From the NCBI GenBank assembly GCA_963422395.1, contig OY729431.1, positions 1,984,001-2,048,000 on the forward strand: a stretch of 64,000 bases of DNA. Reading direction: 5' to 3'. Below are positions 1-64,000 of this stretch, one piece after another. The notes below the pieces were generated by a model. It did not search any database, was not told where the DNA came from, and saw nothing but the letters and a program-made list of their open reading frames with translations. A program made the position numbers and the translations under genes. This stretch comes from Vicinamibacteria bacterium. GTDB lineage: Bacteria; Acidobacteriota; Vicinamibacteria; Marinacidobacterales; Marinacidobacteraceae. Every line of letters starts with the position of its first letter. Position 1 is the stretch's first letter.

Positions 1-1799
1 TCGTGATGCCAGCCCGGGCGGAGACGCACCAGCTCGCGGTAGAGCTCGATGCAGATGCGCCGGCTCATGCAGACCACCATCGCCTTGCCGTCCATCGCTT
101 CCCGGCGCTGCTCGAAGTGCTCGACGATGTCCCGGGCGATGCAGGCGAGGCGCCGCGAGGCGCCGACGACCGCTTCGAGCTGAGCCCACTTCCTCTTGAG
201 CTTCTCCTGGCGCTCGACCTCCTCGCCCTCGGTCGCTTCCTCGAAGCCGGAGTCGAGGTTGGGCCGCTCGCGCTCGTCGAGCGCCAGTCGGGCGAGTCGG
301 CTCTCGTAGTAGATCGGTACCGTCGCGCCGTCCTCGACCGCCCGCTGGATGTCGTAGATGCTGATGTGGTCGCCGAACACCGCGCGGGTGCTGGCGTCGG
401 CCCGCTCGATCGGCGTTCCGGTGAAGCCGACGAACGAGGCGTTGGGGAGGGCGTCACGCAGGTGCCCGGCATAGCCGGCGATGAAGTCGTACTGGCTGCG
501 GTGTGCTTCGTCGGCGATCACCACGATGTTGTGCCGGTTCGACAACAGCGGATGCCGGTCTCCCTTCTCCTCGGAGAAGAACTTCTGGATGGTGGTGAAC
601 ACCACGCCTCCCGACCCGACGGCGAGCTTCCTCCGCAGGTCCGTGCGGCTCGCCGCCTGGACCGGGGACTGGTGCAGCAGGTCGGTGCAGCGCGAGAAGG
701 TGGAGAAGAGCTGGTCGTCGAGGTCATTGCGGTCGGTCAGCACGACGACGGTCGGGTTCTCCATCGCTGGCTCGCAGACGATGCGTCCAGCGTAGAACGC
801 CATCGTCAGGCTCTTGCCCGAGCCCTGGGTGTGCCAGACGACGCCGATACGCCGGTCGCCCGGCTCGCCGCCCGGCTGGCGGCCGGTTTCGTAGCGCCCG
901 CGCGGCTCGCGCACCCCATCGAAGTCCTCCCGCTGCAGTCGGGCCGCGCGCAAGGTTTCGGCGACCGCCCTCTCCACCGCGTGGAACTGGTGGTAGCCCG
1001 CCGCCTTCTTGACGAGCGCACCGCTCCCGTCGTCCTCGAACACGAGGAAACCGCGGAGGAACCGGAGGAATCGGCGCTTCTCGAAGACCCCCTCGATGAG
1101 TACCCGGATTCCCGGGTAGAAGGTGGGCGCCAATTCCTCGCCGGAGATCGTCCGCCAGGGTTTGAACCATTCCCTCCCGGCGTTCAGCGTGCCGAGCCGC
1201 GCCTCCGAACCGTCCGAGACGGCCAGCACCGCATTGCAGGCGAACAGCGACGGAATCTCCGCCTGGTAGGTCTGCAGCTGCTGGAAGGCCGACTCGATCG
1301 TCGCCTTCTCGTCCGCGGGATTCTTCAGCTCGATCACCCCGAGCGGCAGGCCGTTGACGAACAACACGATGTCGGGCCGGCGCCGGTGCCGGTTCTCGAC
1401 GACGGTGAACTGGTTCACCGCCAGCCAGTCGTTGCCGGAGGGATCCTCGAAGTCGATCGCCCGAACCTGCTTGCCCCGGACCGCGCCGCGGTCGTCCCGG
1501 TACTCCACCGCCACCCCGTCCACCAGCATCCGGTGGGAAGCTCGGTTACGGGCCGCGAGCGTCGCGCCTTCTGGGCGGGTCAGCTTGCGGAAGGCGTCTT
1601 CGAGAGTCTCGGCGGGCAGCTCGGGATTCAGCCGCGCCAGCGCACCACTGAGGATCGGCGCAAAGAAAGCATCCTCGCGAGATGCGCGCAGGGCGCCCGG
1701 TCCCGGCGGCAGGTCCGGCCCGCTGACGACATCGTAGTCCAACCCACGAAACCAATCGAGAGCGGCCTCCTCGACGACCGACTCCGATATTCCGGCCAT
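1..1799 (-). CDS. hsdR: Type I restriction enzyme R subunit (3' end beyond window)
   Basis: Not in the ORF track; hand translation from ATG 1799 gives [17 protein letters not shown]...[22 protein letters not shown]...QQLQTY (HsdR nuclease), [12 protein letters not shown] (Walker A), [11 protein letters not shown] and GFTGTP. Confidence 0.95.
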
Positions 1800-1803
1800 G
1801 CAC

Positions 1804-2499
1804 TCATCCCCTTTCCTGCTGCGTTTCGTGCTGCGGTGGCAAATCTTCGAGGCGTTGCATCCAGCCATCGAAGTGGCGGCACTCGGCCCGCATGCGCGGA
1901 ATGCCTATGCGTCCGGAGATGTCGGCGCCGTGTAGCACCTTGCGATATCTCGGGGTCAGGTGCTTCAAGCGAGCCGAGGGGTGCGTGGTGCTGCCCTCGT
2001 TGACATGCTCCGGACTCTTGGCCGACTGTCTTGCCGCCGCGAGCTGTCCGGCGAACTTGCGCCAGGAAGGTTCGGCTTCCTCGAATCTCGAAATCTCCGA
2101 GAACAGCAGAGATTCGAACTCGCAGGGTTGGATGTGAGGAAAAAATCGGTCGGAGCGGCACTCGGCCTTTTGAACGACTTCCGCATGGAAAACGCTTTCG
2201 ATACTCGCCGCACGTTCGATCGGATCGGAATTCGTTGCCTTCGAGTGCCCGGGGAAGTTTCGAGGAAGCCCGTACAGATCGAAGAAAGTCGTCACATAAG
2301 TATCCTTTCGTTCCCGCAAGGTATTGCGAAGAAAGTGAAATACCCGTTGGTGGTTGAGCGCCCCGCCCTTTGCAACGCGAGAGGTGGCGATGAGTCGGGG
2401 CTGGACGAACACCTGCCGATCTGCCAGGAAGGGGCCGAGCACCCTATTCGTGAAGGTCTCCTCGGTCTGGCCTTCGCAGACGATCACGATTTCCTTCAT
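1804..2499 (-). CDS. DUF4276-family TOPRIM-like protein
   Basis: N-terminal [17 protein letters not shown] and EFESLLFS motifs; directly downstream of an ABC-type ATPase. Confidence 0.8.
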
Positions 2500-2509
2500 C
2501 CTTCTGGCC

Positions 2510-3601
2510 TCACTCTTCTGGCCTGCCGCCGAGTATGTTCATCTTCCACAGATCACCCAGCGAATACTCGGCCAGCCAGTCGGTCAGACGATCGGGGTCC
2601 AGCCGCTCGAAAACCGACTCTCCGTTTTTCCGGTTGACGACCAGGACCTCTTCCGGCGTCAGTTGGCTGACGAGCTCCGCCGACTGGGTCGAGACGATGA
2701 CCTGTCGCGCGTCGCTGGCATGGCGGAGCATTTCGGCGAGCAGGGTGAGAGCGTAGGGGTGCAGGCCCAGCTCCGGCTCGTCGATGAGGATCAAGTCGGG
2801 CTGCAGCTGCGTCGGCTGGAGAAGCAGGGTCGCCAGGCAGAGGAACCGGAGCGTCCCGTCCGAAAGCTGGCGAGGCCCGAACACGGTGTCCGAGTCGTTT
2901 GCATGGTGCCATTCGAGATCCAGTCGTTCCCCCACCCTCTCGCGATAGAGGAAGTCGCCGAAGAACGGCGCGGTCAGCCGGATCGCCTCGACGATCTGGC
3001 GAAAATGGTCGCCGTGATGCTCGCGCAACCGACGCAGGAACGGCGCGAGATTGCCCGCGTCGGGCTTGAGCCGGAGGTCGTCGCGCAGGGCCTGCTTCCT
3101 GCGCACTCGCGCCTCGGCGCTGGTGTCGTGGAAGTGGTACACCCGCCAGCCGGCGATGGCCTTGCGCACATAGGGTGCAAAAGTGTCCTTCCCCTCCTCG
3201 TCCATATCCCTGAGATTCGACTCGTCGTGGCCGCTGCCCAGGGAGTGGGAAAAATCTCCATGGTCGCCGAAGAACTGCGTCTCCTCCTTCTCGAACACGA
3301 GGCGGTCCCCGGTCGGCACGAGGGAAAAGCGGTAGGCATTCCTGTCGAATACGAACTCGGCATCGATACGGTCGGTCCGCTTCCTGCCGCCGAACAACAA
3401 TGCATCCGGTCCGTCCTGTTCAGCGGCGAAGAGTTGCAGGCGCCGGTCTGCCGCGCAGGACAACATGCGGAACAGGTCGATGAAGTTGGTCTTGCCGGCG
3501 CCGTTGGGGCCGATCAGGACATTCAGCGACCCCGGTTCGAAGTCTTCCAGCGCGCGGATCGACTTGAAGCCGCGAACGGCAAGGCGGTCTAGCCGAGGCA
3601 T
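2510..3601 (-). CDS. AAA_21/SMC-like ABC-type ATPase
   Basis: RGFKSI, Walker A GPNGAGKTN, signature LSDGT, Walker B LILIDEPELGLHP, STQS; likely start MPRLDRL at 3601. Confidence 0.9.
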   Translation of the reverse strand: MPRLDRLAVRGFKSIRALEDFEPGSLNVLIGPNGAGKTNFIDLFRMLSCAADRRLQLFAAEQDGPDALLFGGRKRTDRIDAEFVFDRNAYRFSLVPTGDRLVFEKEETQFFGDHGDFSHSLGSGHDESNLRDMDEEGKDTFAPYVRKAIAGWRVYHFHDTSAEARVRRKQALRDDLRLKPDAGNLAPFLRRLREHHGDHFRQIVEAIRLTAPFFGDFLYRERVGERLDLEWHHANDSDTVFGPRQLSDGTLRFLCLATLLLQPTQLQPDLILIDEPELGLHPYALTLLAEMLRHASDARQVIVSTQSAELVSQLTPEEVLVVNRKNGESVFERLDPDRLTDWLAEYSLGDLWKMNILGGRPEE

Positions 3602-3627
3602 GGAGCTCGCAAGACAGCGTAGGCGGT

Positions 3628-4770
3628 TCAGTCGCCTCGCGACTCCGGTTCGTCGTCGCAAATGACTTCGATCAGGCGCGGATTCAGCAGCCTCCACCGC
3701 TGCTTCATGCGCTCCAGGTCGCCCTTCAGCACGACCAGCGCCCGGTCGTGGTGGGCCTTAACTGCTCTTCGATAGTCCCGTTGCTCCAGAACCGCCGCAA
3801 CCGATTGTCGTCGTCCATCGATGACTGCCGTCATATGGATCGTTCCTTCGTCGTCCGCCTCCCCGCGCTTCAGGAGGCGAACGAAGCCGTGGAGACTCAC
3901 ATCCGGCCGCGGCGCGCGATCGCGGAAAGAGCGCGCCGCTTCGCGCAGCAGAGCTGCATCCGAACTGCCGAACCGAACGATGTGTCCCGGCACTTTCCCT
4001 GTCACCGGTCGTGTTCGAGCCCACGAAACGCCGATGTCCAGCGTCGGAAACGGTTCGATGAGCCGGACCAATGCCTCACACAGATTGGCGCTCACCCCGT
4101 CGTCCACTGCCGCCTCGAAGGAGCCTGTCTCACCGGCAGCCGCGCGTTCTGCCGCCCCACGGACCGCGGTGAGCGCCTCGACCAGCCGCCTCGTCATTCG
4201 GCGTTCGATCGGGGCATTCTGATCGTCCGGATCGGGAAAAAGCGTCGGGATCGGCGGCGGAACGACCGGCGTCAGCAGTGTCACCACGAAGCTCCCCTGC
4301 TCGGTCTGTCCCAAGCGTACCTTTCGCAACAGATCCGCCGCCTCCCGGTTCGCGCCCGCGCGATAGACCGGCCGCGGGTCGTGGAGTGAACACGCCGCCG
4401 AAAGCAGCAGGTCGTGGGCACCGCCGATGAGGTCCAAGCCGTCGTTCAACATCACGCTGCCGTCGTCGCTCTCTGTCGCTCGGACGCGGACGATGTCGCG
4501 GTCCACAGTCACGAGCGATCGATAGACGGTCAACTCGTCCTGACCGGCTACTTTCGCGAAAGTTTCGATCAACGCCGCCACGACGCTCGCGTAGTCGCCG
4601 AGGCGCTCCGTGCGCGGGACGAGGATCTCCGGCCGCTCCTCTCCTGCATAGACATCCGAGTGCACCCGGTACGGCTCCTGTCGGCTCCATCCAGCGGCAC
4701 GAGCGTACGCGGACAACGCCGCCGGCGAAACGGCCAGCAGCGCATCCAGGTCGTGAATGCTCACTCGCAT
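3628..4770 (-). CDS. Conserved hypothetical protein, partner of DUF4365-like gene
   Basis: 380-aa ORF with globular composition; start overlaps the upstream stop by 1 nt; possible C-terminal OB-like beta domain. Confidence 0.7.
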   Translation of the reverse strand: MRVSIHDLDALLAVSPAALSAYARAAGWSRQEPYRVHSDVYAGEERPEILVPRTERLGDYASVVAALIETFAKVAGQDELTVYRSLVTVDRDIVRVRATESDDGSVMLNDGLDLIGGAHDLLLSAACSLHDPRPVYRAGANREAADLLRKVRLGQTEQGSFVVTLLTPVVPPPIPTLFPDPDDQNAPIERRMTRRLVEALTAVRGAAERAAAGETGSFEAAVDDGVSANLCEALVRLIEPFPTLDIGVSWARTRPVTGKVPGHIVRFGSSDAALLREAARSFRDRAPRPDVSLHGFVRLLKRGEADDEGTIHMTAVIDGRRQSVAAVLEQRDYRRAVKAHHDRALVVLKGDLERMKQRWRLLNPRLIEVICDDEPESRGD

Positions 4771-5081
4771 CAGATTTCCCCCTTCCGGGACTTCTGCATG
4801 AGTTTTCGTAACGCCTCGATGTCGAAAATATTCTGTTCCGGAAGGCGAACCGTGACGGTCTTCCGTCCGATGACTTCGTCGTGCCCCTGCTGTAGGTTCA
4901 GCCAGTAGGCAAGGCGCCGCAGAACGAGTTCTTCGGCGGTCACAGTCGAAACGACATCCACCGCGACTCGCCTTCCTTCTGGCAACTCGAGGACCACGAG
5001 TGCGCGTGTCGCCACGGCCCTGGCGTAGACGAGGGACAATCCCTCCTTCTGGTCCGGATCGGTGAGCAGCGTGTCCGTCAT
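4770..5081 (-). pseudogene. DUF4365-like protein with apparent in-frame internal deletion
   Basis: N-terminus DQKEGLSLVYARAVA and C-terminus LVVLELP...LVLRRLAYWLNL...TVTVRLPEQNIFD resemble DUF4365; only 103 aa and no central D..D/QLK nuclease core. Confidence 0.6.
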
Positions 5082-5181
5082 GAGATAGCTCCGATCAGAT
5101 TCCTAGCGTCTCACACCCGCAGCTCGTCGGACTCCAGCTTCGGCAGCAGCGCATCGTGCCAGGCGGTGGGATTTCGCCGCC

Positions 5182-6921
5182 TCACAGTTCGAATGGCTGG
5201 TATTCCACCAACGTGGACCGACCGATGAGGTCGACGATGGTTACCGAAAATTCGGCACCGAACGCGTCGGTGAGCCTCATCGCTTTGCCCAGTCGAAAAG
5301 AGACCGGCTGCTGCCGTCCCTCGTCGATGGCGATATTGTCTGCGTACAGATAAGTCCGGTCCGAAGTATCCCGTTTAGGATTCAACCGCCCGCGCAGGCC
5401 GGGAATATGTCCGGCGCCCTGGGAGAAGATAGCCGCACCTCCCTTCGGGAGAGGACGGAGCTCCATGAGAAGCCCTCCTCCGTCCGGTCTCCACCCCCGT
5501 TCGATCCCCGCAGAATATCCAGGCGCCGCGGCGTAAACGGTCATCGGTAGATGCGCCGTGTACAGACCGAGAGCGGCTTCGCCAGCTTCATCGGTCGTCG
5601 CCCGCTGCCAGGTATCGTTCGGGAAGAGTGCCAGAACTTCCACTTCTGGTAGAGGCACTCCCTCCGAGTGCACCGTGACCGTCGCAGTGGAAGGAATCCT
5701 TTGGAGTTTTGCCGCCGGTATGCTCAAGATCAAGCTGGATTCATCCAACATCTCATATTTCGGCAGGATACCGGCAGTTTTTCTGGTCTTCTCCAGGATG
5801 ATCGAGACGCCGTCGCCCCGTCGTTCCATCAGGTAACGGCGGTGGGTCGATCCGGGGACTCCGCCAACGGGAATTCGTCCGAACACGGAAGCGATCACCT
5901 CGTTGCGTGTCGCCTGGCTGGCACCCATGCTTTCTATGGTCATGCCGTTGGGAAGCTGGCCGGGCGATTCGATCTCGAGGCGGTCATCGAACATCGACAA
6001 CCGGATACGACGCGATTCCATGGAGTAGTCGCGGTGGACGACTGCGTTGACCACCGCTTCGAAAACCGCGGCGATGCTGTACTGCGGTACATCCTCCCGT
6101 TCTGGCAGCTTGCGTGCCGCAACGCGCATGTTTCGAACGACGAACTTCACCGCGTCGGCGATCTGGACTGGAAGCGGTCCGACGATTTCCTGGTCGTCCA
6201 ACTGTTCGGAAGTACGGGTTCTTCCCCGGTAACACTTCGCGAAGATGGCGGCTTGCGGGATCCATTCCTGCGGCGATCGGGCACAGAGCAATACGCCGGC
6301 TCTCGTGGCTCGATCCACACCGGTTTCCTCATGCGCCAAAAGGCGAAGATTCTTCAACCCCCGGCGAGGGTCCGCCGCGCCCGCCACGCTGAGGAGCGGC
6401 TCCCACAGACTCTCGTCGAGCGTCTCGAAGCCCGTCTCCGGAACGACTTGCCTGTCGTACCACAGGAAACGGCTCTGCGCTCGGTTCTGTGCCAGCCTCA
6501 GGCGCTCGTCGCCGTCGAGGCGGCGCTTGGTCGCACCTACCCGGAGGAAAGCGCGCCCGGCCCGCTCGTGAACAGTGCCGCCTCGCGGGATTTCGACGAG
6601 CAGGAAAGCCTCGCCGTCGAGTTCTCGATGGTGGACCTCGATTCGCAGAGAAGGATGGATCGTATCGGTAGCGATCTCCACCAGCAGTCGGTCGAGTGCT
6701 GTCAGCTGTTCCCGAGACATCCCTCGAATCCGCCCATCGTCGGATACCCCGCACAGGAGGAAGCCGCCGCTTCCGTTGGCGAAAGCTCCCATCTCATCGG
6801 CGAGATCGCCTCTTGCGGGGCTGGTCGGGATATCGCCCCTGAATTCGATCTGCTCGAATTCCCAGCGGCTGTCCTCACCCAACCGCATCTGCCGTCGGAT
6901 GACCTCGTCGCGGACCGTCAT
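5182..6921 (-). CDS. Schlafen/AlbA_2 + HATPase_c_4 (RecG-C-like) protein with C-terminal beta-sandwich extension
   Basis: GEDSRWEF, AFANGSGG.LLCGVSDDG (AlbA_2); EAVVNAVVHRDY, DRLEIESPG, RNEVIA, ERRGDG (HATPase_c_4). Confidence 0.85.
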   Translation of the reverse strand: MTVRDEVIRRQMRLGEDSRWEFEQIEFRGDIPTSPARGDLADEMGAFANGSGGFLLCGVSDDGRIRGMSREQLTALDRLLVEIATDTIHPSLRIEVHHRELDGEAFLLVEIPRGGTVHERAGRAFLRVGATKRRLDGDERLRLAQNRAQSRFLWYDRQVVPETGFETLDESLWEPLLSVAGAADPRRGLKNLRLLAHEETGVDRATRAGVLLCARSPQEWIPQAAIFAKCYRGRTRTSEQLDDQEIVGPLPVQIADAVKFVVRNMRVAARKLPEREDVPQYSIAAVFEAVVNAVVHRDYSMESRRIRLSMFDDRLEIESPGQLPNGMTIESMGASQATRNEVIASVFGRIPVGGVPGSTHRRYLMERRGDGVSIILEKTRKTAGILPKYEMLDESSLILSIPAAKLQRIPSTATVTVHSEGVPLPEVEVLALFPNDTWQRATTDEAGEAALGLYTAHLPMTVYAAAPGYSAGIERGWRPDGGGLLMELRPLPKGGAAIFSQGAGHIPGLRGRLNPKRDTSDRTYLYADNIAIDEGRQQPVSFRLGKAMRLTDAFGAEFSVTIVDLIGRSTLVEYQPFEL

Positions 6922-6982
6922 GGTCAGGTTTTCGCGCCTCTACGCGCCCAGACAGGCAAGGCCGAGCAGAGTGTGATGTGGA

Positions 6983-8865
6983 TCACGCAAAGGTATCGAC
7001 GACCTTCTCGGCCTCATGCACCCGCAGCTCGCCAGAAATCAGCTTCGGCAGCAGGGTGTCGCGCAGGGCAGAGAGAGTGTGACTTGTCAATTCGTTGGTA
7101 ACTTGACGCTCCAACAATTTTCCGAACAGACCGGATATCTGAACGAGTAATCGATCAGAAGGAACGACACACAAGGCATCCGTCAGGTGATGTCGTCTGA
7201 TATGTCCCATCGTTGTCGCTTTGTCTTTGGCAATTCGTTGAAATTCTTGAAAATGTGACAAAATACTATGCAAATAAAACCACTTGGAATATTTATTCGA
7301 TGTCACCTTGAATAGATGTTGATTCAAAGCTGCTCTCCCACCGCACCATATTCGAACCAAAAGACTGCCTGACCAAGAAAACACGATATCGCCGTTCTCG
7401 ATAATGCATTTTGGATTTATGTTCGCTCTTGCCCATTCTCCGCTATTTGTTTCACCAGCTCGTAGTTGAGATATCTTGACTACGGGCAAGCGTTCCTCAT
7501 GCTGCGACGGAGAAAATTTCTGAAGGGAAAGTCCGTTCTGAAAGAAGGCGATCGAATCAAGCGCCCTCACCGTCCAGCCTTCCGGTATCTCGCCCAACTC
7601 GGAGTCCACCAGCGGTCGGGGAAGAGGGCGGCGAGGTGCGGCGGCAGACCGGTATCGCGGCCCTGCATCTTCGCCCGCACCGGGTCGAAGGCGACGAACC
7701 AGGACTGGAACAGCGCCCGGGCCATCGCCTCCAGCGTCTCGTTCATCCGCCGGTTCCGCTCGATCTTGTCGTCGAGCGTCCCGAGGACGTGCGCAATGGC
7801 GCAGCGTTCCGACTGCGGAGGCCATGGCAGGGAGAGCGATTCCAAGTCCTTCCTGGTGGCGTTTCCGAAGACTGAACCGCTATCCTCCAGTACGTTCCAG
7901 GACGACTCCATGTGTCGAAGGCAGAACTCGAGATATCGAGTGTCGGATCGAACGAATGGCTTGATGATCGCTAATCCACGACCAGCAGCGCATTCCAGGT
8001 CGGCAATGTTCACTCGACCAATTGGCGCACGTACGCTGAAAAGAATCTCCCCAGGTCGTGCTACACGAGAAGGTGCCGAGCAGAACACTCTAGGCGACGG
8101 GTGGCGATAGTTGAAGTCCTTGACTCCCTGAAAGAACGGCAGCCCATTGCCGTCGCCGTTGTAAGTCGAACCTGGTGGGGACTGTCCCATGACCAGTTCG
8201 GCGATATCCCGTAGACGTTTCCGCCTGCGATCCGTCGTCGAACTTCGTTCAACTTTCGTCCCTAGCACCACGTAGTCGCGCTCGATCTCCCGCTGAAACC
8301 GCTTCGGCAGGCGCACCCAGTCGCGGGCTTCGACGAGGAAGGGGATGTTCGACTCGCGCACGGCCTCCTCGAAATCGCCTACCTGACCGATCGGGATTTC
8401 TTCCAGGCCCGGACCGCGCAGCACGAGGTCGAGATCGCTGCCGTCGTGGCTTCGCCCGTTCACCCGGCTGCCGTAGGCCCAGACTGCGACACCCGGCAGG
8501 TGCTCCCGCAGCAGCGTTTCCAGTACCCGTCGGTGGTTGGCGGCGAGATGGAGCCGATCAGCCGGCAACTGTACCCGCTGCTCCGTCACGATACGCCTGA
8601 ATCGTTCGCCGATTCGCCTGACGTCCACGATGTCCACAGCGAAGGGAAGATCCGAATCCTCGAACGCCGCTTCCATCGCAAACAGGTGCTGTTCCGCGAT
8701 GCTGGTATCTCCCTCCAGAGCGAGATCGAGGTCGGACGAATCTTTCGTCATCCAGTTGGCGCGGCTCCCGAAGACCCAGACCCTGACGCCGCCCGGCAGA
8801 TGCCGATGCAACACGTCCTGGACGATGCGCAGGTGATCGGCGCGGATGTCAATCGGCGGCGTCAA
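6983..8865 (-). CDS. hsdS: MNT-MNT-HsdS fusion (type I specificity subunit with two N-terminal nucleotidyltransferase domains), frameshifted near 7612
   Basis: From TTG 8865: two GSx10DxD MNT domains, TRD1 (MGQSPPG...FSVRAPIG), then conserved region LDDKIERNRRMNETLEAMARALFQSWFV..LFPDR; the frame then shifts to LVDSELGEIPEGW, TRD2 and LRDTLLPKLISGEL. Confidence 0.85.
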
Positions 8866-9289
8866 GGGATTCGTTCCTCTGATGCAGCTGATCCCGGAGA
8901 TATCTGGCCTCACCGACGAAGTCCGGGACGATCTCGAAGACCACCCGCGCCTTGTCTCCGTCGTAGGTGTGGCTGGTTGTGCTCCGGTGCTTACGGTACT
9001 CCTTCCAGATGGACAACTCGGACCGCACCAATCCCCGCCGGAAGGCTTCACGCATGATGGCGCTGAAGCTCATTTCATCGAACTGGGCCGGATTCTCGGA
9101 GACTTGTTCCAGATGGCGCTTGACCATCTTGAATGACAATTCGTAGGTGAACTCGAAGGCTTGGATTGCGGCAGCTCTGAGGTGCAGCTTGAGAGCGGGG
9201 TAGCGTGACGCGATGTCCGAGCCGTGGTACTCCAGAGCTCCCTCCAACTGGGCGAGCGCATCATCGAGCGGCGTCAGGTCGAGTCTCAT
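8849..9289 (-). CDS. HEPN protein (HI0074-like nucleotidyltransferase substrate-binding/toxin subunit)
   Basis: [15 protein letters not shown]...[13 protein letters not shown]...RSTTSHTY (RX4HXY); ATGA overlap with the hsdM stop. Confidence 0.9.
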
Positions 9290-10959
9290 GACCCGTGCCT
9301 CCGCGACACGAACCCCAGCGTCTTCAGATTGTCGGCGATGGCCGCATCGAGCCGCGCGCCTTCCGCCTGCTGCTCGCGCAGTTGCGCGACCAGCCGCTTC
9401 ATCTTGTCTTCGAAGGGCTCGCCGTCCTCCTCCCGGGGTGCGGCGCCCACATAGCGGCCCGGAGTGAGCACATGGTGGTGCTTGCGGACTTCTTCCAGCG
9501 GCGCGCTCCGGCAGAAGCCGGGCAGATCCGCGTATTCGCCCGCACCCTCCCCGCCCCGCCAGGCGTGGTAGGTGCCGGCGATGCGGGCGATGTCCTCGTC
9601 GGTCAGCTCCCGGTGCGTGCGGTCCACCATCCGGCCCAGCTTGCGGGCGTCGAGGAACAGGATTCCGCTCCGCCGATCGCGTAACTTTCCGCCTTCCCGG
9701 CCCCGCGTCAGGAACCACAGGCAGGCCGGGATCTGGGTCGAGTAGAAGAGCTGGCCCGGCAGGGCCACCATGCAGTCCACCAGGCCCGCCTCGATCAGGT
9801 TCTTCCGGATCGCCCCCTCGCCCGACTGGGCCGACGACATCGAGCCGTTGGCGAGCACGAAGCCCGCCGCGCCCCCCGGCGCCAGATGGTGGAGCAGGTG
9901 CTGCACCCAGGCGAAGTTGGCGTTGCCCTTCGGCGGGACTCCGTACCGCCAGCGCCGGTCGTCGGCGAGCCGCTCCCCGCCCCAATCGGACACATTGAAC
10001 GGCGGATTAGCGAGGATGAAATCGGCCTTCAGGTCCGGGTGGCGGTCGTCGTGGAAGCTATCGCCGTGGGCGATACCGCCGCTCTCGATGCCTCGGATGG
10101 CCAGATTCATCTTGGCCAGCCGCCAGGTCGTGTAGTTGGACTCCTGGCCCCAGATCGAGAGGTCGCCCTTCGCCCTCCCGCCGTTGCCGTTGCCGGTAGC
10201 GTGTGCCCGGATGAAGTCCATCGACTGCACGAACATCCCCGCCGAGCCGCAGCAGGGGTCGTACACCCGGCCCCGGTACGGCGCCAGCATCTCGACCAGC
10301 AGCCGGACCACCGAGCGCGGAGTGTAGAACTCACCGCCCTTCTTCCCCTCTGCGCTCGCGAACTGCGAAAGGAAGTATTCGTACACCCGGCCCAGTACAT
10401 CCCGGGAACGGGCCTCCGCGTCGCCCACCCGGAGATCGCCGATCCGGTCGATGAGCTGGCCGAGCCGCTGCTTGTCGAGCGCCGGCCGGGCGTAGTCCTT
10501 CGGCAGGACATCCCCGAGCACCGGGTTGTCGCGCTCGACCGCCGCCATCGCGTCGTCGACGACCTGCCCGATGGTGGGCTGCCGCGCCTGCGCCTGCAGG
10601 CGGTTCCAGCGAGCTTCGGGCGGCACCCAGAAGATGTTCTCGGCGGTGTACTCGTCGCGGTCCTCGGCGGCCTCCGCACCCAGTTCGGCGAGCACTGCCT
10701 CCTGGCGCTCTTCGAAAGCGTCCGAGATGTACTTGAGGAAGATCAGCCCGAGGACGACATGCTTGTACTCGGCGGCGTCCATCGAGCCGCGCAGCGCATC
10801 GGCCATCGCCCACAGCTCGGTCTCGTGTCCGGTCGCGGCGCCCTGGACGGTCGCCGCACTCCTAGCGGCCGTCGTGGCGGCGCTGCTGCCTTTGCCGTTC
10901 GACCCCGACCCTGGCGCCCTACCGCCGGATCGCTGTTTCCTCAGCCTTCCTCGGGCCAT
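9286..10959 (-). CDS. hsdM: Type I R-M DNA methyltransferase subunit M
   Basis: [48 protein letters not shown]; start uncertain (10959 or 10986). Confidence 0.96.
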
Positions 10960-10993
10960 GATGCATCCCCCCTTCCGGCCGAACACTCGCTCG

Positions 10994-12463
10994 TCACCCG
11001 CTGCGGCTCGGCTTTTCTCCCGCCGAGGAGTTCAGCCGGCGGGCAGTGTTCACGATCTGCTCCCAGGCTTCGACGACCTGCTCCCGGCGGGTGTGGGTCT
11101 GCGCGACGACCATGCGCAGCGCGATGCCGACGGGCAGACGGGTATGGGTCAGGTAGAGGCGGCCGGACTCGTTCAGCGCGTGGAGCAGGCCCAGGTTGAA
11201 GTCGTCGAGGTCGCCGGCCGCTGCCCGGTAGCGGAAGGTGATGTGGTTCAGGGGCGCCGGGGCCAGAACCTCGAAGTCGGCGTCCGCCTCGACGAATCCC
11301 AGGAACTCCTGGCCGAGCGCCACATGCTCGCGGATGTGGGTGCGCAGCCCGGCAGCACCGTAGTGCCGCAGCACGAACCACAACTTCAGGGCGCGGAAGC
11401 GGCGGCCCAGCGGGATGTGCCAATCCCGGTAGTCGGTGACCTCGCCGGCGGCGGAAGCACGGTTCTTCAGGTACTCCGGGGTCACCGAGAGGGTGTCGGT
11501 GAGCGCCCGGCGGTCGGCGACCCAGAAGGCGTCACAGTCGAAGTTGGTGAACATCCACTTGTGGGGATTGAAGCAATAGGAATCGGCGAACTCGAGCCCG
11601 GCCTGAAGATGGCGGAATTCGGGGCAGAGGAACGCGGTTCCCGACATCGCGGCATCCACATGCACCCAGATCCCCCGCTCGCGGGCGATACGCCCCAGCT
11701 CTCCGAGCGGATCGAAGGCCCCGGTGGAGGTCGTCCCCAGCGTGACCTGGAGGAAGCAGGGGATCTTCCCGGCGCCCCGGTCCTCCTCGACCAGGGCGGC
11801 GAACGACTCGGGGCGGACGGCTCGGGTCACCGGGTCCACCGGGACCTGACGCAGGTTGTCGCTGCCGAGGCCGGCGATTCGCACCGCCTTCAGCAGGGAG
11901 GAATGGGACTCCTCCGAACCGTAGGCGACGAGGGGGGTCCGAACTCCCAGCCGGTTCGACTCGAAGCCGGTAGCCCGCTCGCGCGCCGCGAGCAGCGCGG
12001 TGAGGGTGGCCGAGGAGGCGGTGTCCTGGATGACGCCGCCACCCGGTCCGTCGGAACGGAACGCAGCCGGAAGGTCCAGCAGCTCCGCCAGCCAATCGAG
12101 GACATGGATCTCGAGCTCGGTGCAGGACGGGCTCGTGGCCCAGAGCATTCCGTTCACCCCGAGCCCCGCAGCCAGCAGCTCGCCGAGCACCGACGGGCCC
12201 GAGTTGTTGGCGGGGAAGAATCCGAAAAAGCGCGGGGACTGCCAGTGGGTGAGCCCGGGCAGCACCACGCGGTCGAGGTCGCGCAGCACCGCCTCGAACG
12301 GCTCTCCGTTCTCCGGCGGAGCGGCGGGAAGCAGAGCCCGAATCTCGCCGGGACGGACCCGAGAGGCCACGGGCAGCTCGCCGACTCTCTCCCAGTAGTC
12401 GGCGATCCAGTCCAGGACGGCCTGACCGTTCCGAACGAATTCGGCGGGGCTCAGGTGAGCCAC
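10994..12463 (-). CDS. ddc: Aromatic L-amino acid decarboxylase (group II PLP)
   Basis: [30 protein letters not shown] (PLP lysine), [18 protein letters not shown]. Confidence 0.9.
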
Positions 12464-12515
12464 AGGACGCTATCTCCTCCTGATCGGTGCCCCGTCGGGC
12501 GGCGATCTCCGCGGT

Positions 12516-12839
12516 TCAGAGACGATCGATCTTCGCCGCCAGGATGAAGTCGCTCTCGGTGAGGCCGCCCACCTTGTGAGTCCAGAGAGTGACTTCGACC
12601 CGGCCCCAGGCGACCAGCAGGTCCGGGTGGTGCCCTTCGGCTTCGGCCACCTCCCCGACCCGATTCGCGAACGCGAGGGCGCCCGCGAAGTCCGGAAACA
12701 CGAAAGTTCGGGAGATTCTCCGGTACTCCTCCTGCCCCCATCCCTCCACCTCGCTGAGGTATTCCGCGACTGTCTCCCGACCCATCGGCGGCACCCCACC
12801 GCGGCACGGAACGCAGCTCCTGGCAGCGAGATCGCTCAT
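12516..12839 (-). CDS. phhB: Pterin-4a-carbinolamine dehydratase
   Basis: CVPCRGG, AEAEGHHPDL, WTHKVGGLTESDFILAAKID. Confidence 0.92.
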   Translation of the reverse strand: MSDLAARSCVPCRGGVPPMGRETVAEYLSEVEGWGQEEYRRISRTFVFPDFAGALAFANRVGEVAEAEGHHPDLLVAWGRVEVTLWTHKVGGLTESDFILAAKIDRL

Positions 12840-12849
12840 CTGGGAGATT

Positions 12850-14322
12850 CTAATCGCCCGGCAGCGCGCCAAGCCTGGATTTCCGCAGCAGGCCGTGGCG
12901 TTTCATCTTCTCGTGGAGGGTGGTCGGGTTCAGTTGCAGGATCCGGGCGGCGCCCTTCTGGCTTCCCCGAGAGCGGCGAAGCGCGCTCTCGATGATCGTC
13001 CGTTCGACTCCCTGGAGGATCTCCTTCAGCGGGCGGGCGTCGAGATGCGGCGGGTTCGGCTGCGAGCGGTCGAGCAGCGGACAGAAGCTCTCCGGCAGCA
13101 CCGAGCCGGTAAAACCCGAAACCGCCGCAGTCGCCACTGCGCTTTCCACACACATGCGCAGCTCGGCCGTGTTTCCCGGCCAGTCGTGGGCGGTGTATGC
13201 CTCGATCGCCGCCCGCGGCATCCCGAAAGGACCGACTCCGGACCTGCGGCAGGCCTCCGAAAGGAACCGCAGGATGAGAGCCGGGACATCCTCACGCCGC
13301 GCGCGCAGCGGCGGGATGCTGAAGACGATGGTCCTGCGCCGCTTCCGAAGACGGGCGGAAAAAGCCCCGTCGCGGTTTCCGTTCCGATCCCCGGAATCCG
13401 TCGAGACCAGCAGCCGGAAAGGCCCCGGACGGCGGAGGGCGTCCTCGAGGATCGCCTGATCGGAAGCGGCCAACCTCTCGATGCCGCTGAGATAGACGCT
13501 TCCGGGCCGGGGCCAGGGATTCGACGATCCAGGACCCGCAGCGCGGCGAAACTCCCGGAAGACCGCACCCAGTTCCCCGGCAGGGAGGTCTGACGACTGC
13601 AGCCTGACGAAGGCGAGCGACGATCTCCGGCCCAGCCGGTGGACGAGTTCGGCAGCCAGCCGCCGTCCGCTCCCGGATTCGCCCAGGACGAGAACCGGGG
13701 CCTCGGCGAAAGCGGCGGTGGTGATGGCGCCCCGGACCGAGGCAGCTTCGGCCGAACAGCCGACGAAGTCGTCCAGGCGGACTGCCGCCCGGAGCTCCTT
13801 GCGCAAAAGCCGGTTCTCCGTCAGCAGCCTGCGGTACACCAGGGCGGCGTCGAGGGCGCCGAAAAGCGCCTCGCGGGAGACCGGCAACGGCACCAGCCGC
13901 GGGCGATGGGGCCCGAGCCCGTCGAAGCGGGGCCAGGGCGCCTCGGGTTCGGTCAGGGCGACCGTCGCCGTTTCCGCGCCGAGTTCGGGGAGCACCGCCG
14001 GCGATTCGAAACCGGTGAGCATCTCGAAAATCACCACCGAGGCGCCGGCCAGCTGTCGCGCAACGGCTTCCTGCGGCAAAATCGGAAGTCGAGTTACCTG
14101 CCAGGATGCGTCGGTGAGAAATCGCGCCGCATCGCGCGCGGCCGCCCCCGCACCCACGACCACGACTCGCTCCGCCTCGGCGGCCCGCGCCGGCTTCGGC
14201 AGAGCCGCAGGAAGCGCCCAGGGATGCGGAGCAGCGAACTCCCTAACAGCGAGTCCCGCCTGCTGGAAGTCCTCGATCCCCGGCGCGGGAGCGGTCCCCG
14301 CGCTTGCTGTCAGCCTCCTCAC
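12850..14322 (-). CDS. Sigma54-type Fis-family regulator with degenerate AAA+ domain
   Basis: VLVLGESGSG, IPPLRARREDV, HDWPGNTAEL and a C-terminal Fis HTH (SQKGAARILQLNPTTLHEKMKRHG). Confidence 0.8.
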   Translation of the reverse strand: MRRLTASAGTAPAPGIEDFQQAGLAVREFAAPHPWALPAALPKPARAAEAERVVVVGAGAAARDAARFLTDASWQVTRLPILPQEAVARQLAGASVVIFEMLTGFESPAVLPELGAETATVALTEPEAPWPRFDGLGPHRPRLVPLPVSREALFGALDAALVYRRLLTENRLLRKELRAAVRLDDFVGCSAEAASVRGAITTAAFAEAPVLVLGESGSGRRLAAELVHRLGRRSSLAFVRLQSSDLPAGELGAVFREFRRAAGPGSSNPWPRPGSVYLSGIERLAASDQAILEDALRRPGPFRLLVSTDSGDRNGNRDGAFSARLRKRRRTIVFSIPPLRARREDVPALILRFLSEACRRSGVGPFGMPRAAIEAYTAHDWPGNTAELRMCVESAVATAAVSGFTGSVLPESFCPLLDRSQPNPPHLDARPLKEILQGVERTIIESALRRSRGSQKGAARILQLNPTTLHEKMKRHGLLRKSRLGALPGD

Positions 14323-14363
14323 TCTCGGCGCTCACCCCACTTCATCCATCAAGCTGCTAAACG

Positions 14364-15005
14364 CTACCGGGAGGAAATGGTTCCGCGCGCCGCGGGAGCG
14401 CCGGACAGGGCTTCGAGAAAATGGGCGTGGATGCGTGGGTCCTCGGTGAGTTCGGGATGGAAGGTGGTCGCCAGCACGCGGCCCTGCCGCACGAACACGG
14501 GCTGGCCGCGCCAGGCAGCCAGCACCTGCACCCGGCGGCCAGTGGTGGTGATCACCGGGGCCCGGATCATCACCAGCGGCAGGTCCGGCTCGCCCAGTTC
14601 GGAGCATGGCGCAGTGCCGAGATGACTTTCGAGCTGGCGTCCGTACCCATTGCGCCGGATCTCGATGTCCAGCAGTCCGAGCGACGGCTGTTCCGGATTG
14701 CAGACCTCGCGCGCGAGCAGGATGGCGCCGGCACAGGTCCCGAAGAGGGCACCCCCTTGCCGATGGAAGGCGCGCAGCGGCTCCAGCAAGTTCTCCTCGA
14801 CGAGAAATTGCAGCATCGTCGAGCTCTCGCCGCCGGGAAGGATGATCCCGGAAAGCCCTTCGAGCGCCGGCACCCGGCGGATTTCCACGGCATCCACGCC
14901 CAGCCGGCGAAGCATCCCGATGTGGAGCGCGAAATTGCCCTGGAGGGCGAGGACACCGACCCGAGGGGGACCGGGGGAGCCGGGGCCCGAGGGAGTTTCA
15001 GCCAT
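14364..15005 (-). CDS. pdxT: PLP synthase glutaminase subunit
   Basis: GVLALQGNF, LPGGESST, GTCAG, RNGYGRQ, FHPEL. Confidence 0.95.
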   Translation of the reverse strand: MAETPSGPGSPGPPRVGVLALQGNFALHIGMLRRLGVDAVEIRRVPALEGLSGIILPGGESSTMLQFLVEENLLEPLRAFHRQGGALFGTCAGAILLAREVCNPEQPSLGLLDIEIRRNGYGRQLESHLGTAPCSELGEPDLPLVMIRAPVITTTGRRVQVLAAWRGQPVFVRQGRVLATTFHPELTEDPRIHAHFLEALSGAPAARGTISSR

Positions 15006-15107
15006 CGCGCGGGGGGTTCGAGGCGCCCCGGGCCGCCGCACCGCGCGGGCGTTCGACCCGAACGCCGGCGGAAATCGGAGACCGCGGAGCGATCGCTGAT
15101 CGACTCC

Positions 15108-15986
15108 TCAGTTGCCCCGGGTCTGGAGCAGCTGTTCCTCCGGCAGGGATGCGATATCGAGGCCGCGCATGGGCTCTTTGAGGCCCATCGAGACTTCGAC
15201 CAGCATTCCCGGATCTTGGTGGTGGGTCACCGCCTTGACGATCGCCTTGGCCCGCACCTCGGGATCGGGGGACTTGAAGATGCCGGACCCGACGAAGATC
15301 GATTCGGCGCCGAGCTGCATGCAGAGCGCCGCATCTGCTGGCGTCGCCACCCCTCCGGCAGCGAAATTGGGGACGGGAAGCCGCCCTTCCCGGGCGACGA
15401 GCCGAACCAGCTCGTAAGGCGCGCGGAGGTTCTTGGCCTCGGACATGAGTTCGCCGTCGCCGAGCACCGTCAGCCGACGCAGCTGACCACCGATGCGCCG
15501 CAGGTGGCGGACCGCCTCCACGATATTTCCCGAGCCCGCCTCTCCCTTGGTGCGGATGAGCGCGGCTCCCTCGCCGATCCGCCGCAGCGCCTCCCCGAGA
15601 TCCCGGCAGCCGCACACGAACGGCACATCGAAGGAATGCTTGTCGATGTGGTTCTCCTCGTCGGCCGGGGTCAGGACTTCACTCTCGTCCACGAAGTCCA
15701 CCCCCATGTGCTGCAGGATCTGCGCTTCGGCGAAGTGACCGATGCGGACCTTGGCCATCACCGGAATGCTGACCGCCTCCATGATCTCCTGGATCTTCTC
15801 GGGCGAGGACATCCGGGCGACCCCACCGTCCCGCCGGATATCGGCGGGGACCCGTTCGAGCGCCATCACGCTCACCGCGCCGGCGTCTTCGGCGATCCGG
15901 GCCTGTTCGGCGTTCGTCACATCCATGATCGCGCCGCCCTTCAGCATGTCGGCGAGACCGGTCTTCAGACGGAATTCGGTGCTCAT
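15108..15986 (-). CDS. pdxS: PLP synthase lyase subunit
   Basis: [51 protein letters not shown]. Confidence 0.98.
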
Positions 15987-16993
15987 CGCGTTCTCCTGGG
16001 GACGCCGGACAAGCCGCCGCCCATTGGAATCTGTACCGTGGGAACTCTACCCCCCGAAGGGGGCCGCCGCACCTGCGCGATCGCGATTCCGAAAACGATC
16101 AGGACCGCCCCCGAGACCCGCACCATTTCCAGGGATTCTCCGAGCCAGACCCAGGAGATGGCCAGCGCCGGAAGCGGCAGCACATTCGAGTACACCCCGG
16201 TCAGGGTCGGCCCTACACGGCCCGACGCATAGCTCCACAGCGTGTTGCCCACCGCGAGCGCAGCGATCCCGGACGCGATCGCCGCGGCCCAGAAAGCGCC
16301 GGGGGCGGCAAGGAGGTTCGCAAGAGAAGCCGCGGGGGAATCCGCGGTCGCGAGCAGCAACGGCGCCGGCAGCCAGAGAAAGAGCGTTGCGAGCCCCGTC
16401 GTCCAGGCCCCGACCCGAAGCGCTCCGTAACGGCGAACCATCGCTGCCCCCCGCACCGTATAGACCGCCCAGCCGAGCATCGCCAGGAACAGACCGAGGT
16501 TCCCCAGATGAGCGGCCACGCTCTCTTCGGTGCCCGACACCAGCAGGATCCCGCCGCCGGACAGCGCCAGCCCGAGCGCGGTGCGGCGGCAGAACGGCTC
16601 GGTGCGCGTCATCCAGGCGATCGCCGCGATCGCTACCGGGGCGAGCGAGAGGATGAGAGCCGAGCTGGACGCCGACGAGGCGTGGGTTCCGTGGATGAAC
16701 CCGACCTGGAAGACCACATGGCCGCTGAGGGCGAGAAGCGCCAGGGGCCCGAGATCCCGCGGGTCGAAGCGCCGCAGCCGCGGCGCAAGCGCCAGCAGCG
16801 GCAGGAGGAGTAGGGAGGCGGCGGTCAGGCGGAGCAGGTTGAAGACATACGGGTTCCCGAGGCCGACGCCGTACTTGACGACGCTGAGACTCGACGCCCA
16901 AACGACGACCACCACTCCGAGCGCCGCCCCGGCAAGCCCGAAGCGGTGTCCCCCAGACCCCGCGGCAGCCCCGGCCCGCGACGGGCCGATCAC
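15983..16993 (-). CDS. DMT/EamA-family transporter
   Basis: About 10 hydrophobic segments in two EamA-like halves; WLGESL near the C-terminus. Confidence 0.85.
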
Positions 16994-17018
16994 GACGGGC
17001 AGGCCCGATCGGACCCGC

Positions 17019-17915
17019 TTACATCATCCGTCGGAGGATTCGGTCTCGCTGTTCCCGGGTGATCGCCTCCGGGACATGCGAAACGGGCGGTGCGCCGCCG
17101 TCCAGAATCGGTTCGAGCGCGTGGAGCGGCGCCGCGCTCTGGTCCTGGAAGAAAAGCCCGGTGCAGATCCGCTCCTCCCATTCCACTGCCCTTTCGCAGG
17201 CAGCCTTCCAGTCGGAGGGGTCGTGATCCTCGTCTTCGAGCGGAGCGATCCGCTTGCGGAAGAAGTCGTAGGTGTTGTCGCGGTTGAAGGTCACGCAGGG
17301 ACTGAAGACATCGATCACCGCGAAGCCCCGATGCTGGATCGCGCCCTCGATGAGCCGGACGAGCTGCTTGATGTTCCCGGAGAAGCCCCGCGCCACATAG
17401 GTCGCGCCGTTCATGATCGCCGAGGTGATCGGATTCACCGGCCGCTCGATGTTTCCGAAGGGGGTGCTCTTGGTCTTCATCCCCAGGCTGCTGCTCGGAG
17501 ATACCTGCCCGGTGGTGAGTCCGTAGATCTGGTTGTTCATCACCAGGTAGGTCAGATCCACATTGCGCCGGGCGGTGTGGGTGAAGTGGTTGCCTCCGAT
17601 GCCGTAGCCGTCCCCGTCGCCGCCAGTGACCAGCACGGTCAGTGTCTGGTTCGCCATCTTCACTCCGGTGGCCACGGCGAGCGAGCGCCCGTGGAGGGTG
17701 TGCATGCCGTAGGAGTTGAAAAATCCAGGGAAGTTGGAGGAACACCCGATGCCGCTGACGCAGACGATTTCGTGTGGCTTCAGACCCAGTCCGGCCACCG
17801 ACATCTGGGTGGCACGCAGGAGCGCGAAGTCGCCGCAGCCAGGACACCAGTCCGGATCCACCTTCCCCTTGAAATCCTTGGCGGTCAGCGGCTTTTCCCT
17901 GAGCTCGATGGTCAT
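17019..17915 (-). CDS. korB: 2-oxoacid:ferredoxin oxidoreductase beta subunit
   Basis: WCPGCGDF, SGIGCSS, GGDGDGYGIGGNH, NNQIYGLTTGQ, SPCVTFN. Confidence 0.93.
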   Translation of the reverse strand: MTIELREKPLTAKDFKGKVDPDWCPGCGDFALLRATQMSVAGLGLKPHEIVCVSGIGCSSNFPGFFNSYGMHTLHGRSLAVATGVKMANQTLTVLVTGGDGDGYGIGGNHFTHTARRNVDLTYLVMNNQIYGLTTGQVSPSSSLGMKTKSTPFGNIERPVNPITSAIMNGATYVARGFSGNIKQLVRLIEGAIQHRGFAVIDVFSPCVTFNRDNTYDFFRKRIAPLEDEDHDPSDWKAACERAVEWEERICTGLFFQDQSAAPLHALEPILDGGAPPVSHVPEAITREQRDRILRRMM

Positions 17916-17940
17916 GAAGTCTCCTGAGGTGGTCCCCCGG

Positions 17941-19728
17941 TCAGACGAGGATTTCCTGGTCCGGGACGAACACCCCGCCCGGGACCTCCTCGGCGAGATG
18001 CGAGCGAACCCCGTCCACGATGTGGTGGGGCATGAACGGCTCGCCGTCGTATTTTCGGATATGCCCGTCGGCGCTGATCCCGGTTTCCCCGCGCAGGAAG
18101 CGGTGGAATTGCCCGGAGTGGTTGTTCTCGACGATGAGCGTCTTCCGGGCGCCGAGAAGCGCCGCCGCCATCGCTTCGCCGTGGAAGGGAAAGAGCCACT
18201 TGACCGCGATCCGATTCACGCGGACGCCTTCCGCCTGCAGCTGCTCCATCGCCTCACCGATCACACCCCAGGTGGAGCCCCAGCCGACGAGGGTGACTTC
18301 GGCGTCCGGGTCGCCCTCGATCTCCGGCGTGGGGATGCGAGTGAGGAAATCGTCGAGCTTGCGAGCCCGCTTTTCGACCATCTGCCGGCGTTTGATGGGG
18401 TTCGTGAACTCGTCGGAGATGAGAATCCCCTCTTCGTCGTGTTCGTCGGTCGCGACGACATGCACATGTCCGGGAACCCCGGGTACGGCCCGCGGCGAAA
18501 TGCCGTCGGCGGTGTCCAGATAGCGGTTGTAGCCCGCCTGCTCACCGTTCGCATCGCGGATCAGCTTGCCGCGTTCGATCGGAGGGAACATGTCGATGTC
18601 GTTCGGCGGAACGCTGAAGGTCCCCTCGGAGATGAGCAGATCCGAGAGCACGATCGCCGGACACTGGTAGCGGTCGGCGAGGTTGAACACATCCCCGATC
18701 GTCGAGAAGGCATCGTGGGCACTCTTCGGAGCGACCACGATCCGCTCGAAGTCTCCCTGGCTCGCTCCGAGCGCCTGCCAGAGATCCCCCTGCTCGGTCT
18801 TGGTGGGGACGCCGGTCGAAGGGCCGGCGCGCATCACATTGATGAAGACCACCGGAATCTCCATCATCGCCGCCGCACCGATGGCTTCGGTCATCAGCGC
18901 GAAGCCGCCGCCTGAAGTCGCGCACATGGTCCGAGCGCCGGTATGGGCCGCGCCGATGGCCATGTTGGCGACCCCGATCTCGTCCTCCACCTGCCGCACC
19001 ATGATCCCGAGTTCACGGGCGTTCTTCGCCATCCAATGCAGTACTCCGGTCGAGGGGCTCATCGGATAGGCGCAATAGAACTTGACCCCGGCAGCGGCCC
19101 CGCCCATCGCGAGGGCATCGTTCCCGGTCCAGACCGCGAGCGGTTCGGGGTTTTCGGGAAGCGAAGCGGTGCATGGGGGGAAATGTGCGCTCGAAAACTC
19201 GAACCCTGCGCGGGCAACCGCGACATTCGAGGTCACCACCGCCTCGCCCTTGCGCTGGAATTGCAGTGCCAGCGCTTCCTCGAGTACAGAGAAGTCGACT
19301 CCGAGGAGATGGGCCATGACCCCGAGGGCCGCGGTGTTCTGCGCCAGCTTGTTCTTCTGGTCGCCGGTCATCTCGGCCACCGGCATGCCGCACAGGTTGA
19401 CGCCCTCCTGATGCTCGCCGGGAGTGACCGAATCGGAGTTGTAGAGCGCGTAGGCCCCCGGACCCAGATGGCGCAGATGCCGGGTCATGGTGTCCTGATT
19501 GAGGCAGAGCAAGAGGTCCATCCGGTCGCCGTGCGAGGTTACTTCCCGATCCCCGATCCGCATGGTGAGCAGGATGTGCCCCCCCCGGATGATGGACTGG
19601 TAGGCGTTGTAAGCGTTGAGATGAAGGCCCCGACGGACGAACATCCGCGCGAGGATGTTTCCGGGGGTGGCGATGCCCTGCCCGGCTGCCCCCCCGATGA
19701 CGATGGTGAAATCGAAGCCTCGTGTCAT
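17941..19728 (-). CDS. korA: 2-oxoacid:ferredoxin oxidoreductase alpha subunit (gamma-alpha fusion)
   Basis: GGAAGQGI, YPMSPST, QVEDEI, TSGGGFALM, RAGPSTGVPT. Confidence 0.93.
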   Translation of the reverse strand: MTRGFDFTIVIGGAAGQGIATPGNILARMFVRRGLHLNAYNAYQSIIRGGHILLTMRIGDREVTSHGDRMDLLLCLNQDTMTRHLRHLGPGAYALYNSDSVTPGEHQEGVNLCGMPVAEMTGDQKNKLAQNTAALGVMAHLLGVDFSVLEEALALQFQRKGEAVVTSNVAVARAGFEFSSAHFPPCTASLPENPEPLAVWTGNDALAMGGAAAGVKFYCAYPMSPSTGVLHWMAKNARELGIMVRQVEDEIGVANMAIGAAHTGARTMCATSGGGFALMTEAIGAAAMMEIPVVFINVMRAGPSTGVPTKTEQGDLWQALGASQGDFERIVVAPKSAHDAFSTIGDVFNLADRYQCPAIVLSDLLISEGTFSVPPNDIDMFPPIERGKLIRDANGEQAGYNRYLDTADGISPRAVPGVPGHVHVVATDEHDEEGILISDEFTNPIKRRQMVEKRARKLDDFLTRIPTPEIEGDPDAEVTLVGWGSTWGVIGEAMEQLQAEGVRVNRIAVKWLFPFHGEAMAAALLGARKTLIVENNHSGQFHRFLRGETGISADGHIRKYDGEPFMPHHIVDGVRSHLAEEVPGGVFVPDQEILV

Positions 19729-19885
19729 GTGGGAGTCGGTGACCTTGCCTAGGAACCTTTCTGTTGTCTTGCGCTGATGGGATCTGCTGTTGCGCCCACC
19801 GTACCCGTCTCCCGGAATGGCGGGACACCGGCCGCTGACGCGAACGGACCCGAAATCGTATCACCTCGGCGGCTGAGCGGCCCGG

Positions 19886-20447
19886 GAGCGGGGCGGGATG
19901 CCGGGTTGCCTCTCGCGTCGCCTGGGAGGATCCAAGACGCCCCGCTCCCGGACCGCCCGGCGCTCCGCGCCGCGAATCCGAACTCGCTGCCTTATGGCAG
20001 GAGTTCGGATTCGGTTTTGCTGATTCGTGAACGGGGGTAAACCCCCTTTCACACTTTCCCCCGCTGCGACGCTCCCGAAGCTCCGCTTCGGGCGCAACAT
20101 GTCGTTTTTTCGGCCACGGACGGGGGGCACAGCTCTCTCGAGCGGGGCGGGATGCCGGGTCGCCTCTCCCGCGCCCTCGCGGGAAGAGCGTTCTTGCCGA
20201 TGGAGCAGTATCTGTATCTCTCGCGTTGCCTCTCTCGCGCCCTCGCGGGAAGAGCGAGGACGCCCTCCCGGACCGCCCGGCGCTCCGCGCCGCGAATCCG
20301 AACTCGCTGCCTATGGCAGGAGTTCGAATTCGGTTTTGCTAATTCGTGAAGCTCCGCTTCGGGCGCGCTCCCGGACCGCTGCCGGGAGCTTCGGGCGCAA
20401 CGGACGGGGGGCACAGCTCTCTCGAGCGGGGCGGGATGCCGGGTCGC
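19886..20447. repeat. Mosaic intergenic direct repeats with hairpins (REP/MITE-like)
   Basis: About 87-bp module at 19945-20031 and 20265-20350 (3 differences); 48-bp identical module at 20116-20163 and 20400-20447; GAGCGGGGCGGGATGCCGGGT at 19886, 20140 and 20424. Confidence 0.85.
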
Positions 20448-20569
20448 TCTGTCCGGAAGCGCGACTTATGTAATGATTCCCCCCGGTTCTCGCTGCTCGG
20501 TCCGGCGTGTCGGCTGGAAGCCGGCGGCGAGTGTGGCAGACGATGCGGAAACCGCAACAGGACGGGATC

Positions 20570-21736
20570 ATGATGAATCACTCTTCTCTTCTCAGGCGGC
20601 GCTGGGCACAGCGCCTCGGCGGCGCCGCTCTTGCCGCCCTGTTCACGGCAGCCGCCGGCGCCAGCCCTGCGGAGACTCCGCCCGATCCGCCGATCCTGCA
20701 CTTCGAAGCGTCGGACGAGTACTCGTTCGCGGCGGCTCGGATCACGGTGGATGCCCGGCTGATGCCGGGCGCCGAACTGACCGTCAGCCTCACCTCCCCG
20801 TCCGGGAACCGGGAAGTGCTGACGATGAGCCGTGACGGGCATCGCCACACCTGGACCGGCCAACTCGGCGAGGTCGGAACCTGGCAGGCCGAGGCGGTCG
20901 TGGACGGTCCGAGCGGGTCCGGCTCCGAACGACTCACCGCGAGCGGATCGGTTTCTCTCCGGGCCGGCGAGCCGAGCTGTTCGGTTTCGGTGAGCGCCCC
21001 CGAAGTACCGACGCACTACCTCGACGCTCATATCGTCGTCGATACCTGTGAAGCGAGCGCCCAGACCGGTCAGATCGCCACCCGCTACGCCCGGGTGCTG
21101 CGAGACGGAGTGCAGGTCGCCACCCTCGATTCCACGAACACCTGCGAGCGCAGTTTCGTAGTGCCGGGAGGCGGCGACTACGAAGCCACTCTGGAAGTCG
21201 TGGACGACCGGGGTGTCTCCGGGAGCTGCACCAGCCCGGGCCTCGGAGTGGACGCACGCTACCCGCGCTTCTGGCCGACCTTGGACTTCGCTGCCGGCAC
21301 CTTCCGAACTTCACGGGCGGACATCGTCGATGGACCACGATCCGCCCTCGTGGGTGGATCCGGCGTCGGAATCATGATTCCGCATCATTCGGATGAGGAC
21401 CGCACCACCTCGTTCCACGCCCGGGCCGGCGGGGGCCGCGCCCACAACAACTGGCTGGGCTCGGCGGTGGACTTCTCGATCACTCGGCAGACCCCCGGCG
21501 GCTTCTTCGGCGCCGGCGCCGGGCTTTGGGGGATCGGTGACAACGACTTGATGGATGCGGGAATCTTCGGCACCGGCGGGTTCAACCTGCCCTACTACAC
21601 CCGCGCCGGCCCCGTGCAGATGCTCTTCGAGATCCGGGTCTTTGCGAGGCACATCACCGACTTCTCGCAGAACTACTCCGGCATGCTCGGCGTGCGTTAC
21701 AACTTCCGGCCCACCCACCTGATCCACACCCGTTAG
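20570..21736 (+). CDS. Secreted hypothetical protein with Ig/PKD-like domains and possible C-terminal beta-barrel
   Basis: Signal peptide-like N-terminus; GDYEATLEVVDDRG; amphipathic strands with GVRYNF near the C-terminus; start uncertain. Confidence 0.6.
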   Translation: MMNHSSLLRRRWAQRLGGAALAALFTAAAGASPAETPPDPPILHFEASDEYSFAAARITVDARLMPGAELTVSLTSPSGNREVLTMSRDGHRHTWTGQLGEVGTWQAEAVVDGPSGSGSERLTASGSVSLRAGEPSCSVSVSAPEVPTHYLDAHIVVDTCEASAQTGQIATRYARVLRDGVQVATLDSTNTCERSFVVPGGGDYEATLEVVDDRGVSGSCTSPGLGVDARYPRFWPTLDFAAGTFRTSRADIVDGPRSALVGGSGVGIMIPHHSDEDRTTSFHARAGGGRAHNNWLGSAVDFSITRQTPGGFFGAGAGLWGIGDNDLMDAGIFGTGGFNLPYYTRAGPVQMLFEIRVFARHITDFSQNYSGMLGVRYNFRPTHLIHTR

Positions 21737-21743
21737 CGGCCTC

Positions 21744-21765
21744 GTAGAGGGGCCTCCCCCTCTAC
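21744..21765. terminator. Possible terminator or stabilising hairpin
   Basis: GTAGAGGGG-CCTC-CCCCTCTAC, a perfect 9-bp stem just after the 21736 stop; no U-tract. Confidence 0.35.
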
Positions 21766-21805
21766 CCCTGTCGCTGCCGCGCTTCGCGCCGCTTCCTGGC
21801 ATCGC

Positions 21806-22072
21806 ATGCTTTCGCTACCGATGGCTCGCAGTCCGGCGCGGCGGGTCCTCGCACCGTTCGCGGGGGTCGTTCTGCTCCGGCTGCTTTCGGCCCTCGCTCC
21901 GGCAGAGCCGTTGCTCGCCGGGATTCCTCTCGGGCTCTGCCTCGAACTGGGCGTGGTAGCGGCTTCCACCTGGAGCCTGACGGCGATCATCCGGACGCTG
22001 CTCCCCCCCGCTTCACACGGGGCAGTGGGACCGGGGCCGGCGTCCGAGGCGAAAGACGGCGCGGATTCGTGA
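21806..22072 (+). CDS. Small 2-TM symporter accessory protein (DUF3311-like)
   Basis: Two hydrophobic segments with LAGIPLGL; GTGA overlap with the symporter. Confidence 0.55.
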   Translation: MLSLPMARSPARRVLAPFAGVVLLRLLSALAPAEPLLAGIPLGLCLELGVVAASTWSLTAIIRTLLPPASHGAVGPGPASEAKDGADS

Positions 22073-23667
22073 CCCTCGCGGTCGTCGGCCTCTATCTGGC
22101 CGCAGTCATCGGCATCGGACTCGCCGCCCGACTTCGGGAGGGACGGGGCCCCGCAGGTCCGAGCGGGGAAGGCCGAGGCGGAAACCGCGGCGGGGGAGAG
22201 AGGTATTTCCTCGCCGGGCGCTCCATCGGCCCCTTCGTGCTGTTGATGACCCTCTTCGGGACCAACATGACCGCCTTCACCATCCTGGGCGCCTCCGGCG
22301 AGGCACACCGTCAAGGAATCCGGGTGTTCGCGCTCATGGCGACGAGTTCGGCCATCGTGATCCCGATGACCTTCCTCTGGATCGGGGTGCCTCTCTGGCG
22401 GTTGGGGAAACGCCTCGGGTTCGTCACCCAGGCGGAGTTCTTCCGCGAGCGCTACGGCTCCAACGGGGTCGCGCTCCTCGTGCTCGGTGCTTCGCTGCTC
22501 TGGCTCGTCCCGTATGTCCTCATCGGGGTGAAGGGAGGAGGAGACGCACTCTCCGCGATCCTCGGACCTGCGTTCTCCCTCGCGCCCTGGGTCGGCAGTC
22601 TGCTGCTGTGCTTCGTGGTGCTGCTCTATGTGACGCTCGGCGGAATGCGAAGCACAGCAGTCGTCAACACTTTCCAGACCATCGTCTTCATCGGAGTGAG
22701 CGGGCTCGCCTTCGTCGTCATCACCGAAGGGCTGGGCGGCTTCTCCACGGCGATGGCCCGGCTCGAGGAACGAGCCCCGGAGCTGCTCGAACTGAGCCGT
22801 TCGGGGCGGGATTGGATCCAGATCGCCACCTACCTGTTCGTCCCGCTCTCGACTTCGTGCTTCCCTCACATCTTCAGCCACTGGATGTCGGCGCGGAGCG
22901 CGTCGGCCTTCCGGCTTCCGGTGCTGGCGTACCCGGCGTGCATCGCCGCGGTCTGGTTCCCCTGCGTGGTGTTGGGCGCGCTGGGGCGGCTCGAGGTGCC
23001 GCCGGGCGCCGCGGGACCGGTGCTCATCCTGCTCATCCGCGAGCACGCCGGCAGTCTGCTCGCCGGCTGTCTCGCTGCCGGGGTCTTCGCGGCGATCATG
23101 TCCTCGCTGGATTCGCAGACGCTCTCGGTCGGCACCATGCTGACCCGGGACGCCGCACTGCGCCTGCCCCGGTTCGCCGCCTGGACTGCCCGCCGGGAGG
23201 CACTCGTCGGACGCCTCTTCGTGGTCGCCTTCCTGGTCGTGGTGTTCGTGCTTTCTCTGGTTTCCACCCAGACCGTCTTCAGTCTGGGAGTCTGGGCGCT
23301 CTCCGGCTTCACCACTCTCTTTCCGGTGCTGGCGGCGGCGCTCTACTGGAAGCGGAGCACCGCCGCCGGCACCGTCGCCGCCATCCTGTCCGGGCTCGGG
23401 CTCTGGATCTTCTTCTTCATCGCTTCGGAGGGTGCTCCCGGCTGGACGATCGCCGGGAGCGGCGTCGAGCCGGCGGCGGCGATCGCGCTGGTATCGGCGA
23501 TCGCGCTCTTCGTCGTCTCACCCCTTACCCGACCCCCGGAAAAACACCGCGTGAACCGCTTCTTCCACCCCGACACCGACGCCGTGCTGTCCGATCTCCC
23601 CGACTCGGTGTCCAGCCAGCCCGCCGGACACACCGGCACTTCTTCTCGCACCGCTCCGGAATCTTGA
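22069..23667 (+). CDS. Sodium:solute symporter family protein
   Basis: YFLAGRSIGP, GGMRS, AAIMSSLDSQ, ALYWKRST; about 13 TM segments. Confidence 0.93.
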   Translation: MTLAVVGLYLAAVIGIGLAARLREGRGPAGPSGEGRGGNRGGGERYFLAGRSIGPFVLLMTLFGTNMTAFTILGASGEAHRQGIRVFALMATSSAIVIPMTFLWIGVPLWRLGKRLGFVTQAEFFRERYGSNGVALLVLGASLLWLVPYVLIGVKGGGDALSAILGPAFSLAPWVGSLLLCFVVLLYVTLGGMRSTAVVNTFQTIVFIGVSGLAFVVITEGLGGFSTAMARLEERAPELLELSRSGRDWIQIATYLFVPLSTSCFPHIFSHWMSARSASAFRLPVLAYPACIAAVWFPCVVLGALGRLEVPPGAAGPVLILLIREHAGSLLAGCLAAGVFAAIMSSLDSQTLSVGTMLTRDAALRLPRFAAWTARREALVGRLFVVAFLVVVFVLSLVSTQTVFSLGVWALSGFTTLFPVLAAALYWKRSTAAGTVAAILSGLGLWIFFFIASEGAPGWTIAGSGVEPAAAIALVSAIALFVVSPLTRPPEKHRVNRFFHPDTDAVLSDLPDSVSSQPAGHTGTSSRTAPES

Positions 23668-23718
23668 CCACCGGGCCCCACGGATGCAGAATCGCGGTGT
23701 CGGAGCGACAGACGGAAG

Positions 23719-24225
23719 ATGCCCCTCAGCGCAGCACCCGCGGCGGCCCGGTGGGCTCAGGCGATCCGGGAGGCCGACGAACTCTCGGAGATCTATAGCG
23801 TGGCTCCGATCCCGGTCGTGGAGATCGCCGAGCGTAACGGCGTCGAAGTGGTTCTCGCGGCCTTCGGAAAGAACCGAGATCGGGTGGCTGGAATCTGTGA
23901 TTTCCGCAAGGCGAAGATCTTCGTGAATGTTGCGGACATCCCGGTTCGCCGGAGGTTTACCACTGCACACGAACTCGGGCACTGGATGCTTCACAGCGAC
24001 ATCTATAAGACCGATCCGGACCAATATCGATTTCTCCCCAGGTTCCAGCACACGGACAGACATGGGCCGCTCGAACAGGAGGCGAACGCCTTCGCGGCGA
24101 GTATCCTCGTTCCGTCACGCCTCTTGAAAGAGGTGGTCGGCGCAGCGCCAGTTTCCGAACTCGCGGACATCTTCCGGGTATCGAGGACGATGATGGAATA
24201 CCGGATCCAGAATGTCCGCCGGTGA
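23719..24225 (+). CDS. ImmA/IrrE-family metallopeptidase
   Basis: RRRFTTAHELGH (HEXXH) and EQEANAFAASILVP. Confidence 0.9.
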   Translation: MPLSAAPAAARWAQAIREADELSEIYSVAPIPVVEIAERNGVEVVLAAFGKNRDRVAGICDFRKAKIFVNVADIPVRRRFTTAHELGHWMLHSDIYKTDPDQYRFLPRFQHTDRHGPLEQEANAFAASILVPSRLLKEVVGAAPVSELADIFRVSRTMMEYRIQNVRR

Positions 24226-24535
24226 ACCAGCCGACGCTCTGAACGCCGGGGCTCCCGACCCGGGAATCCTGGAGGACCTGAAGCCGGTCACGGAGCCTGA
24301 ACGGAGAGAGAAAAGAAGGTCGGAGCGGATGAGTCCCGATTCGCCGGGCTGCGGGATCACACGAAGCAGAAGGAGACATGGTCCAACCTGCTCCGCTGGA
24401 TCCTGGGGATTTCCTTCGTCTTGCAAATCCTCGTGCTGAGCGCGGTATTCGTGTTCGAGCAGGAGGTGGACGACTGGACGGCGCGGGGAGTTCTGCTTCA
24501 GTTCACCGCCATGTTCCCGGTATCTCTTCAAATAG
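24212..24535 (+). pseudogene. Disrupted small membrane protein downstream of ImmA
   Basis: Three frames join into ...EPERR / KKVGADESRFAGLRDH..WSNLLRWILGISFVLQILVLSAVFVF..VLLQF / RYLFK*. Confidence 0.5.
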
Positions 24536-24641
24536 CCGGGCCGCGTCCGATGGAAACCCGTTCTACCCGCGGCTCGGGTGCAGCATTCCGGATTCGGCGG
24601 GCGCAGGCTCGTTCCCTCCGGGAAATAAGGGGAATTCCCTA

Positions 24642-25721
24642 GTGTTCCGGAGTCGAATCGCCTTCGTGGCGTTGCCCGCGTTCGCCGCAAGCATGCCGCT
24701 GACGGGGCGAGAACTGCAGCCGCATCTCCGGGAGACGGTGATCCACACCTTCTCGATCGCCGCGGTGGATCCCGACACCGGCGAATCGGGAGTCGCGGTC
24801 ACTACCCGGAACCCCTGCGTCGGCAACGGAGTGCCCTGGGTCCGCGCCGGGGTCGGCGCGGTGGCTACCCAGGCCCGCACCCGCACCGAGTACGGTGAGG
24901 AGCTCCTGAGCCGCCTCGCAGCGGGGATGTCCCCGGAGGAAGCGCTTCGAGACCGCCTCGCCCAGGACGAGAGCAGCGCCCACCGCCAGATCGGCGTGGC
25001 CGCGGTCGCTGGCGGCACCGCCCAGCACACCGGATCGGAGGCCAGCGACTGGGCGGGACACCGCGCAGGTCCGGACTACGCGGCGCAGGGGAACCTGCTC
25101 GTCGGTCCGGAGGTGGTGGATGCAGTGGCCGAGGACTTCGAGCGCACCCGCGGGAGCGGCCTGTCGCTCGCCGACCGGCTGGTGTCGGCTCTCGAAGCCG
25201 GCCAGTCGGCTGGCGGAGACGCCCGCCGCGGCCGCCGTCAATCCGCCGCGGTGCTGGTGGCGGACCCCCGCGAGGGCGGCTCGCGCCGGACCGACGGCAT
25301 CTCCACCCATATCAATGTGTGCGAACACGAAACGCCGGTGGCCGAGCTGCGCCGCATCCACGACGCGGTCAGCCAGAAGCTCGGTTACCGGACGCTCGAA
25401 GTCTTCACCGGGAGCGATGTCGTCCAGCTGCGCGTCCTGCTCACTGCCGCCGGGTGCGCGGGTTCCGCGGGCCGGGCGGCGCTCGTGGCGGAAGACGCCC
25501 CGCTCGACCGGCCGGAACTCCGCCGCTTCGACGAAGCCCTGGCCGGCGCGGTGGACGCCTGCCGCGAAGCACTCGGGCTCTCGACTCCCGAAAGCGGCGG
25601 CTCTCCTCCTGGACTCGCCGACCCGGAGCTGGTGGGCCGGCTCTGGGAGCGAGTCGAGGCGGCGGGACAGGGAAACGCCGTCCGCCGCCGCCTCGCGCCC
25701 CTTTCGAGGATCACCCGGTGA
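24642..25721 (+). CDS. DUF1028 (Ntn-hydrolase-like) protein
   Basis: [37 protein letters not shown]; probable signal peptide from GTG 24642. Confidence 0.85.
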
Positions 25722-25758
25722 GCCAGGGCTCCCGGCCGCCGCCGGCGGGCGATTCCTG

Positions 25759-26841
25759 ATGCCGCAGACCGCCGCCGGGCGCCCGGTCCGGATAGACCTG
25801 CGCAGCGACACCGTCTCTCTCCCGACGCCGGAGATGCGGGCGGTCATCGCTGCCGCCGAAGTCGGCGACGATGTGTACGGGGACGATCCGACGGTCCGCC
25901 GGCTCGAGGAGCGAACCGCGGAACTGCTCGGCAAGGACGCCGCGGTGTTCACTCCCACGGGCACCATGAGCAACCAGATCGCCATCCGGTGCCAGACGGA
26001 ACCGGGCGACCTCGTCCTCGCCGAGCGCCACGCCCACGCCTACCTCGTCGAAAGCGGTGGACCCGCAGCGCTTTCCGGCGCGACCGTCGTCGGCCTTCCG
26101 GGGATCCGCGGGGTGTTTTCCGCCGCGCAGGTGCAGGACGCGGTGCGCACTCCGCACCCCATGGTTCCCGAAGCGTGTTATCCGGCGGCGCGGCTCCTCG
26201 CCGCCGAGAACACCCACAACTTCGCCGGCGGCGCGGTCTGGCCGCTTTCCGCGCTTCGGGAAACGGCGGCAGCCGCCCGCGCCCTCGGCCTTCGAACGCA
26301 CCTCGACGGCGCCCGGCTCTGGCACGCTTCGACAGCCACGGGAATTCCCGAAAAACGCTACGCCGAGAAGTTCGACACCGTGAGCGTGTGCTTCTCCAAG
26401 GGCCTCGGTGCCCCGATGGGCTCCTGCCTCGCCGGCGACGGGCCGCTGATCCGCCGGGCACGCCGTTTCCGCCAGCTCTTCGGCGGTGGTTTCCGCCAGG
26501 CGGGCCTCATGGCGGCGGGGGCGCTCTACGCCCTCGAAAACCACCGGGAGCGGCTCGCCGACGACCACCGCCGGGCCCGCTTGCTCGCCGACGGGCTGGC
26601 GTGCCTGCCGGGCATCGTCCTGGATCCGGAGGAGGTGGAGACGAACATCGTGCGCTTCCGCACCTCCGGAGTGGACGCCTTTTCGCTTGCCGAAAGGCTC
26701 CTCGACCGCGGGGTGGCCGTCCTCCCCGGTTCTCGAAGCGGGATGCGGGTGATCCCTCACCTCGGGATCCGGGACGAGGAGGTGGCAGAAGCCCTGGCCG
26801 CTTTCCGCGAGGTTCTCGCCCCGGTCTCCGCCCCCGGGTAA
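25759..26841 (+). CDS. ltaE: Low-specificity L-threonine aldolase
   Basis: [40 protein letters not shown]. Confidence 0.93.
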
Positions 26842-26975
26842 CGGCCCGGTGACGGTCTGAAGTCGGGAAACCGACGGCGCCCGGTCGCATCCGTCGGTTC
26901 GGGGAACCTTCGGTCCCGGGCCGCTCGGTTCGAGGGGTGGACTTCAGCTCGGGACCGGTCGCGGTTCCCGTGCTT

Positions 26976-27169
26976 TAGCAGCCTGTGGACAAAGTCACAC
27001 GGCCAAAGGCCGGCGATGCCCAGTTCTCCCGGTGGGGGCCCCGCCTGAACCGCTTCGCTCGGCGTTGCGATTCCGTCGGAATACTCCCGGTATGCCTCCC
27101 GAATCGCGCCTTGTCAGCCGGGCGCCTCCCCGACCTTGGGGCTCGCGCCACTTCATCACAGGATGCTAG
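26976..27169. mobile_element. MITE-like element with imperfect terminal inverted repeats
   Basis: TAGCAGCCTGTGGACAAAGT ... ACTTCATCACAGGATGCTAG; related partial copy at 56966. Confidence 0.7.
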
Positions 27170-27936
27170 TCCACCGCCGGAGGGTCCGTCGCAACGCCTT
27201 CGGCGACGAGTTCCTCGACGAGCAGCTCGCAATCGTCATCGGCGAGCCAGGCGAGCACCTTCGCGCGGACGCCGCCGCCCATTCTGAGGTCGGGAGCACG
27301 CTGACGGAGGAGGTCGATGATCTGCGGGAAACAATCGCCGAGCGGCGGGCCGTCGGTGAAGTCGTGGAGAGCGCCGCCTCCGGCAGCTGCCCAGAGGGCA
27401 TTGAGACCCCCCATCTCGGCGCGAGGATCGGCACCCCGGTCGAGCAGTATGCGCACGGTATCCGCCATTCCATAGCCCGCGGCCATGATCAGCGGAGTGA
27501 TGCCGCTGCTGCCCGGCCGGTTCCCATCCGCTCCCCGCCCGAGGAGCAGAGAGATCCCCTCCCGATTCCGCAGGTGGATGGCGTGCAGCAGGGGAGTCCA
27601 GCCACCCCGCTCGTCGCGCTGCTCGATGTCCGCTCCGGCATCGAGCAGCGCGAGCAGTATGGCGGAATCCCGATGGCGGGCAGCAACATGGAGCGAGCCC
27701 AGGCCCGAGCCGGCGATAGCGTTCGGGTCCGCGTCCGCGTGTTCGAGCAGAGCCCGGACCTCATCGAGATCGCCCGCGGCCACCGCCGCACTCAGCGCGG
27801 TGTCCTCCATCCGCTCGCTGCAGGCGGCGAACAGGAGCGCGAGCCCCGCGGTTCGAACTGCGGCGAGCCGTCGGGGGCGCTGACTACGAACCGGTTGGCG
27901 GCGAACCGGTGCTGGCTGCAACAGACGAGACCACAT
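27166..27936 (-). CDS. Ankyrin-repeat lipoprotein
   Basis: Lipobox LFAAC; repeats [28 protein letters not shown]; start uncertain. Confidence 0.88.
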
Positions 27937-28054
27937 GCGGCGGAAACCTCGCGAAGATCCTCTACCTCTCGAACGAAGAGTTGGCATCGCGGGTTCTCGG
28001 ATCGCTTGCGGGGCGCCGGCTGGGGGCGGGGCCCATGCTACCTTCCGCCGCTTC

Positions 28055-30094
28055 TTGCCGACTCCGCCCACCCCCGAACGCCCCCTCGGACGCCCCTTCG
28101 ACGCAGGGGACGCCGCTGCGATCGCCGCGCTCCGAGGGCTGGCCATCGACGCCGTGGAGCGGGCGAATTCGGGCCATCCGGGACTTCCGCTGGGGGCCGC
28201 GCCGATGGCGTGGGTTCTCTGGAGCCGTTATCTGCGTATCTGCCCGCAGGATCCCGGCTGGCCGGACCGCGACCGCTTCGTGCTCTCGGCGGGCCATGGC
28301 TCGATGCTGCTCTACGGCCTGCTGCACCTCTTCGGCTATCCGCTGGATATCGATGACCTCCGCTGTTTTCGACAGTGGGGAAGCCGGACCCCGGGGCACC
28401 CCGAAACTCTCGCCACCCCAGGGGTGGAAGCGACCACCGGACCGCTCGGGCAGGGCGCCGGCAATTCGGTGGGCATGGCGATCGCCGAGCGAGCACTGCG
28501 GGCGCGCTTTCCCGAGCTCGTGGACCACCGGATCTTCGCCCTGGTGTCCGACGGCGACCTCATGGAGGGAGTCGCCTGCGAGGCGGCCTCGCTCGCCGGC
28601 CAGCTCGGGCTCTCCCGCCTGGTCTGGCTCTACGACCGGAACGGCGTCACCCTCGACGGCCCCGCGTCGCTCTCCTTCTCCGTCGAGGACGTCGAGGCGC
28701 GGCACCGCGCCCTCGGCTGGCAGGTGGAAACCGTTCCCGACGGCGACCACGATCTCGCTCGCCTGGACGCCGCGCTCGCCGCCGCGGTGGCGGAACCGGA
28801 GCGTCCCTCGCTCATCGTGGTGAAGACGACGATCGGCTACGGAGCACCCACGAAAGCCGGGAAGTCCGCAGCGCACGGCGCCCCACTCGGAGCGTCCGAA
28901 GCCGCCGCGACGAAGCGGGCGCTCGGTCTCGCTCCGGAGGCCGCCTTCGCGGTGCCGGAGGCCGTCCGCGAGCGCTGCGCCGCTCGGGCGGAGGAAGGCG
29001 AGCGAGAGCGCCGGGCGTGGCTCACCGCGCTCGAAAGGGTCCGCGAAACGGCGCCCGAGCGGGCGGCCGAGTTCGAGCGTCGGCTGCGGAACGAACTGCC
29101 CGACGGCTGGGACCGGGCCCTTCCGGCGTTCCGAAGCGGCGAGCGGCTCGCCACTCGGGAGGCCTCCGGAAGGACGATGAACGCAGTGGCAGCGGCGGTT
29201 CCGGAGTTCTTCGGCGGAGACGCCGATCTCTCCTCCTCGACGAAGACCGCCCTCGCCGGACTCGGCTCGCAGGCCGCGGACGAGCCGGGCGGTCGGAATC
29301 TCCACTACGGCGTGCGGGAGCACGCGATGGGGGCGGCGGCGAACGGAATCGCCTACCACGGGGGCTTCCGCACCTTTGCCGCCACCTTCTTCTGTTTCGC
29401 CGACTACATGCGCCCGTCGGTCCGGCTGGCCGCTCTCTCCGGCCTGCCGGTCATCTATGTCTGGACCCACGATTCGGTGGGCGTCGGGGAAGACGGCCCG
29501 ACCCACCAGCCCGTCGAACACCTCATGTCCCTTCGGGCGATGCCGAACCTGCATGTGGTCCGCCCCGCCGACGCCAACGAGACGGTGGAGGCCTGGCGCC
29601 ACGCGCTCGGGAGAACCGAGGGTCCGACGGCTCTGGTGCTGACCCGGCAAAAACTCCCGGTGCTCACCGACCCGCAGCTGGCGGCCGGCCTCCATCGCGG
29701 CGGATACATCCTGCGCGCCGCCGGAGCACACCCCGACGCGGTGTTGATCGCCACCGGATCCGAGGTGGCGATCGCGCTCGAGGCCGCGGGGGCCGCTGCC
29801 GATTGGGGCGCCGCGGTGCAGGTGGTGTCGCTCCCCTGCTGGGAGCTCTTCGCCGAACAGACCGCCGAATACCGGCGGCGCGTGTTGCCCCCGCGCGTCC
29901 CCCGGATCGCGGTCGAAGCGGGGGTCACGCTGGGTTGGGAGCGCCAGGTGGGCGAAGGGCCGGTGGTGGGACTGGACCGCTTCGGCGCCTCCGCGCCCGG
30001 CCCCGAGGCCGCCCGGCGGCTCGGGCTCACCGCGGAGCGAGTGGTCGAAGTGCTGCGCCGAGAACTCGGCACGGCGGCGATCCTCTCCGACTGA
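28055..30094 (+). CDS. tkt: Transketolase
   Basis: [54 protein letters not shown]; start uncertain. Confidence 0.97.
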
Positions 30095-30295
30095 AGCCCT
30101 CTCCGACGGAATACCGCCGATGGCCGGACGCCGCCGCCGCTGTCCAGTCCACTGATGCCGGGGCACGGTCACCGCCGCCGGTGAAGCCCGCCTCCTCCGC
30201 TCGAGGCGGCGGAGTCGAGCTTCGGGTCAGCGTTTTCGACCGCCGAGGCCCGACCGGATGGGGCCTAGAATGCGGGGCGGCCCCTCCAGGAGACC

Positions 30296-33175
30296 ATGCC
30301 CGAAGAACCCCATCCCTACGCCGACTTCCTCCACCGAGTGAGCCGTCCGGCGCGCTACGCCGGAGGAGAGCGGTTTTCGATCGTCGAGGAGTCGGACACC
30401 GGGATCGCCTCCCGGATGGCCTTCTGTTTCCCCGATGTGTACGACATCGGCATGAGTCATCTCGGCACCAAGATCCTCTACCAGGTGGTGAACGCCGAGC
30501 CCGATCTCGTACTGGAGCGGGTCTTCTGTCCCTGGCCGGACATGGAGGGGGAACTCCGAAAGCGCGGGCTGCCGCTCATCAGCCTCGAAACGCGGCGGCC
30601 GCTCTCCGATTTCGACATCGTGGGCTTCTCCCTCCAGTACGAATTGACCTTCACGAATGTGCTGACCATGCTCGACCTCGGCGGGATTCCGCTCCGAAGC
30701 GCCGATCGGGCCGCGGAGGATCCGCTGGTGATCGCCGGGGGACCGGTCGCCACCCAGCCGGAGCCGCTCGCGCCCTTCGTGGACGCCTTTCTGATCGGGG
30801 ACGCCGAAGAACGCCTCCCCGAACTGATGCGCGAGGACGCGCACCTCAGGCAGGACGGGATCCTCGACCGGGAGGAACGGCTCGTCCGGCTCGCCGCCGG
30901 CGGCGGCCTCTACTGCCCGGCCCTCTACGAGCGCGAAGTCTGCCCGCGGTCCGGACTCGCCTTCGTCTCCCGGCCGCTCCGTCCCGAGGTTCCGCTGCGG
31001 GTCGAACGCGCCTTTCTCGACGATGTGAACCGCTTCCCCTTCCCGGACGAGTCCCCGATTCCCGCTGCGGAGGCGATCTTCGACCGCACCGCAGTGGAGA
31101 TCGCCCGCGGCTGCACCGAGGGCTGCCGGTTCTGCCAGGCGGGCATGATCTACCGGCCGGTGCGCGAGCGGGATCCGAAGCAGATCGTCGAGACGGTGGT
31201 TTCGGCGGTCGAGAAGGGCGGCTACGACGAGGCCTCGCTGACCTCGCTCTCCACCGCTGACTATTCGTGCGTCGCTCCGCTGGTCCGGGAGGTGATGCGC
31301 GAACTGGCACCCCGCCGGGTTTCTCTCGGCATCTCCAGCCTCCGCGCCTACGGGCTTCCGGAAGAGGTCCTCGACGACATCGCGCAGGTGAAGGCGACCG
31401 GCCTCACGTTCGCCCCCGAAGCCGGCTCCCAGCGGATGCGGGATGTGGTGAACAAGAATGTCAGCGAGGCGGACATCTACGAGACCTGCCAGCGGGTGTT
31501 CTCACGCGGCTGGGACCGGGCGAAGCTCTACTTCATGATCGGACTCCCCACCGAGGAGGACGAGGATGTCCTGGGAATCGCCGACATGGGGCGGCAGGCC
31601 CGCCAGATCGGAGACCGCGAGGCGAAGCGCCGAGTCCGGATCACCGTTTCCATTTCGAGCCATGTACCGAAGCCCCATACGCCGTTCCAGTGGTGCGCCC
31701 AGGATGCGATGGCCGAGATCGAGCGGAAACAGGCGCTTCTCGCAGAGCGCGCCCGCCAGGACGGGTTCCGGCTCCGCACCCACGACCGGCGGGTGAGCCA
31801 CCTGGAAGGGATCCTCGCCCGCGGTGACGTCCGAGTGGCACGGCTCGTCGAAATCGCCTGGCGCCTCGGCGCCCGTTTCGACGGCTGGGACGAGCACTTC
31901 CGCTGGGAGGTGTGGACTCGGGCGCTCGACCGGTTCGAGGCGGAGACCGGCGCCTCCCGCGAGGAATATCTGGGAACGATCCCGGTGGACGGCCGGCTGC
32001 CTTGGGAGCATGTGGATGTGGGGCTGGCGGACGGTTTCCTGCTGCGTGAGTACCGGCGTTCGCTCCGAGGCCGGGCTTCGCCGCCCTGCGGCAAGCCGGT
32101 CTCGATGCAGGTCCACCACACGAACGCCCGCGCCGCCCGTGCCGACGACCGCCGGCTGGTCTGCTACCACTGCGGGGTGGCCTGCGACCTCGCCGGGATG
32201 CGGTCCGAGCGGATCGCCTTCCTCCAAGAGCTCGGGGCCGAAGCTCCACGGACGGCCCCGGCGGCGGAAGTTCGGCTGCCGGTCGTCGGCGCCGCGGCCC
32301 CGCCTTCGTCGGGTTCCGGGGCGCGCCGCCGCCCCACTCCGCCGGCCCGGGCGCCCCAGGGGGATGCGGTCTGCTACCGCGCCCGCTTCGAGAAGTTCGG
32401 TCCGATGGCGCTTCGGGGCCACGGGGAACTCCTTCGGGTCCTGCCTCGGGTGCTGCGCCGGGCGGGGTTGCCGCTCCGCTTCAGCGAAGGCTTCTCACCG
32501 CGTCCGAAGCTCAGTTTCGGCCCCGCGCTGCCGCTCGGCATCCAGTCGCTGGCCGAATACTGCGAGTTCGTGCTGATCGGGAACGCCCCGCCGTCCGCAG
32601 TGCTCGCGGCGCTCCGCCGAGCTTCCGAACCAGGGCTTCGGTTCACCGAACTCGTCCGGGTCGAACCGGGAGTGCCGCGGCTCTCGCGGTGGGCCTCCGC
32701 ACTGCGCTACGCGGTGCTGCTCGCCGCAGACGCCGATCCGGTGGAGATCGAATCCCGCCTCTCGGCCTTCCGCGCAAGCGATTCCTGGCCCATCGTCCTG
32801 ACCCGTCGGGTAAAACCGGGAGCCAGGCGGCGCAGCCCCGCTTCTCGCTCGGCGGCCCCGCGAGAACGAACCGTCGAGCAGGACCTCCACCGCTTCGTGG
32901 ACGAGGTTCTCCTCGCACCCGCAGGGCCGGAAGCGGCGCTCTTCGGCTGCTCTGCCGAGCGTGCGACGCTGCGCTTTCGCACCGTGCTCCCCGGCGGCGG
33001 GCCGACGCCGCGCCCGGACGAGATCACCCACTCGCTGCTCGGCTTCGAGCCAGTGGCACCGGAGATCCTCCGCACCGCCTGCGAACCGGCCGACGCCGCC
33101 TCTGCGAGTTCTCCGGCGGGATCCCCCACCCCGCAACCCAGATGCTCAGCAGCGCCTGCCGCGGAATCGGGATGA
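30296..33175 (+). CDS. TIGR03960-type radical SAM protein fused to a DUF2344 domain
   Basis: FPDVYDIGMSHLG, CTEGCRFC (CxxxCxxC), PKPHTPFQW; C-terminal FSEGFSPRPKLSFGPALPLG. Confidence 0.9.
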   Translation: MPEEPHPYADFLHRVSRPARYAGGERFSIVEESDTGIASRMAFCFPDVYDIGMSHLGTKILYQVVNAEPDLVLERVFCPWPDMEGELRKRGLPLISLETRRPLSDFDIVGFSLQYELTFTNVLTMLDLGGIPLRSADRAAEDPLVIAGGPVATQPEPLAPFVDAFLIGDAEERLPELMREDAHLRQDGILDREERLVRLAAGGGLYCPALYEREVCPRSGLAFVSRPLRPEVPLRVERAFLDDVNRFPFPDESPIPAAEAIFDRTAVEIARGCTEGCRFCQAGMIYRPVRERDPKQIVETVVSAVEKGGYDEASLTSLSTADYSCVAPLVREVMRELAPRRVSLGISSLRAYGLPEEVLDDIAQVKATGLTFAPEAGSQRMRDVVNKNVSEADIYETCQRVFSRGWDRAKLYFMIGLPTEEDEDVLGIADMGRQARQIGDREAKRRVRITVSISSHVPKPHTPFQWCAQDAMAEIERKQALLAERARQDGFRLRTHDRRVSHLEGILARGDVRVARLVEIAWRLGARFDGWDEHFRWEVWTRALDRFEAETGASREEYLGTIPVDGRLPWEHVDVGLADGFLLREYRRSLRGRASPPCGKPVSMQVHHTNARAARADDRRLVCYHCGVACDLAGMRSERIAFLQELGAEAPRTAPAAEVRLPVVGAAAPPSSGSGARRRPTPPARAPQGDAVCYRARFEKFGPMALRGHGELLRVLPRVLRRAGLPLRFSEGFSPRPKLSFGPALPLGIQSLAEYCEFVLIGNAPPSAVLAALRRASEPGLRFTELVRVEPGVPRLSRWASALRYAVLLAADADPVEIESRLSAFRASDSWPIVLTRRVKPGARRRSPASRSAAPRERTVEQDLHRFVDEVLLAPAGPEAALFGCSAERATLRFRTVLPGGGPTPRPDEITHSLLGFEPVAPEILRTACEPADAASASSPAGSPTPQPRCSAAPAAESG

Positions 33176-34269
33176 GACGGGCACTCTCGGCCGGGCGCGA
33201 GGCGGTCGCGCTGCCGGGGGCGGAACGGTCCGGCGATCGAAGCCGCCCTCCCGACGCCTCCTTGCCACCCGGAAACTGCAGCGAGCTCGACAAGCTCGAG
33301 GGACCCCTCGGGGGGAGGGTTCGCCCGCCGCCGATCAGCGCTCGGAACTTCGGCGGAATCACGGTTCCCCACCCCTTTCCGTATCAGGGCAGCAAGCGGA
33401 GCATCGCCCGCCACATCCTTCCGCACTTCCCGCGATCCATCGGCAGTCTGATCGAACCCTTCTGCGGATCCGCGGCGCTCTCCATCGCCGCCGTGTCCCA
33501 CGGGCTTGCCGAGAGAGTCTGGCTGAACGATGTCAACGCGCCGCTCATCAGGCTATGGGGCGAGATCCTGGAAAACCCCGAGAGACTCGCTGCAGGCTAC
33601 GGAGCGCTGTGGAACGAGCAGCGCGCCGATCGCAAGCAGTTCTTCCTCCGGATCCGAAGGGAGTTCAACGAGACTCATGAAACGCATCATCTCCTCTACC
33701 TGCTGGCGCGCATCGTGAAAGGATCCATTCGTTACGGCCGGGACGGCCGCTTCAACCAGAGTCCGGACAACCGCCGGGCGGGAATGCGGCCGGCAACGAT
33801 GCGGCGGCAGATCCTGGGAGTCTCGAATCGTCTCTCCGGAAGAACGAGACTCACGGCTTCGGACTACCGGATGGTGGCGGCCCAGGCAGCGGCGGAGGAT
33901 CTGGTGTACCTGGATCCTCCGTACCAAGGCACTTCCTCTTCTCGCGACCAACGCTACTACAGTGGTGTCGGGTATGGAGAATTGGTGGGGACACTTCAGG
34001 AGATGAATGCCGCGGGGATTTCCTTCATCGTCAGTTACGACGGTCGAACCGGGAACAAGGATCACGGAAGATCCCTTCCGGAGGAGCTGTCGCTCACCAG
34101 GCTTCCCATTCGATCCGGGGTGTCGAGCCAGTCTGTTTTGTTGGGAAACGCTTCCGAGACGATCGAGTCTCTCTATCTTTCTCCCGCCCTCAGGTCCCGC
34201 CTCGACAGCGGAGAGGAGCGGGGACACCGCCGAAGGGGCGCGGCTCACGCCCACTCTTTGTTCGCATGA
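33172..34269 (+). CDS. Dam-like (D12 class) N6-adenine DNA methyltransferase
   Basis: PFPYQGSKR, EPFCGSAA, LNDVN, VYLDPPY; the true start may be later (near 33360). Confidence 0.9.
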   Translation: MRRALSAGREAVALPGAERSGDRSRPPDASLPPGNCSELDKLEGPLGGRVRPPPISARNFGGITVPHPFPYQGSKRSIARHILPHFPRSIGSLIEPFCGSAALSIAAVSHGLAERVWLNDVNAPLIRLWGEILENPERLAAGYGALWNEQRADRKQFFLRIRREFNETHETHHLLYLLARIVKGSIRYGRDGRFNQSPDNRRAGMRPATMRRQILGVSNRLSGRTRLTASDYRMVAAQAAAEDLVYLDPPYQGTSSSRDQRYYSGVGYGELVGTLQEMNAAGISFIVSYDGRTGNKDHGRSLPEELSLTRLPIRSGVSSQSVLLGNASETIESLYLSPALRSRLDSGEERGHRRRGAAHAHSLFA

Positions 34270-34994
34270 GCGAACGAAATCTTCCAGAAGCCTTCCGCAG
34301 GCTTCTGGAGGCAGTAGATGCCAAGAGGCCTCGAACGGTAATCCAGCATCTTCTGAAGCATGGGCAGATAACGACCGAAGACCTGCAGACCAGGTATGGA
34401 TACAACCATCCGCCGAGAGCGATCCGAGATGTGCGGGAGCTGGGAATCCCGATCGATACCTTCCGGGTGACCGGATCGGATGGCAGGAGTATTGCGGCGT
34501 ACAGATTTGGCGATCCGAAACAGGTGCGCGCAGCACTGATGGGACGCACCGCATTCGCTGCTGGCTTGAAAAACGAACTCCTGGAGAATCCCGGTACGCG
34601 CTGCAATATCTATCTCGAAGAATTTCCTGCTCAGGAGCTGCAGATCGATCATCGAATTCCCTTCGAGATCGCCGGCGATCACCCAGCATCCGCGGATCCC
34701 GACCGATACCTGCTCCTGTGCGCCTCGGCGAACCGGGCGAAGTCATGGAGCTGTGAGCACTGCACGAACTGGAAGCAGAAAGACCCGAAAATCTGCAAGT
34801 CCTGTTATTGGGCCTATCCAGAGGAATATACCCATGTCGCCATGCGCGAGATCCGCCGTCTCGACATTCTCTGGCGAGACGACGAAATCTCCGACTACGA
34901 AAATCTTCGGAAGGTTTCCTCGATAGCTCGACAGGAGATTCCGGAATATGTGAAGAGCGTGCTGCGGAAAATCTTTTCGGGAAAGGAGAGCTGA
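34266..34994 (+). CDS. HNH endonuclease with N-terminal HTH, putative cognate restriction enzyme
   Basis: QIDHRIP...LLCASANRAKSWSCEHC...CKSC; ATGA overlap with the MTase. Confidence 0.8.
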   Translation: MSERNLPEAFRRLLEAVDAKRPRTVIQHLLKHGQITTEDLQTRYGYNHPPRAIRDVRELGIPIDTFRVTGSDGRSIAAYRFGDPKQVRAALMGRTAFAAGLKNELLENPGTRCNIYLEEFPAQELQIDHRIPFEIAGDHPASADPDRYLLLCASANRAKSWSCEHCTNWKQKDPKICKSCYWAYPEEYTHVAMREIRRLDILWRDDEISDYENLRKVSSIARQEIPEYVKSVLRKIFSGKES

Positions 34995-36829
34995 TGACCA
35001 GGATCGGGGCCGACGATCGGTTCGCTGTGAAGATGCAGGGTCTTGCCGTTGCCGCGATGGCGATCGCGGCCGCTGCCGGATCGGTGTGTGCCGCCAGTGC
35101 AATGGAGCGCGACGAGCCGCTTCACGCGCTTTTCGATGAATTCATGGAGTTCCGGCGCCGTGAGGAGCCTCGCTTCGCGGCCTCGATCGACGGAATCCCT
35201 CCGGAGAGCCTCGGCCGGGTGACCGAAGTGCATGTCGCGAACCGAACTGCCATGGTCCGGGAGTTCCGGGACCGACTCCTGGAGATTCCCCATGAGCGGC
35301 TCTCGGACGAAGACCGCGTGCACCGCGATGTGTTCGAGGTGGCGCTTTCCGAAAGGATCGGCGACGCCCGGTTCGGCGCCCACTTCCTCCCCATCAACGC
35401 CGATTCGGGCTTCCACATCGGAATGGCGCGGCTCCCGCATTCGATCCCCCTGCGCGCTGCAGCGGATTACGAGGCGTATATCGCCCTGCTCCTCGACATC
35501 CCGCGTTACTTCGATGAATACATCGCCCTGATGCGGCGGGGGATCGAACTGGGTATGACGGTCCCCGGCATCGTCCTCGAGGGATATGAGGGCACGATCA
35601 CCAGTCATGTGGTCGAGGACCCCGAAGCGAGCGTTTTCTTCGCGCCCTTCGATGCCTTCCCCGAGCGGATCGGCGAGGCAGATCGCGGGCGGCTCCGCTC
35701 CGCTGGCGCAGCAGCAGTGAGAGAAGGCCCGATATCCGCTTACCGATCCTTTCTCGACTTCTTCGAGAACGAATACCGCCCTGCGGCCCGAACTACGATC
35801 GCCGCGTCGGACCTGCCGGCAGGAGAAGAGTACTACGCATTCCTCATCGGTCGGTTCACCACTCTCGACCGGACAGCCGAGGAAATCCACCGAATCGGCC
35901 TCGAAGAAGTGGAGCGCATCCGCGGCGAGATGGATCAGGCGATGCGCGCCACCGGTTTTCGCGGGGAATGGGACGCCTTCCTGGAGTTCCTGCGTACCGA
36001 TCCCCGCTTCTATGTGGAGACTCCCGAAGAGCTGCTGCGAGAAGCGGCATGGATCGTGAAACGGATGGACGGTGCGCTGCCGCGCCTGTTCCGCCAGCTG
36101 CCCCGCCAGCCCTACACCGTGGAGCCGGTGCCGGACGCCATCGCGCCGAAGTACACCGGTGGTCGCTATGTGGGAGCCCCACTCGCCTCCACGCAGCCGG
36201 GTCGCTACTGGGTGAATACCTACCGGGTCGAAAGTCGTCCGCTCTATACCCTCGAAGCGCTCTCTCTCCACGAAGCGGTCCCCGGCCATCACTTGCAGAT
36301 CTCGCTCGCCAAAGAGCTCGAAATGCCTGCGTTTCGCCGGCACTTCGGGATCGGCGCATACAGCGAGGGCTGGGCGCTCTATTCGGAGCGGCTCGGCCTC
36401 GAGGCGGGCTTCTACGAAGATCCCTACCGCAATTTCGGCCGACTGACCTACGAGATGTGGCGTGCCTGCCGACTGGTGGTGGACACCGGAATGCACGCTC
36501 TCGGCTGGACCCGCCAGCAAGCCCTCGACTACCTCGCCGCAAACACCGCGCTCTCGCTCCACGAGATCACTACCGAGACCGACCGCTATATCGCTTGGCC
36601 GGGGCAAGCGCTCGGCTACAAGATGGGTGAGCTCAAGATCCGTGAAATGCGCGCACTCGCCGAGGCCGCGTTGGGGGAGGACTTCGACATCCGCGAGTTC
36701 CACCACCAGGTTCTCTCGAATGGTCCGGTGACTCTCCCGATCCTCGACCGCCTCCTCCGGACCTGGATCTCGGAGCGTTCCACTTCGGAAGCACCAGAGC
36801 CCCTCGGGGATGGAGATCGCGGTGACTAG
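34994..36829 (+). CDS. DUF885 family protein
   Basis: HEAVPGHHLQI, YSEGWALYSE, RLVVDTGMH, PGQALGYKMG. Confidence 0.92.
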   Translation: MTRIGADDRFAVKMQGLAVAAMAIAAAAGSVCAASAMERDEPLHALFDEFMEFRRREEPRFAASIDGIPPESLGRVTEVHVANRTAMVREFRDRLLEIPHERLSDEDRVHRDVFEVALSERIGDARFGAHFLPINADSGFHIGMARLPHSIPLRAAADYEAYIALLLDIPRYFDEYIALMRRGIELGMTVPGIVLEGYEGTITSHVVEDPEASVFFAPFDAFPERIGEADRGRLRSAGAAAVREGPISAYRSFLDFFENEYRPAARTTIAASDLPAGEEYYAFLIGRFTTLDRTAEEIHRIGLEEVERIRGEMDQAMRATGFRGEWDAFLEFLRTDPRFYVETPEELLREAAWIVKRMDGALPRLFRQLPRQPYTVEPVPDAIAPKYTGGRYVGAPLASTQPGRYWVNTYRVESRPLYTLEALSLHEAVPGHHLQISLAKELEMPAFRRHFGIGAYSEGWALYSERLGLEAGFYEDPYRNFGRLTYEMWRACRLVVDTGMHALGWTRQQALDYLAANTALSLHEITTETDRYIAWPGQALGYKMGELKIREMRALAEAALGEDFDIREFHHQVLSNGPVTLPILDRLLRTWISERSTSEAPEPLGDGDRGD

Positions 36830-36917
36830 AACCGGTCGGTTGCGCCGATACCGTACGACGATCTCGCTCGGGAGAGGCGCGTTTTCAGTTCGTGGAATCG
36901 GAACGGGAGCGATGGGG

Positions 36918-39900
36918 TCAGCGGTTTCCGGGGATCCTCCTTCCCGGCGTCCACGGGGCGCCCGCTGCTTCGAGGTCGGCTTCGAGCCGAGCCAGGTCTT
37001 CCTCGAGGAGTGAACGCAGCTCGATCCGGAGCGTCTCGAACTCTTCGCCAGCGATCCGCAGGCTCTCGCGCTGGGTATCGGTAGGCGTCTGCCGGGTGTC
37101 CCAGTGGCCGCCCGCGACCTGCGAAACCCGGCCGCGGATCGAGGGAGCGGCGGGGTGGTTGCGCGACCCTCGGGCGGGATCCCCGTTCAGACGCACTTCG
37201 AGCCCGGAGAGGGTTTCGAGGAGGCCGTCCAGGCGAGAGAAGACCGCCTCTGCGGCGCGGGGAGTGCGCTCGAGTGCTGCCCGCAAGTGGCGGAGACGTT
37301 CCCGTATGCGGCTGGCCTCGGCTCCGGCGCCCAGCACCTGCCGCAGCAGCGCGGCGGTTTCGGACTGAAACGCGGCGACTGCCGCCGGATCGGTTCCCTC
37401 GGGAAGGTTCGGCACCGGTTTCACCCGGAACCGCTGCGGTTCACCGAGATTTCGGACGCCGCTGCTGCTGACCGCGATCAGCTCCGCCTGGTACTCGCCC
37501 GGCGCCGCCAGCGGCCCCTGCGGAGGCCGCACCCACGGCGGAGTGAATCCGGGAGAGTCGAGACGCACCGGGTTCGGCGCCGGGCCACGCAGGTCCCAGG
37601 CGACCCGGTGGACGCCGTCCTCGGCGGGACCGGCGACCCGACGCACCGGCGCCCCGCGGTCGTCCCGGATCAGCAGGAAAACCGACGGGTCCGCTTCCAA
37701 CTCCTCCAGCCGCAGCGCGTCGAAGCCCGGAAACGGAATGTCCCGACCGGCTTCCCCGGCCTTCTTCTCGTCGGCGCGGCGCTTTTCGCGCGCCGTCTGG
37801 AGTTCCTCGCTGAGGTAGTAGGTGAACACCGCGCCGAACGGCGGGTTGGCAGCCGCATAGGCGGTGCTCCCCTGCGTCGGGCGTCCCGGAGCCTGCGCCG
37901 GCACGGACGGGATATACCACCACGCGTCGCGCGCCGGGAAGAGGGTGGATTCGCCGGAGCGGACCGCGGCGGCGAGGCTCCGGAGCGGGGCGTAGTCGTC
38001 CAGGATGAAGAAGCCGCGCCCGAAGGAAGCGCCGACGAGGTCGTCATCGCGGCGCTGCAGTTCCAGGTCGCGGAAAGCGATCGTCGGAGCGCCCGGCAGC
38101 CGGACCCAGTGTTCCCCGCGGTTCCACGACACATAGAGCCCGTTCTCGGCGGCCAGGAACAGGAGAGCCGGTTCCACATCGTCCTGTTCGATCGCCCAGA
38201 CGATCACCCCTTCGGGGAGGTCACCGCCGATCGACCGCCAGCTCGTTCCCCGGTCGCGGCTCTCGTAGAGATACGCGTCGAAATCGCCCATCTTGTGGTT
38301 GTCCGCCGCCACGAAGACGGTATCGGCGTCGTGCTGCGACGCCTCCACATCGTTGATGAAGGAAAGCGCCGGCAATCCGGGGAACGAGCCCACCGGCTCC
38401 CACGAACCGCCGCCGTCGCCGCTGCGGTGCACCAAGCCGTCGTCGCTGCCGGCATAGAGAACGCCGGCGGCGACCGGCGACTCGCTGATCGCGGTGAGGG
38501 TCGCATAGCGGGACATCGCTGCGGTGTCGTGGAGGTCGTCCACGCTCCACACCCGGTCGTAGAAGGGCAGCTCGTAGCGGTTGCGGCCGGTGGTCAGATC
38601 ACCGCTGGCCGCAGCCCACGACTGGCCCCGGTCCTCGCTCCGCCAGACTCGCTGGGATCCATACCAGAGGTGGTCGGGGTCATGCGGACTGAGAAGGAGA
38701 GGCGCGTCCCAGTTCCATCGCTCGGGCGGCTCTCCAGGCGCCGGCAGCGGCTGGAGGTGGAGCACTTCGCCGCTCCGGCGGTCGGCTCGCTGCAAGTTGC
38801 CCTGTTGGGTCATCAGATAGAGGATCTTCGGATCGCGCGGATCGATCTGGACACCGTAGCCGTCGGCCCCGAGAGGCACATACCAGTCCCGGTTTCGGAT
38901 CCCCTCCAGGTTCAGCGTGCGGGAAGGGCCATGCACCGTACCGAGATCCTGCGCCCCGCCGAGCAGGTCGTAGAAGGGCTCGGCATCGCTCAGTGCCACC
39001 TTGTAGAACTGGGAGATCGGCAGGTTCGGGAAGTGGCGCCAACTCGCACCCTCGTCGAAGGTCTCGTAGAGCCCGGCGTCGGTGCCCGCGAGCAGGTGGG
39101 CGTGGTCTTCGGGGTCGATCCAGAGCGCGTGGTTGTCGCTGTGCTTCTCGCGTCCGGTTCCGAGGGGGGAGAAGGTCCGGCCGCCGTCGCGGGTCACATG
39201 CAAGAAGACATCCATCTGGTACACGAGATCGGGATCCGTGGAGGACGCCTCGATCTCCTGGTAGTAGTGGGGGCCGGTCCCGCCGGAGAGGTAGGGACTC
39301 TGCCGCTCCCAGCTCTCGCCGAGGTCCAGGGAGCGGTAGAAGCCCCGCACTTCTTCTTCGGCTTCGATCGTCGCATAGAGCCGGCTAGGGTCCGCGGCGG
39401 TCACCGCGAGTCCGATCTTGCCCACCTGTCCCTCGGGAAGCCCGCGGGAGATCCGGCGGAAACTGCGGCCTCCGTCGGACGACTTGTAGATTCCGGAGCC
39501 GGGACCCCCGGCCAGGAACGACCAGACATGCCGGCGCCGCTGGTAGGTCGCCGCATAGACGGTGTCCGGGTCGCCGGGGGCGAACTCGAGATCCGTCGCC
39601 CCGGTGTCCGGCCCGGAATCGAGCACCAGGGTCCAGTGCGCTCCCCCGTCTTCGGTCCGGTACACCCCCCGCTCCCCGCCGCTGTTCCAGAGCGGACCCT
39701 CCGCCGCCACCAGCACGGTGTCTCCATCGCGCGGGTCCACCAGGATCTTTCCGATGTGCTGCGAGCCGGCGAGCCCCATCCGTTCCCACGAACCGCCGCC
39801 GTCCCGGCTCCGGTACACCCCGTCGCCCCAGCCGACATGCCGCCCGCTCACATTCTCGCCGGTGCCGAGCCAGACGACCTCCGGATTCGAGGGGTCGAGG

Positions 39901-40259
39901 GTGACCGCCCCGATGGAGTAGGAGGGGTACTCGTCGAAGACCGGCGTCCAGGTCGTTCCCGCGTTCTCCGTCTTCCAGAGCCCGCCGGAACCAACGGCCG
40001 CATACCAGGTGGACTGCCGCTCCGGGTGCACCGCGATGTCCGCGATGCGGCCTCCCATGAGGGCCGGGCCGATCCCGCGGAGCTCCAGTCCGGAGATCGC
40101 CTCCGCGACCGCCGCGGGGGCGGGTGTCCGGTCCTGATCTTCAGGCTGGCTCCCCGCTGGGCCTCCTGTCGGGATGCCCGATCGGCTCGCCGCCGGGCTC
40201 GCCGCCAGCGCCGCGGCCGCGAGCAGCAGGACGAACCCGATCTTCTTCGACGACTTCAT
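36918..40259 (-). CDS. Secreted VPS10/BNR-repeat glycosyl hydrolase-like protein
   Basis: Signal peptide MKSSKKIGFVLLLAAA; GPALMGGRI; many SxDGGxxW Asp-boxes. Confidence 0.88.
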   Translation of the reverse strand: MKSSKKIGFVLLLAAAALAASPAASRSGIPTGGPAGSQPEDQDRTPAPAAVAEAISGLELRGIGPALMGGRIADIAVHPERQSTWYAAVGSGGLWKTENAGTTWTPVFDEYPSYSIGAVTLDPSNPEVVWLGTGENVSGRHVGWGDGVYRSRDGGGSWERMGLAGSQHIGKILVDPRDGDTVLVAAEGPLWNSGGERGVYRTEDGGAHWTLVLDSGPDTGATDLEFAPGDPDTVYAATYQRRRHVWSFLAGGPGSGIYKSSDGGRSFRRISRGLPEGQVGKIGLAVTAADPSRLYATIEAEEEVRGFYRSLDLGESWERQSPYLSGGTGPHYYQEIEASSTDPDLVYQMDVFLHVTRDGGRTFSPLGTGREKHSDNHALWIDPEDHAHLLAGTDAGLYETFDEGASWRHFPNLPISQFYKVALSDAEPFYDLLGGAQDLGTVHGPSRTLNLEGIRNRDWYVPLGADGYGVQIDPRDPKILYLMTQQGNLQRADRRSGEVLHLQPLPAPGEPPERWNWDAPLLLSPHDPDHLWYGSQRVWRSEDRGQSWAAASGDLTTGRNRYELPFYDRVWSVDDLHDTAAMSRYATLTAISESPVAAGVLYAGSDDGLVHRSGDGGGSWEPVGSFPGLPALSFINDVEASQHDADTVFVAADNHKMGDFDAYLYESRDRGTSWRSIGGDLPEGVIVWAIEQDDVEPALLFLAAENGLYVSWNRGEHWVRLPGAPTIAFRDLELQRRDDDLVGASFGRGFFILDDYAPLRSLAAAVRSGESTLFPARDAWWYIPSVPAQAPGRPTQGSTAYAAANPPFGAVFTYYLSEELQTAREKRRADEKKAGEAGRDIPFPGFDALRLEELEADPSVFLLIRDDRGAPVRRVAGPAEDGVHRVAWDLRGPAPNPVRLDSPGFTPPWVRPPQGPLAAPGEYQAELIAVSSSGVRNLGEPQRFRVKPVPNLPEGTDPAAVAAFQSETAALLRQVLGAGAEASRIRERLRHLRAALERTPRAAEAVFSRLDGLLETLSGLEVRLNGDPARGSRNHPAAPSIRGRVSQVAGGHWDTRQTPTDTQRESLRIAGEEFETLRIELRSLLEEDLARLEADLEAAGAPWTPGRRIPGNR

Positions 40260-40424
40260 CGGTGAGACAGCGATTCTGCCGCCGGGCCGACGGCCCTCGA
40301 TGGTAGGGTATGGCATGAGATTCGCACTCCTCTTCCCCGGGGCCCGGCTTCCTGCCAGCGGCGGCGTCGTCCCCCCCGAGGAGGGGAATGCTAGATGCGA
40401 TCCTCGAAAGGAGATGTTCGATCC

Positions 40425-41273
40425 ATGACGCTGCCTCGCAGCGCCGCTTCTCGCCGGGCGATTCGGCGCTGGCCGGCACGCCGGACGCGGTTCGTCAGCC
40501 GGGGAGTGGTGCTGGCAGTGATCTCGCTGAGCTTCGGAGGGTTGCTCTGGATCCCCACGAGCTGGGCGGGATGGGCGGTGGACATCCTGGTGCGGAGCTG
40601 GTTGGCATTCATCGGAACGGTGATGGCCCACGAGGCGGTGCACGGTCTGCTCGGCGGCTCTCGGCGGACGAACGCGGTCTGGGGGCGGATCGCCCTCTTG
40701 CCCTGCCTCGTGCCCTACGCGAATTTCCGCGCGACCCACCTCCTCCACCATCGGCACACGAACGAGCCGGATCGAGATCCGGATCTGTTCCTCCAAGACG
40801 CCCGCCGCTGGCAGCTGCCGCTCCGGGCGCTCGCCATGCCCCATCAGTGGTTCTTCTGGCTCCGCCGCCGCGGGCGGCTGCCTGCCGGCCAGCTCGCCGA
40901 CCTCTCACTGAACTACCTCGGGATCGGCGTCTGTTACCTCGCGGTCGGTCTGGTGGTGGGGCCCCTGCGCCTCTTCGCCGGAGTGCTTCCCGTCTGTTTC
41001 CTCGTTTCGCTGCTGCTCTGGATCCCGTTCGCCCATCTCACCCATGAGGGATACGCCACCGGCGCCGCCGGAGCGCGCTCCCATGACTATTTCGGCCGCC
41101 TCGCATACTGGTTCTCCTTCGGACTCTCGATGCACCGGGAACACCATCTGCGGCCCCATCTCAGCTGGATCGAGCTGCGCCAGTTCGTGCGGCGCGATCC
41201 GCACCGCCGCCTGCTGCCCCGGCGGGACTTCTGGCGCGGAGCGCCCTCCCCAGCCGCCGGCCGCTCCCGCTGA
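40425..41273 (+). CDS. Membrane fatty acid desaturase family protein
   Basis: His boxes HEAVH, HLLHH and HREHH plus TM segments. Confidence 0.88.
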   Translation: MTLPRSAASRRAIRRWPARRTRFVSRGVVLAVISLSFGGLLWIPTSWAGWAVDILVRSWLAFIGTVMAHEAVHGLLGGSRRTNAVWGRIALLPCLVPYANFRATHLLHHRHTNEPDRDPDLFLQDARRWQLPLRALAMPHQWFFWLRRRGRLPAGQLADLSLNYLGIGVCYLAVGLVVGPLRLFAGVLPVCFLVSLLLWIPFAHLTHEGYATGAAGARSHDYFGRLAYWFSFGLSMHREHHLRPHLSWIELRQFVRRDPHRRLLPRRDFWRGAPSPAAGRSR

Positions 41274-42612
41274 GGGAACTCCCCTGACGGAGTCCTTGCG
41301 GCTCACCGCGCCGGATCTGGCGTGTCTCGTCGCGGACTCGCCGAAACACCCGCTGGACTATGCGCTGATACTCCACTTCGAGCGTTCGGAGCACCCGCCT
41401 TTTTCGCCCCTCGCCCTCGAGCGCGGGGCCGAGAGTGCCCGGCAGGCGTTTCCGGTCGCCGGGAGCGTTCTCGAAAGCGGACGCCTCTCGGCCCCGGTGT
41501 GGACCCCTGCCCCCGGCCACTGTGCGGCACCGACCGTCCGGATGACCTCCGAAGAGGATTCCACTCCCTTGATCGACGGCTTTCTCGCTCCCCGCTTCCG
41601 CCTCGAAGAGGAACCGCCGCTCCGCCAGCTCCTCGCCGCGGGAGGGGATCCTCCCCGGTGGAGCCTCGTGACCCGGATCCACCACGCGGCTTCGGACCTC
41701 ATCGGCGCGCTGTTGTTCATCCGCCGCCAACTGCGGGTGGCGCAGGGAGAGGAGGTTCCTCCAAAGGCGCCGCAGCGGAGCTCCCCGCTGCTCCAACTGC
41801 GGCCCGAGCGGCCGGCGCGAAATCCGGATTCGCGGCCCTCCACTCCGCTCGCTACCCGACCCGCGCCGCGTGGATCCGCGCGCCGCTTTCGAACCTTTAG
41901 GGTGCCCCGCCTGCCGTCCTCGGGGCCGCGCGGCGGTTTCCGCTGGAACGATGCCCTGCTCGCAGCAGCACTCGAGGCGCTCGCGTCCTGGAACGACAGC
42001 CAGGGGAGCGACAGCGGGGGGAACCCCAGTCGGAGGAATCACACTCCGGGCGCTTCGAAGTCGCGGATCGGACTCTGGGTGCCGATGAACATCCGCCGGG
42101 AGCGTTTCCACGGCTTCGGAAACGGCGCGTCCCGCCTCCGGATCCACCGCGAGCCTCTCCCTTCCGGATCCGCCCCATCCTTCGAGGCTCGCTGCCGCGC
42201 AGTCCGCCGGACGATAGACCAGAAAAAGCGGGCCGGCGAGTGGGCGCTTCCCGCCTGGACCCCGCCGGCGGCGCTCGCGCGCGCCGCGGCGCCGCTCCTC
42301 GCCCGCTGGCTGGACCGTCCCTGGGCCGACTACGGCACCGCGGGCTTCACCCATCTCGGGCGCTGGCCCGGAGATGAGGACCCGGTGTTCCGCGGACTCG
42401 AAGCCATCGAGGTCGTCGCCTGCCTGCATCGGCGCCACCCGCTCTACTTCGCGGGAATGTCCCATGCCGGGCGCACCTGGGTAACGATCACCTGGGACCC
42501 AGCACTCCTCGCGCCGCAGGAAATCGACACCATCGCCGCCTCCTTCACGAACGCCCTGTCCGAGCCCGCGACGGGCGGCGGAGCACCGCTCGGACCGCCG
42601 GCCAGCGAATGA
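41044..42612 (+). CDS. Stand-alone condensation-domain/CoA-dependent acyltransferase-like protein
   Basis: IHHAASDLIG (HHxxxD), FRLEEEPPLR, WNDALLAAA, VPMNIR; the true start is probably near 41280. Confidence 0.65.
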   Translation: MRDTPPAPPERAPMTISAASHTGSPSDSRCTGNTICGPISAGSSCASSCGAIRTAACCPGGTSGAERPPQPPAAPAEGTPLTESLRLTAPDLACLVADSPKHPLDYALILHFERSEHPPFSPLALERGAESARQAFPVAGSVLESGRLSAPVWTPAPGHCAAPTVRMTSEEDSTPLIDGFLAPRFRLEEEPPLRQLLAAGGDPPRWSLVTRIHHAASDLIGALLFIRRQLRVAQGEEVPPKAPQRSSPLLQLRPERPARNPDSRPSTPLATRPAPRGSARRFRTFRVPRLPSSGPRGGFRWNDALLAAALEALASWNDSQGSDSGGNPSRRNHTPGASKSRIGLWVPMNIRRERFHGFGNGASRLRIHREPLPSGSAPSFEARCRAVRRTIDQKKRAGEWALPAWTPPAALARAAAPLLARWLDRPWADYGTAGFTHLGRWPGDEDPVFRGLEAIEVVACLHRRHPLYFAGMSHAGRTWVTITWDPALLAPQEIDTIAASFTNALSEPATGGGAPLGPPASE

Positions 42613-44165
42613 ACGGCGGGATCCGCGGCCGAGTCCACGACTTTCTCCGCAGCGCGATCGCGGCGGCGCTCCGGCTCGCGGGAATCGGCGCCGGCCTCCG
42701 TCTTCGTCTGCGGCTTCGGTTCCGGCATCGGACCGAGGCGCGGCTTCGACAGCGGTACCGGATCACCGCCGACACCCCGCTGACCCGAGACCTCCCCGCC
42801 CCCGCAGACGGGGCGCCCCTCGCCATCACTTCGGGGACAGCGGGGTCCCCCCGGCAGGTGGCCTACCCGCGAAACCGCCTGCGCGCAGTCCGCCGCACCT
42901 TCGAGGACGCCATGCTGCGCCTCATCGCGGCCCACCGAATCCGGCGTCCGAGCCTCTATGTCTTCGGCCCGCTGCGCCCCGACCGCTCGCTGACCCGGTT
43001 GTTGGTCGCCGAGCCCCGTCCGCCGCCGGGTTTCGTACTCCTCCAGGCGCCCTACCGCGCCCAGTCCGACCCGGCGATCCTTCGCCTCGCCGACGAGTAC
43101 GGCGACGCGGCGCTGCGGTTGCTGCTCCTCACCCTGTCGAATCCGGGGATCCTCTACGCCACCAACCCCTCGACCCTGAGCACTTTTTTCGACGAGCTGG
43201 ACGCCGACTGGGAACGTGCCTCGGCGCTCGCCCGAACCGTCAGCCGCAGCCCGCCGGCACTCGATCCCGCGGCGCTCCGTATCCTCCGGCGGCTCCGCTC
43301 CACCGGAGATTCCGGCCGGCTGGCCCGACTCGCCGCGAGCCCGGCGCCCCTGCCCATCACCGCCTGGGCCCCCGCCGCGGCCATCTGTGTCTGCTGGACC
43401 GGCGGGGCGGTCCGTCCCTTCCTGGATCGACTGGACCGGCGGCTTCCAGCTCCTCGCTTCTGCCGCATTCCCATGTTCTCGATGTCCACCGAGACCGTCG
43501 AGACGATTCCGGATTTCCGCGGCCCGGAGCCTGCCTTCCTTCCGTTCGCACCCGGAGTCCTCCATGAGTTCCTCGACCAGCAGGCGGCGAACCCGCGGCT
43601 CCTATCTTCAGGCGAGCTGCAGCCGGGCGGAATCTACGAAATGGTGGTGAGCCACCGCTTCGGACTCACGCGCTATGCGACCGGCGATCTTTTTCGGGTG
43701 GCGCGCCTCACCGCCTCCGGCCCGGACCTGCGCTTCGCGCGCCGGCGCCTTCTCGGTTGGTCCTTCACCGGGGAGAAGATCACCGCGCAACAGGTGGGCT
43801 CTGCCTTCGATGCTGTCGACGCGGCATGGCCCGGCCTGCGCACGGCATTCTGGCTGGCGCTTTTTCCGGAGGATCCCGGCGCACCGGCCAGACCCGGCTA
43901 CCGGCTGGCCGCCGTCGGCCGCGGGCCGGAGAGCGCCGGAGCCCAAGCGCTGCCCCCCGGTCTCGAAGGGCAGCTGGACGCACTGCTCTCGGAGCAGAAC
44001 CCGGAGTACCGGGCCAAACGGGAGAGCGGCCGGCTGGGCCCGATCCGCCTGGCACAGCCGAGCCTCGTCGAGTTCGTCCGCCGTGCCTCCGGAGAGCGCG
44101 CCGCCTCGCCGGACTCCCAGTTCAAGTTCCAGCCGTTCTATCCGCGCCAGTGGGAGGCGGAATGA
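42609..44165 (+). CDS. GH3-family acyl-adenylating amide synthetase
   Basis: ITSGTAG, SMSTE, HEFL, GLTRYATGD, FTGEKIT, NPEYRAKRESGRLGP. Confidence 0.75.
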   Translation: MNGGIRGRVHDFLRSAIAAALRLAGIGAGLRLRLRLRFRHRTEARLRQRYRITADTPLTRDLPAPADGAPLAITSGTAGSPRQVAYPRNRLRAVRRTFEDAMLRLIAAHRIRRPSLYVFGPLRPDRSLTRLLVAEPRPPPGFVLLQAPYRAQSDPAILRLADEYGDAALRLLLLTLSNPGILYATNPSTLSTFFDELDADWERASALARTVSRSPPALDPAALRILRRLRSTGDSGRLARLAASPAPLPITAWAPAAAICVCWTGGAVRPFLDRLDRRLPAPRFCRIPMFSMSTETVETIPDFRGPEPAFLPFAPGVLHEFLDQQAANPRLLSSGELQPGGIYEMVVSHRFGLTRYATGDLFRVARLTASGPDLRFARRRLLGWSFTGEKITAQQVGSAFDAVDAAWPGLRTAFWLALFPEDPGAPARPGYRLAAVGRGPESAGAQALPPGLEGQLDALLSEQNPEYRAKRESGRLGPIRLAQPSLVEFVRRASGERAASPDSQFKFQPFYPRQWEAE

Positions 44166-44784
44166 AGCGGAGCAGCTCCCCGAACGAAGGAAAGTCCCGA
44201 CCCAGGATCAGGCTCCGGCAGCCCGCCGCCAGCGCCGCCCGACCGTCGGTGTCCGGTCGGTTCCCGAGGTGGAGAAGAGCACCCGCAGGAATCCTCAGAT
44301 CGGCGGCCGCCTGCCGGAACACCCCGGCGTCCGGTTTCAGTACCCCGAGCGCTTCCGCAGCGTAGATCCGGTCGAAACACTCGCCGAGGCCGAGCGCGGC
44401 GATCCGGGGGGCGGACTCGAAGTCGGACACCGCGACCGCAATGCGTCCGGCCACCCGAAGGCCGTTCAGCAGCGCCCGCACTCCCGCCGCTGGGCCGATC
44501 CGCCGGATCGCCGGCAGCAGCAGGAGGGTTTCGCTCTCGAGGCGCCGGGCGATCCCGGATCGCCAGCCGGCAGGCAGCAACCCGCGGTCGGCCCTGAGCA
44601 GCTCGACTTCACGGCGAAACCGGCGGAGCCGGCGCAGCTCCCGGAGAGACTCCGCCGGATGTCCGGCGAGCGCGCACCGGAGGGACTCGGCCGCCACCGC
44701 GGCCGAGAGCGCCCGGTCGGAATAGAGCGTGCCGTCCACATCGAAGGAGACGGCCGTGATTCCGAGGAATGGATCCGGCGCCAT
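44122..44784 (-). CDS. HAD-family hydrolase
   Basis: FDVDGTLY, LKPD, LGNRPDTD. Confidence 0.85.
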   Translation of the reverse strand: MAPDPFLGITAVSFDVDGTLYSDRALSAAVAAESLRCALAGHPAESLRELRRLRRFRREVELLRADRGLLPAGWRSGIARRLESETLLLLPAIRRIGPAAGVRALLNGLRVAGRIAVAVSDFESAPRIAALGLGECFDRIYAAEALGVLKPDAGVFRQAAADLRIPAGALLHLGNRPDTDGRAALAAGCRSLILGRDFPSFGELLRFIPPPTGADRTAGT

Positions 44785-44794
44785 CCGGCGCAGG

Positions 44795-45901
44795 TCAGGG
44801 ATCGATCGAGAACTTTCGGATCATCCGCTGGCGGACCTCGGCGCCGTACACCGCGCCGTGAGCATCCACCGAGACCCCCTCGGGACCGCTGGTCACCGGT
44901 TCCTCGCCCGGCGCCACATCGGACACATCGTCCGGGAGATAGTGGGTCACGGTCCCATCGGCGGCGTTTCCGATGCGGATTCCGCGCCCGAATTCGGGGT
45001 TCGAGCGGGAGGTGGACTCCGAGTCGGCCACATAGATCGTGTCCTCGGCGCTGATGAAGATGCCGCTCGGCCGTCCGAATTGCAGCCACTCTTCGAGGAA
45101 GTTGCCCTCCTGGTCGAAGAGCTGGATCCGGTTGTTCCCCCGATCTCCCACGAAGAGCCGGCCCGAGGAGTCCATCGCCAGCGCGTGCGGATCGCGGAAT
45201 TGCCCGGTGCCGGTCCCGGTCTCGCCGAAACTGCCCAGGAACTCGCCCTCGGCGGAAAACCGGACGATCCGATTGTTGCCTTCGGAACCGTGTCCGTCCG
45301 CCACGAAGATGTTCCCGTTCGGCGCCACCAGCACATCGGAGGGGCCGTCGAACTGGCCGTCCGCGGCACCCGCGGCCCCGGCTTCGCCGAGCCGCAGCAG
45401 CACTTCTCCGTCGGGGCTGAACGCGATCACCTGATGACCGAGACCTTCCTGCCCCCGGGCGTCGGTGATCCAGACGTTCCCCTCATGGTCCACGAACATC
45501 CCGTGCGGCCAGGCGACGAGCCCGGCGCCGAAACTCCGCACTACCTCCCCCTCGGGGGTGAAGAGCACGATCATGTCCACTTCGGGCCGGTCGCCGCAGA
45601 AGTTCTGCCCGCAGCGTTCTGCAGTCCAGATGTTTCCGTCGGCGGCGGGAAATACCGCGCTGACCGAGCCCCAGGTGCGCTCTCCGGGCAGATCGCCCCA
45701 ATGCGCCTCGGCGCGGTACGGGTTCGGGAAATCATCATGCTCCGAGACCAGGGGTTCCCCCTGGGATTCCGTCTGGCCGGAGTCCGGCCCGGGCGGGGTA
45801 CCGCGTTCGCACCCGGCGAGGCCGAAAACGACAGCCGCGCAGACGATCCCGAGCCACGCCCCGATTCCAGTGCTCCTCCGAAGATTCTCGATACGACGCA
45901 T
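44795..45901 (-). CDS. NHL-repeat lipoprotein (peptidyl-alpha-hydroxyglycine lyase-like)
   Basis: Lipobox LAGC; WPHGMFVD, FDGPSDV, FRDPHALA, DRGNNRIQ. Confidence 0.85.
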   Translation of the reverse strand: MRRIENLRRSTGIGAWLGIVCAAVVFGLAGCERGTPPGPDSGQTESQGEPLVSEHDDFPNPYRAEAHWGDLPGERTWGSVSAVFPAADGNIWTAERCGQNFCGDRPEVDMIVLFTPEGEVVRSFGAGLVAWPHGMFVDHEGNVWITDARGQEGLGHQVIAFSPDGEVLLRLGEAGAAGAADGQFDGPSDVLVAPNGNIFVADGHGSEGNNRIVRFSAEGEFLGSFGETGTGTGQFRDPHALAMDSSGRLFVGDRGNNRIQLFDQEGNFLEEWLQFGRPSGIFISAEDTIYVADSESTSRSNPEFGRGIRIGNAADGTVTHYLPDDVSDVAPGEEPVTSGPEGVSVDAHGAVYGAEVRQRMIRKFSIDP

Positions 45902-45959
45902 GATGGTGCTCCTTCTTCCGCAGCCGGCGGAACTGCGGATTGTAAGGACCGTAGGCCGG

Positions 45960-46433
45960 CTACCGCCTCGAAACGGACAGCAGGAAGATGTACTCGGTCG
46001 GGAGGATCCGGGAAGCGCTGCCCGGAGGCGCGACTTCGAGTATCCGGATCTCGAAGCTCCGGTAGGTGGCGACCGCCTGCCCGTCAGGCGGAACCCGGAA
46101 CCCGGCGGATCCCTGGGATTCCGTGGTCTCGAGTTCGAGTTGCAGATCGAGATGTCCGGGAGCTTCGCAGGCAGACCCCGGGGGGCAGCGAGTGTCGAGA
46201 CCCACCGTCTGAACGCTCAAATAGAGAAAGTCGCTGCCGCCGGTGACCAGAGCCAGATTCCCGGCTCGAAGCGCGAAAGGTTCGCCGAGGGAGACCTGGA
46301 AGTCGGGCGCCGGAAACCCCGGCGTCGTACCGGAGTTGCAGCCGGACGCCGCGAACGCGGTCAGGAGCAGCGCGGCGGGAATCCACCGGCATCCGGAAGA
46401 ACCGACGGAACCGCAGGAAAACATCGGAGACAT
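45960..46433 (-). CDS. Hypothetical lipoprotein
   Basis: Lipobox ASGC; DTRCPPGSAC motif. Confidence 0.65.
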   Translation of the reverse strand: MSPMFSCGSVGSSGCRWIPAALLLTAFAASGCNSGTTPGFPAPDFQVSLGEPFALRAGNLALVTGGSDFLYLSVQTVGLDTRCPPGSACEAPGHLDLQLELETTESQGSAGFRVPPDGQAVATYRSFEIRILEVAPPGSASRILPTEYIFLLSVSRR

Positions 46434-46477
46434 TCTAGGGGTGCCGGCCGCGCGGCGGCTCTCGGAGTTCGGGCGAC

Positions 46478-47605
46478 TCAGAGTTCCAGCAGAAGAGCGG
46501 CCAGCAGCGCGGCGCGGCGCGGAAGATCGTCGAGACGCACCTGCTCGTGCCGCGCGTGGGCGCCGTCGCCGAGGGGCCCCAATCCATCGAGCACCGGGAC
46601 CCCCAGACCGGCGACGATGTTCCCGTCGGAACCACCGCCGGCAGCGCCCTCTCCGAGTTCCCAGTCGATTGCGGACGCCAGCCGGCGGGCCTGCTGGTAG
46701 AGCCGGACCACGCTCGCGCGGCGCGAAAGCGGCGGCCGGTTCACTCCCCCGCTCCAGGTGGCGCTCGCTTCCGGATGCGCCGGCTGAAGTTGCCGCAGCG
46801 CGGTGAGCAACCGCTCCCCTTCCACCGGATCGTCCATGCGGATGTCCACCTCGGCGGAAGCTTCCGCGGGAACGACATTCGTCCGGGACCCGCCCCGGAT
46901 CCTCCCTACATTCACCGTGATCCCGCGCTCGGGCGCTGAGAGCGCGCCGGCAGCCAGCACGATCCGCGACAGCTCGGCGATCGCGTTGATCCCCCGCTCC
47001 GGATCGAGCCCGGCGTGAGCGGCCCGCCCGCGGACCCGGACCCTCAGGACCCCGACGCCCCGGCGGGAGGTCTTGGCGCCGCCGCCGGGGAGCGAGGGTT
47101 CCATCACCAGACAGGCGGCGGCGCCGGCCGCCTCCTCTTCGATGAGGGCCCGGCTCGCGCCGCTTCCGGCTTCCTCGTCGGTGGTCCAGAGGATCGTCAC
47201 CGGACGCCGGGGCTCGAGACCCCGCCGATCGAGCGCCCAGAGCGCCCCGATGGTCTGGACCAGCCCCGCCTTCATGTCATAGACGCCAGGGCCGTACGCG
47301 GTCCGCTCCTGGACCCGCCAGGGAATCTCCGCGAGCGTTCCGAGCGGCCAGACGGTGTCCAGATGGCCAAGCAGCAGCAGAGGCGCCTCGCCCGCTCGGG
47401 CTCCGGGGATCCGGATACGCAGTTGGGGCCCGCGCTCCCCGCCCCCGGGGCAGGAACCGGCGACCCGGGAGACCGCCGCACCGCGCAGGAAGCCGGAAGC
47501 ATCCTCGGTGAGAGCGCGTGCCGCCTCGTCCCCCATCCGGGCGGTCGCCCGCTGGGATTCGGTGGGCGACTCGAGACGAACGAAGCGCCCCAGCATCTCC
47601 TCCAT
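46478..47605 (-). CDS. M20 metallopeptidase (glutamate carboxypeptidase-like)
   Basis: GHLDTV, GVYDMKAG, DEEAGS, GGGSDGN, GAHARHE. Confidence 0.92.
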   Translation of the reverse strand: MEEMLGRFVRLESPTESQRATARMGDEAARALTEDASGFLRGAAVSRVAGSCPGGGERGPQLRIRIPGARAGEAPLLLLGHLDTVWPLGTLAEIPWRVQERTAYGPGVYDMKAGLVQTIGALWALDRRGLEPRRPVTILWTTDEEAGSGASRALIEEEAAGAAACLVMEPSLPGGGAKTSRRGVGVLRVRVRGRAAHAGLDPERGINAIAELSRIVLAAGALSAPERGITVNVGRIRGGSRTNVVPAEASAEVDIRMDDPVEGERLLTALRQLQPAHPEASATWSGGVNRPPLSRRASVVRLYQQARRLASAIDWELGEGAAGGGSDGNIVAGLGVPVLDGLGPLGDGAHARHEQVRLDDLPRRAALLAALLLEL

Positions 47606-47669
47606 GCAGGGACCGCTCTCCGTCAGCCAGGAGAGCAGCCCCCGGATGCCGGTGGGCTCGCCGCCGCCG

Positions 47670-49388
47670 CTATTGGACGACTTGATTCCGGACCTCCTGC
47701 AACACCTCGAGGCGCTCGGCGAGCTGTGGATCCGGATTGCCGAGCTCCACTGCCTTCGCGTACTGCGCGGCCGCTTCGGCGATCCGCTCGTAGTCGGCGG
47801 GACTCGCCGGGCAGCCGACCTGGACCGCCTGCAGCCGCTCGCCGAAGGCTGCGTCCTTGAGGGTGCAGGGGCCGTACGCCACTTGGGCCGCGTGGGCCCA
47901 GGCGAGCATCCGGAGCGGCTCTCCCCAGTTCGTCATCGCCGCCGCAGACTCGGAGAACTGCGTCTCGGCGCCGGCGAAGTCGTTCGCTGCCATGTAGGCC
48001 TGACCGAGGGCGTAGCGGGCGACCGAAAGGTCGTTGGGGTCCCCGGTTTCGGGAAATGCGGGAATCGCCGGTTCGAGTATCGCCGCCACCTCTCCCATCT
48101 GCTGTGCGGAGAAGAGAGCGATGCCGTGCTCCACCTGATAGAGCGGGTTCTCCGGGTCGGCCGCCACCGCAGATTCGGCGGCAGCGAGCCCGCCGGCGAC
48201 ATCCTGGGCCTGCCGCAGCGCCTTGGCTTTCGCGTGGTACGCCATCCCGAGGCCGGCTTTCGCCGCCGCGGATTCCGGATCGGCCGCCGCCGCCGCCTCC
48301 ATTTCCGTCACTGCGTCGTCATGGGAACGCGCTTCGATGGCGAAATGGCCCAGCGCGACATGCGCCGCGGCACGCGCCGCCGGAGGAGAGTTCTCGAGGG
48401 TGGTGACCTTCTGGTAGTAGGTCGCCGCCTGACCGGCGTTCCCCTGCGCTGCGTACACCTGTGCGAAGGCGAGGTTCGCGGCCGGATCGTTCGCGTTCAC
48501 GGTGATGGCCATCGCCAGGTCGCCGTACGCCTCGGCCTGGTTCCCGAGGGCGTTGTTCGCCAGGCCGCGGATACCGTAGGCGCTGGTGAGCTGGTCGTTC
48601 AGCTCGAGCGCCGCGGTGGCCGCCTGCACCGCACCCTGGAAATCCTCGCGGGCGAAAAAGATCTCGGCGAGTCCGGCATGCGCCCGGGCGGTGTTCGGAT
48701 CGAGTTCGACGGCGCGCTGGAACGACGCCTCGGCGCCGTCCCAATCCTCGGCGGCGGCGGCCGCCTGGCCGAGGGTGGAGTGCGCGATCGCGCTGTCGGG
48801 CTCGAGTTCGAGAGCCTTGTGCGCCATGGCCGCAGCTTCGACGAACTGCCCCTGGCGAGCCAAACTCGCTCCGAGGCCCAGATAGGTGGATACCGGCGGA
48901 TTCGGGTGCAGCTCGATGACTTTCTGCCCGGCTTCGATGACCTTGAGATCGTTCTCGAGCATGGCGTAGGCATGCGCCATCTCGGTCCACGCTTCGAGGA
49001 TCTCGCCGGAGTCCTCGAGGCTGGAGACCGCCTGGGAATAGCTGTCGGCGACATTTTCCCACTCCTCGAAGTTTCGGTACACCCGGGCGAGTTCGAGCCG
49101 CACATCGTGGCGGTCCGGGTAGTCCTGGAGCACCCGCAGGAAGAGGCCTCCCGCCTGGCTCCAGGCCGCCTGCGCGGCCTCCGGGTCTCCGTCGCGCGCG
49201 GCTTTTTCGGCGTCTTCGAGGTGCTCCTCGGCGAGGTCGAGCGCCCGCGAGACTTCCCGGCGGGTCAGCGGTTCCTCTTCCTGGGAGAACGAAGACGAGA
49301 CCCCGAACGCGGCCGTGAGGCCGAAAACAGCCGGGAACGCGAGCCGGCACAGCGAACGGGACGAAAAGCGAGTCTTCGCTTGGAACAT
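47670..49388 (-). CDS. Secreted TPR-repeat protein
   Basis: Signal peptide from MFQAKTRF; multiple ALELxP..A TPR units. Confidence 0.85.
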   Translation of the reverse strand: MFQAKTRFSSRSLCRLAFPAVFGLTAAFGVSSSFSQEEEPLTRREVSRALDLAEEHLEDAEKAARDGDPEAAQAAWSQAGGLFLRVLQDYPDRHDVRLELARVYRNFEEWENVADSYSQAVSSLEDSGEILEAWTEMAHAYAMLENDLKVIEAGQKVIELHPNPPVSTYLGLGASLARQGQFVEAAAMAHKALELEPDSAIAHSTLGQAAAAAEDWDGAEASFQRAVELDPNTARAHAGLAEIFFAREDFQGAVQAATAALELNDQLTSAYGIRGLANNALGNQAEAYGDLAMAITVNANDPAANLAFAQVYAAQGNAGQAATYYQKVTTLENSPPAARAAAHVALGHFAIEARSHDDAVTEMEAAAAADPESAAAKAGLGMAYHAKAKALRQAQDVAGGLAAAESAVAADPENPLYQVEHGIALFSAQQMGEVAAILEPAIPAFPETGDPNDLSVARYALGQAYMAANDFAGAETQFSESAAAMTNWGEPLRMLAWAHAAQVAYGPCTLKDAAFGERLQAVQVGCPASPADYERIAEAAAQYAKAVELGNPDPQLAERLEVLQEVRNQVVQ

Positions 49389-49629
49389 GGAATCCTCCGG
49401 ATGCAAGAGCCTCAAGGGTCGCGGGAGCGGCAAAGCCGGCCCGCCGGATCGTATGGCAGCGGTCCGGCCCTTCAACCGGCCGCGAGCTTCCCGACGGAAC
49501 CGGGCCATCCTGCGACGCTCCCGCGCAGGTCTTCGGATCCTTCGCGGCCATGCGGAGATTCGCCGGAACCCTTCGTCGACCCCGGGAGGCGCCGGTCGTC
49601 TGCGCAGTTCGGTTCTATAGTGAGGCGCG

Positions 49630-52600
49630 ATGCCGATGCAGTTCCTGAAGAGCCCGCGGGCTGCGGTTCGGATCGCGGCTGCTCGACGGTTCCTGGGCCG
49701 GCTCGATCCGGGAGCGCCGTTCCTCGCCATCGGACAGCATCGCCATGCCGCCGATCGGCTCTGCCACGAGATCATCGAAACGCGGGAGCTCCGGAAAGGG
49801 GCTCTGCTGGGAGCTTTCCGCTACGGATTCGCCGCGCTCGCCGCGCGCCTCGCCGCACCCGAACTGGCGGCCCGGGGGATGGAGCCGCTCTCTCCCGCCG
49901 TCCGGTTGGCCTGCGTCGTCCGGGTGCTGCATCGCGCCCGGCGGGCCGGGACTCTGGGCAGGTTCGGGGAGGTGGCGCGGGGGCCGGGACTCGCGGCGCG
50001 GCTGGCGAGCACTTTCGACGAACTACGCCGCACCGGGATCTCCGCCCAGGGGACCGCCGACGCGGATCCCGATCTCGGCCGGCTCTACTCTCGCTATATC
50101 GAGACGCTCGACGGGTCGCGGCTGGCTGACCGCGCCGAGATCTTCGACGCCGCCCGGCGGAACCTCGAGGCGGGCGCCACCCCCTTCGCACGGAGGCCGG
50201 TGGGGCTTCCCGCAGTGTTCCTGGATGTCCCGCTCCACGACCGTTCGGCGAAGCGCTTCGCCGCCGCGCTGGCCGCCGCCTCCCCGGCGGTCCTGTTCAC
50301 GATCCCCACCGGGGACGACCTGACCGGCAAGACCGTGCTGGATTTCGGGGCTGCGCCGGACGCCGGCGGGGAAGTCGGCGGAACCGCGCCAGACGACGCC
50401 GTAGCGGCGGTGCAGCAGTGCCTGTTCGAGACTCGGCGTCCGGATCCACACCCAGACCCCTCGGTCGAACCATGCGGGCTCACCGTGATCTCCGCGCCGG
50501 GGAACGCCGCCGAGGCGCTTGCGGCGGCGCGCATCTTCCTGGCGGAAGCTTCCGGCGGGACCGCCTTCGATCGAATGGCGGTGCTGCTCCCGAATCCCGG
50601 CAGGCAAGCATCCGGGTTCCGGGAAGCGTTCCAAAGGGCTGGGATTCCGGCATTCTTCGAAGCCGGCGCCCGCCTCCCGCATCCGGCAGGCCGCGCATTC
50701 CTCGCGCTTCTCGACTGTGCCCGCGAAGATCTCTCCGCCGCCCGGTTCGCGGAGTACCTCTCGCTCGGGGAAACCCCAGGCGGAGGTGCCGACCACGGGA
50801 TGGCTCCGGGGGAAGCCACCGATCCCGAAGGGACCGGCCAGAAGGTCGACGACCCCTGGGCCACTGCCCCCCCGGGTGCCTCGGATAGGGAACGCGGGGA
50901 CGAAGAAGCGCCCCGCCGCTGGGAACGCCTCATCCGGGACGCCGAGGTGATCGGGGGCCTCGACCGTTGGAAGCGTCGGCTCGCGCGTTTCCGCGACCAG
51001 CTCCGGCGGGACGAAGAGGCGGAGGAAGATCCCGCGAGGCGGGAGCAGATCCGGCTCCGCCGGGAGGACATGCGCCGGCTGACGGAGACCGCGCTCCCGA
51101 TCCTGAACCTGCTCGATCGGCTGCCTGCTCCGCACGCCCGCTTCGGAGAATGGGCGGAGCACCTCGGAACATTGGCGCGCACCGCCCTCCTCCATCCGGA
51201 GGGAGTGATCGAGTGCCTGGACGAGACCGCACCGATGCGCGAAGTGGACGAAGTGACCCTCATCGAGATCCGGAGGAGCCTCGGGCGGCGCCTTTCCGAG
51301 GTGGTACCCCGCTCCCGCGGCAGCCGTTACGGCCAGGTGTGGGTCGGACCGATCGAGGCGGTGCGCGGGCTCGATTTCGAAATCGTGGCGGCGCCCGGGC
51401 TTTCGGAGCGAGCGTTCCCGCGCCCGATCCGTGAGGATCCCATGCTGCCCGACCGGCAGCGGCGCCTGCTGTCGCCGGAACTCCCGCTCCGGGAGGACTT
51501 CGTGGAGCGCGAGCGTCTCCGCCTGCGCCTGGTGGCGGGGGCGGCGACGCGCCGGCTCTTCCTCAGCTACTCCTCGCTCGATCTCGTCGAGGGGCGGCAG
51601 CAGGTCCCTTCCTATCACCTCGCCGAGGCATTCCGGGCGGGGCTCGGCCGGATCCCCACGCTGGGCGCTATCCGGAAGGCCGCCGGAGAGTCCAGCGGAG
51701 TCCTCCGCGGGCTCCGCGCCCCGAAGGATTCTTCGCTCGCCATCGATCGGCGCGAGTTCGACCTCTCGTGCGTCGCGAAGGCGCTCGGAACTCCCGAAAC
51801 TCCGGGACGCCCGGGGGCTGCTGCCTTTCTGGTCTCGAATCCCGCACTCGGCCGGGCGCTCCGCCAGGAGTACCTGCGGCAGTCCCGGAAGTGGCAGTCC
51901 ACCGATGGTTTTCTGTTCCCGAACCAGCCCGCGCTCGCCGCGCTCGCCGCCCACCGGCCGGCGAACCGGGCATACTCGGCGACCGGCCTCGAGTCCTTCG
52001 CCGCCTGCCCCTACCAGTTCTTTCTCAAGAACCTGATTCGGCTGCGGCCGACGGAACGGCCCGACGCGGTGGTGCAGCTCGATCCCTTGAGCCGCGGCTC
52101 GCTGCTGCACGAAGTGTTCTTCCATCTGGGGCAGCAGTTCCGGGCGCAGGGCCTCGCACCGCTCACCGAAGCGAGGCTCGATGAGGCGTACTCCGTCCTC
52201 GACGATGTGTTCCGGCAGGTGGAGGCGGAGCAGAAGGATCGGCTGGCGCCGGCAGTGGAGCGGATCTGGCGCGACCAGATGGACGGTCTGCTCGGCGACC
52301 TGCGCGGCTTCCTGGAACGGCTGGCCGGAACCGGCGTCGAAATCGTCGCGAACGAGTTCACCTTCGGGATGCCGGCGAGACAGCCCGCCGACCCGCGCAG
52401 CACGAGCGAGCCGGTGCTGCTACCGGGCGGGCTCCGCCTCCACGGCTCGATCGATGCGGTGGAGCGTCTTCCCGACGGAACGACCCGAATCACCGACTAC
52501 AAGACCGGCCGAGCTTCCACCGAGACCTGGCGCAACCGGAACGAGCGGATCCTCTTCGGCGGCAAGTCGATGCAGCCGCTCCTCTACGCGCTCGCCCAAG

Positions 52601-52920
52601 AGGCACTTTCCGGGGAGCCGGTCGCTTCGGGCCGCCTCTACTACTCCACCGTCCGCGGCGCTTACTTGCAGACGGAGGTGGACACCGGGAGCCCGGAATC
52701 GCGGCAGGTCTTCGAGAAGTTCCTCGCGGCCCTGGACCGCGCGGTCGCACACGGCCGGTTGCCCGCCCACCCCGATCCGGGACTTCGTTACCTCGTCTGC
52801 GACTCCTGCGACTACCTCCCGGTGTGCGGACCGCACCCGGCCGCCCACCACCGGACCAAAGCCGGGCCGGAGGTCGCCGCCGCGCTCCGCGAGGCCCGGG
52901 AGATCCGTCAGCTTCCTTGA
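49630..52920 (+). CDS. addB: AddB-like helicase/nuclease subunit
   Basis: C-terminal RecB-family nuclease GSIDAVE...TDYKTG...QPLLY; Fe-S cysteines ACPY and CDSCDYLPVC. Confidence 0.85.
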   Translation: MPMQFLKSPRAAVRIAAARRFLGRLDPGAPFLAIGQHRHAADRLCHEIIETRELRKGALLGAFRYGFAALAARLAAPELAARGMEPLSPAVRLACVVRVLHRARRAGTLGRFGEVARGPGLAARLASTFDELRRTGISAQGTADADPDLGRLYSRYIETLDGSRLADRAEIFDAARRNLEAGATPFARRPVGLPAVFLDVPLHDRSAKRFAAALAAASPAVLFTIPTGDDLTGKTVLDFGAAPDAGGEVGGTAPDDAVAAVQQCLFETRRPDPHPDPSVEPCGLTVISAPGNAAEALAAARIFLAEASGGTAFDRMAVLLPNPGRQASGFREAFQRAGIPAFFEAGARLPHPAGRAFLALLDCAREDLSAARFAEYLSLGETPGGGADHGMAPGEATDPEGTGQKVDDPWATAPPGASDRERGDEEAPRRWERLIRDAEVIGGLDRWKRRLARFRDQLRRDEEAEEDPARREQIRLRREDMRRLTETALPILNLLDRLPAPHARFGEWAEHLGTLARTALLHPEGVIECLDETAPMREVDEVTLIEIRRSLGRRLSEVVPRSRGSRYGQVWVGPIEAVRGLDFEIVAAPGLSERAFPRPIREDPMLPDRQRRLLSPELPLREDFVERERLRLRLVAGAATRRLFLSYSSLDLVEGRQQVPSYHLAEAFRAGLGRIPTLGAIRKAAGESSGVLRGLRAPKDSSLAIDRREFDLSCVAKALGTPETPGRPGAAAFLVSNPALGRALRQEYLRQSRKWQSTDGFLFPNQPALAALAAHRPANRAYSATGLESFAACPYQFFLKNLIRLRPTERPDAVVQLDPLSRGSLLHEVFFHLGQQFRAQGLAPLTEARLDEAYSVLDDVFRQVEAEQKDRLAPAVERIWRDQMDGLLGDLRGFLERLAGTGVEIVANEFTFGMPARQPADPRSTSEPVLLPGGLRLHGSIDAVERLPDGTTRITDYKTGRASTETWRNRNERILFGGKSMQPLLYALAQEALSGEPVASGRLYYSTVRGAYLQTEVDTGSPESRQVFEKFLAALDRAVAHGRLPAHPDPGLRYLVCDSCDYLPVCGPHPAAHHRTKAGPEVAAALREAREIRQLP

Positions 52921-52941
52921 ACGCCCGTTGAAAGTCGAACG

Positions 52942-55900
52942 ATGACCTCGGTGGAGAGTCTGCCGGACGCCGCCGCGCGCGAGCGGATTCGCACCGACCA
53001 CGGCACCACGCTGATCGTGGAAGCCGCCGCCGGGACCGGGAAGACCACCGAGGTGGTCCGCCGGATCGTGGAGCTGATCGCAGTCGGACGGGCCGAGGTC
53101 CGCCAGATCGCGGCGATCACCTTCACCCAAAGGGCCGGAGGCGAGTTGCGTCTGCGGATTCGGCAGGGGATCGAAACCCGGATCGAAGCCGAGCGCGCAA
53201 GCGGGGGCGATCCGGCGGCGCGGGTGCAGCTCGAACAAGCGCTGGCACAGATCGAAGAAGCCTCCATCGGGACGATCCACACCTTCTGCGCGACGCTGCT
53301 CCGCGAACATCCGGTCGAGGCCGGAGTAGACCCCGATTTCGAGGTCCTGGCCGACCGGGATCGACGCATCTTCTTCGATCGGGTCTTCCAGCAGTTCGCG
53401 GTCGAGCAGCTCGCCTCCCCCGAGCCGGGAGTGGCGCGCCTGCTGCGCTGCAGCCGGAATCCGAAGGAAAGCCCTCTCGATCTGCTTCGGGAGGCGGGCT
53501 CCCGGCTCCTCGATCACCGGCACCTCGACGCTCCCTGGACACGAAAGCCTTGGAATCGGCAAGTAGAGATCGAGCGCCTTCTCGGTGAAGATCTGGAGAT
53601 CTCCAGGGACGACCCGCGCTCCGGCACGCCGAAGACGGGGACCGTTCCATCGCTCTCTTCCCTGGAAGCCCTCTACCGGAAGTTCCGGGATCCACCGGGT
53701 GCCAGAACCAACTGGCTCGTCGCTTCGATGGCGGAGGCGGCCGACCTGATGCGGGAGATACGGCTCCGCGAGGCCGCCGGAGTAGGGGATCCGGACTGGA
53801 CGGAGCAGGCGCTCGCGTCCTTGCGGATGAAACGCCACCGCGGCTTCGTTCCGACCGGCGCGCCAGCCGACCTCCGCGAGCAGCGGGACGCCTTCGGCGA
53901 TCGGCTCGATCACTTCCGGGAGCAGAGCCGAGCCGACCTCGCCGCGCTGCTCCGCGAAGACCTGCGGGGTCTGGTCGCTCTCTACGAAGAAAGGAAGCGG
54001 AAGGCCGGACTCCTCGATTTCGACGACCTGCTCCTCTTCGTCCGCGGCCTGCTGCGTGCGAACGCCGCGCTGCGCGCCGAACTGCGGGGCCGCTTCCGAC
54101 AGATCCTGGTGGACGAGTATCAGGACACCGATCCGCTCCAGACGGAAATCCTGCTGCTGCTCACCGCTCAGGACCCGCCGGGCGGCGACTGGACGGAGGC
54201 GGTTCCGATCCCCGGGCGTCTTTGCCTGGTCGGAGACCCCAAGCAGTCCATCTACCGCTTCCGGCGCGCCGATGTGCGTCACTACCTCGAAGTCAAAAAG
54301 CATCTCCTGCGCAGCGGCGGCGCCGAAGTCCGGCTCACCACGAACTTTCGCTCGGTGCCTGTTCTGTGCACCTTCGTCAACGAGGTCATGGAGCCGGTCT
54401 TCAGGCAGGCGGAGGGAGTGCGGCCGCTGGCGCGGCAGGTGGACTACTCCCGGCTCCAGCCGTTCCGGAGCCCGCTGCCCGGCAGCGCCCCCCTGGCACC
54501 GATTCCGCTCTCCTCCGAGTATCTCCGCAACCTCGAACAGGAGGAACCTGCCGCGGTGGCGAAGTTCGTCGAGCAGCTCCTGGAAAGCGGCTTCGAGGTG
54601 ACGGACCGTGAATCCGGCGCGGTGCGTCCGGTGGAGCCCAGTGACATCTGCATGCTCTTCCGCCGCTTCCGCTCCTATCGAAAACTCGTGCCGCAGCGCT
54701 ACGCGGAAGGACTCGTGGAGCGGGGGATTCCGCACGCCCTCGGCGCCGTCCGGAGTTACATCGGCAGCGCCGAGCTCGTGAGCCTGCGCGCCGCCCTCAC
54801 CGCGATCGAATTCCCCGACGACGAGCTGAGCGTCTATGCGGCACTGCGCGGCCCGCTGTTTTCGATCCCGGATCAGGACCTCTTCCTCTTCCGGGAGGGC
54901 CGCGGGGGGCGGCTCCGCCCTTCGGACGCCGCGCAGCTCGAACTCGGGGACGACGCGAGCGACGCGGACCGTGCGATCCGGGAAGCGCTGCGGTTCCTCT
55001 TTCGGCTGCACCGGCAGCGCAACCACCTGCCCATCGCGATCACCCTTCAGGCGCTCCTCAGCGAGAACCGCGCCGAGTCCGCCTTCGCCTTCTGGAAATC
55101 GCCCGATCAGGTGTTCTCGAATCTCCGCCGGCTCACCGAAGCCGCGCGCGCATTCGAAGCACGAGGCGGGTTGTCGTTCCGCGGCTTCGTGGAGCAGCTC
55201 GACGCCGAGGTCGAGAATCCAGGTTTCGGCCCCTCCCAGGCGATGGACGAGGATGTGAGCGGAGTGCGGATGATGACGATCCATTCCGCCAAGGGCCTCG
55301 AGTTTCCGGTCGTGATCCTCTGCGACGCGGCACACACCAGAAACGCGCGCGCCCAGCGGATCGTCCGGCCCGAGCGAAACCTCCACGCCTGCGATCTCGG
55401 CGACCGCCTGTTCCCCTGGGATCTGCTCGAAGGGGCGGACCGGGAGGAAGCCGAAGGACTCGCCGAAGAGGACCGGATGCTCTATGTGGCGATGACCAGG
55501 GCGCGCGACCTGCTCGCTGCACCGGTGTTCGATCTGCGGTTCGAGAACGACAGCATGCTCCGACCGGTCTCGCGCGGGTTGAGCCGTTTCCGCGAATCCA
55601 GCGAGCGGAACACCGATCCGACCGGCTGGTCTCGGCGGAGCGCAGCGAAGTGGGAGATCCTGAAAGCAGCCGGGAACGAAACGGCAGCGAAGGAGGGCGA
55701 ACAGGCCGAGAGGGGGTTCCTCGCCCGACGGCGACTGGCCCTCGAGACCGGGCGGATTCCCCGCCGCCGCACCACGAAGGCCGCCGTCTTCGTCGCGGAG
55801 ACAGCGAGCGAAGAGCATGACGCCGCCGCGGGGGAGCTCCACATTCTCTCCCGTGATCCGGACTGCCCGAGCGGCGCCGGGTTCGGGAACCTCGTCCGCC

Positions 55901-56424
55901 AGGTGCTCGACCGGGTGGACTTCAGCGCTCCCGCCGAAGCGGTGCAGCTCGAAGCCGAACGATCGGCCGGAGAACTCGATCTTCCGGGCGAGTTCGCCGC
56001 TTCGGCAGCAAAGACAGTGCTCGCCGCCCTTCGGCACCCCCTGATCGAGGCGGCGCGGGAGGCAGCGGTGTGCTACCGGGAGCTGCCCCTGCTGCACCTG
56101 GAGGAAGCGGCGCCCGGAGTGTTCGCGGGCCGGGCGGCGATCCCCACCGGCCCGTTCCTCGCCGTTTCGGCACTCGATGCGGACGGAGCGGATGGGGCGG
56201 GCGAAGGCGCCGCCGTCCTGGTCGAGGGGGTCGCCGACCTCGTTTTCCGCGCCGCGGCGGCCGAGCCCTGGACGGTGGTGGACATCCGGACCGACGGCTT
56301 CGGGCCCGAAGATCCAGTGACCCGAGAGACCGTGAAGTGCTGGCAACGACTGGTCGCTCTCTCCGCCCGCGCCGTCTCGCGCGCCACCGGCGACCCGGCG
56401 AAAGCGGCCCTGCTCCTCGTCTGA
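52942..56424 (+). CDS. addA: AddA-like UvrD helicase with degenerate nuclease domain
   Basis: AAAGTGKT, TIHTFC, VDEYQD, GDPKQSIYRFR, TIHSAKGLEF, YVAMTRARD. Confidence 0.88.
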   Translation: MTSVESLPDAAARERIRTDHGTTLIVEAAAGTGKTTEVVRRIVELIAVGRAEVRQIAAITFTQRAGGELRLRIRQGIETRIEAERASGGDPAARVQLEQALAQIEEASIGTIHTFCATLLREHPVEAGVDPDFEVLADRDRRIFFDRVFQQFAVEQLASPEPGVARLLRCSRNPKESPLDLLREAGSRLLDHRHLDAPWTRKPWNRQVEIERLLGEDLEISRDDPRSGTPKTGTVPSLSSLEALYRKFRDPPGARTNWLVASMAEAADLMREIRLREAAGVGDPDWTEQALASLRMKRHRGFVPTGAPADLREQRDAFGDRLDHFREQSRADLAALLREDLRGLVALYEERKRKAGLLDFDDLLLFVRGLLRANAALRAELRGRFRQILVDEYQDTDPLQTEILLLLTAQDPPGGDWTEAVPIPGRLCLVGDPKQSIYRFRRADVRHYLEVKKHLLRSGGAEVRLTTNFRSVPVLCTFVNEVMEPVFRQAEGVRPLARQVDYSRLQPFRSPLPGSAPLAPIPLSSEYLRNLEQEEPAAVAKFVEQLLESGFEVTDRESGAVRPVEPSDICMLFRRFRSYRKLVPQRYAEGLVERGIPHALGAVRSYIGSAELVSLRAALTAIEFPDDELSVYAALRGPLFSIPDQDLFLFREGRGGRLRPSDAAQLELGDDASDADRAIREALRFLFRLHRQRNHLPIAITLQALLSENRAESAFAFWKSPDQVFSNLRRLTEAARAFEARGGLSFRGFVEQLDAEVENPGFGPSQAMDEDVSGVRMMTIHSAKGLEFPVVILCDAAHTRNARAQRIVRPERNLHACDLGDRLFPWDLLEGADREEAEGLAEEDRMLYVAMTRARDLLAAPVFDLRFENDSMLRPVSRGLSRFRESSERNTDPTGWSRRSAAKWEILKAAGNETAAKEGEQAERGFLARRRLALETGRIPRRRTTKAAVFVAETASEEHDAAAGELHILSRDPDCPSGAGFGNLVRQVLDRVDFSAPAEAVQLEAERSAGELDLPGEFAASAAKTVLAALRHPLIEAAREAAVCYRELPLLHLEEAAPGVFAGRAAIPTGPFLAVSALDADGADGAGEGAAVLVEGVADLVFRAAAAEPWTVVDIRTDGFGPEDPVTRETVKCWQRLVALSARAVSRATGDPAKAALLLV

Positions 56425-56560
56425 CCACTCCGCACCCATCGACCGACAGGCTGCGGGTCCGCAGCCTGTTCGCACCTGCCGCTCCCCTGCATAGAATCTT
56501 CCTGCGGTCTGGTTCCGCCGCCGGGTCCGGTTCGGACACGCGGCGACCTGCCCGGGATCC

Positions 56561-56968
56561 ATGACGCCGCACCCTCGCATCCGCCGATGGCGTGGATTTC
56601 GCCGCGCCCTTTGGATCCTTCGTGCCGAGGTCGTCCGCGCCGTCGTGGAGAGGGTGCGCGACTTACGGGCCCGACCGAGCCGAGCGGCACCGGCACTCAT
56701 GATCCTGCTGACCGGCGCCGCGGCGGCATTCACCGGCTCCCAGGGGCTCGCAGCGCTGAACGAGCAGCGGAGCCAGCAAGAAACCCTTCGGGCAGAGGTG
56801 GAGCGGCTCGAGCAGGAAGCCGCCGATTTCCGGGACGAGATCGCCCTCTTGCGGCGCGACCCGGCGGCCCTCGAACTCCTGGCGAAGACCCGCCATCAGC
56901 TGGTGGAACCGGGGGAAATGGTCGTTCTGCTCCGCTTCCCGGAGCGCTACGGCCCCGAACGGCCTTAG
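56561..56968 (+). CDS. ftsB: Septum formation initiator (FtsB/DivIC)
   Basis: One TM segment, coiled coil, DPAALELLAK...LVEPGE. Confidence 0.75.
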   Translation: MTPHPRIRRWRGFRRALWILRAEVVRAVVERVRDLRARPSRAAPALMILLTGAAAAFTGSQGLAALNEQRSQQETLRAEVERLEQEAADFRDEIALLRRDPAALELLAKTRHQLVEPGEMVVLLRFPERYGPERP

Positions 56969-57035
56969 CAGCCTGTGGATAAAGTGGCGCGAGCCCAAGA
57001 TCGGCGATGCCCAGTCCTCCCGGTGGGGCCCCGCG
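56966..57035. mobile_element. Truncated copy of the MITE-like element
   Basis: TAGCAGCCTGTGGATAAAGTGGCGCGAGCCCAAG..GGCGATGCCCAGTCCTCCCGGTGGGGCCCCGC matches both ends of 26976-27169. Confidence 0.65.
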
Positions 57036-57042
57036 CGGCGGA

Positions 57043-57816
57043 CTACTCGATCCGGTAGCGCAACGAGAGCGGCTCGCCGGCGCGGTCCACCTTCAGTTCG
57101 ATTTCTCGCGCGGTCTGGAACCGCTGCACCAGCACCACCAGCGACTCCATGCCGCGCACCTCGCGGCCGTTCACCGCGAGCAGTACATCGCCGGGTGCGA
57201 GACCGGTTTCCGCCAGGACGGTGTCCTCTGGAAACGCGATCAGCTCCAGTCCGACCACTTCGTTCCCCTGAATCCGCGGGGCAACCACTGCAGTCTGGAG
57301 AATCCGCGGGAGTTCGGTCTGCAGCCGCAGCCGCACTTCATCCCGCGAGAAGAGCCTCTGGACCGAATCCCCGGAGGCTCCCGGAGCCAGCGTCGAGGGG
57401 GGCAGCGGCGGGTCGCTGCCTTCGGGGAGAGCTTCGGATACGGCGGGCTCGGCGGGAGGGAGGGAATCCGGAGGGACCACGGGCTCTACCCATTCTCGCG
57501 GAGGAGGCGGCAGCGCTGTTTCGGGGAAATGCAACCGGATCGCCTCCCCCTCCGGAGATTCGAGAAGCACCCGGTCCAGAAGGATTTCCATCACCGTGAA
57601 TCCGTGATGGGCCTCGCCGGGGCGCAACGCCCGCGGACGGCCGGTCCCGAACTGCAACAGCGCGATCCCGCCGCCTTCCTGATGGACCAGGCCGTGGAGT
57701 CGAATCTCCGGCGCCTCGACCGGTTGCGCCCGCGTGCCGCCCGAGGCCCCCGAAAGGATGGGCAGCCCGGCGGCGGCCGCGAGTACCGGAACGAAGAGCT
57801 TCGAAGAAAACGACAT
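57043..57816 (-). CDS. gspC: GspC-like type II secretion protein with PDZ domain
   Basis: N-terminal TM, IRLHGLV HR-like domain, Pro-rich linker, PDZ GLAPGDVLLAVNG; start uncertain. Confidence 0.6.
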   Translation of the reverse strand: MSFSSKLFVPVLAAAAGLPILSGASGGTRAQPVEAPEIRLHGLVHQEGGGIALLQFGTGRPRALRPGEAHHGFTVMEILLDRVLLESPEGEAIRLHFPETALPPPPREWVEPVVPPDSLPPAEPAVSEALPEGSDPPLPPSTLAPGASGDSVQRLFSRDEVRLRLQTELPRILQTAVVAPRIQGNEVVGLELIAFPEDTVLAETGLAPGDVLLAVNGREVRGMESLVVLVQRFQTAREIELKVDRAGEPLSLRYRIE

Positions 57817-58056
57817 CCAGGCCCGGTGGGAGACGGAGCAGCCCCGGGAGTGTACGGGGCGCGGCGGTCTCCAGACCGCGGCCAGCGCGATATGCTTCCG
57901 GCGAGCACTCGAGTGTCGGCCTGCGGGCTCGCGGGCCGCTACTCGACCGGCGCTTCCGACTCGCGTCACGGCGTCCGGGCCGTTCCAGGCGGGGCCTTGC
58001 CTGGCGGATCCGGCCGGGCCGCCGCCTGAGCCGTATCGGGATCGTTTTCGTGCTCG

Positions 58057-60354
58057 GTGTCGGCGCGCCAGATCGCGCCCGGCGGGATCAGACCCGGCCT
58101 TCGAGGCCGGGCCGGACCCTCCCGGCAGCGGTCGGACCGCGGGTATCGAGTTCGAGTGCCGCGGCGCGGCGCCTTCGCCTCGCCCGCCCACAACGCCAAC
58201 GGAACACCGCCTGCGGGTCCGGCCCCCACCAGGGCCGGCGCCCCGCTGCTGTTCCCTAGAACGCCCGCGATCGAAGACATCCTTTCTCGAACCCCCCCGG
58301 GGTCGCCCGCATCCGAACCGAGTTCGGAGATCCGGTCCAGCACGGATTCCCATTCGCTCAGCACGGGTATCGGCCGCGGTCTGCGCACACTCGCTCGTTC
58401 CTGGCCGGGGAGGATTCTGCTGGCGGTGGGGGGGGTATGGGCGCTTTCCTGGACGGGCGCCCTTCCGACAGCCTGGACGGGGGATGCCGGACTGGTGTTC
58501 GGGCTCACCCTCGCTGCGGTCTTGCTCTACTTCGGCCGCGATCTGCTGCGCTGGCTGCTCTATCCCGTTCGGCGCAAGCTGACCATCTCCTACCTGTTCA
58601 TCGGGCTGCTGCCCGTCCTGCTGCTGACCCTCTTCTTCCTGCTCGCCTTCTATGTGGCGCTCGGCCAGTTCAGCTCCTATGCCCTCCAGGCGAACCTCAG
58701 CGCCCGGGGCGCAGCCCTGGCAGGAAGCGCCCGGCAGATCCTGATCGAGATCCCCGACGGAGCCGACGACCGGGAGACCGGGGCGGCCCTCGCGCGGGCG
58801 GCCGCCGGAATCAGTGATCTCGCTCCCGGGGCGGTGGCGTGGCGCCTCGAGCGGGACGACCGCCGGATCACCCGCTTCGCGGCTTCGGCGGCGAACGGCC
58901 CGATCTCGCCGACAGACCCGATTCCCGAATGGGCCGCCTCTCCCTATGAAGGCGTGGTCCTGATGAGGGGCGGAGAGTGGTTCGGCGCCATGGTTCCGGA
59001 CGACGAAGGCCGCCGCCTCGCCGCCGTGCTGGCGCCCCTGGAGCCGCTCCTGCTTTCGAGCACCCGCGAAGAGGACCTGAACCTCCGGAGTACCTGGACC
59101 CTTTCCCTCGAAGACAGAGACGGGGAACCGTCGGCGCCTCGGATCACGGCGGGTGCCGACGACGGCCGACTCTCCATCCCCTGGATCGACAGCCTGCTGC
59201 TCGAAGCAGACCCGTGGCATCCCGGGCTCCAGGGCGGACGAGTGATCGTCTCTTTCGGCTTCGCGCCGATCCACCTGATCCAGGGGACGACCAGCAGCTT
59301 GGCGGAACCGCTCGCAATCAACGATCCGGCGCTCGGCAGCAGCCTGCTCCTGCTCCTCGGCGGGCTGGGCATGGTCTTCATCCTGCTCGAGGGCGCCGCC
59401 CTCTCCATCGGAATCCGGCTGGCCCGCTCCATCACCCGGTCGGTGGAGACCCTGAGCCGCGGCACAGAGCGGGTGCGCAGCGGGAACTTCGGCCATCAGG
59501 TCCGGGTAGCGTCGAGGGACCAACTCGGGGAGCTCGCCAGTTCCTTCAACATCATGACCGCCAAGATCGCGGACGACATGGGGCGCTTGCGCCGGGCGGC
59601 GGTCCTCGAACAGGAGATGGAGACCGCCCGAGCTTCCCAGGCACGCCTCCTGCCTCCGGAAGGTTCGGTGTCGGTCCCGGGCTTCCTGGTGTCCGCCGTT
59701 TGCCGCCCCGCAGCGCAGGTGGGAGGCGACTACTACGACCTGCTCCCGCTCGGACCCCGGCGCCTCGGCGTGGTGATCGCCGATGTCGCGGGAACCGGCA
59801 CCCGCGCGGCGTTCTACATGGCGGAGCTGAAGGGACTCATCCTCGCGCTGAGCCGAACCTACGAGTCTCCACGAAGAGTGCTCACCGAAGCGAACCGGGT
59901 CCTCCACGACACCCTCGACTCGCGCACCTTCATCACCATCACCTACGCGGTCTTCGACTCCGAGGCCCGCCTCGTGACTTTTGCGCGTGCCGGGCACAGC
60001 CCTCTTCTCCACCTGAGTCGGGAAGACGGTTCGTGGCCCCGTTCCGAGGCACTGGCCCCCGCAGGGCTCGGACTCGCGCTGGATCCGGGCCCCCTGTTCG
60101 AATCCATTCTCGAGGAGTGCTCCCTGCCACTCCACCCAGGAGAAATATGGCTCTTGTTCACCGACGGCGTCTCGGAAGCGATGAACGCAGAATCGGAAAT
60201 GTTCGGCGAGGAGCGGCTCATGCGGCTCCTCGAAGAGAACGCCGCGCTCCCGCCGGCGGAATTGCAGCGAACCCTCGAGGACGCCGTCTTGCAGTTCACC
60301 GGCGCGGAGGCCCACGCCGACGATCTGACGATGGTCCTCGTCCGGGTGGACTGA
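58057..60354 (+). CDS. Membrane HAMP + SpoIIE/PP2C phosphatase (RsbU-like)
   Basis: HAMP DQLGELASSFNIM; VGGDYYD, ADVAG, FTDGVSEA, DDLT; start uncertain. Confidence 0.88.
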   Translation: MSARQIAPGGIRPGLRGRAGPSRQRSDRGYRVRVPRRGAFASPAHNANGTPPAGPAPTRAGAPLLFPRTPAIEDILSRTPPGSPASEPSSEIRSSTDSHSLSTGIGRGLRTLARSWPGRILLAVGGVWALSWTGALPTAWTGDAGLVFGLTLAAVLLYFGRDLLRWLLYPVRRKLTISYLFIGLLPVLLLTLFFLLAFYVALGQFSSYALQANLSARGAALAGSARQILIEIPDGADDRETGAALARAAAGISDLAPGAVAWRLERDDRRITRFAASAANGPISPTDPIPEWAASPYEGVVLMRGGEWFGAMVPDDEGRRLAAVLAPLEPLLLSSTREEDLNLRSTWTLSLEDRDGEPSAPRITAGADDGRLSIPWIDSLLLEADPWHPGLQGGRVIVSFGFAPIHLIQGTTSSLAEPLAINDPALGSSLLLLLGGLGMVFILLEGAALSIGIRLARSITRSVETLSRGTERVRSGNFGHQVRVASRDQLGELASSFNIMTAKIADDMGRLRRAAVLEQEMETARASQARLLPPEGSVSVPGFLVSAVCRPAAQVGGDYYDLLPLGPRRLGVVIADVAGTGTRAAFYMAELKGLILALSRTYESPRRVLTEANRVLHDTLDSRTFITITYAVFDSEARLVTFARAGHSPLLHLSREDGSWPRSEALAPAGLGLALDPGPLFESILEECSLPLHPGEIWLLFTDGVSEAMNAESEMFGEERLMRLLEENAALPPAELQRTLEDAVLQFTGAEAHADDLTMVLVRVD

Positions 60355-60355
60355 G

Positions 60356-62002
60356 ATGAGCCGGTCCAGGCAAAGGCGCCGCTCCGTTCCGCTGGCGGTC
60401 CACCGACCGGCGGCGGAATTCGCACGCGCCCTCGGCTATCGTTTCCGCAAGGTGCGCCGGCTCGAGGAGGCGCTCACCCACGGTTCCTACCGCAACGACC
60501 ACGATGTCGCCGACTACGAACGGCTCGAGTTCCTCGGCGATGCGGCGCTCGGTCTCGTCGTCACCGAAGCCATGCATTTCCAGCGGCCCGGCTGGCCGGC
60601 GAACCGGCGGCAGGACACCAAGTCGGAAGTGGTCAGCAACCAATCGCTCGCCGGCGCGGCGCGCTCCCTCTCCCTCGAAGAGGGAATCCGCGTGGGGCGC
60701 GGCCGCAGCGCCGGCGAGGCGGTCCGCTCCTCGGACCGGATCCTGGCCAATGTGTTCGAGGCAGTACTGGGCGCTGCGTACCTCGACGGAGGAATCCCGG
60801 CTGCACGCGGCATCGTGGGAACAGCGTTCCGCAGAGAATTCGCAAAGCTGGGCCTTCGGCCGCCGGCGGGGGCCGAGGGATGGTGGCGCCGCTCCTTCGT
60901 CCGGCTCTCCACGCTTCCCCGCCTGCTCGTGCGGGCGATGCGTCGGCTGCTCTTTTCGAGGAGCTCGCGGGAACGGTCGCTTCGCTACACCTTCGCCAGC
61001 CCGCCGCTGCTCCGCGCCGCCCTCGACGGCACTCCGGAGACGCCCCGGCGCTCGAGCGGCTCTCGTCGCGGTGGAAGGCGGCGCGGCGGAAGATCGCGGG
61101 GCGGTGCCCCCCGCCGGGGAAGACCCCCGGCTCACCGGACCGGAGCGCCGGGACAACAGGCGCTTCGTTTTCTCGGGCGCGATGCCATGCATCTCGTGGT
61201 CGCCGACGCCCTGCACCGCGATTTCCCCGACTGGGACGAGGGACGGCTGACCCTCGCCCGGATGCGCCTCCAAGAACGCGAATTCACCACCCGCATGTGC
61301 CGGCACTGGTCCCTCGAAGGCGAAACCGCCGCTGCCGAAGCCGAAGCGATCGTGGGCGCGCTCTATCTCGACGGCCGGCTGCCGGCGGTCCGGCGTGCCC
61401 TCGGCCAGCCGTTCCGCGAGGCGCTCGAGGACCTGCGGAATCCGGACCTCGAACTCCTGGACCCCAAGACCCTGCTCCAGAACCGGCTCGCGCAGTCCGG
61501 CCGCGAAGCCCCCCGCTACGAGATCCGCAAGCCGGGAGAGGGCGCGCGCCAGAGCGGGGAGATCGCGGTCACACTGCGCCTCGAAAACGGCATCGAGACG
61601 ATCGGTCGCGGGCGTGGACTGAAAGAGGCGGAGAAGGACGCCGCCGGGCGCGCGCTCGACCGCTTGGACGGCGGGGCCGGTCCGGAACCCGCCCGGGAGC
61701 GGAGATCCGGTGCTCAGCCGGCAGCCCAGCCGGTCCCCGGGCGGGCGGACGGCTCTTCCAGGCCCGCGGCGGGGACAGCCGGTCGCCCCGACAACCCGAA
61801 GGGCGCGCTACAGGAGGCGCTGGTGAAACAGGAGGGACGCCTCCCGGTGTACCGGCTCATCGCGGAAAGCGGGCCGGACCACGAAAAGAACTATGTGGTG
61901 GAGGTGCTCTCCGGGCAACGGCGCCTCGGCACCGGTTCCGGACGCAACAAGCGGACGGCGGAGGCCGAAGCGGCAGCGGCGGCGCTGGAGTCCGGAATCT
62001 GA
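60356..62002 (+). CDS. rnc: Ribonuclease III with tandem RNase III domains and two dsRBDs
   Basis: ALTHGS..ERLEFLGDA..FEAVLGAAYLDGG; second degenerate domain LRFLG..EGRLT..EAIVGALYLDG; dsRBDs DPKTLLQ..KEAE and NPKGALQE..GPDH..KRTAE. Confidence 0.85.
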   Translation: MSRSRQRRRSVPLAVHRPAAEFARALGYRFRKVRRLEEALTHGSYRNDHDVADYERLEFLGDAALGLVVTEAMHFQRPGWPANRRQDTKSEVVSNQSLAGAARSLSLEEGIRVGRGRSAGEAVRSSDRILANVFEAVLGAAYLDGGIPAARGIVGTAFRREFAKLGLRPPAGAEGWWRRSFVRLSTLPRLLVRAMRRLLFSRSSRERSLRYTFASPPLLRAALDGTPETPRRSSGSRRGGRRRGGRSRGGAPRRGRPPAHRTGAPGQQALRFLGRDAMHLVVADALHRDFPDWDEGRLTLARMRLQEREFTTRMCRHWSLEGETAAAEAEAIVGALYLDGRLPAVRRALGQPFREALEDLRNPDLELLDPKTLLQNRLAQSGREAPRYEIRKPGEGARQSGEIAVTLRLENGIETIGRGRGLKEAEKDAAGRALDRLDGGAGPEPARERRSGAQPAAQPVPGRADGSSRPAAGTAGRPDNPKGALQEALVKQEGRLPVYRLIAESGPDHEKNYVVEVLSGQRRLGTGSGRNKRTAEAEAAAAALESGI

Positions 62003-62087
62003 TGCCTTCCGGATCCGCCCCTATACTCCCGCTGCAACCCGGTACCGGCGGCGGCCGGGAGCCTGCCCCTCGGGAACACGAAGCGAA

Positions 62088-63299
62088 GTGAAGGAGCGCC
62101 TCAACTTCGATCTGAGCGAAGAACATCGGGCCACCGAGGCGCTGGTCCGGGAGTTCGGCGCCCGCGAAGCCGCGCCGCACATCCGGGAGAACGATGCGGC
62201 GAGAGTCTTCGACCGCAATCTCTTGAAGGGCATGGCCGATCGCGGCATCCTGGGCATATCCGTTCCCGAGCGGTACGGGGGTGCGGGGCTCGATTACATC
62301 TCGCTCGGCCTGGCCTGCGAGGAACTGGAGTTCGTGGACACCTCGCTGCGCGTGATCCTGTCGGTCCACGCCGGATTGAACTCGCTGTCCCTGCTCGCCT
62401 GGGGCAGCGAAGAGCAGAAAGAGCGCTACCTGAGGCCCCAGGCCGAAGGGCGGGCGATCGCGACCTACGGCCTCACCGAACCCGACGCCGGGAGTGACGC
62501 CGTGGGCATCCGTGCCACCGCCCGCCGCGACGGCGGGGACTACCTCCTCTCGGGGGAGAAACACTGGATCTCCCTGGCCGAGATCGCCGACAACTTCCTC
62601 GTGATCGCCTGGACCGACCCCGGCAAGAGAGCTCGCCGCGACCACTCGGGGCTATCGGCGTTCGTCGTGGAACGGTCGTTCGACGGCTTCGAATCCGGCA
62701 ACATGACCCACAAGTGGGGAATCCGCGCCGGCAACACCGGCTGGTTCCGCATGCACGATGTCCGGGTGCCGGCGGCGAACCGGCTCGGCGAAGAAGGGGA
62801 GGGTTTCAAGATCGCCATGTTCGCCCTGGACCAAGGGCGCTATACCGTCGCCGCCGGTGCCGCCGGGCTGATCCGCGCCTGCCGGGATCAGAGCGTCCGC
62901 TGGGCCCGCTCCCGCACCACTTTCGGCCAGGAAATCGGCGAGCATCAGCTGGTGAAGCAGATGATCGCGGGCATGGAACGCGACTACGAGATTTCGCGCC
63001 TCCTCTGGCTTCGCGCCGGAGAGCTCAAGAACCGGGGCCGCAGGAACACCCGCGAAACCTCTCTCGCCAAGTGGGTTTCCACGGTGGCTTCCGAACGGGC
63101 CGCGTCGGACGCGATCCAGATCCACGGCTGCTACGGGTATTCGGACGAGTACCCGGTGGGACGCTTCTGGAGGAATTCGAAGGGCGCGGTGATCTACGAA
63201 GGGACGAGGGAGATCCACACCCTGATGCAGGCGGACTACGCGCTCGGTTATCGGCAGGACCGGCCGACGCGGGTTTCGCTGCCGACCGCCTGCGGCTGA
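62088..63299 (+). CDS. Acyl-CoA dehydrogenase
   Basis: [34 protein letters not shown]. Confidence 0.95.
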
Positions 63300-63336
63300 A
63301 ACCCGGGACCGGTTCCACAGGATGCCGTAGCCGCCG

Positions 63337-64000
63337 ATGTCGCCCGAGAATCGCCTCCGCTCCGTCGCCCCCCACTTCATCCGCACCGTCGAGGAGGCGG
63401 CGATCGCCTGCGCGCGGACCATCGGGCAGGGTGACCGCCATCGCTCGGACGCGGTCGCAGTGGCCGCGATGCGCCGCGTCCTCGACACCGCGCCGGTCCG
63501 GGGCCGGGTGGTGATCGGCGAAGGCGAGCGGGACGAAGCGCCGATGCTCTGGAGTGGCGAGGATTTCGGCAGCGGCGGCGGCGACTCACCGGCGGTGGAC
63601 ATCGCGGTGGACCCGCTCGAGGGCACGAATCTCTGTGCGACCGGCGGGCCCGGCGCCATCGCGGTGCTCGCCGCTTCGGAACGCGGCGGACTGCTCACCG
63701 CCCCCGACCTCTACATGGACAAGATCATGGTCGGCGCCGGGCCGCGCGAACTGCTGGGGACCGAAATCCGGCTCGATCACCCTCCGGAACGGAATCTCGA
63801 AACGGTCGCGGAAGCCGAAGGGCTCCCCATCGACGAGATCACCGTAGTGATCCTCGACCGGCCGCGGCACGCCGAGCTGATCGCCGGAGCCCGTCGCGCC
63901 GGGGCCCGGGTTCGGCTCATCGGGGACGGAGACCTGTCGGCGGGGGTAGCGTGCGCGACCGCCGGAAACGGCGTCCACGCGGTCATGGGATCGGGGGGCG
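63337..64000 (+). CDS. glpX: Class II fructose-1,6-bisphosphatase (partial)
   Basis: Hand translation: [42 protein letters not shown]; runs off the window. Confidence 0.93.

Follow-up and report, generated by a model that had tools for sequence, protein, structure and literature searches.

A type I restriction-modification operon containing a HEPN/MNT toxin-antitoxin module whose antitoxin is fused to the specificity subunit

The stretch of Vicinamibacteria bacterium DNA analysed here (64,000 nucleotides, hereafter the window) contains a type I restriction-modification (R-M) operon in which a HEPN/MNT toxin-antitoxin (TA) module is embedded, with the MNT antitoxin translationally fused to the specificity subunit HsdS. 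This arrangement, first put forward in the initial annotation, is supported by family matches and by the reading frame. The explanation that we favour, at a probability of roughly 0.55, is that a type VII TA cassette entered a complete type I R-M operon at the junction where hsdM and hsdS are translationally coupled, so that antitoxin supply became tied to HsdS. The locus is a natural case of an antitoxin that is physically part of an R-M subunit, and it bears both on what triggers type VII (HEPN/MNT) toxins and on the integration of TA modules with immune systems in phage defence.

Operon layout and reading frames

The genes lie on the minus strand in the order hsdM, HEPN gene and a single MNT-MNT-HsdS open reading frame (ORF). 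The type I methyltransferase subunit is encoded by hsdM (9286..10986, minus strand; these are ORF limits, and the real start is probably further inside), and profile matches were obtained for both its N6_Mtase and HsdM_N domains (PF02384, E 1.9e-103; PF12161, E 1.1e-27) and for PADLOC MTase_I (E 1.5e-215). The ATG of the 146-aa HEPN gene (8849..9289, minus strand) overlaps the hsdM TGA at 9289-9286, which confirms the ATGA overlap described initially. The fusion ORF is free of stop codons from 9051 to 7569, and its likely start, as judged from the sequence, is a TTG at 8865 that would give a 17-nt overlap with the HEPN gene; a database protein (P0001) shares this start.

The restriction subunit gene, hsdR (3..1868, minus strand), was identified by PADLOC REase_I (E 1.1e-174) and a ResIII match. 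It extends past the left end of the window, and its open frame in the genome is 1082 aa long. The space between hsdS and hsdR is occupied by further defence genes (1804..6921, minus strand), which places the locus in a defence island. Nested here, all on the minus strand, are SLFN/AlbA_2 with HATPase_c_4 (6921..5182), a PDC-M02A fragment (5081..4770), PDC-M02B (4770..3628), HEC-01A (3697..2510) and HEC-01B (2499..1804).

As assembled, HsdS is not intact, contrary to the initial description; both halves are present and are split by a 1-nt gap. The linker, TRD1 and central conserved region (7614..8253, minus strand) are in frame with the MNT domains and match Methylase_S at 38.9 bits (cut-off 22) and PADLOC Specificity_I at E 4.9e-63. 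TRD2 and the C-terminal conserved region (6983..7612, minus strand; GC content 41-44%) are in another frame (ORF 7825..6983), with a PADLOC Specificity_I match at E 5e-60 and a Methylase_S score of 21.4 bits against the cut-off of 22. The gap that shifts the frame is located at 7610..7613. Relatives read LFPDRLVDSELGEIPEGW / LFPDRLVDSELG across this site, and it is from the first of these readings that one base is taken to be missing from the window at ~7610-7613. The left limit originally assigned to the fusion, 7567, is a premature stop, the real gene end being 6983.

Contigs from sequencing runs X2 (depth 43/43) and X5 (7.5/7.5) contain an extra base at the gap site. The two runs carry intact, slightly different versions of the gene, both of which restore D-R-L-V-D on reading by hand. 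The comparison at the gap site comprises these two runs; in another, X1, the site is not spanned together with the same TRD2. Restoration of the missing base therefore yields a full MNT-MNT-HsdS protein of ~627 aa. The gap is either an assembly or consensus error or a strain variant. Programmed frameshifting or phase variation at 7610-7613 is unlikely, given that the site has no homopolymer or simple repeat and that two runs hold intact, slightly different versions. A recurrent half-length HsdS was also considered and set aside: two related loci (L005 and L011) share a different TRD2 deletion, and two more (L015 and L029) are split elsewhere.

The short-read contig of run X2 covers positions 7758-9300 with 0 differences and 0 gaps, so the MNT-MNT-HsdS frame is not an indel artefact. 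The initial annotation had raised the question of whether HsdS might be translated from an internal start of its own. The ancestral HsdS start codon is not kept in the window, and no ATG, GTG or TTG occurs between 8268 and 8190. Of the 45 fused domains with more than 250 aa after them, the first 26 were aligned, and Met occupies the ancestral Met position in 3 of those 26 proteins. The candidate starts are GTG codons at 8271/8268, within the conserved end of MNT-B, with a GGAG 16-19 nt upstream; they are weak candidates for independent initiation of HsdS.

The HEPN toxin gene and the two MNT domains

The HEPN protein belongs to the HI0074 / NTase_sub_bind family, scoring above the cut-off with both PF08780 (101.8 bits; cut-off 31.8) and TIGR01987 HI0074 (79.8 bits; cut-off 55.8) and matching PDB entry 1JOG at E 4e-24. 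It contains a QAFEF motif and, as reported initially, the RX4HXY motif RSTTSHTY. Among 25 HEPN-A relatives, there is no variation at E46 (of QAFEF), R102, H107 or Y109, and conservation of Q43 is at least 90%; RX4HXY is kept in 38 of the 41 HEPNs of fused loci and in 31 of the 35 HEPNs of free loci. In the HEPN/MNT pair of Legionella pneumophila, according to the sections of PMC11586414 consulted, the Tyr of RX4HXY is AMPylated and the RNase site is the Mg2+ site of Q44/E47; the corresponding QAFEF motif is conserved in the window, where it reads IQAFEF. This adds a nuance to the earlier premise about AMPylation of the RX4HXY tyrosine, since in the L. pneumophila protein the RNase site is placed at Q44/E47. 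Membership of the PrrC/RloC group was also considered. PF08780 was the sole profile match of the window's HEPN, there was no PADLOC match, and the protein has no ABC ATPase domain and is therefore not a member of the PrrC family.

MNT-A (8569..8865, minus strand) forms the N-terminus of the fusion protein, retains an intact G-S..D-L-D motif and matches HI0073 (1NO5) at E 2.8e-12. MNT-B (8254..8568, minus strand) adjoins HsdS. Polbeta (E 3.7e-13) and NTP_transf_2 (E 1.1e-10) each match the fusion ORF in two stretches, above their cut-offs, and in both domains the G-S...D-x-D motif is intact, with GSX10DXD and the downstream acidic residue present. The initial statement that two intact MNT domains run without a stop into HsdS thus stands as regards the domains and the frame, but as assembled only TRD1 and the central region of HsdS lie in that frame. 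With the NCBIfam MntA_antitoxin equivalog model the window protein scores 54.9 bits, below the cut-off of 60, and a relative (P0004) scores 60.7; since this model is built on DUF86-type partners, the MNT is filed under the HI0073 branch.

The antitoxin had been described as duplicated, a description that does not fit the data. MNT-A and MNT-B are 39% identical (35/89), which argues against a recent duplication, and they belong to separate lineages, only MNT-A matching the HEPN that is present. HEPNs that adjoin MNT-A::HsdS genes share 84-88% identity with the HEPN of the window, in contrast to 31% for the HEPN beside an MNT-B fusion at locus L002; MNT-B itself is 83% identical to the L002 MNT. 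These relationships identify MNT-A, at the level of sequence, as the cognate antitoxin partner of the adjacent HEPN.

MNT-B, by the same kind of evidence, appears as the leftover of an older module whose own HEPN is absent from the genome as searched. A profile search of the genome returned one PF08780 gene and no second, and the MNT-A+MNT-B query gave no further matches there. The single PF08780 gene, the decay of second MNTs and the layout at locus L160 all point to relic status. Among 42 double-MNT relatives, the catalytic G-S-D-D residues are intact in 42/42 first MNTs and at least one of them is altered in 10/42 second MNTs; a dead MNT is therefore tolerated as an HsdS extension. The contexts of double-MNT genes covered here are those of the window and L160, and the latter has a window-like layout with a single HEPN-A and a stray MNT-C fragment. 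Double-MNT forms are consistent with domain accretion through serial TA replacement, in which the catalytic decay of the displaced antitoxin can be measured (0/42 vs 10/42). A complex prediction for the HEPN dimer with MNT-B scored 0.00 and is informative neither way.

Recurrence of the MNT-HsdS fusion

The fusion recurs widely; uniqueness to this assembly, named at the outset as a result that would count against the interpretation, does not apply. Long forms account for 1868 protein clusters (237-756 aa) among 4941 candidates, and short forms number 2400 (30-236 aa); long, fused forms are nearly half of the clusters of the MNT family found here. MNT-HsdS fusions come from genomes in several phyla and from pZMOB01, a plasmid of Zymomonas mobilis, for which RefSeq records a single 527-aa fusion coding sequence (CDS) flanked by hsdM, HEPN and hsdR. 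In 400 genomes of one class, 34 of 62 matches fell in open frames of at least 500 aa (our own count). Across phyla, identity over the whole hsdM-HEPN-MNT::hsdS unit is 77-88%. In a metagenome scan with the double-MNT alignment and with patterns from the HsdS conserved region, an MNT was present in 13 of 80 HsdS loci among the matches listed, none of which added a double-MNT context; in most of the 67 non-MNT loci among those matches, the hsdM stop overlaps the hsdS start.

A set of 91 MNT domains, from which six duplicate loci (L037, L049, L130-132 and L134) had been removed beforehand, was composed of 47 fused domains, 39 free domains, 3 unclear cases and 2 domains that come first in double-MNT proteins. 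The tree of these domains needs 14 changes between the fused and free states, and at least six are forced by well-supported branches; the fusion has thus been gained or lost six times or more. The MNT-A clade consists of 19 members from several phyla, and all 19 are fused. An hsdR gene was found downstream in 22 of the 47 fused loci, many of the others having a flank of only 1.5 kb.

The 36 genome loci comprise 14 free pairs and 22 modules placed between hsdM and hsdS, and wherever a HEPN is present (32/36) it precedes the MNT with a short overlap. No HEPN was found at the other four (L004, L008, L015 and L025), nor at L116, and fused loci of this kind indicate that an MNT-HsdS fusion can persist without a toxin. 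Embedded MNTs that are not fused also occur, at L110 and at L113, where a free 96-aa MNT lies between hsdM and hsdS and no HEPN was found; annotations of Acetobacter plasmids give the MNT a CDS of its own. Fusion is therefore not obligatory. Among the free relatives are MNTs of 108 aa with 80-87% identity.

The literature searched yielded no account of an MNT-HsdS fusion; the Figure 5 legend of PMC3710099 defines ‘RM_TRD’, and the accompanying cartoon may show something related. The arrangement recurs in many bacteria yet is apparently unstudied. The consulted sections of PMC8432527, an R-M deletion study in Z. mobilis ZM4, do not mention MNT or HEPN, and the ZM4 plasmid HsdS of that study was absent among our plasmid matches for the fusion, so that it provides no test of toxicity.

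Relation to known systems and weighing of explanations

From its sequence, the module would be classed as a TA system of type VII (HEPN/MNT) of the HI0074/HI0073 branch that is new in its antitoxin-HsdS fusion. The best matches among solved structures are the Haemophilus influenzae proteins HI0074 and HI0073 (1JOG and 1NO5; E 4e-24 and 2.8e-12), which fall in the same NCBIfam and Pfam families; they form a two-gene pair without an HsdS fusion, and only their structures are known. The type VII pair lpg2920/lpg2921 of L. pneumophila (PDB 8XDJ/8XEH) resembles the module, in the parts of PMC11586414 drawn on here, in having an HI0074-like HEPN of ~140 aa with QAFEF and RX4HXY, a short MNT of ~105 aa with GSX10DXD and without the alpha-4 helix, and a toxin gene that comes first and overlaps the antitoxin gene (by 8 bp). 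The corresponding matches to the window are at E 4.3e-8 for HEPN and 1.3e-5 for MNT. The L. pneumophila pair is free-standing and its MNT a separate monomer, whereas in the window the MNT is the N-terminus of an HsdS within an R-M operon and is followed by a second MNT.

More distant likenesses concern either the chemistry or the genomic setting. Shewanella HepT/MntA and Aphanizomenon HEPN/MNT (DUF86-type type VII TA) share an RX4HXY toxin neutralized by tyrosine (oligo)AMPylation, as given in the portions of PMC11586414 and PMC4621449 consulted; they differ in HEPN family (PF01934), in a longer MNT with alpha-4, in an antitoxin gene that usually comes first (according to the part of PMC3710099 used) and in having no link to HsdS. 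PrrC of EcoprrI, as presented in that part of PMC3710099, is likewise a HEPN RNase inside a type I R-M operon that is restrained by R-M proteins. PrrC, however, is an ABC ATPase-HEPN fusion silenced by binding to the R-M complex, without MNT, AMPylation or HsdS fusion, and the window's HEPN has no ATPase domain. TA or defence cassettes nested within hsdMSR are also reported for PIN-like toxins (PMC5499597) and under ‘guilt by embedding’ (bioRxiv 10.1101/2024.01.29.577857), but the embedded genes there are separate ORFs, and an antitoxin-HsdS fusion goes unmentioned in the consulted sections of both.

Under the favoured explanation, the toxin gene would be translated first, coupled to hsdM by the ATGA, and MNT-A would follow through the 17-nt overlap as the N-terminus of a ~627-aa polypeptide (gap closed) that continues through MNT-B, presumably left behind by an earlier cassette after displacement of its toxin, into HsdS. 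By analogy with the L. pneumophila homologue, MNT-A would AMPylate the Tyr of RSTTSHTY and so keep the HEPN harmless. The architecture suggests that, with the antitoxin made solely as part of HsdS, neutralization would need continued synthesis, and probably stability, of HsdS, and that cassette and R-M genes would be expressed, transferred and lost together. Were the operon shut off or lost, unmodified RNase would persist and growth would stop, the outcome being addiction to, or stabilization of, the R-M cassette and possibly an abortive back-up. A simple ‘addiction to hsdS’ is weakened by the fact that the N-terminal MNT would survive HsdS truncations such as that in this assembly. With hsdS normally coupled to hsdM, in-frame fusion may just be the simplest means of maintaining hsdS translation once a cassette has been inserted.

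Two further explanations accept the module as a TA system and assign the tether a different role. The HsdS-borne MNT could neutralize HEPN only while M2S1/R2M2S1 is intact, so that anti-restriction or loss of the complex would free the RNase and cause abortive infection, much as in PrrC. The antitoxin is indeed placed in the complex that anti-restriction proteins bind, the toxin motif is kept in 38/41 fused loci, complete systems with hsdR are common, the unit is conserved across phyla and lies here inside a defence island, and PrrC/EcoprrI and other R-M-linked HEPN clades offer a precedent (PMC3710099, in the part consulted). We nevertheless regard this as unlikely: nothing in the data ties MNT activity to the state of HsdS, neutralization by AMPylation, a covalent and catalytic reaction, needs no tether, fused loci without HEPN and unfused embedded forms exist, and the HEPN has no ABC ATPase sensor domain like that of PrrC. 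It is likewise doubtful that the tether is neutral, with a selfish, mobile HEPN-MNT cassette gaining a promoter and co-transfer in the hsdM-hsdS junction, acting as a free pair and being fused only because hsdS lacks its own ribosome-binding site. Such hitch-hiking would fit the abundance of close free relatives (the 108-aa MNTs; 14/36 loci as free pairs), the frequent interconversion of fused and free states, the displacement of resident HEPNs by incoming cassettes that leave decaying MNT relics, and the hsdM/hsdS overlap in ordinary loci. It fits poorly with embedded modules being nearly always fused (47, vs unfused L110 and L113, with 3 unclear), with the uniformly fused MNT-A clade and with long forms making up nearly half of the clusters (1868 vs 2400).

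That the MNTs are not antitoxins at all, and instead nucleotidylate, for example, DNA, a phage protein or a subunit of the R-M system, HEPN serving as substrate-binding subunit of a two-protein nucleotidyltransferase (the older view of HI0073/HI0074), is very improbable. This view draws on the Pfam/NCBIfam name of the HEPN family, ‘nucleotidyltransferase substrate binding’, and on the missing HEPN at some fused loci. In the nearest characterized pair, however, the antitoxin AMPylates the toxin (PMC11586414, in the sections used), both the QAFEF site and the Tyr that is AMPylated there are conserved, and second MNTs whose HEPN has disappeared lose catalytic residues, which fits a HEPN-directed function. 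The chance that the fusion or the double MNT is an assembly or gene-calling error is close to negligible; the same assembly does have a 1-nt error or variant in hsdS, but an independent contig matches 7758-9300 without gaps, natural fused and double-MNT relatives number in the dozens, and RefSeq holds a single fusion CDS in a cultured strain.

A broader proposal, possible rather than probable, is that such loci constitute a class of their own among type I R-M systems, widespread and so far undescribed, whose specificity subunit carries a covalently wired type VII antitoxin. Through an AMPylation-based guard or addiction circuit, the HEPN RNase would signal whether the R-M complex is being synthesized, assembled or inhibited, and N-terminal strings of MNTs on HsdS would be the fossils of one toxin replacement after another. 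Annotation pipelines name the fusions only ‘restriction endonuclease subunit S’, so that their toxin-antitoxin content is hidden.

Organization of the hsdM-HEPN-hsdS operon

The genes considered here are all encoded on the window's minus strand. Inspection of hsdM, a type I restriction-modification (R-M) gene (10986..9286; PF02384, E = 1.9e-103), reveals that its TGA stop codon shares bases with the ATG of a gene for a 146-amino acid putative HEPN toxin (9289..8849), giving, at 9289-9286, the ATGA reported in the initial annotation. The HEPN protein matched PF08780 (101.8 bits) and TIGR01987, the "HI0074 family" (79.8 bits); its best relative of solved structure was HI0074 (1JOG; E = 4e-24), and it contains the motifs RSTTSHTY (RX4HXY) and IQAFEF. 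A further ORF opens at TTG 8865, 17 bases before the HEPN stop codon, and is stop-free until 7569. It encodes two putative antitoxin nucleotidyltransferase domains, MNT-A (8865..8569) and MNT-B (8568..8254), each with an intact G-S...D-L-D signature, followed by a short linker, the first target-recognition domain (TRD1) and the central conserved region of HsdS. A database protein, P0001 (432 amino acids), is the same product. The passage of two intact MNT domains into HsdS without a stop codon, as originally described, was confirmed by a contig from another sequencing run (X2), which matched 7758-9300 with 0 differences and 0 gaps and so ruled out an indel artefact as the origin of the fusion frame.

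The same description had HsdS continuing in frame, which held through TRD1 and the central region, but the gene is broken in the window. The fusion ORF terminates early, at 7567, and a different frame (7825..6983; PADLOC Specificity_I, E = 5e-60) encodes TRD2 and the C-terminal conserved region. Full-length relatives read LFPDRLVDSELGEIPEGW across this junction, so the window is one base short near 7610-7613. One extra base exactly at that site was present in Logan contigs from two runs of two studies, X2 (depth 43/43) and X5 (7.5/7.5), which are not fully independent evidence because one may be the window's source sample. Hand reading of these contigs gave GAC CGT CTG GTG and GAC CGC TTG GTG, both translating to D-R-L-V. 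The extra base identifies the break as a probable assembly or consensus error or strain variant, and the real protein is predicted to comprise ∼627 amino acids: MNT-A, MNT-B, and then a complete HsdS. Frameshift-split hsdM or hsdS genes were also seen at several loci from long-read metagenome-assembled genomes (L003:3996-6017, L029, and L015), with hsdM of L003 reading through into HEPN; indel errors may be frequent in hsdM and hsdS of such assemblies.

Recurrence of the MNT-HsdS fusion

The MNT-HsdS fusion is real and recurrent, being found in many phyla, on a plasmid, and in the protein database, and is thus not unique to this assembly. A protein search with the MNT-MNT part as query yielded 1868 matches from 4941 candidates of 237-756 amino acids. 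The best 120 of these carried one MNT domain (74 proteins) or two (46, the window's own included), nearly all with Methylase_S. Among shorter proteins, 2400 of 2519 candidates matched, mostly free 108-amino acid MNTs at 80-87% identity. Species-representative genomes from many phyla contributed 36 loci, consisting of 22 hsdM-(HEPN)-MNT::hsdS arrangements and 14 free HEPN-MNT pairs; a HEPN could be identified at 32 of these loci, upstream of MNT in every case. Matches occurred in 45 of 400 genomes of one class, where 34 of 62 fell in open frames of at least 500 amino acids. MNT was present at 13 of 80 sampled metagenome HsdS loci (among them eight fused with HEPN upstream, one fused without HEPN, and L110 embedded but unfused), and none of the 80 had HEPN without MNT. 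The Zymomonas mobilis ATCC 10988 plasmid pZMOB01 carries, in order, hsdM, an HI0074-family gene, a gene for a 527-amino acid "restriction endonuclease subunit S" whose N terminus is a Polbeta/NTP_transf_2 domain, and hsdR.

A tree of 90 MNT domains required 14 changes between fused and free states, at least six of them forced by well-supported branches, although these counts are rough, given the relatedness of the sequences and the small size of the domain. All 19 members of the MNT-A clade were fused. One metagenome locus (L063:2798-6590) has hsdM, HEPN, and a free 151-amino acid MNT, with a second, HsdS-fused MNT ∼1.5 kb on. The single genome G401 (loci L001, L006, and L011) contains five matches to the MNT query, namely three MNT-A frames of 397-639 amino acids, another fused form of 586 amino acids, and one free MNT-B; a single cell can thus harbour several R-M cassettes of this kind.

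Embedding of toxin-antitoxin and HEPN genes in R-M operons has precedents in PrrC and 16 HEPN clades (PMC3710099), PIN toxins (PMC5499597), and embedded defence systems (bioRxiv 10.1101/2024.01.29.577857). No description of MNT fused to HsdS was found in the full texts searched, which covered the text of PMC3710099, and RefSeq names the fusion protein only "restriction endonuclease subunit S." To the MNT-HsdS fusion the window copy adds a form with two MNTs and one HEPN.

Separate lineages of the two MNT domains

The initial annotation correctly placed an MNT-HsdS fusion in an R-M operon, but its reading of the antitoxin as duplicated was not upheld: MNT-A and MNT-B are 39% identical and fall in different clades. 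The HEPNs encoded next to MNT-A::HsdS genes (L001, L003, L005-7, and L011) share 84-88% identity with the window HEPN, against only 31% for that next to the MNT-B::HsdS gene of L002 and 28-29% for those of free MNT-B-like pairs. The window's own genome has one PF08780 gene only and no further match to the MNT-A+MNT-B query. These identities and the single PF08780 gene identify MNT-A as the cognate predicted antitoxin, leaving MNT-B with no toxin partner in the genome as searched.

The 42 double-MNT::HsdS proteins compared combine various kinds of first MNT with various kinds of second MNT. All 42 first domains retain the catalytic G, S, D, and D, and 10 of the 42 second domains have a change in at least one of these residues; window MNT-B is still intact. 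The one other double-MNT locus whose context was read, L160, contains hsdM, a stray 102-amino acid MNT-C-like fragment (5959-6267, minus strand), one HEPN-A (84% identical), and MNT-A-MNT-C::HsdS. The fragment, between hsdM and HEPN-A, has the appearance of a scar left when recombination introduced the HEPN-A/MNT-A cassette. Double-MNT forms fit serial invasion, in which a new HEPN-MNT cassette would enter and oust the resident HEPN, while the resident MNT would stay, because it is the start of hsdS, and slowly decay. The form with two MNTs and one HEPN is rare in sampled genomes, the window being the only match in 401 genomes of the phylum, with one match in 400 genomes of the class.

Proposed antitoxin coupling and exchange of HsdS modules

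The nearest characterised system found is lpg2920/lpg2921 of Legionella pneumophila, in which, according to PMC11586414, the HEPN gene precedes the MNT gene and overlaps it by 8 bp, and a short MNT lacking helix alpha-4 poly-AMPylates Tyr105 of RX4HXY; the HEPN RNase needs a Mg2+ site from Q44/E47, not R98/H103. The window HEPN has both the RX4HXY and the Q/E motif, each invariant or almost invariant across 25 relatives, and 38 of the 41 HEPNs encoded at fused loci retain RX4HXY. This conservation suggests that the window module is a working type VII toxin-antitoxin system.

With the fusion, antitoxin would be supplied only together with HsdS. At the ancestral HsdS Met position the window lacks a start codon, and Met is found there in only three of 26 aligned fused proteins (the first 26 of 45 fused domains with >250 amino acids following). 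The coupling is either used, in addiction, as a guard, or as a back-up abortive response, or merely tolerated. Speaking against a need for it are fusions without HEPN (L004, L008, and L116), unfused embedded forms (L110, L113, and Acetobacter plasmids), tolerance of catalytically dead second MNTs, and an N-terminal antitoxin that outlasts HsdS truncation. Moreover, ordinary hsdS overlaps hsdM, so in-frame fusion may be how hsdS translation is most easily preserved following an insertion.

The TRD2 part of hsdS (6983-7560) has 41-44% GC, compared with 56-70% around it, and is 49-53% identical to TRD2 of two Pseudomonadota loci (L013 and L024). Against a genome GC of 60-70%, this low value suggests that the target-recognition domain was imported recently. 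Across part of MNT-B and the central conserved region of HsdS, depth in metagenome contigs was 10- to 80-fold higher, and contigs joined 7802 to 8392 or 8302, and ∼7065-7078 to ∼7566-7612, with other sequence in between (regions concerned, 7065-7612, 7629-7802, and 8302-8438). Other loci or strains thus have these conserved flanks but a different TRD1 or TRD2, and exchange of TRD1 seems to use the 3' end of MNT-B as its upstream recombination flank.

Downstream, hsdR (1868..<1, minus strand; REase_I, E = 1.1e-174) is a 1082-amino acid open frame. Between hsdS and hsdR is a small nested defence island (1804-6921, minus strand) with an SLFN/AlbA_2 + HATPase_c_4 gene, a PDC-M02A fragment (103 amino acids) with a full PDC-M02B, and HEC-01A (AAA_21 ABC ATPase) with HEC-01B. 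In four MNT::HsdS relatives (P0055, P0079, P0103, and P0118), all with precomputed PF04480 and PF18741 matches, the HsdS central conserved region contains an additional insert, and a similar stretch was seen by eye in the translation of L015:4244-5584.

What the first reader, a model, noticed from the sequence alone, without database searches (positions are those of the whole stretch)
60356..62002. Bacterial RNase III with Drosha/Dicer-like layout: two RNase III domains (one apparently dead) plus two dsRBDs
Seen: a 548-aa ORF. Domain a (~60410-60820) has an intact ERLEFLGDA and ANVFEA (Asn at the E. coli D114 position). Domain b (~60970-61410) has the signature eroded to QALRFLGRDA but keeps EGRLT and EAIVGALYLDG. 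Two dsRBDs follow (~61460-61670, ~61790-62000). Established: bacterial RNase III is a ~230-aa homodimer with one catalytic domain and one dsRBD, each site cutting one strand; tandem domains forming an intramolecular dimer are the hallmark of eukaryotic Drosha/Dicer. Inference: a single-chain pseudo-heterodimer with one active site, acting as a dsRNA nickase or asymmetric processing enzyme.
Basis: partly seen in the sequence, partly recalled or inferred. Interest (0 to 1): 0.82.

Follow-up and report, generated by a model that had tools for sequence, protein, structure and literature searches.

The report
Single-chain bacterial RNase III, one dead site
One family of uncultured Acidobacteriota has replaced the ordinary bacterial RNase III with a double-length, single-chain version holding one intact and one dead catalytic domain plus two RNA-binding domains, a Drosha/Dicer-like layout that probably cuts only one strand of double-stranded RNA per binding.

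Summary
Window 60356-62002 (+) encodes a 548-aa protein laid out as RIIID-a, helical linker, RIIID-b, dsRBD1, disordered linker, dsRBD2.

It is not an assembly artefact. All 28 of 28 genomes searched in its GTDB family carry it, and none has a second RNase III locus. It sits where sister families keep an ordinary ~255-aa rnc, directly after a HAMP-SpoIIE phosphatase gene.

- **Domain a** keeps the three positions that are invariant in 136 of 136 canonical enzymes. Its Asn132 is a common natural variant (27 of 136) and is also present in Drosha's first RNase III domain.

Best reading: an intramolecular pseudo-dimer with one active site. Nicking itself is inferred, not tested.

At least five other tandem proteins with one degenerate domain turned up in the protein collections, one of them in a Bryobacterales MAG. 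Four literature searches found no description of such bacterial enzymes. Verdict: a new variant of a known kind.

The parts
60356..62002 (+). Whole gene: 548-aa tandem RNase III (stop included)
   Evidence: the only RNase III-domain locus in the 2.9-Mb one-contig genome
60356..60391 (+). Arg-rich N-terminal tail (res 1-12; 5 R/K, no D/E), modelled as disordered
60404..60850 (+). RIIID-a (res 17-165), predicted active domain: E55, E58, D62, N132, E135; lacks the 'EG' Glu (A82)
   Evidence: PF14622 92.6 bits; these residues are invariant in the 20-sequence family alignment; column comparison with 136 canonical enzymes; dN/dS 0.04-0.10
60851..60964 (+). a-b linker (res 166-203), two confident helices (176-185, 187-198), basic (9 R/K, 1 D/E)
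60965..61453 (+). RIIID-b (res 204-366), degenerate domain: R271, R275 and A327 at three metal-ligand positions; E330 kept; W-D-E-G (E295) kept
61046..61141 (+). Arg/Gly-rich disordered insertion inside RIIID-b (res 231-262; 13 R/K, no D/E), variable in length across the family
61463..61675 (+). dsRBD1 (res 370-440), weak match; the usual G-P-x-H loop is replaced by a variable loop (read from the sequence)
   Evidence: dsrm 25.1 bits; alpha-beta-beta-beta-alpha in the model; dN/dS 0.15-0.24
61676..61777 (+). Disordered linker between the two dsRBDs (res 441-474)
   Evidence: pLDDT under 50; length varies, and two family members carry a third dsRBD here
61790..61993 (+). dsRBD2 (res 479-546), canonical
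   Evidence: dsrm 57.9 bits; dN/dS 0.00-0.04
58057..60354 (+). Upstream HAMP-SpoIIE (PP2C-type) sensor phosphatase gene, ending 1 nt before the RNase III start; conserved partner of rnc across the order (the start codon is taken as that of the longest ORF)

Best explanation
The gene is the family's own rnc, enlarged by internal domain duplication into a single-chain enzyme. RIIID-a and RIIID-b pack against each other within one polypeptide as an intramolecular pseudo-dimer, the arrangement two subunits adopt in ordinary bacterial RNase III and the two domains adopt in Drosha and Dicer. Only domain a can bind the two catalytic Mg2+ ions. In domain b two metal ligands are Arg and one is Ala, so b serves as the obligatory structural partner that completes the dsRNA-binding valley. 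One binding event therefore cuts one strand. The two halves differ: a plus the canonical dsRBD2 form the strongly constrained half, and b plus the eroded dsRBD1 and an Arg-rich loop form the other. This asymmetry would let the enzyme bind asymmetric substrates in one orientation and choose which strand it cuts. Double cuts would need a second binding in the flipped orientation. Shown here: the architecture, its conservation, replacement of the canonical rnc, the fold of b, loss of b's ligands, and purifying selection on b. Predicted: a/b packing. Inferred: single-strand cleavage and orientation choice.
Against: No biochemical data exist. The a/b packing rests on one AlphaFold model built from 20 family sequences, and the network has seen Dicer, Drosha and RNase III dimers, so the packing may be recalled by likeness. 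The separate a+b complex test with controls could not be run. I had no coordinates, so active-site geometry was not inspected. Domain b keeps E330, D276 and E295, so a non-canonical site is not strictly excluded. A single-site enzyme can still produce double cuts through two bindings, so the result in vivo may not be nicks. Nothing excludes further oligomerisation of the pseudo-dimer.
Confidence: 0.6

Rival explanations
1. Ordinary homodimer through domain a. Two chains pair a with a' and make the usual staggered double cut, while b-dsRBD1 is an accessory RNA-binding or regulatory module hanging off the canonical core.
For: Domain a is a complete, well-conserved RNase III domain. Its dimerisation surface was not analysed here. 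The tool that could have compared a+b against controls never ran.
Against: The model places b on a in the Dicer/Drosha manner with high local confidence. The chain carries exactly two dsRBDs for two RNase III domains. b keeps the full fold and is under purifying selection, which is more than an appendage needs.
Confidence: 0.15
2. Domain b is still catalytic through a non-canonical site (E330, D276, E295), so the enzyme is a true Drosha-like double cutter.
For: E330, D276 and E295 are invariant in the family.
Against: The two positions that are Glu and Asp in 136 of 136 canonical enzymes are both Arg, invariantly. The third ligand is Ala or variable. The loop before the last helix is shortened, and Pfam matches only the first half of the domain.
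Confidence: 0.07
3. Catalytically inert dsRNA-binding protein: neither site works, because domain a has Asn at a metal-ligand position.
For: N132 replaces a carboxylate that the review lists among the four Mg2+ ligands.
Against: Asn at this column occurs in 27 of 136 canonical enzymes, in 4 of 4 canonical rnc of sister families, and in Drosha's first RNase III domain. The other three ligands of a are invariant, and dN/dS of a is 0.04-0.10.
Confidence: 0.05
4. Assembly chimera, gene-fusion artefact or decaying pseudogene.
For: None found.
Against: The same open frame is found in 28 of 28 family genomes, several of them single-contig. There are 72 further protein clusters. Contigs from other studies cover the SpoIIE-a junction (X5, 59800-60971) and the a-b linker (X6, 60864-61010) without credible joints. 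All segments are under purifying selection.
Confidence: 0.01

Closest known systems
Bacterial class 1 RNase III (rnc; TIGR02191)
   Same: It scores above the equivalog cut-off (233.8 vs 166.25 bits). Its nearest sequence relatives outside the family are canonical bacterial enzymes, 40-51% identical over domain a. It occupies the rnc position next to the HAMP-SpoIIE gene and is the only RNase III gene in the genome.
   Different: It has two RNase III domains and two dsRBDs in 548 aa, not one of each in ~230-260 aa. One site is dead. It is predicted to form its dimer within one chain. The review PMC7827160 (passage) defines the bacterial subfamily as one RNase III domain plus one dsRBD acting as a homodimer.
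Drosha and Dicer (class 2/3), including minimal Giardia Dicer
   Different: Both domains are catalytic in Drosha and Dicer (PMC3867540, passages). Pfam finds no PAZ, helicase or other eukaryotic module here. There is a second dsRBD. The origin is bacterial and in situ, so the resemblance is most likely convergent. The domain tree did not resolve this.
Trypanosome editing endonucleases KREN1-3 with degenerate partners KREPB4-8
   Same: One catalytic and one non-catalytic RNase III domain pair up, so only one strand is cut (PMC3867540, passage; abstract of PMC9508840 in the listing). This is the closest analogue in mechanism.
   Different: There the two domains lie on separate proteins inside a large complex, with zinc-finger and PUF modules. 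Here they lie in one bacterial chain with two dsRBDs.
Engineered E. coli RNase III heterodimers with one inactive subunit
   Same: A single functional site, which nicks dsRNA (references 39 and 40 of PMC3867540, as cited in the passage; the papers themselves were not read).
   Different: Those are laboratory constructs. This is a natural, fixed, single-chain version.
Other tandem RNase III proteins found here (P0205 of a Bryobacterales MAG; P0123, P0184, P0148, P0126 of unknown hosts)
   Same: Two or three RNase III domains in one chain, one of them degenerate at two or more of the three invariant ligand positions.
   Different: They differ in domain order (dead first in P0205, P0148 and P0126), have one or no clear dsRBD, and share low identity (35-40%). 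P0205 lies beside a canonical rnc and does not replace it. They look like independent inventions.

Membership tests
RNase III superfamily (RNase III domain fold) | Domain a matches the RNase III domain models above their cut-offs | tested here: met
   PF14622 92.6 bits (cut-off 35); PF00636 66.8 bits (cut-off 27)
RNase III superfamily (RNase III domain fold) | Domain b has the RNase III fold | tested here: met
Bacterial class 1 RNase III (rnc) | Scores above the NCBIfam equivalog cut-off | tested here: met
   TIGR02191 233.8 vs 166.25 bits
Bacterial class 1 RNase III (rnc) | One RNase III domain plus one dsRBD per chain (definition in PMC7827160) | tested here: not met
   Two of each
Bacterial class 1 RNase III (rnc) | Homodimer with two equivalent active sites | not testable with these tools
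   Sequence and model argue for an intramolecular pair with one site. The oligomeric state needs an experiment.
Bacterial class 1 RNase III (rnc) | Orthology by genomic position with rnc of relatives | tested here: met
   The HAMP-SpoIIE gene lies directly upstream in 9 of 9 family loci and 4 of 4 sister-family loci
Drosha/Dicer type (class 2/3) | Tandem RNase III domains in one chain forming an intramolecular pseudo-dimer | tested here: met
   Tandem domains. Packing is known only from a predicted model that superposes on Dicer and Drosha over 354-370 residues.
Drosha/Dicer type (class 2/3) | Both RNase III domains catalytic (two sites) | tested here: not met
   Domain b has R, R and A at three of four ligand positions
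Drosha/Dicer type (class 2/3) | Eukaryotic accessory modules (PAZ, helicase, platform and the like) | tested here: not met
   No such Pfam match at E <= 1
Drosha/Dicer type (class 2/3) | Common descent of the duplication | tested here: inconclusive
   In the domain tree a and b are each monophyletic on long stems, and deeper forks are open. Synteny points to an in-situ bacterial origin.
Single-site RNase III heterodimers (KREN/KREPB type) | One catalytic domain paired with one degenerate RNase III domain | tested here: met
   At sequence level only
Single-site RNase III heterodimers (KREN/KREPB type) | Two separate polypeptides with zinc-finger/PUF modules | tested here: not met
   One chain; only RNase III and dsrm families are matched
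Mini-III | RNase III domain without a dsRBD | tested here: not met
   Two dsRBDs are present

The most novel reading that the evidence does not exclude
A natural, obligate single-site RNase III, in effect a strand-selective dsRNA nickase, has taken over the whole RNase III role in one bacterial family. Single-chain RNase III pseudo-dimers with one dead domain have also arisen several times independently in bacteria, converging on the architecture thought to be a eukaryotic hallmark (Drosha/Dicer) and on the one-live-one-dead logic of trypanosome editing nucleases.
Probability: 0.45. Interest if true: 0.78.

Novelty: new variant of a known kind. Interest (0 to 1): 0.64.

Why it matters
Reviews divide RNase III enzymes into bacterial homodimers with one domain per chain and eukaryotic tandem-domain enzymes (PMC7827160, PMC3867540). 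This gene breaks that division. It is a bacterial tandem enzyme, fixed in a whole family and replacing the canonical gene.

- It gives a natural system for asking what a cell gains from a one-site RNase III, for example strand-selective processing or stable nicked duplexes.
- It lets one ask how rRNA and mRNA processing cope without concerted double cuts.
- It offers a second, independent example of how the Drosha/Dicer architecture can evolve from a homodimer.
- A compact natural dsRNA nickase would also be a useful reagent.

The recurrence of one-live-one-dead tandem proteins in other lineages suggests a general evolutionary route. After fusion, one site is free to decay.

Tried and rejected
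- **Complex prediction (a + b with controls).** No result, so a/b binding has no control-based test.
- **Domain tree of a, b and canonical domains (47 rows, 150 columns, quick method).** a, b and the sister-family enzymes are each monophyletic, but the deeper forks are open. It shows neither that a and b are sisters nor where either came from.
- **Phylum scan with PF14622 (301 genomes including G000).** 299 have a match, and only 3 besides the family show two matches. The model misses degenerate domains (G000 itself counts as one match), so this is no estimate of how common tandem forms are.
- **Long RNase III hits (P0080, P0082, P0084, P0085, P0087, P0092, P0094, P0097).** Read, they have one RNase III domain with unrelated extensions and are not tandem.
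- **Expression.** No RNA holder is listed.
- **rRNA processing stems.** There is one 16S-tRNA-tRNA-23S-5S operon. Duplex energy of the 16S flanks is no better than shuffles (-109.5 vs -100.2 +/- 7.5), and that of the 23S flanks is modestly better (-93.9 vs -77.5 +/- 5.6). Nothing follows for the enzyme.
- **Trans role of the 'EG' glutamate.** I recall that in the first Aquifex structure this Glu was assigned to the partner subunit's cleavage site. Two searches and one paper passage did not confirm the trans assignment. The reciprocal pattern (a lost it, b kept it) is therefore reported as unexplained, not as evidence.
- **Assembly chimera.** Rejected.
- **Joints.** They come from run X7 or X6 at 90% likeness with sides of 27 and 20 letters, and were treated as other organisms or repeats.

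Full report
**What is there.** Window 60356-62002 (+) is an open frame of 548 codons. It starts with ATG one base after the stop of the upstream gene.

Pfam finds two stretches each of the RNase III domain models (PF14622 109.4 bits, PF00636 97.5 bits) and of the dsRNA-binding motif (PF00035 76.5 bits). The NCBIfam equivalog for bacterial RNase III scores 233.8 bits against a cut-off of 166.25.

Scanned in pieces:
- Residues 36-156 are a full RNase III domain (PF14622, 92.6 bits).
- The second domain matches PF00636 at 36.7 bits, but only over the first 56 of 102 model positions.
- dsRBD1 scores 25.1 bits.
- dsRBD2 scores 57.9 bits.

The layout is: Arg-rich tail, RIIID-a (17-165), a basic two-helix linker (166-203), RIIID-b (204-366) with a disordered Arg/Gly-rich insertion (231-262), dsRBD1 (370-440), a disordered linker (441-474), and dsRBD2 (479-546).

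**It is real and fixed in a lineage.** The genome is one contig of 2.9 Mb, and this is its only RNase III-domain locus.

A search of 5.8 billion proteins gave 72 further 90%-identity clusters with the same layout. They have E <= 1.7e-74 and 47-67% identity; a few are partial, and those named are called 'hypothetical protein' of Acidobacteria MAGs. The next hit is an ordinary RNase III at 1.9e-29.

In whole genomes, 24 of 24 relatives of the same GTDB family have the full-length gene. In the two sister families, 15 of 16 genomes have only an ordinary-sized rnc (open frames 254-453 aa). The one genome without a match is 73% complete. One of these 15, G033, is an unpublished genome.

A family-wide scan with PF14622 found one locus in each of 28 of 28 genomes. 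Where there were two matches, the second lay in the same open frame.

Contigs from other studies cover the upstream-gene/domain-a junction (59800-60971) and the a-b linker (60864-61010) without credible rearrangement. The chimera explanation is rejected.

**It is the family's rnc, enlarged in place.** The upstream gene is a HAMP-SpoIIE (PP2C-type) sensor phosphatase.
- The same gene directly precedes the tandem gene in 9 of 9 family loci examined.
- It also precedes the ordinary rnc in 4 of 4 loci from the sister families.
- The acyl-CoA dehydrogenase and glpX genes downstream are shared only within the family.

A canonical sister enzyme aligns colinearly with b+dsRBD1 in one segment (residues 259-437, 31% identity). 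It aligns separately, and better, with a (37%) and with dsRBD2 (41%).

A tree of the domains left the deeper forks open, so the order of duplications is not settled. Two family members carry a third dsRBD, so dsRBD duplication is ongoing in this family.

**The two catalytic domains.** The review PMC3867540 (passage) names four carboxylates that hold the two Mg2+ ions in Aquifex RNase III (E40, D44, D107, E110).

I aligned 136 canonical enzymes, which are the 200-330-aa proteins among the best 150 hits. The columns of E58, D62 and E135 of domain a are invariant in 136 of 136. The column of N132 holds D 92, N 27, A 6, G 4, S 3, R 3 and C 1.

The Asn is therefore a common natural variant:
- All 4 of 4 canonical rnc read from sister families have it.
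- It aligns with the Asn of human Drosha's first RNase III domain. That domain cuts the 3p strand (abstract of PMC7049713, listing).

Domain a therefore looks active.

In domain b, an ungapped HMMER alignment to Drosha's second domain, together with an HMM column table, puts R271 and R275 on the two signature ligands and A327 on the third. E330 is retained. R271, R275 and E330 are invariant across the 20-sequence family alignment. Domain b is almost certainly unable to bind the catalytic metals.

One unexplained reciprocity remains. The 'EG' glutamate is present in 132 of 136 canonical enzymes. It is lost and variable in a (A82) but invariant in b (E295, in W-D-E-G).

Within one genus, where dS is 0.26-0.83, dN/dS is as follows:

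| Segment | dN/dS |
|---|---|
| RIIID-a | 0.04-0.10 |
| RIIID-b core | 0.08-0.22 |
| dsRBD1 | 0.15-0.24 |
| dsRBD2 | 0.00-0.04 |

All parts are constrained. The pair a + dsRBD2 is constrained most, and b + dsRBD1 less.

Read from the sequence, dsRBD1 lacks the usual G-P-x-H loop, and dsRBD2 keeps it.

**Packing.** The whole-protein AlphaFold model (20 sequences; pLDDT 80, pTM 0.64) has Drosha and Dicer chains as its best Foldseek matches. The first bacterial RNase III appears at rank 31.

Realigned with VIA-align:

|---|---|---|---|---|
| Dicer, dicing state, 7yyn_A | 26.9 | 4.3 | 354 | 6-441 |
| Drosha, active state, 6v5b_A | 24.9 | 4.6 | 370 | 17-441 |
| Giardia Dicer, 2ffl_A | 21.1 | 4.1 | 290 | 14-362 |
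| Single bacterial nuclease domains | up to 21.0 | 1.8-2.7 | 142-148 | domain a only |

About 350 ordered residues of a, b and dsRBD1 can superpose together only if the model packs a on b as these enzymes pack their two domains.

This is a prediction, possibly by likeness to known structures. The complex test with decoy controls never ran, and I could not inspect coordinates.

**Mechanism proposed.** The protein is an intramolecular pseudo-dimer with one active site in a, so one strand is cut per binding. This is the behaviour reported for RNase III heterodimers with one functional subunit, and the behaviour proposed for trypanosome KREN/KREPB pairs (PMC3867540, passage; abstract of PMC9508840).

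The built-in asymmetry could fix the orientation on asymmetric substrates and so select the strand. That asymmetry consists of a live half carrying a canonical dsRBD on a long flexible tether, and a dead half carrying two Arg in the former metal site, an Arg-rich loop and an eroded dsRBD.

These last steps are inference. Rivals are listed separately: a-a' homodimer 0.15, active b 0.07, inert binder 0.05, artefact 0.01.

**Comparison and novelty.** By sequence and position this is a bacterial rnc. By architecture it fails the class 1 definition of one domain plus one dsRBD acting as a homodimer (PMC7827160, passage). It resembles class 2/3 enzymes but fails their two-active-site feature and lacks their accessory modules.

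Four full-text searches listed no paper describing a prokaryotic tandem-domain RNase III. Supplements were not available, and subscription journals are largely outside the library.

The protein is not unique in sequence space. Among the best 150 of 1.84 billion representatives, seven other proteins have two or three RNase III domains.
- Five of them have one domain degenerate at two or more of the three invariant positions: P0123, P0184, P0148, P0205 and P0126.
- P0205 lies in a Bryobacterales MAG (also Acidobacteriota), directly after a canonical rnc.
- P0121 is two complete units fused, both intact.
- P0179 looks eukaryotic.
- The hosts of the others are unknown.

The pattern suggests repeated, independent evolution of one-live-one-dead single-chain RNase III in bacteria. 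The phylum tally includes three unpublished genomes (G066, G189, G091) and is in any case insensitive to degenerate domains.

**Verdict.** This is a new variant of a known kind, of real interest to RNase III and RNA-processing specialists, pending a simple biochemical test.

Noticed in passing
window 58057-60354 (+); L005-L017: A HAMP-SpoIIE (PP2C-type) membrane sensor phosphatase gene ends one base before the RNase III start. The gene pair is kept across the family and in sister families with an ordinary rnc, which suggests a conserved operon linking a signalling phosphatase to RNase III.
   Followed up: partly
L018 2941-5241 (Bryobacterales MAG OZ241376.1): A canonical 250-aa rnc is directly followed by a 500-aa paralog (P0205) with a dead first RNase III domain and an intact second one. 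This is a second, differently ordered tandem RNase III in another Acidobacteriota class.
   Followed up: partly
proteins P0121, P0123, P0126, P0148, P0184 (metagenome proteins, hosts unknown): Further multi-RNase-III-domain proteins. P0123 and P0184 are live + dead + dsRBD. P0148 is dead + live + dsRBD. P0126 has three domains, the first degenerate. P0121 is two complete RNase III units fused, with both signatures intact.
   Followed up: partly
proteins P0054, P0056 (family members; alignment A1 columns ~540-640): Two members of the family carry a third dsRBD inserted between dsRBD1 and dsRBD2.
   Followed up: no
window 60599-60601 (A82) and 61238-61240 (E295): The 'EG' glutamate is present in 132 of 136 canonical enzymes. 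It is lost in the live domain a but invariant in the dead domain b. This reciprocal pattern has no verified explanation.
   Followed up: partly
window 60356-60391, 61046-61141: An Arg-rich N-terminal tail and an Arg/Gly-rich disordered loop inserted next to the former active site of domain b. Both are conserved in character but variable in length across the family.
   Followed up: no
G000:C1:297426-302810 (L019): A single rRNA operon, 16S-tRNA-tRNA-23S-5S. The flank-pairing test was uninformative for 16S and weak for 23S.
   Followed up: partly
protein P0124 (2391 aa, metagenome): A very long protein with four matched stretches to the query, including an RNase III domain at residues 1425-1554. 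It was not examined.
   Followed up: no
window 62103-63299 and 63337-63999: Downstream genes are an acyl-CoA dehydrogenase (about 80-91% identical across the family, far more conserved than the RNase III) and a glpX-type fructose-1,6-bisphosphatase. This downstream synteny is confined to the family.
   Followed up: no
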